From Candidatus Iainarchaeum sp. (GTDB lineage Archaea; Iainarchaeota; Iainarchaeia; Iainarchaeales; CSSED10-239), in contig JAQUVR010000042.1 in assembly GCA_028693335.1 (NCBI GenBank), positions 1-6,041 on the forward strand: a stretch of 6,041 nt of DNA. Direction: 5' to 3'. The position numbers were made by a program, and so were the translations under genes. The notes beneath the pieces are model-generated. The model made no database searches. It worked only from the letters and a program-made list of their open reading frames with translations, and had not been told where the DNA came from. This document shows positions 1 through 6,041 of this stretch, one piece after another. How positions within the stretch are numbered: position 1 is the stretch's first letter; each line of letters opens with the position of its first letter.

Positions 1-57
1 TAGTATTTATTTTGTTAAAATACTTTGACTTTCTATAATATTTTATTAATAAAACTA

Positions 58-67
58 TTTATAAATA
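58..67 (+). promoter_or_regulatory. Candidate archaeal TATA box (TTTATAAATA) for the taw1/hydrogenase-like operon; its position implies a leaderless or near-leaderless mRNA
   Basis: TTTATAAATA is centred about 27-28 nt upstream of the ATG at 90, matching the usual TATA-to-TSS distance in archaea. No Shine-Dalgarno-like purine motif lies before the ATG. TATA-like strings are common in DNA this AT-rich, so specificity is low. Confidence 0.3.
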
Positions 68-89
68 TAGTTCTCTTTAAAAAATATAT

Positions 90-1091
90 ATGACTAAAGA
101 AATAAATAAAGAATTAATAACAGATCTTAAACATAAAAAATATGGCATTTTTGGAAAACATTCTGCTGTTGAAATTTGTACGTGGAATAAAAAAGCATTA
201 AGAGGAGAAGGCGTTTGCTATAAAGAACACTTCTATAATGTTAATTGCCATAGATGTGCACAAATAACCCCAACTGTTTTGTGGTGTCATCAAAACTGTA
301 CTTTTTGTTGGAGACCAGCACAATATATGGATGTTGCAAAATTAGATTTAGACTTTATTGATAATCCAAAAGAAATTATTGATGGATTATTTATTGAAAG
401 AAAAAAATTATTAAGTGGATTTGGTGGTTTTAAAAAAGTTGATAAAAAAAAACTAAAAGAAGCAGAGGTCCCAAGTCACGTAGCAATCTCATTATCTGGA
501 GAACCAACACTTTATCCTAAATTAGATGAAATGATTACTTATCTAAATAGTTTAAAACAAATTAAAACAATTTTTTTAGTCACAAATGGACAAGAACCAA
601 AAATGCTTAAAAAGCTTCAAGAAAAAAAAGCATTACCAACTCAAATTTATTTGTCAATAGATGCTCCAACAGAAGAACTGTATCTTAAAATTAATAGACC
701 AAAAATTAAAGATGGTTGGAAAAATCTACAAAAAACTGTTTCTTTGTTTAAAGATATAAAAACAAGAAGAGTAATTAGATTTACTTTAATAAAAGGATTA
801 AATGATGATTTGACATTATTAAAAAAATATGTTAGCCTATTTGAAAAAACAGATGCTGATTTTTTAGAAATTAAATCATATATGTTCTTAGGATATTCTA
901 GAAAAACACTTGCTTTAGAAAATATGCCATCACATCAAGATTGCTTAGATTTTGCAAAATTAGTTGAAAATAATTCTAAAAAGTTTAAAATAGTTGATGA
1001 ATGTAAGCCATCAAGAATTGTTTTATTAAAAAATAAAAATAGTAAATATAAAAATTTTATTTTAACTGATAAAGAAAAAGAAAGAATGTAA
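90..1091 (+). CDS. taw1: S-adenosyl-L-methionine-dependent tRNA 4-demethylwyosine (imG-14) synthase, Taw1/TYW1 family radical SAM enzyme
   Basis: Radical-SAM motif CHQNCTFCWRP (C66-x3-C70-x2-C73). It is preceded by three Cys at 13-residue steps (C30, C43, C56), the auxiliary-cluster pattern I recall for archaeal Taw1. Lys45 in CYK sits where I recall the pyruvate Schiff-base lysine. Downstream ISLSGEPTLYP and FLVTNG are typical of this family. The ~330 aa length with no flavodoxin domain is the archaeal form. Confidence 0.9.
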   Translation: MTKEINKELITDLKHKKYGIFGKHSAVEICTWNKKALRGEGVCYKEHFYNVNCHRCAQITPTVLWCHQNCTFCWRPAQYMDVAKLDLDFIDNPKEIIDGLFIERKKLLSGFGGFKKVDKKKLKEAEVPSHVAISLSGEPTLYPKLDEMITYLNSLKQIKTIFLVTNGQEPKMLKKLQEKKALPTQIYLSIDAPTEELYLKINRPKIKDGWKNLQKTVSLFKDIKTRRVIRFTLIKGLNDDLTLLKKYVSLFEKTDADFLEIKSYMFLGYSRKTLALENMPSHQDCLDFAKLVENNSKKFKIVDECKPSRIVLLKNKNSKYKNFILTDKEKERM

Positions 1092-1961
1092 ATGAATGAA
1101 GAACTATTAAAAATTATAGAAATATTAAAAACAGAAAAAACAATTTGCCTATTAGCACCAAGTTTTCCAGTAGATTTTTCTTTTCCAGAAGTAATTTTGG
1201 ATCTAAGAGAAATTGGTTTTACTAAAATTGTTGAATTAACTTATGCTGCAAAACTTATAAATTATAAATATATAGAAATACTAAAAAACAACCCCGAAAA
1301 ACAATACATTTGTCCTAATTGTCCAACAATTGTTAAATATATAGAAAATAAGTATCCTGAGTTAAAAGAAAATATAATAGACGTTGCATCCCCAATGGTG
1401 ATTATGGCTAGATTTGTAAAAAGAGAATTTGGAGAGGATTATAAAACTATTTTTGTAGGCCCTTGTTTTGCAAAAAAACAAGAAGCAAAAGAAAATTCTG
1501 ATTGTGTGGATTATGCTATAACTTATAAAGAATTTTGTGAGATCTATAACTATTTAGAAGAAAATAATTCTCTTAAAAAAATAGAAGAAAGTCAAGAAAA
1601 TAAAGAAATAGATAAATTCTATAATGATGTAACTAAAATATATCCATTAAGTGGTGGTGTTGCAGAGAGTATGTTAAACAAACAAATAGTATCAAAAGAA
1701 GAAATAATTGTTTGTGACGGGCCAAAAAACATAGATGTGTCTATAAAAGATTTTAAAGAGTTTAAAACATTTAGATTTTTAGATATTCTTTTTTGTGAAG
1801 GTGGCTGTCTTGGTGGTCCAGGGATAATTAATAAAGATCCAATAGATGAAAAAATAAAAAAAATATTAGAATATAAAGATAGATCTAGATATTATCAACC
1901 AGATGAAAAATATGGCAAATTTATTCATGCATTTGCATTGGATCTGAAAAGAAAAAAATAA
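1092..1961 (+). CDS. Minimal [FeFe]-hydrogenase H-domain-like protein (Fe_hyd_lg_C-type), with no accessory ferredoxin domains
   Basis: Manual motif alignment to HydA: ICPNCPT matches L1 TSCCPxW, FVGPCFAKKQEA matches L2 MPCxxKKxE, and ILFCEGGCLGGPG matches L3 ExMxCxGGCxxGGGQP. Additional matches are LAPSFPV (APAVR region), LSGGVAESML (GGVMEAA) and VDYAITYKEF (VDxVLTTxE). The cluster-ligand candidates are C77, C125, C235 and C239. The ATG at 1092 directly abuts the taw1 stop at 1089-1091. Confidence 0.75.
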   Translation: MNEELLKIIEILKTEKTICLLAPSFPVDFSFPEVILDLREIGFTKIVELTYAAKLINYKYIEILKNNPEKQYICPNCPTIVKYIENKYPELKENIIDVASPMVIMARFVKREFGEDYKTIFVGPCFAKKQEAKENSDCVDYAITYKEFCEIYNYLEENNSLKKIEESQENKEIDKFYNDVTKIYPLSGGVAESMLNKQIVSKEEIIVCDGPKNIDVSIKDFKEFKTFRFLDILFCEGGCLGGPGIINKDPIDEKIKKILEYKDRSRYYQPDEKYGKFIHAFALDLKRKK

Positions 1962-2275
1962 AATTCTGGTTTTAAAGACGCAAGTCTTTTATAAAATAAT
2001 TTTTGGTCAATTGTAAAAAATTTTGTTGGATTTATTGCACTTTTATATTCTAAAAAACCAGATTCAAGATCTTTTTCTTTTATTTCTACACAATTATTAA
2101 AATTAGGTGCGTGTGTAGTTATATAGCAACAAATAATATCTTGATAAAAAGTGTTGTGTTGTAAATTAGAAATCACTAGAACAGGTCTTTTCTTTGACCT
2201 AGAAAGATCAGTAAATGGAAAATACGCAAGATATATTTCTCTTTGTTTAATACTTATTCCATCTTTTATCATCAT
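1925..2275 (-). CDS. mazF: Type II toxin, MazF/PemK-family endoribonuclease-like
   Basis: REIYLAYFPFTDLSRSKKRPVLVISN aligns with MazF GDLIWVDFDPTKGSEQAGHRPAVVLS. ICCYITTH aligns with the CVPCTTQ strand. The C-terminal FFTIDQKLFYKRLASLKPEF matches the MazF xDQxxxxDxxRlxxxxGxLxxE pattern. It is 116 aa, sits directly downstream of and overlaps an AbrB-type antitoxin gene, and stops at TGA. Confidence 0.8.
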   Translation of the reverse strand: MMIKDGISIKQREIYLAYFPFTDLSRSKKRPVLVISNLQHNTFYQDIICCYITTHAPNFNNCVEIKEKDLESGFLEYKSAINPTKFFTIDQKLFYKRLASLKPEFYFFLFRSNANA

Positions 2276-2489
2276 TATTATTCCAACTTTTTAATGATTT
2301 ATCAAGCAGTTTATAATATTCCTTATCTTCTTTTGTTAAAAAAACATCTTCTGCTTTTTGAAGTATAATTTTTTTTTTATCAACAACTAAAATTAAAGAC
2401 GCCCCTTTTTTTAGATTAAGTTGATTTCTAATACTTATTGGAATACTAATTTGCCCTTTATCACTTATAGTTGCGGTCTTAATTAACAT
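2247..2489 (-). CDS. mazE: Type II antitoxin, AbrB/SpoVT (MazE-like) DNA-binding domain protein
   Basis: MLIKTATISDKGQISIPISIRNQLNLKKGASLILV is a typical SpoVT-AbrB swapped-hairpin signature (xxxKGQIxIPxxIRxxLxLxxGDxL). I place the start at the internal ATG 2489-2487, not the ORF-track ATG at 2537. An AGGT Shine-Dalgarno-like element lies 6 nt upstream of 2489. The candidate TATA boxes lie between the two ATGs or just upstream of 2537, and the extra 16 codons are translated tandem repeats. The longer form 2247..2537 cannot be excluded. Confidence 0.75.
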   Translation of the reverse strand: MLIKTATISDKGQISIPISIRNQLNLKKGASLILVVDKKKIILQKAEDVFLTKEDKEYYKLLDKSLKSWNNNDDKRWNKY

Positions 2490-2490
2490 A

Positions 2491-2517
2491 TTCTTACCTT
2501 TCTTACTTTTCTTACTA
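2491..2517 (-). repeat. Three tandem 9-bp repeats (plus strand TTCTTACCT / TTCTTACTT / TTCTTACTA; minus strand WAGTAAGAA x3) directly upstream of the antitoxin start; candidate TA operator
   Basis: Read directly: TCTTAC recurs at 2492-2497, 2501-2506 and 2510-2515 with a strict 9-nt period. The array lies between the candidate TATA elements and the ATG at 2489. Confidence 0.6.
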
Positions 2518-2518
2518 A

Positions 2519-2549
2519 TATATAAATTAAGAAACAACTATTTTATAAA
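2519..2549 (-). promoter_or_regulatory. Candidate promoter region of the mazEF-like operon, with two TATA-like elements
   Basis: On the minus strand there is TTTATATA (plus 2519-2526) and the palindromic TTTATAAA (plus 2542-2549). Either would put the TSS about 26 nt downstream, near 2496 or 2519. Both positions are downstream of the ATG at 2537, which supports the 2489 start. Specificity is low in AT-rich DNA. Confidence 0.3.
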
Positions 2550-2555
2550 CATATC

Positions 2556-2590
2556 AAAAAAAATGGAATCTTAGTCAGTGATTCCATTTT
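2556..2590 (-). terminator. Hairpin plus oligo-U terminator of radA
   Basis: A perfect 11-bp inverted repeat, AAAATGGAATC (2560-2570) and GATTCCATTTT (2580-2590), flanks a 9-nt loop (2571-2579). On the minus-strand RNA the hairpin runs into a U8 tract (plus A8 at 2556-2563). Oligo-T tracts are the established archaeal termination signal. Confidence 0.55.
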
Positions 2591-3617
2591 CTGTAACTTG
2601 ATAAATTGCTTCGCCATCTGGAAGACTTGGAGAATCTACTAACTTTGCAATTCTTTTTGAGCCAGATCCTTTTCTTAAATAAATTCTTGTCTTTGATGCG
2701 TGTTTTACAACATTACCACCAATAGCATCAGTTGGATCTCCAAATAAAACATCTGGTCTTGACATTACTTGATTTGTTACAAATACAACAATGTTGTAAA
2801 GTTCTGCAATTTTTTGTAATAACCTCATATGACTATTAAGCTTTTGCTGTCTATCAGATAATTGTCCTCTACCAACAAACTCTGAACGAAATTGACTTGT
2901 TAATGAATCAACAATAACTAATCTAATATTTTTTTCTTTAATAATTTCAGCAGCCTTATCCGCAAGAAGCATTTGATGATTACTATTATATGCTCTTGCA
3001 ACAAATATATTTTTCATAACTTGCTCAGGATCTAATCCTCTGTGCCTTGCAATTTGTTCAACTCTTTCTGGTCTAAATGAGTTTTCTGTATCAATGTACA
3101 AAACATTACCATTAAGTCCGCCTTTGTCTCTTGGAAGTTGAGCTAGAACACTTAATTGAAAACACCATTGTGATTTACCCGCAGCAAACATACCATAAAC
3201 TTCTGTAATTGATTGACTTTCAATTCCACCACCCAAAAGCTCATCAAGCTCTTTTGACCCGGTTGTTAATCTTGCAATTGTTTTTCTTCTTTCAAGTATT
3301 TTTTCTGCACTTTCAAAACCCATTTCTAATGAATCTCTTGCTGCTTTAATTGCTTTTATTGCAGTTCCTTCACCAAGACCAGCAACAGCAACCAATTCCA
3401 TTGGAGATGCTACTGCAATTCCTTCTAAAGAATCATACCCAGCAGCAATTAATTTTTCTGCTGATGCTGGGCCAATTCCTGGAAGATCTGTAATTGATTT
3501 TGTTTTGCCAGGTTTTTTTTCATCAGTATTATTTTCAACATCTTCCATTTCTTCATAATCATTAACTTCATCGTCTAAGAATTCTTGATCTTTATCCTTT
3601 ATTTTTTTTTCTTTCAT
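2571..3617 (-). CDS. radA: DNA repair and recombination protein RadA (archaeal Rad51/RecA homologue)
   Basis: The protein is nearly collinear with archaeal RadA. N-terminal HhH region: ITDLPGIGPASAEKLIAAGYDSLEGIAVASPMEL. Polymerisation-motif region: LEMGFESA. It has TTGSKELDELLGGGIE, a Walker A GMFAAGKS, YIDTENSFRPER, a Walker B LVIVDSLTSQFR, FVTNQV and IGGNVVKHASKTRIYLRKG. A GGGGAT Shine-Dalgarno-like element lies 5 nt upstream. Confidence 0.95.
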   Translation of the reverse strand: MKEKKIKDKDQEFLDDEVNDYEEMEDVENNTDEKKPGKTKSITDLPGIGPASAEKLIAAGYDSLEGIAVASPMELVAVAGLGEGTAIKAIKAARDSLEMGFESAEKILERRKTIARLTTGSKELDELLGGGIESQSITEVYGMFAAGKSQWCFQLSVLAQLPRDKGGLNGNVLYIDTENSFRPERVEQIARHRGLDPEQVMKNIFVARAYNSNHQMLLADKAAEIIKEKNIRLVIVDSLTSQFRSEFVGRGQLSDRQQKLNSHMRLLQKIAELYNIVVFVTNQVMSRPDVLFGDPTDAIGGNVVKHASKTRIYLRKGSGSKRIAKLVDSPSLPDGEAIYQVTENGITD

Positions 3618-3622
3618 ATGTT

Positions 3623-3628
3623 ATCCCC
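3623..3628 (-). promoter_or_regulatory. Shine-Dalgarno-like element (GGGGAT) for radA
   Basis: The minus strand reads AAAGGGGATAACATATG. GGGGAT matches 5 of 6 positions of the GGUGAU part of the archaeal SD consensus GGAGGUGAUC, with a 5-nt spacer to the ATG at 3617. Confidence 0.4.
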
Positions 3629-3698
3629 TTTTTTAATTTTCTAAACTATAACATAATAATAGATCCACAGATATATATCTCTTTTGGAAGGGGGTTCT

Positions 3699-3738
3699 TG
3701 TCCAGTGGCATAAGAGCAAAAAATGCTGTCCAGTGGCA
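3699..3738. repeat. Exact 12-bp direct repeat TGTCCAGTGGCA x2 (3699-3710 and 3727-3738; 28 bp start to start) in a GC-rich island of the radA/ppsA-like divergent intergenic region
   Basis: Read directly from the sequence. Each copy contains the imperfect palindrome CCAgTGG. The island from about 3687 to 3740 (GGAAGGGGGTTCTTGTCCAGTGGCA...) is much more GC-rich than its surroundings. Confidence 0.7.
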
Positions 3739-3891
3739 CTAATTATTAATCAAAAAATAATAAATCCAATTAAATCAGGTGGTTTTTTTTCAAAATTAAA
3801 ACCAAAAACAATTTAAAGAGTACTATAATTTATTTATAATGTAATAAAAATAAAACAAATTCTTAATAAAAACTTAAAAAAATGAAAAAAA

Positions 3892-5664
3892 ATGGCATTA
3901 GAATATGAAAACATAAAATGGCTAAAAGAAGCAGCATATGCAGACTCAAGAATAATTGGAAGAAAAGCAGCAAGATTAGCGCAATTAACTTCTGCCGGAA
4001 TAACTATTCCAAGAGGTTTTGTTATAACATCAACTGAGTATTTTAATTTTTTACAAGTTAATAATATTAAACAAAAAATATCTCAAATACTAAAAGCAAT
4101 TGATTATAATAATTCAGAAGATATTTTAAAAAAATCAAAAGAAATTCAAGAATTGATCTATAAAGGAAAACTAAATCAACAAATGGAAACTGAACTATAT
4201 AAATATTATTTAAAAATTGGCGAAACAGGAGTTGGTTGGTTAAACTCACAAGCAGATGATTTTGTTGCTGTTAGGTGTTCTGTTGTATGTGATGATGGAG
4301 AAGTATGCGACACAAAATTTATTGAAGAAGAAGGCGGATCTTTAAATGTCAAAGGAAGAGTTAATCTAGTAAAAGCAATTAAAGACTCTTGGGCAACATT
4401 ATTTTCTCCAGACGTAATAGAATATGCAAATAAAAAAAACATTAATATTGAAAGATTAGGAATAAGTGTTTTAATTCAAAAAATGATTGTAGCAAAATAT
4501 TCTGGAATAACAATAACCTCAAAAAGTCAAGAAGATCCAAATACAGTTATAATTGAAGCAGTATATGGTTTTGGTGCAGCACATGTAATAAAAGAAATTA
4601 CTCCTGATCATTATGAAACACAAAAAAAGCCATACACAACATTACACAAAAGCGTTTCAAAACAAGAGTGGGAATTAAAAAGAGTTAAAGGAATAACTAC
4701 AAAGGTTCCTGTAATTGAAAGTGAACAAGAAAAACAAAAAATAAATACACATTTATTAAAAGATCTAACAAACACAGCAATAAAAGTTGAAGAATTCTTT
4801 GGAACTCCACAAATGGTTGAGTGGGCAATGGATAAAGCAGATTTCTATTTAATTTCTTCTGAAGCTATTAATCCAAATGTTGCAGAAAAAACTAAAAAAA
4901 ATCTAAAACAACAAAAAATTCATTCTTTAAAAAATCAATTATTAGTTAAAGGTATTGGTGCTGTTCCCGGTGTTGTTAATGGAGATGTTATTATAGTAAA
5001 TAATTATAATGATTTAGAAAAAGTAACTGAAGAAAGCATAATAGTAACAGCAATGACAGATCAAGAAATGATGGAAGCAATAAAGAGAGCAAAAGGTGTT
5101 GTCACTAGTGGTGGTGGAACAATTTGTCATGCAGCTGTTATTTGTAAAAATCTAAATAAGCCTTGTGTTGTTGGCGCAAGGTTTGCAATAGAACAACTAT
5201 TAGAAAATGAAACAATTATGATAAACGGAACTAGTGGAGAAGTTTATAGTGTATCTAAATTAGATCTCGTTGATGTTAATGATGATGGATATCCAGAACC
5301 AGAAGAACTGGAAGAATTAATAGAAGGAAGAATAAAAAAAGAAAGTGCTCATTGGGAAGTTGTAAAAAGCAAAAAACCAAAACAAAAATCAATAAAAGAA
5401 CCAGATACATTTTTAGCACCTTCTCAAAGACAAAAAGAAACACAAGAAGTTTTAAAAAAAGAATATATTGATTCTAGTGGAAATATTAATATTAAAGATT
5501 TGGCAAAAATAGAAATTACTAAAATTAAACAAATAGTAATTCCAATAGATCAATTATTTTCTGCACTTGAAAGAGAAAAATTAAGAGAAGAATTTCCTGG
5601 TTCTGTTTGTATGCTTACAAAAGAAAAAATTAAAAAGATATTAAAAGATATTAAAGAAATGTAA
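3892..5664 (+). CDS. PEP-synthase/pyruvate-phosphate-dikinase-like phosphotransferase with an ATP-grasp (PPDK_N) domain and a phosphohistidine swivel domain, no PEP/pyruvate TIM-barrel domain, and a novel charged C-terminal tail
   Basis: N-terminal IIGRKAARLAQLTSAGITIPRGFVIT matches the PpsA vGGKnAsLGEm..G..VP.GF region. LIQKMIVAKYSGITIT, IIEAVYGFGAAHVIKEITPDHY and MVEWAMDK match the PPDK_N core (VQxMVxxxxSGVxF; ieAvwGLGEavVsGxvtPD; DIEWA). The swivel domain reads GIGAVPGVVNGDV...IIVTAMTDQEMMEAIKRAKGVVTSGGGTICHAAVICKNLNKPCVVG, with the catalytic-type His at codon 413 (5128-5130). The last ~137 aa (5251-5661) resemble no dikinase domain I know. Confidence 0.8.
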   Translation: MALEYENIKWLKEAAYADSRIIGRKAARLAQLTSAGITIPRGFVITSTEYFNFLQVNNIKQKISQILKAIDYNNSEDILKKSKEIQELIYKGKLNQQMETELYKYYLKIGETGVGWLNSQADDFVAVRCSVVCDDGEVCDTKFIEEEGGSLNVKGRVNLVKAIKDSWATLFSPDVIEYANKKNINIERLGISVLIQKMIVAKYSGITITSKSQEDPNTVIIEAVYGFGAAHVIKEITPDHYETQKKPYTTLHKSVSKQEWELKRVKGITTKVPVIESEQEKQKINTHLLKDLTNTAIKVEEFFGTPQMVEWAMDKADFYLISSEAINPNVAEKTKKNLKQQKIHSLKNQLLVKGIGAVPGVVNGDVIIVNNYNDLEKVTEESIIVTAMTDQEMMEAIKRAKGVVTSGGGTICHAAVICKNLNKPCVVGARFAIEQLLENETIMINGTSGEVYSVSKLDLVDVNDDGYPEPEELEELIEGRIKKESAHWEVVKSKKPKQKSIKEPDTFLAPSQRQKETQEVLKKEYIDSSGNINIKDLAKIEITKIKQIVIPIDQLFSALEREKLREEFPGSVCMLTKEKIKKILKDIKEM

Positions 5665-5670
5665 GAGGAA

Positions 5671-6039
5671 ATGAAAATGGCACCAAAAGGAAAAACAACT
5701 AAACCACAAACCAAAAAAATTGCAGAATCTAAATTAAATAATCTTTCTGAGGTTTTAAAAAATACCAGAACATCAAAAGCACAAAAAATAAAAAAATTAG
5801 AAAGCTATAGTGCAATGTATGAAAAAGCAATCAAAAGAAAAAAAGAAGTTTACAAAAAACTGTTTGAACTTGCAAAAAAAGATCCAAAAAAAGTTGTTGG
5901 ACTAGAGGAATTTGATCTAAATCTTTTTTTAGATAGTAATAAAAATTTCTCAGATTTTTTTAGAAGATTAAGATCAGAAATAAACACGCTTGAAAAACAA
6001 AAAAGAACAATACAAGGCGCAATTGCTGAAATAAAATAA
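5671..6039 (+). CDS. Hypothetical small Lys-rich, probably coiled-coil protein, co-transcribed with the upstream dikinase-like gene
   Basis: Complete 122-aa ORF on the same strand, 6 nt after the upstream stop. It is highly basic and helical-looking (KIKKLESYSAMYEKAIKRKKEVYKKLFELAKK; LRSEINTLEKQKRTIQGAIAEIK). GAGGA at 5665-5669 is only 1 nt from the ATG at 5671 but 7 nt from the in-frame ATG at 5677, so the real start may be 5677 (MAPKGK...). I recognise no family. Confidence 0.55.
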   Translation: MKMAPKGKTTKPQTKKIAESKLNNLSEVLKNTRTSKAQKIKKLESYSAMYEKAIKRKKEVYKKLFELAKKDPKKVVGLEEFDLNLFLDSNKNFSDFFRRLRSEINTLEKQKRTIQGAIAEIK

Positions 6040-6041
6040 AA

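Follow-up and report, generated by a model that had tools for sequence, protein, structure and literature searches.

Gene context suggests that an ultraminimal group E [FeFe] hydrogenase encoded beside taw1 serves radical-SAM enzymes

Every radical-SAM enzyme requires a one-electron reductant, and the physiological donors are known for two systems only; the flavodoxin domain of eukaryotic TYW1 is an in-situ reductant, and archaeal Taw1 is devoid of this domain (PMC8941971). The locus of Candidatus Iainarchaeum sp. described here joins the question of the radical-SAM electron donors to that of the redox partner and the maturation of the group E [FeFe] hydrogenases, the HydEFG maturases being missing from their hosts. 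Does the small hydrogenase encoded directly behind taw1 serve radical-SAM enzymes? The window, i.e. the whole stretch of 6,041 nucleotides that was analysed, carries both genes on its forward strand:

Positions 90 to 1091, forward strand: taw1, 4-demethylwyosine synthase (archaeal TYW1), 333 aa, assigned by TIGR03972, Pfam, and structure matches.
Positions 1089 to 1094, forward strand: TAA-ATG junction with a spacer of 0, in frame, as read from the sequence (AGA ATG TAA / ATG AAT GAA).
Positions 1092 to 1961, forward strand: hydA, 289 aa, a group E "ultraminimal" [FeFe] hydrogenase confined to the H-cluster domain, assigned by PF02906, homology, and the AF2 model.

The taw1 stop codon TAA (1089-1091) abuts the hydA start codon ATG (1092), and the two genes share one frame and strand. 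The zero spacer claimed in the original prediction was thus confirmed by reading the sequence.

The first gene had been taken as Taw1-type, and this assignment was borne out. Its product scored 359.2 bits against TIGR03972, above the cutoff of 317.95, with residues 11-314 of 333 covered, and carried the Pfam domains Radical_SAM and Wyosine_form. It aligned at 273 bits with the TYW1 of P. horikoshii (2YX0) and at 236 bits with that of M. jannaschii (6DJT, 2Z2U). All the cluster motifs were present:

Positions 177 to 257, forward strand: codons of the auxiliary-cluster ligands C30, C43, and C56 and of the Schiff-base lysine K45, from the alignment to 6DJT/2Z2U.
Positions 285 to 308, forward strand: radical-SAM CxxxCxxC motif CHQNCTFC with C66, C70, and C73, from sequence reading and the alignment to TYW1 structures.

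We take C30, C43, C56, and K45 to be the counterparts of C26, C39, C52, and K41 of the M. jannaschii TYW1, in which K41 is the pyruvate Schiff-base lysine, and C66, C70, and C73 align with its C62, C66, and C69. All seven catalytic residues (three radical-SAM cysteines, three auxiliary cysteines, and the lysine) are kept. The protein is approximately 50% identical to the Pyrococcus and Asgard TYW1 and exhibited no accelerated divergence; identity falls smoothly from 98 to 58% among the hydrogenase-linked relatives and from 56 to 49% among the unlinked DPANN and Asgard TYW1, and no long branch was seen. Judged by its sequence, the first gene codes for an orthodox Taw1/TYW1. This radical-SAM enzyme, with its two [4Fe-4S] clusters, is predicted to convert m1G37 of tRNA-Phe to imG-14 using pyruvate. 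In TYW1, the pyruvate Schiff base interacts with the auxiliary cluster (PMC8941971).

The second gene had been called hydrogenase-like. This description stood as far as the H-cluster domain is concerned and was understated otherwise, since the product belongs with the true [FeFe] hydrogenases of group E. Fe_hyd_lg_C (PF02906) was its only Pfam match (139 bits, residues 17-243), and neither an accessory Fe-S domain nor an N-terminal domain was present. The AF2 model showed one compact domain (pLDDT 90.9, pTM 0.90), and its best PDB fold matches were all H-domains of [FeFe] hydrogenases, with a TM of approximately 0.74. Moreover, HydA is 56% identical to protein P0043, the hydrogenase of Ca. Forterrea multitransposorum (Fm; locus L006), and an NJ tree built from 95 sequences places both in the archaeal CxNC clade. 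The active-site motifs were located by alignment to CpI and the family members:

Positions 1155 to 1163, forward strand: A22-P23-S24, invariant in the family (sequence alignments A1 and A3).
Positions 1308 to 1325, forward strand: L1 motif I-C-P-N-C-P, in which C77 aligns with CpI C300, a ligand of [4Fe-4S]H.
Positions 1461 to 1484, forward strand: L2 motif P-C-F-A-K-K-Q-E, in which C125 aligns with CpI C355, K128 with K358, and E131 with E361, all invariant columns.
Positions 1794 to 1823, forward strand: L3 motif C-E-G-G-C-L-G-G-P-G, in which C235 aligns with CpI C499 and C239 with C503, which bridges to the 2Fe subsite.

These four cysteines, K128, and E131 are invariant in both alignments, as are the 2Fe-subsite residues S100-P101 across the family. 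We take A22-P23-S24 to be probably equivalent to CpI A230-P231-S232, a segment that forms a hydrogen bond to a CN ligand of the 2Fe subsite. In the L1 motif, N76 stands in place of the proton-relay C299, and an extra cysteine, C74, occupies the position of CpI T297. HydA thereby departs from the canonical group A active site (C299 of TSCCP to N, M353 to G, and M497 to L). When the L1 motif was mapped onto all loci, its "CxNC" form marked the radical-SAM-linked clade.

The Forterrea enzyme is known from experiment. After artificial maturation, Fm binds the H-cluster ([2Fe]adt) and makes H2; it carries one [4Fe-4S] cluster and a 2Fe site, and in protein film electrochemistry it is bidirectional and biased to H+ reduction, its catalysis being substantial, unlike that of the group C enzyme (Greening et al. 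2024, PMC11216029). The same study placed group E as the sister to the sensory group C and found that the closed Forterrea genome encodes an active-type hydrogenase in the absence of HydEFG, which makes an alternative maturation pathway likely (PMC11216029). Ferredoxin and PFOR are encoded in that genome as well. With a group E member that takes up [2Fe]adt and produces H2, the analogy to Nar1 drawn in the original prediction is weak. By its sequence, the second gene falls among the group E ultraminimal [FeFe] hydrogenases, the smallest type known so far, and is not Nar1-like; its product is predicted to bind a 2Fe subcluster and to turn over H2.

Whether the pair of genes recurs in relatives had been proposed as a check, and the pairing proved not to be confined to one genome. 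Hydrogenase loci were gathered by a single-protein scan of genome contigs (at least 11 loci) and a profile scan of metagenome contigs. A taw1 gene lay upstream of hyd on the same strand in all eight archaeal genome loci. Of the non-redundant Iainarchaeota-type loci, 23 had 1 kb or more of upstream DNA, and taw1 was likewise upstream in all 23, being directly adjacent in 19 and two to three ORFs away in 4. The interval between taw1 and hyd held only one or two small ORFs, in those 4 of the 23 loci, and those of 192 and 258 aa had no Pfam match. The hyd-radA interval takes insertions such as MazEF, a DNA methylase, and the SUF operon; in the Forterrea-type loci, sufCBD-sufU lies on the opposite strand, convergent with hyd, and ends 3 nt after it. 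No SUF operon was found within the window. ArgRS, a thioredoxin-like gene, and radA are syntenic with the pair too (ArgRS-Trx-taw1-hyd-...-radA). The archaeal recurrence is that of a single lineage with broader synteny, and so it counts as one evolutionary event. No hyd gene was seen with the Taw1 orthologues (approximately 52% identity) of other DPANN, and no Taw1-HydA fusion (approximately 620 aa, with the hydrogenase domain at 340-620) was found among the best 150 cluster representatives.

The junction itself varied among the relatives. A zero-spacer TAA-ATG junction was also found in loci L001, L017, L019, and L072, and the taw1-to-hyd spacers were -17, -4 (four times), 0 (five times), 1, 1, 2, 4, 7, 10, 13, 15, 21, 38, and once 288 nt. 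For the other same-strand adjacent ORF pairs in related archaeal loci, for which the ORF calls were crude, the spacer was 0 nt or less in approximately one-third, with a median of 6 nt. In locus L099, the unrelated genes of the series Band_7-taw1-T2SSE are joined by overlaps of 4 and 1 nt. The exact zero spacer is ordinary for such compact genomes; the tight linkage is conserved, but the TAA-ATG junction is not, and this junction would reflect compact operon packing only. Programmed read-through of the in-frame TAA was ruled out, as frame and spacer differ among the relatives.

The abutting stop and start of taw1 and hydA have the geometry of a translationally coupled pair, and co-expression by termination-reinitiation had been proposed on this ground. 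One part of that proposal can be retained: the two genes very likely, if not almost certainly, form a single transcript. Stoichiometric expression and coupling, however, cannot be inferred from a junction that is both routine and variable (-17 to +38 nt, once 288, with one or two intervening ORFs in some loci). A candidate promoter precedes taw1:

Positions 52 to 70, forward strand: AT-rich TATA-like element aaactATTTATAAATAtag, approximately 20-35 nt 5' of the taw1 ATG, as read from the sequence.

The aaactATTTATAAATAtag element may be the archaeal promoter of a leaderless or near-leaderless taw1-hyd transcript; since the GC content of the window is approximately 25%, such strings are also expected by chance. 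A tRNA scan and an Rfam scan of the window gave no matches.

The sister group of this archaeal hydrogenase clade consists of Absconditabacteria-type (CPR) bacteria using genetic code 25, and its hydrogenases are 50-58% identical. This bacterial group extends beyond the archaea-only description of group E, which is treated as a fermentative archaeal clade in the main text of PMC11216029. In these bacteria, hyd lies between a RimO-like gene of the MiaB/RimO family (285 bits on TIGR00089, cutoff 251; best match RimO, 327 bits) and a HemW-like radical-SAM gene (172 bits on TIGR00539). Sixteen non-redundant loci extended both upstream and downstream of hyd, and a radical-SAM gene was found within three genes in 14 of them and adjacent in 12; locus L076 had no radical-SAM gene within 5 kb. 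NusA, UvrB, L9, and MutL are among the other neighbours, and the next commonest, NusA and UvrB, occurred in 9 of 30 loci only. The RimO-like gene was upstream of hyd in 12 loci and downstream in 8. Because it occurs on either side while the other neighbours change, the proximity of hyd to radical-SAM genes survives rearrangement. The link between hyd and radical-SAM genes is conserved in both domains.

This link follows the clade defined by the CxNC sequence. Ultraminimal genes that are more distantly related lie within an operon for 2-oxoacid:ferredoxin oxidoreductase (OFOR), beside a small 4Fe-4S ferredoxin with glutaredoxin, or beside a membrane protein of approximately 190 aa that had no Pfam match; therefore, the family pairs with varied low-potential Fe-S partners. 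OFOR or ferredoxin was never the neighbour in the CxNC clade. A link specific to Taw1, as originally predicted, is not upheld by these contexts: other DPANN have Taw1 without hyd, and the other ultraminimal clades pair with OFOR, ferredoxin, or the membrane protein.

Taken together, the gene context suggests that the tiny hydrogenase serves radical-SAM enzymes. We speculated that the CxNC clade exchanges low-potential electrons with them, an explanation that we favour tentatively and rate somewhat below an even chance. Since it has no accessory clusters, the stand-alone H-domain enzyme of this clade would have to dock directly on its redox partner. HydA would poise or re-reduce the SAM-cleaving [4Fe-4S] cluster of the radical-SAM enzymes from H2; alternatively, it would share with them a pool of reduced ferredoxin and release the excess as H2. 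Its clients would be Taw1 in the archaea and the RimO-like methylthiotransferase and the HemW-like enzyme in the code-25 CPR bacteria, and the fused flavodoxin domain of eukaryotic TYW1 would be the other solution to the same reductant problem. The bacterial hyd genes beside other radical-SAM genes fit such a partnership. Nevertheless, several observations weaken this electron exchange. The archaeal evidence comes from a single lineage, and Taw1 orthologues of other DPANN go without hyd; Fm is biased to H+ reduction and not to H2 oxidation; no HydEFG maturases are encoded in the closed Forterrea genome; and L076 shows no radical-SAM gene within 5 kb. With H2 at the pressures that prevail in the environment, the potential of the H2/H+ couple may be too positive for the reduction of radical-SAM clusters. 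Moreover, the ferredoxin and PFOR of Forterrea fit an ordinary fermentative role and offer the radical-SAM enzymes another possible donor.

The main rival to electron exchange is that the genes are packed together incidentally. HydA would then be a fermentative, ferredoxin-oxidising, H2-evolving valve of the kind that Greening et al. proposed, which shares a transcript with taw1 or with RimO and HemW in an inherited arrangement, and the genes would at most be co-regulated as O2-sensitive Fe-S proteins. This is a serious contender, although we consider that it probably does not hold. The zero or negative spacers between unrelated DPANN genes, the synteny of the whole ArgRS-to-radA region in the lineage, the occurrence of PFOR and ferredoxin in Forterrea together with the bias of Fm to H2 evolution, and the related ultraminimal genes in OFOR operons or beside ferredoxin all speak for it. 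However, it leaves the bacterial radical-SAM adjacency unexplained, including its survival through rearrangement while other neighbours change, and the partners expected of a fermentative enzyme, OFOR and ferredoxin, never adjoin the CxNC-clade hyd. Another rival is a Nar1-like service to Fe-S clusters: HydA, perhaps carrying only a [4Fe-4S] cluster in vivo, would deliver or repair the clusters of the radical-SAM enzymes, whose auxiliary clusters leave a coordination site open and labile. A relative of HydA, eukaryotic Nar1, acts in cytosolic Fe-S protein maturation. The absence of HydEFG from the closed Forterrea genome and the SUF operon ending 3 nt after hyd in the Forterrea-type loci agree with such a role, and PMC5352715 places Taw1 and RimO in a small set of radical-SAM enzymes whose auxiliary [4Fe-4S] cluster is held by three cysteines and has a free site. 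That SUF operon, however, is convergent, not co-transcribed, and absent from the window. To our knowledge, HemW has no auxiliary cluster, which counts against this role. In addition, the 2Fe-subsite residues are invariant across the family (C239, K128, S100-P101, and A22-P23-S24) and Fm binds [2Fe]adt and turns over H2, and we therefore argue for selection on a real H-cluster and regard a service to Fe-S clusters as unlikely.

The missing maturases might also be sought among the neighbours: HydE and HydG would be replaced by Taw1 in Iainarchaeota and, in code-25 CPR bacteria, by the RimO-like and HemW-like enzymes. The HydEFG-independent route that Greening et al. (2024) inferred from the Forterrea genome (PMC11216029) invites this explanation, and the only conserved neighbours are radical-SAM enzymes, two of them in the bacteria, like hydE and hydG. 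Against it, the archaeal neighbour is an orthodox Taw1 that scores above the equivalog cutoff and keeps all seven catalytic residues, and archaea and bacteria would need to have recruited unrelated radical-SAM families independently. Furthermore, the HydE (TIGR03956) and HydG (TIGR03955) models matched neither Taw1 (E up to 0.01) nor, with E up to 1e-5, the RimO-like or the HemW-like protein, and no HydF-like GTPase appeared in the Pfam-annotated gene lists returned for the hydrogenase loci. We thus consider this replacement improbable. Still less probable is a sensory role, in which HydA would report H2 or the redox state and control how active its radical-SAM neighbours are or how they are expressed. 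The position of group E as the sister to sensory group C and the replacement of the proton-relay Cys299 by N76 would suit a sensor, as sensory hydrogenases likewise lack the canonical Cys299. HydA, however, comprises the H-domain only, with no signalling or output domain, and the substantial, bidirectional catalysis of Fm is unlike that of the group C enzyme.

What the locus means depends on which explanation holds. Owing to the two-domain link, two or three small soluble proteins suffice for testing both of the questions raised here (HydA has a mass of 33 kDa). If H2 and HydA replaced dithionite for Taw1 or RimO, H2-poised radical-SAM chemistry would operate in those archaea and bacteria whose genomes are the most reduced. 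If the neighbours acted in maturation, they would be part of the missing HydEFG-independent route to the H-cluster. If the link were incidental, the locus would amount to a compact operon of the ordinary kind, encoding two known enzymes.

The pairing of taw1 with a hydrogenase gene was not found in the literature searched, which covered the main text of Greening et al. 2024 (PMC11216029); that text makes no mention of taw1, wyosine, or radical-SAM neighbours. Fm itself is the closest known system. It resembles the HydA of the window in consisting of the H-domain only (approximately 286-289 aa), in the degree of identity given above, in the CxNC form of L1, and in the four cysteine ligands and the lysine, and taw1 is directly upstream in the Forterrea genome too. 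The difference is that H2 chemistry has been shown for Fm, whereas the window protein is known from its sequence.

The Taw1 of the window resembles the characterised archaeal Taw1/TYW1 (2YX0, 2Z2U, 6DJT) in its full-length match, both cluster motifs, the Schiff-base lysine, and the C-terminal Wyosine_form domain; we know of no hydrogenase neighbour noted for their source organisms. Nar1/NARFL shares the Fe_hyd_lg_C fold with HydA and is functionally tied to Fe-S enzymes, including radical-SAM enzymes. It has an extra N-terminal ferredoxin-like cluster domain and has lost the H-cluster chemistry and the 2Fe-site residues; HydA, in contrast, is devoid of the N-terminal domain and has retained the residues of the 2Fe site, and H2 production is established for its orthologue. 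The bacterial loci recall the HydE and HydG maturases in having radical-SAM genes beside hydA, but the neighbours here are Taw1, RimO-like, and HemW-like proteins without a match to the maturase models. Dph3 with Dph1/Dph2 is one of the two systems in which the redox partner of a radical-SAM or radical-SAM-type enzyme has been identified (PMC8941971); Dph3, however, is an unrelated small iron protein, and neither operon logic nor a hydrogenase is involved. Eukaryotic TYW1, with its N-terminal flavodoxin_1 domain, carries a dedicated low-potential module in cis, to which hyd would be the functional analogue in trans (Young and Bandarian 2021, PMC8941971). That module is an FMN domain, covalently joined and dependent on NAD(P)H, whereas the candidate module here is a separate H-cluster protein.

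The window, a 6,041-bp contig of an Iainarchaeota (DPANN) MAG, is AT-rich (~25% GC), and reading of its sequence returned the taw1-hyd junction exactly where the original prediction had placed it. The ORFs considered here were as follows.

90-1091, + strand: taw1, ending in the stop TAA at 1089-1091
1092-1961, + strand: hyd, whose ATG abuts the taw1 TAA (spacer 0, same frame)
1925-2275, - strand: MazF/PemK-like toxin ORF, convergent to hyd and overlapping its last 37 nt
2247-2537, - strand: MazE/AbrB-like antitoxin ORF, convergent to hyd
3892-5664, + strand: PEP synthase/PPDK-like protein of 590 aa
5671-6039, + strand: Lys-rich ORF of at least 122 aa, reaching the contig end

The PPDK-like protein has nucleotide-binding (PPDK_N) and mobile His domains and a Lys/Glu-rich tail instead of the C-terminal PEP/pyruvate-binding TIM-barrel; the related loci L001 and L002 keep it, and L097 has a version of 717 aa. 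The Lys-rich ORF, probably a coiled coil, had no family match and is kept in L001.

The first ORF is predicted to encode an orthodox Taw1, as originally assigned. It scored 359 bits against the TYW1 equivalog model (cutoff 318), contained the Radical_SAM and Wyosine_form domains, and aligned end to end with the solved TYW1 of Pyrococcus (273 bits) and Methanocaldococcus (236 bits). Alignment to the solved enzymes showed that it retains C66/C70/C73 of the radical-SAM CxxxCxxC motif, three cysteines for the auxiliary cluster (C30/C43/C56), and K45, the lysine that forms the pyruvate Schiff base. Its identity to other TYW1s declines gradually, being 98-58% among close relatives and 56-49% for those of Micrarchaeota, Aenigmarchaeota, and Asgard, and no sign of a diverged paralogue was seen in this comparison.

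The hyd product, HydA(E), is 289 aa long, and PF02906, the [FeFe]-hydrogenase H-cluster domain, is the only domain in it. When aligned to the hydrogenase CpI, it retains all four cysteines of the cluster as well as the L2-motif lysine and glutamate (CpI C300, C355, C499, C503, K358, and E361) and lacks the proton-relay Cys299 (L1 motif I-C-P-N-C-P) and Met353/Met497. The AlphaFold model, made from 40 homologues and confident (pLDDT 90.9, pTM 0.90), found its best PDB fold matches in [FeFe]-hydrogenase catalytic domains (TM ~0.74). HydA(E) shares 56% identity with P0043 (locus L006), the only hydrogenase of Ca. Forterrea multitransposorum, which was named Fm and assigned to the 'ultraminimal' group E (Greening et al. 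2024, PMC11216029). Fm has one [4Fe-4S] cluster, takes up synthetic [2Fe]adt, exhibits H-cluster FTIR bands, and turns over H2 in both directions with a bias to H+ reduction (PMC11216029). HydA(E), the 'hydrogenase-like Fe-S protein', therefore belongs to a hydrogenase group already known, and the reservation in '-like' falls away.

The zero spacer had also been taken to imply stoichiometric coupling, which the junction does not show. Spacers between taw1 and hyd in related archaeal loci ranged from -17 to +38 nt, with one case of 288 nt, and by simple longest-ORF calls, the method used for all fetched loci, about one-third of the other same-strand adjacent ORF pairs in these loci had spacers of 0 nt or less. 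Similar overlaps join taw1 to both of its neighbours on another DPANN contig, where a Band_7 gene lies upstream of it and a type-II/IV secretion ATPase gene lies downstream. The junction is therefore not special and reflects compact operon packing; taw1 and hyd are probably co-transcribed.

The adjacency itself was found to recur. In species-representative genomes, taw1 lies directly upstream of hyd in 8/8 archaeal loci, including that of the closed Forterrea chromosome, with hyd identities of 53-85%. A further 80 loci came from metagenome contigs scanned with a profile. After redundancy was removed at 95% hydrogenase identity and the archaeal count was limited to loci that had 1 kb or more of DNA upstream, none of the 23 archaeal loci lacked taw1 upstream of hyd; it was the immediate neighbour in 19 and two to three ORFs upstream in the other four. 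In those four, which represent four archaeal lineages, an ORF of 192 or 258 aa without a Pfam match is inserted between the two genes, with overlapping or near-zero junctions that make a three-gene operon.

L034, 4414-4992: inserted ORF
L053, 1023-1799: inserted ORF
L071, 3339-4115: inserted ORF
L061, 4232-5008: inserted ORF, the 258-aa version split into 147 and 86 aa

All these loci belong to a single lineage that also shares synteny of ArgRS, a thioredoxin-like gene, and radA, so the archaeal recurrence is a single arrangement passed on by descent and not a series of independent ones. Taw1 orthologues of other DPANN (~52% identity) had no hydrogenase beside them. The taw1-hyd interval is broken only by small unannotated ORFs, whereas the hyd-radA interval takes larger insertions, namely MazEF, a DNA methylase, and a SUF operon. 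The MazEF pair is such a variable insertion, because L002 and L020 have it but L001 and Forterrea-type loci do not. The SUF operon, for Fe-S assembly, occurs in Forterrea-type genomes and is absent from the window's own lineage.

L006, 6859-10377 (also in L007 and L008), - strand: sufC-sufB-sufD-sufU/NifU, converging on hyd and ending 3 nt past its stop

Many of the closest HydA homologues (50-58% identity) are bacterial and are named Absconditabacteria/SR1 by their sources. Genes for NusA, UvrB, ribosomal protein L9, MutL, and F-type ATPase lie in their loci (L012-L015, L032-L083), where TGA encodes an amino acid at positions of conserved glycine, a sign that the hosts use genetic code 25. 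The L1 signature C-x-N-C-P is common to the archaeal and bacterial members (the CxNC clade; the hydrogenase tree was built by neighbour-joining), and hydrogenases this similar in code-25 CPR bacteria imply a DPANN-CPR transfer. The bacterial gene is flanked by a MiaB/RimO-family methylthiotransferase gene (TIGR00089, 285 bits, cutoff 251; best match RimO, 327 bits) and a HemW-like radical-SAM gene (TIGR00539, 172 bits, under cutoff). Sixteen non-redundant bacterial loci extend to both sides of hyd; in 14 of them a radical-SAM gene lies within three genes of hyd, in 12 one is adjacent, and nine have both. Over the full non-redundant bacterial set of 30 loci, the RimO-like gene lies upstream of hyd in 12 and downstream in eight, and the next commonest neighbours, NusA and UvrB, reach only 9/30; closeness that persists through rearrangement usually points to selection for clustering. 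The adjacently encoded partners of the CxNC clade are radical-SAM enzymes in both domains. In L060 (2241-2981) the hydrogenase frame is split into ORFs of 124 and 115 aa; the split could reflect a pseudogene, an error of frame, or an alternative-code genome read with table 11.

No radical-SAM neighbour was present in the loci of ultraminimal relatives that are more distant, with 37-47% identity and the L1 motif I-[AS]-x-x-C-P. In L090 the hydrogenase gene closes an operon of overlapping genes for 2-oxoacid:ferredoxin oxidoreductase (OFOR) and nitroreductase, in agreement with the OFOR adjacency reported for Nanoarchaeota and Micrarchaeota (Greening et al. 2024, PMC11216029).

L090, 2074-5825: OFOR alpha/gamma, nitroreductase, OFOR beta, hydrogenase

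An 81-aa 4Fe-4S ferredoxin gene and a glutaredoxin-like gene lie directly upstream in L085 and L095, and a conserved multi-pass membrane protein of ~190 aa without a Pfam match adjoins the hydrogenase in L016, L082, L085-L087, L089, and L094-L096 (37-44% identity). The ultraminimal family hence appears to be a free-standing H-cluster module whose low-potential Fe-S partner differs by clade. Among the cluster representatives, P0132 is a predicted protein of 4,122 aa with 14 separate hydrogenase-domain stretches; it could be a polyprotein of tandem repeats, or else an artefact of assembly or gene calling.

Mechanistically, the simplest explanation is one of electron supply. Radical-SAM enzymes all require a one-electron donor of very low potential. 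Only two systems have a known physiological donor, and eukaryotic TYW1 has its own flavodoxin domain, whereas archaeal Taw1 does not (PMC8941971). Since HydA(E) in turn has no relay clusters, so that it would have to dock straight on its redox partner, we tentatively favour, as an inference, a redox partnership in which it would contact the radical-SAM enzymes and exchange electrons with them. HydA(E) would poise or re-reduce the radical-SAM cluster with H2 as the source; alternatively, both might share a reduced-ferredoxin pool, from which surplus electrons would be released as H2. Nearly as likely is incidental packing with a purely fermentative hydrogenase, a possibility with which PFOR and ferredoxin in Forterrea, the evolution bias of Fm (PMC11216029), and the broad archaeal synteny agree, but which leaves the bacterial radical-SAM neighbour pattern unexplained.

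A Nar1-like Fe-S service role seems unlikely: the absence of HydEFG (PMC11216029), the SUF operon end beside hyd in Forterrea-type loci, and the open-site auxiliary clusters common to TYW1 and RimO (PMC5352715) would suit it, but the residues holding the 2Fe subsite are invariant and Fm is catalytic (PMC11216029). That the radical-SAM neighbours stand in for HydE/HydG would speak to the maturation question left open by Greening et al. (PMC11216029), but we consider it improbable, as unrelated radical-SAM families would have to be recruited independently, the Taw1 sequence is orthodox, and the HydE/HydG models matched none of the Taw1, RimO-like, and HemW-like neighbours. Least probable of all is a sensory role, for which HydA(E) has no output domain.

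Both protein families are already known, and what appears to be undescribed is their conserved pairing. The main text of Greening et al. 2024 (PMC11216029) mentions neither the conserved taw1-hydA(E) operon nor the code-25 bacterial sister clade and its radical-SAM neighbours, and no description of the pairing was found in other searchable literature. Group E was described there as an archaeal clade (PMC11216029); however, it is found here to have code-25 bacterial relatives as well.

Follow-up and report, generated by a model that had tools for sequence, protein, structure and literature searches.

A predicted single-domain [FeFe]-hydrogenase of group E encoded directly behind TYW1 in an Iainarchaeota genome

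Can a protein of only 289 amino acids, encoded immediately downstream of a radical-SAM enzyme in an archaeal genome, be a genuine [FeFe]-hydrogenase, and if so, what would it do there? The first-pass annotation of the window (that is, the whole stretch of 6,041 nucleotides analyzed here) assigned the open reading frame at positions 1092-1961 to the ultraminimal [FeFe]-hydrogenases of DPANN archaea, with a Nar1-like or sensory derivative as the fallback. The reading frame itself, 289 aa on the forward strand with an ATG start, is confirmed, and the class assignment has held up as well. The features involved are the following:

Positions 90..1091, + strand: TYW1 (4-demethylwyosine synthase, radical SAM), matching TIGR03972 with 359 bits (cutoff 318).
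Positions 1092..1961, + strand: hydrogenase gene, encoding a stand-alone H-domain protein of 289 aa (ATG start), identified by PF02906 and by homology to the enzyme Fm.
Positions 1155..1163, + strand: Ala22-Pro23-Ser24, putative part of the [2Fe] subcluster pocket, invariant or 99% conserved in 79 sequences.
Positions 1311..1325, + strand: L1-type motif C74-P75-N76-C77-P78, from the alignment to CpI, Cys77 corresponding to the ligand C300.
Positions 1389..1397, + strand: Ser100-Pro101-Met102 (CpI S323-P324-Q325), aligned to CpI and invariant in 79/79 sequences.
Positions 1458..1484, + strand: L2 motif G123-P-C125-F-A-K128-K-Q-E131 (CpI M353-P-C355-x-x-K358-x-x-E361), from the alignment to CpI.
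Positions 1782..1823, + strand: L3 motif D231-I-L233-F-C235-E-G-G-C239-L-G-G-P-G (CpI E495-x-M497-x-C499-x-x-G-C503), from the alignment to CpI.

Judging by its sequence, the protein truly belongs to the ultraminimal group E family of [FeFe]-hydrogenases, a class that is already known. Its match to the Pfam profile PF02906 (Fe_hyd_lg_C) is far above chance (E 3.3e-40; 138.7 bits, where the cutoff is 22.1), extends over profile positions 3-245 of 245 and residues 17-243 of the protein, and is the sole Pfam match, which implies a single H-domain. The AlphaFold (AF2) model is confident (pLDDT 92.1, pTM 0.90), and the best 50 matches retrieved from the PDB with this model are all H-domains of [FeFe]-hydrogenases (TM 0.72-0.77, query-normalized), with no non-hydrogenase fold among them. 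The identical protein is already present in NCBI, where it is annotated (MDD3244981.1) in a metagenome-assembled genome from Iainarchaeota (DPANN), and this record, along with the flanking TYW1 and RadA genes (the latter scoring 476 bits against the archaeal RadA equivalog), corroborates the archaeal context that had been surmised from the window. Group E consists of H-domain-only proteins with a mean length of 286 aa from Iainarchaeota, Micrarchaeota and Nanoarchaeota (Greening et al., Cell 2024; PMC11216029). The assignment to this group follows from the match to the full PF02906 profile, the 56% identity to Fm, the fold and the conservation of the motifs. It appears probable, by analogy with Fm, that the gene encodes a group E [FeFe]-hydrogenase, a lone H-domain without accessory Fe-S domains, that would interconvert protons and H2.

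The connection to Fm is central to this reading. Over 288 aa, the protein shows 56% identity and 76% similarity (E 5e-114) to P0043, which is an exact product of the complete genome of Ca. Forterrea multitransposorum (CP045477.1). Because P0043 is encoded in that genome, it is, therefore, the purified enzyme denoted Fm, an identification that is indirect, via the complete Forterrea genome. Fm contains 4.2 Fe per protein, with one [4Fe-4S] cluster each, and displays H-cluster states in FTIR with [2Fe]adt; cyclic voltammetry reveals bidirectional catalysis biased towards proton reduction, and lysates produce H2, with activity seen only after artificial maturation with the synthetic cofactor (PMC11216029). 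The two proteins come from the same phylum, Iainarchaeota, are of nearly the same length (286 aa in Fm and 289 aa here), consist of the H-domain only, share identical C-x-N-C-P, PCxxKxxE and D-x-L-F-C-x-G-G-C motifs, and are encoded in the same genomic block (ArgRS-Trx-TYW1-hyd...RadA-PEPS-like). They differ in 44% of the residues, and the 289-aa protein falls into a separate subclade (200/200 bootstrap) and carries three additional, non-conserved cysteines (Cys138, Cys149 and Cys208); furthermore, the slot downstream of the hydrogenase gene (hyd) is occupied by a MazEF toxin-antitoxin pair here, whereas in Forterrea it accommodates NifU-SufDBC. From the identity of the ligand and pocket positions, H-cluster binding and H2 turnover, which have been shown in Fm, are predicted for the 289-aa protein.

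These positions deserve closer scrutiny. The cysteines of the protein are residues 19, 74, 77, 125, 138, 149, 208, 235 and 239, and a HMMER alignment to CpI places C77, C125, C235 and C239 on C300, C355, C499 and C503, with spacings of 48, 110 and 4 residues compared to 55, 144 and 4. All four cluster cysteines thus stay in register, with the motifs unshifted, and these L1-L3 ligands are invariant in 79 non-redundant family sequences from two domains of life. In the same alignment, Asn76 falls on Cys299, the proton relay, and Leu233 on Met497. The cysteines and spacings counted in the first-pass annotation, the spacings it gave for clostridial HydA, and its hand alignment with Asn in place of the relay Cys and Leu in place of Met all agree with this result; so does its observation that ferredoxin motifs are missing, given that a search of the whole 289-aa protein found neither CxxCxxCxxxCP nor CxxCxxC, indicating that there is no ferredoxin-type cluster. 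Beyond the ligands, P124, K128 and E131 in L2 and D231 and G237 in L3 are invariant in the 79 sequences, G123 is invariant inside the clade that unites the Iainarchaeota and code-25 homologs, and L233 is 96% conserved within it. The equivalence of Ala22-Pro23-Ser24 with CpI A230-P231-S232 is assigned by motif similarity, this tripeptide immediately preceding the block aligned by HMMER. Of the non-ligand positions equivalent to those that we take to form the pocket in the CpI structure, 14/14 show 90% or higher conservation within the clade, compared with 76/289 positions overall (hypergeometric p ~3e-9), and 10/14 reach this level in all 79 sequences (p ~5e-6). This pattern argues for selection acting on the cofactor pocket, beyond the [4Fe-4S] site alone.

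The C-x-N-C-P motif (Cys74 and Asn76) is the mark of one group E subclade, which is present in Iainarchaeota and also in CPR bacteria with genetic code 25, where the genes contain in-frame UGA=Gly codons. In this clade, Asn76 is found in 54/54 and Cys74 in 53/54 sequences, with Cys77 retained in 79/79 across the family, whereas the other group E members have V or P at position 76 and S, A or T at position 74. As judged from these alignments, Asn for the relay Cys and Leu for Met are family traits rather than lesions. Cys74, three residues ahead of the ligand Cys77, is an extra clade-conserved cysteine that had drawn no comment in the first-pass annotation.

Compared with the group A enzymes CpI and C. 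reinhardtii HydA1, the 289-aa protein has the same H-domain fold (TM 0.72-0.77) and retains the four cluster cysteines, the Lys358/Glu361 pair, and the APS and S-P motifs, and, like HydA1, it lacks an F-domain. The identity to these enzymes is only ~20%, and condensed loops make the protein ~170 residues shorter than HydA1; at ~33 kDa and with one cluster site only, such proteins are the smallest known H2 catalysts and, as such, of interest to enzyme engineers. Several pocket residues differ from group A (M353 to G, M497 to L, Q325 to M, F417 to Y). Another difference, one that counts against an active hydrogenase, is that all residues of the canonical proton pathway are replaced or deleted (C299 to N76, S319 to I96, E282 to K59, R286 to I63, with E279 falling in a deletion); the L1 "TSCCP" is absent here, and the Cys-Glu-Ser-Glu-Arg proton wire is absent family-wide. 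The same loss of proton-pathway residues is seen in sensory hydrogenases, themselves poor catalysts, and this, too, weighs against catalysis. Further points against the hydrogenase reading are the signaling nature of the nearest multidomain relatives, the lack of HydEFG genes, the dependence of Fm activity on artificial maturation, and the lack of a ferredoxin or PFOR gene near hyd. The loss is nevertheless compatible with superfamily membership, being a known property of groups C-E.

The mode of action that we envisage is as follows. Cys77, Cys125, Cys235 and Cys239 would bind the [4Fe-4S] cluster of the H-cluster, Cys239 also bridging to [2Fe], which would be held in a pocket formed by Ala22-Pro23-Ser24, Leu49, Ala53, Asn76, Pro101-Met102, Gly123, Lys128, Tyr184-Pro185, Val190 and Leu233. 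With no F-cluster relay, a soluble one-electron carrier, in the simplest case a ferredoxin, would have to exchange electrons with the exposed [4Fe-4S]H directly, as happens in algal HydA1. Given that the canonical proton wire is absent, protons would need a short or otherwise different path to the active site, possibly involving the Asn76/Cys74 pair or bound water, and this pair is an obvious mutagenesis target for addressing, in this protein and its relatives, proton delivery without a Cys relay. The holo-enzyme would interconvert H+ and H2 with a bias to H2 evolution, by analogy with Fm. For the 289-aa protein, we infer the activity, the redox partner, the proton route and the synthesis of [2Fe] without HydEFG.

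The last point is linked to the maturases. No HydE, HydF or HydG gene is found in the window, as already noted in the first-pass annotation, the only radical-SAM gene there being that of TYW1, nor is there any in the 17-kb context of a 98%-identical locus (L001). The closed genome of Fm and the majority of archaeal genomes are also reported to lack these genes (PMC11216029), so that loading of the native protein with [2Fe] is putative. The host probably lacks HydEFG, and the protein and its relatives can be used to address how an H-cluster might be built without these maturases.

The gene neighborhood presents another facet of the problem. The TAA stop codon of TYW1 abuts the ATG of the hydrogenase gene without a single intervening nucleotide, on the same strand and in the same frame, which makes their co-transcription probable; no terminator-like sites were found between them or around the hydrogenase gene, an Rfam search around the latter for structured RNAs returned no matches, and matches to sigma-70-like promoters, a consensus not applicable to archaea, were at or below the shuffled expectation. 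TYW1 lies directly upstream of, and co-directional with, the hydrogenase gene in 23/23 Iainarchaeota-type loci and also in loci L087-L089, and in L085 and L086, one unannotated 192-aa ORF is located between them; P0030, P0107 and P0114, considered as further independent linkages to TYW1, were rejected as parts of the same Iainarchaeota synteny block. Insertions (MazEF, SUF and other ORFs) accumulate on the 3' side of hyd. In most of the code-25 loci, a radical-SAM methylthiotransferase (MTT) that is unrelated to TYW1 (TIGR00089, 292 bits, above the cutoff, with RimO as its nearest match) lies beside hyd on the same strand, in both orders (MTT-hyd and hyd-MTT), and in 21 loci, a HemW-like radical-SAM gene follows hyd directly on the 3' side. 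The CxxxCxxC motif occurs in 22/42 immediate neighbors in Iainarchaeota and 39/63 in code-25 bacteria, compared with 0/193 and 7/266 other flanking ORFs, respectively. Elsewhere in group E, beyond the C-x-N-C-P clade, the neighbors are tRNase Z-like, LSm and aaRS genes, with no radical-SAM gene among them. Near hyd, we found no gene for a ferredoxin or a 2-oxoacid:ferredoxin oxidoreductase (PFOR), the conserved neighbors being radical-SAM and housekeeping genes. Adjacency to SUF/NifU was rejected as a general feature, NifU-SufD-SufB-SufC following hyd in the Forterrea subclade only (~6/23 loci).

The role proposed for group E, which is placed as the sister to sensory group C, is ferredoxin-coupled fermentation (PMC11216029). 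The radical-SAM neighbors in two domains, along with the code-25 clade, suggest a different, testable role, in which the same enzyme would serve not mainly as a fermentative H2 vent but as an electron donor for the [4Fe-4S]2+ of radical-SAM enzymes, via H2 or its own [4Fe-4S], the clients being TYW1 in Iainarchaeota and the MiaB/RimO-type methylthiotransferase and HemW-like protein in code-25 CPR. The conserved adjacency of TYW1, which abuts hyd in 23/23 Iainarchaeota loci, the insertions gathering downstream of hyd, the association with an unrelated methylthiotransferase and a HemW-like gene in bacteria, the CxxxCxxC enrichment, and the lack of ferredoxin or PFOR genes nearby all speak for this role; moreover, every radical-SAM enzyme requires a reductant of low potential, cognate reductants being known for only two systems, and archaeal TYW1 is without the flavodoxin domain that is fused to the eukaryotic TYW1 (PMC8941971). 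Nevertheless, we regard such a role as unlikely. The association traces back to no more than two independent events in evolution, one in each domain, and because the whole housekeeping neighborhood (ArgRS, Trx and RadA in one lineage, UvrB and NusA in the other) is syntenic within each lineage, the adjacency may reflect a gene order that became frozen; group E outside the C-x-N-C-P clade has no such neighbor, Fm is biased to H2 production rather than oxidation, no fusion protein is seen among the homologs listed, and the functional category was picked after seeing the data. Our literature search for hydrogenase-like reductants of radical-SAM enzymes found nothing specific. In its broadest form, which is similarly a long shot, the C-x-N-C-P subclade would not primarily be a fermentative H2 valve but would serve radical-SAM enzymes as a dedicated, minimal reductant or Fe-S partner, a module exchanged between DPANN and CPR, with H2 or the bare [4Fe-4S] replacing flavodoxin or ferredoxin systems that tiny genomes may lack; a more remote variant has the adjacent radical-SAM enzymes take part in a HydEFG-independent maturation route.

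Quite unlikely, in our judgment, is that the protein is non-catalytic in vivo, a [4Fe-4S]-only "apo-HydA" or Nar1-like carrier or scaffold that would deliver or repair Fe-S clusters for neighboring enzymes. In eukaryotes, the H-domain of Nar1 has been recruited to Fe-S protein biogenesis; TYW1 and methylthiotransferases carry auxiliary clusters in need of assembly and repair; and both the apparent lack of HydEFG in the Fm genome, most archaeal genomes and the window and the Forterrea SUF genes fit such a function. The likeness to Nar1/NARFL is that of an H-domain protein in a cell lacking HydEFG, with a possible link to the maturation of Fe-S enzymes, but known features of Nar1 set the two apart. 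Nar1 carries an additional N-terminal four-Cys Fe-S cluster that is absent here, Cys19 being the sole cysteine before residue 74, and the pocket residues of the 289-aa protein are conserved as in true hydrogenases, the [2Fe]-holding positions (the Lys358 equivalent, APS, SP and the pocket hydrophobics) being invariant across two domains. Furthermore, the SUF adjacency is restricted to one subclade, and Fm takes up [2Fe]adt readily and shows catalytic activity (PMC11216029). That the protein acts by itself as an H2 sensor, as a descendant or an ancestor of sensory group C/D that signals via a separate partner, appears highly improbable, even though the nearest multidomain relatives by profile score combine Fer4, the H-domain and PF04060 with PAS, histidine-kinase, MCP or sigma-54 activator modules, the published tree makes sensory group C the sister of group E, and T. 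maritima HydS and its kin also lack the relay Cys and the proton wire. In contrast to those proteins, the 289-aa protein is devoid of an N-terminal Fer4, of a C-terminal PF04060 Fe-S motif and of PAS, kinase, MCP, sigma-54 or other modules for output or interaction, and its conserved gene neighbors include no regulator; tiny genomes presumably encode few regulated H2-dependent pathways; and HydS prefers H2 oxidation, the opposite of the catalytic bias of Fm (PMC11216029). Both fallbacks of the first-pass annotation, Nar1-like and sensory, are accordingly less likely than the group E hydrogenase that it put first.

Being a further instance of a class described in 2024, the protein alone changes little, but it adds to group E a well-separated Iainarchaeota subclade, with ~51% mean identity to the Forterrea-type subclade. 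In a rough neighbor-joining (NJ) tree, the clade comprising the 289-aa protein, Fm and the code-25 homologs is recovered in 196/200 bootstrap replicates. A first NJ tree suggested that the CPR sequences nest inside Iainarchaeota, a claim that was dropped because bootstrap support for the order of the three subclades was low (52/200 for Iainarchaeota monophyly, 36/200 for the 289-aa protein's clade with the code-25 sequences). The presence of the C-x-N-C-P subclade in code-25 CPR bacteria is not mentioned by Greening et al. 2024 (PMC11216029), and our literature search for follow-ups on group E or for hydrogenases in Gracilibacteria/Absconditabacteria yielded nothing specific. The occurrence of the same clade in archaea and code-25 CPR suggests inter-domain transfer among ultra-small symbionts, and with the family present also in CPR bacteria, a DPANN host may not be a defining feature of group E. 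A further candidate, P0129 (4,122 aa, 14 matched stretches), turned out to be a merged array of group-A-type hydrogenases with flavodoxin/FAD domains and is unrelated.

The 289-aa protein is a homologue of the group E [FeFe] hydrogenases, encoded in an Iainarchaeota MAG. The assignment follows from its family and fold matches, its identity to the purified group E enzyme of Ca. Forterrea multitransposorum (Fm), and archaeal flanks in the gene order found in Forterrea. Group E, the "ultraminimal" class defined by Greening et al. (Cell 2024, PMC11216029), consists of the H-domain only, with a mean length of 286 aa, and occurs in DPANN archaea including Iainarchaeota; this is the DPANN class to which, according to the first-pass annotation, the gene might belong, an interpretation supported here. 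Purified Fm contained 4.2 Fe per protein, assembled the H-cluster with synthetic [2Fe]adt, as seen by FTIR, and was bidirectional with a bias to H+ reduction; there is one hydrogenase per genome (PMC11216029). Since the complete genome of Forterrea (CP045477.1, 839,632 bp) encodes exactly the homologue P0043 (286 aa), P0043 is Fm, and the window protein aligns with it at 56% identity and 76% similarity over 288 residues (E 5e-114). The homology search with the window protein recovered hundreds of relatives of ~290 aa as well as an identical protein already in NCBI (MDD3244981.1, [quoted passage not shown]). The class has thus been known since 2024 and was recently characterised, the window protein being an additional, already annotated member. 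After 2024, the hyd gene alone is no surprise; it raises testable questions, which concern the missing proton relay and maturases, the occurrence of the clade in code-25 CPR bacteria, and the radical-SAM genes that recur beside hyd.

Features of the window (G+C ~26% over the complete 6,041-bp contig)
90-1091, + strand: TYW1
1092-1961, + strand: hyd ORF, ATG start, 289 aa
1925-2275, - strand: MazF (PemK_toxin), between hyd and radA
2247-2537, - strand: MazE (AbrB-type antitoxin), between hyd and radA
3892-5664, + strand: PEP-synthase-like protein, 590 aa, PPDK_N ATP-grasp and mobile phospho-His domains
5671-6039, + strand: Lys-rich ORF, 122 aa, near the contig end

The archaeal context claimed at first pass is borne out by the flanks of hyd, TYW1 (TIGR03972 above cutoff) and RadA, and the order ArgRS-thioredoxin-like-TYW1-hyd...RadA-PEP-synthase-like is common to the window and Forterrea. 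The protein has Cys at positions 19, 74, 77, 125, 138, 149, 208, 235 and 239; recounting in the translated ORF gave the reported spacings of 48, 110 and 4 for C77-C125-C235-C239, and a motif scan found neither CxxCxxCxxxCP nor CxxCxxC, in line with the reported lack of a ferredoxin motif. Pfam Fe_hyd_lg_C (PF02906) matches over profile positions 3-245 of 245 (E 3.3e-40), and the C-terminal half of the NCBIfam [FeFe]-hydrogenase models is matched with scores under the full-length cutoffs, as expected of a truncated architecture. A phmmer search against PDB matched [FeFe] hydrogenases (best E 1.2e-13), among them CpI from C. pasteurianum. The alignment to CpI pairs N76-C77 with C299-C300, C125 with C355, K128 with K358, E131 with E361, L233 with M497, and C235/C239 with C499/C503. 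This alignment agrees with the CpI spacings given at first pass (55/144/4) and with the hand alignment that placed Asn76 on the relay Cys and Leu on the Met; indeed, all factual statements of the first-pass annotation proved correct in the ORF, motif and CpI alignment checks. A confident AlphaFold2 model, built from 32 family sequences (mean pLDDT 92.1, pTM 0.90), has the same fold: each of its 50 best matches in PDB is the H-domain of an [FeFe] hydrogenase (CbA5H, CpI, TmHydA, DdH), at probability 1.00 and with a TM, normalised to the query, of 0.72-0.77. To our knowledge, no solved group E structure exists.

Searched exhaustively with a profile, 1.84 billion representatives yielded 3,312 matches, whose scores fall in a step from >200 bits for stand-alone proteins (~250-300 aa) to ~150 bits for longer ones. 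The longer relatives combine Fer4, the H-domain and PF04060 with PAS, HisKA/HATPase, MCP or sigma-54 activator domains; this is the sensory group C/D architecture, in agreement with Greening et al., who place groups E and C as sisters (PMC11216029). The stand-alone group E homologue P0025 (292 aa) carries the JGI name "two-component system, NtrC family, sensor kinase", presumably taken over from annotations of its nearest multidomain relatives, the sensory group C/D fusions. Another match, P0129, is a predicted protein of 4,122 aa in which seven tandem Fe_hyd_lg_C plus small-subunit units precede flavodoxin and FAD-binding domains; a eukaryote's tandem array of group-A-type hydrogenases has probably been merged there into one gene model.

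Group E is also bacterial: the clade of the window protein occurs, previously unreported, in code-25 CPR bacteria. In-frame TGA codons, 2-11 per hyd gene, are present in 36 of the 85 loci.

TGA-bearing loci (hyd at ~10001-10870 in most)
L015-L017, L021-L030, L032-L034, L036-L041, L043-L046
L048-L050, L052-L056, L058, L061

Aligned to the window protein, these codons fall nearly always on Gly, the G-G of C-x-G-G-C among them, a pattern characteristic of genetic code 25 (Gracilibacteria/Absconditabacteria-SR1); one member of the set is the complete SR1 genome CP006913.1. The many database proteins with W at invariant Gly positions (for example, P0033, P0044, P0051, P0063, P0089, P0092, P0094, P0110 and P0116) result from the wrong translation table. 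The code-25 proteins are ~51% identical to the window clade, the same closeness as the Forterrea clade, and the three clades group together in 196/200 bootstrap replicates, with the branching order among them not settled. Greening et al. treat group E as archaeal and nowhere mention Patescibacteria/CPR (PMC11216029), and our literature search for another report of group E in code-25 CPR bacteria found none.

The family alignment (79 non-redundant full-length homologues from the 85 loci, translated with code 25 where needed) bears on what the protein does. Invariant in 79/79 are the four ligand Cys, A22-P23(-S24), S100-P101-M102, P124-C125-x-x-K128-x-x-E131, D231, G237 and P185. At the positions that we take, from knowledge of the CpI structure, to be equivalent to its [2Fe] pocket, all 14 non-ligand residues are at least 90% conserved in the window clade, against 76/289 positions overall (p ~3e-9), and 10/14 across all 79 sequences (p ~5e-6), as would be expected of a protein selected for a diiron subcluster, beyond a mere [4Fe-4S] cluster. 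The canonical proton pathway is absent: the family has N at C299 (V/P in other members), I at S319, K/E/H at E282 and I/L at R286, and E279 lies within a deletion. The family divides into two types. In the subclade to which both Fm and the window protein belong, the motif is C-x-N-C-P, with C74 in 53/54 and N76 in 54/54, so that Asn76 is a clade signature and no lesion; members of the other, from Nanoarchaeota/Woesearchaeota and other Patescibacteria, have [S/A/T]-[S/T]-[V/P]-C-P. Cys74, passed over at first pass, may be an element of an alternative proton route. It appears likely from this analysis that the window protein is an H-cluster-binding hydrogenase like Fm, which would exchange electrons directly at an exposed [4Fe-4S]H and move protons by a non-canonical route. 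HydEFG is not visible in the window, as had been noted, and is missing from the closed Fm genome (PMC11216029). A [4Fe-4S]-only, Nar1-like Fe-S carrier is an unlikely identity given the conserved [2Fe]-pocket positions, the Fm biochemistry and the missing N-terminal cluster. We consider it very improbable that the protein is a stand-alone sensor; it has none of the Fer4, PF04060 and signalling domains of sensory group C/D.

For the same Fm-like enzyme, the gene neighbourhood suggests a partner. In 23/23 Iainarchaeota loci, the gene immediately upstream of hyd, on the same strand, encodes the radical-SAM enzyme TYW1, and in the window its TAA stop abuts the ATG of hyd without a change of frame; the block recurs in three more loci, in one of which a small unannotated ORF separates the two genes. 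In most code-25 loci, a co-directional radical-SAM methylthiotransferase of the MiaB/RimO family (TIGR00089 above cutoff, closest to RimO) adjoins hyd and remains its neighbour in two different gene orders, and in 21 loci the next gene after hyd is a HemW-like radical-SAM gene (L016, L022 and L054 are examples with radical-SAM neighbours). CxxxCxxC occurs in 22/42 immediate hyd neighbours in Iainarchaeota and 39/63 in code-25 bacteria, and in 0/193 and 7/266 other flanking ORFs, respectively; no radical-SAM neighbour was found in the loci examined from group E members outside the C-x-N-C-P clade. Archaeal TYW1 is without the flavodoxin domain that eukaryotic TYW1 carries as a fusion, and it depends on a low-potential electron donor, as all radical-SAM enzymes do (PMC8941971). 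Together, the neighbours and the flavodoxin-less TYW1 suggest that the mini-hydrogenase may serve radical-SAM enzymes. A role as radical-SAM reductant is nevertheless possible rather than likely: the co-directional neighbours recur in two domains of life, but they count as no more than two independent events, and apart from them each neighbourhood is a block of conserved housekeeping genes. Greening et al. propose ferredoxin-coupled fermentative H2 production and mention neither radical SAM nor TYW1 (PMC11216029); a literature search for radical-SAM genes flanking a group E hydrogenase found no publication.

Two loci carry small co-directional ORFs (178-192 aa, nothing matched in Pfam) directly between TYW1 and hyd or right after hyd; in some Iainarchaeota loci, such ORFs overlap their neighbours by a few bases, and they could be additional operon members.

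L085: 5420-5998 and 6890-7426, + strand
L089: 2504-3070, + strand

On the other side of hyd, mazF is convergent with it, their 3' ends overlapping by 37 bp. Among close relatives, the MazEF pair is present in L001, L006 and L009 and absent in L005, L007, L008, L010 and L012, a patchiness suggestive of a mobile insertion at a variable slot. That slot is taken, in the Forterrea-type subclade, by Fe-S assembly genes, convergent with hyd, which are absent from the window's subclade among the loci compared.

10865-14383, - strand: NifU_N-SufD-SufB-SufC (L003/L004/L014; also L018-L020, L013)

The PEP-synthase-like protein is without the C-terminal PEP/pyruvate-binding domain (model positions 4-463 of 798 matched) and ends in a Lys/Glu-rich tail; this two-domain architecture is kept beside radA across Iainarchaeota loci (544-723 aa). 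The Lys-rich ORF had no significant family match, and the 98%-identical locus L001 has a 120-aa ORF at its position.
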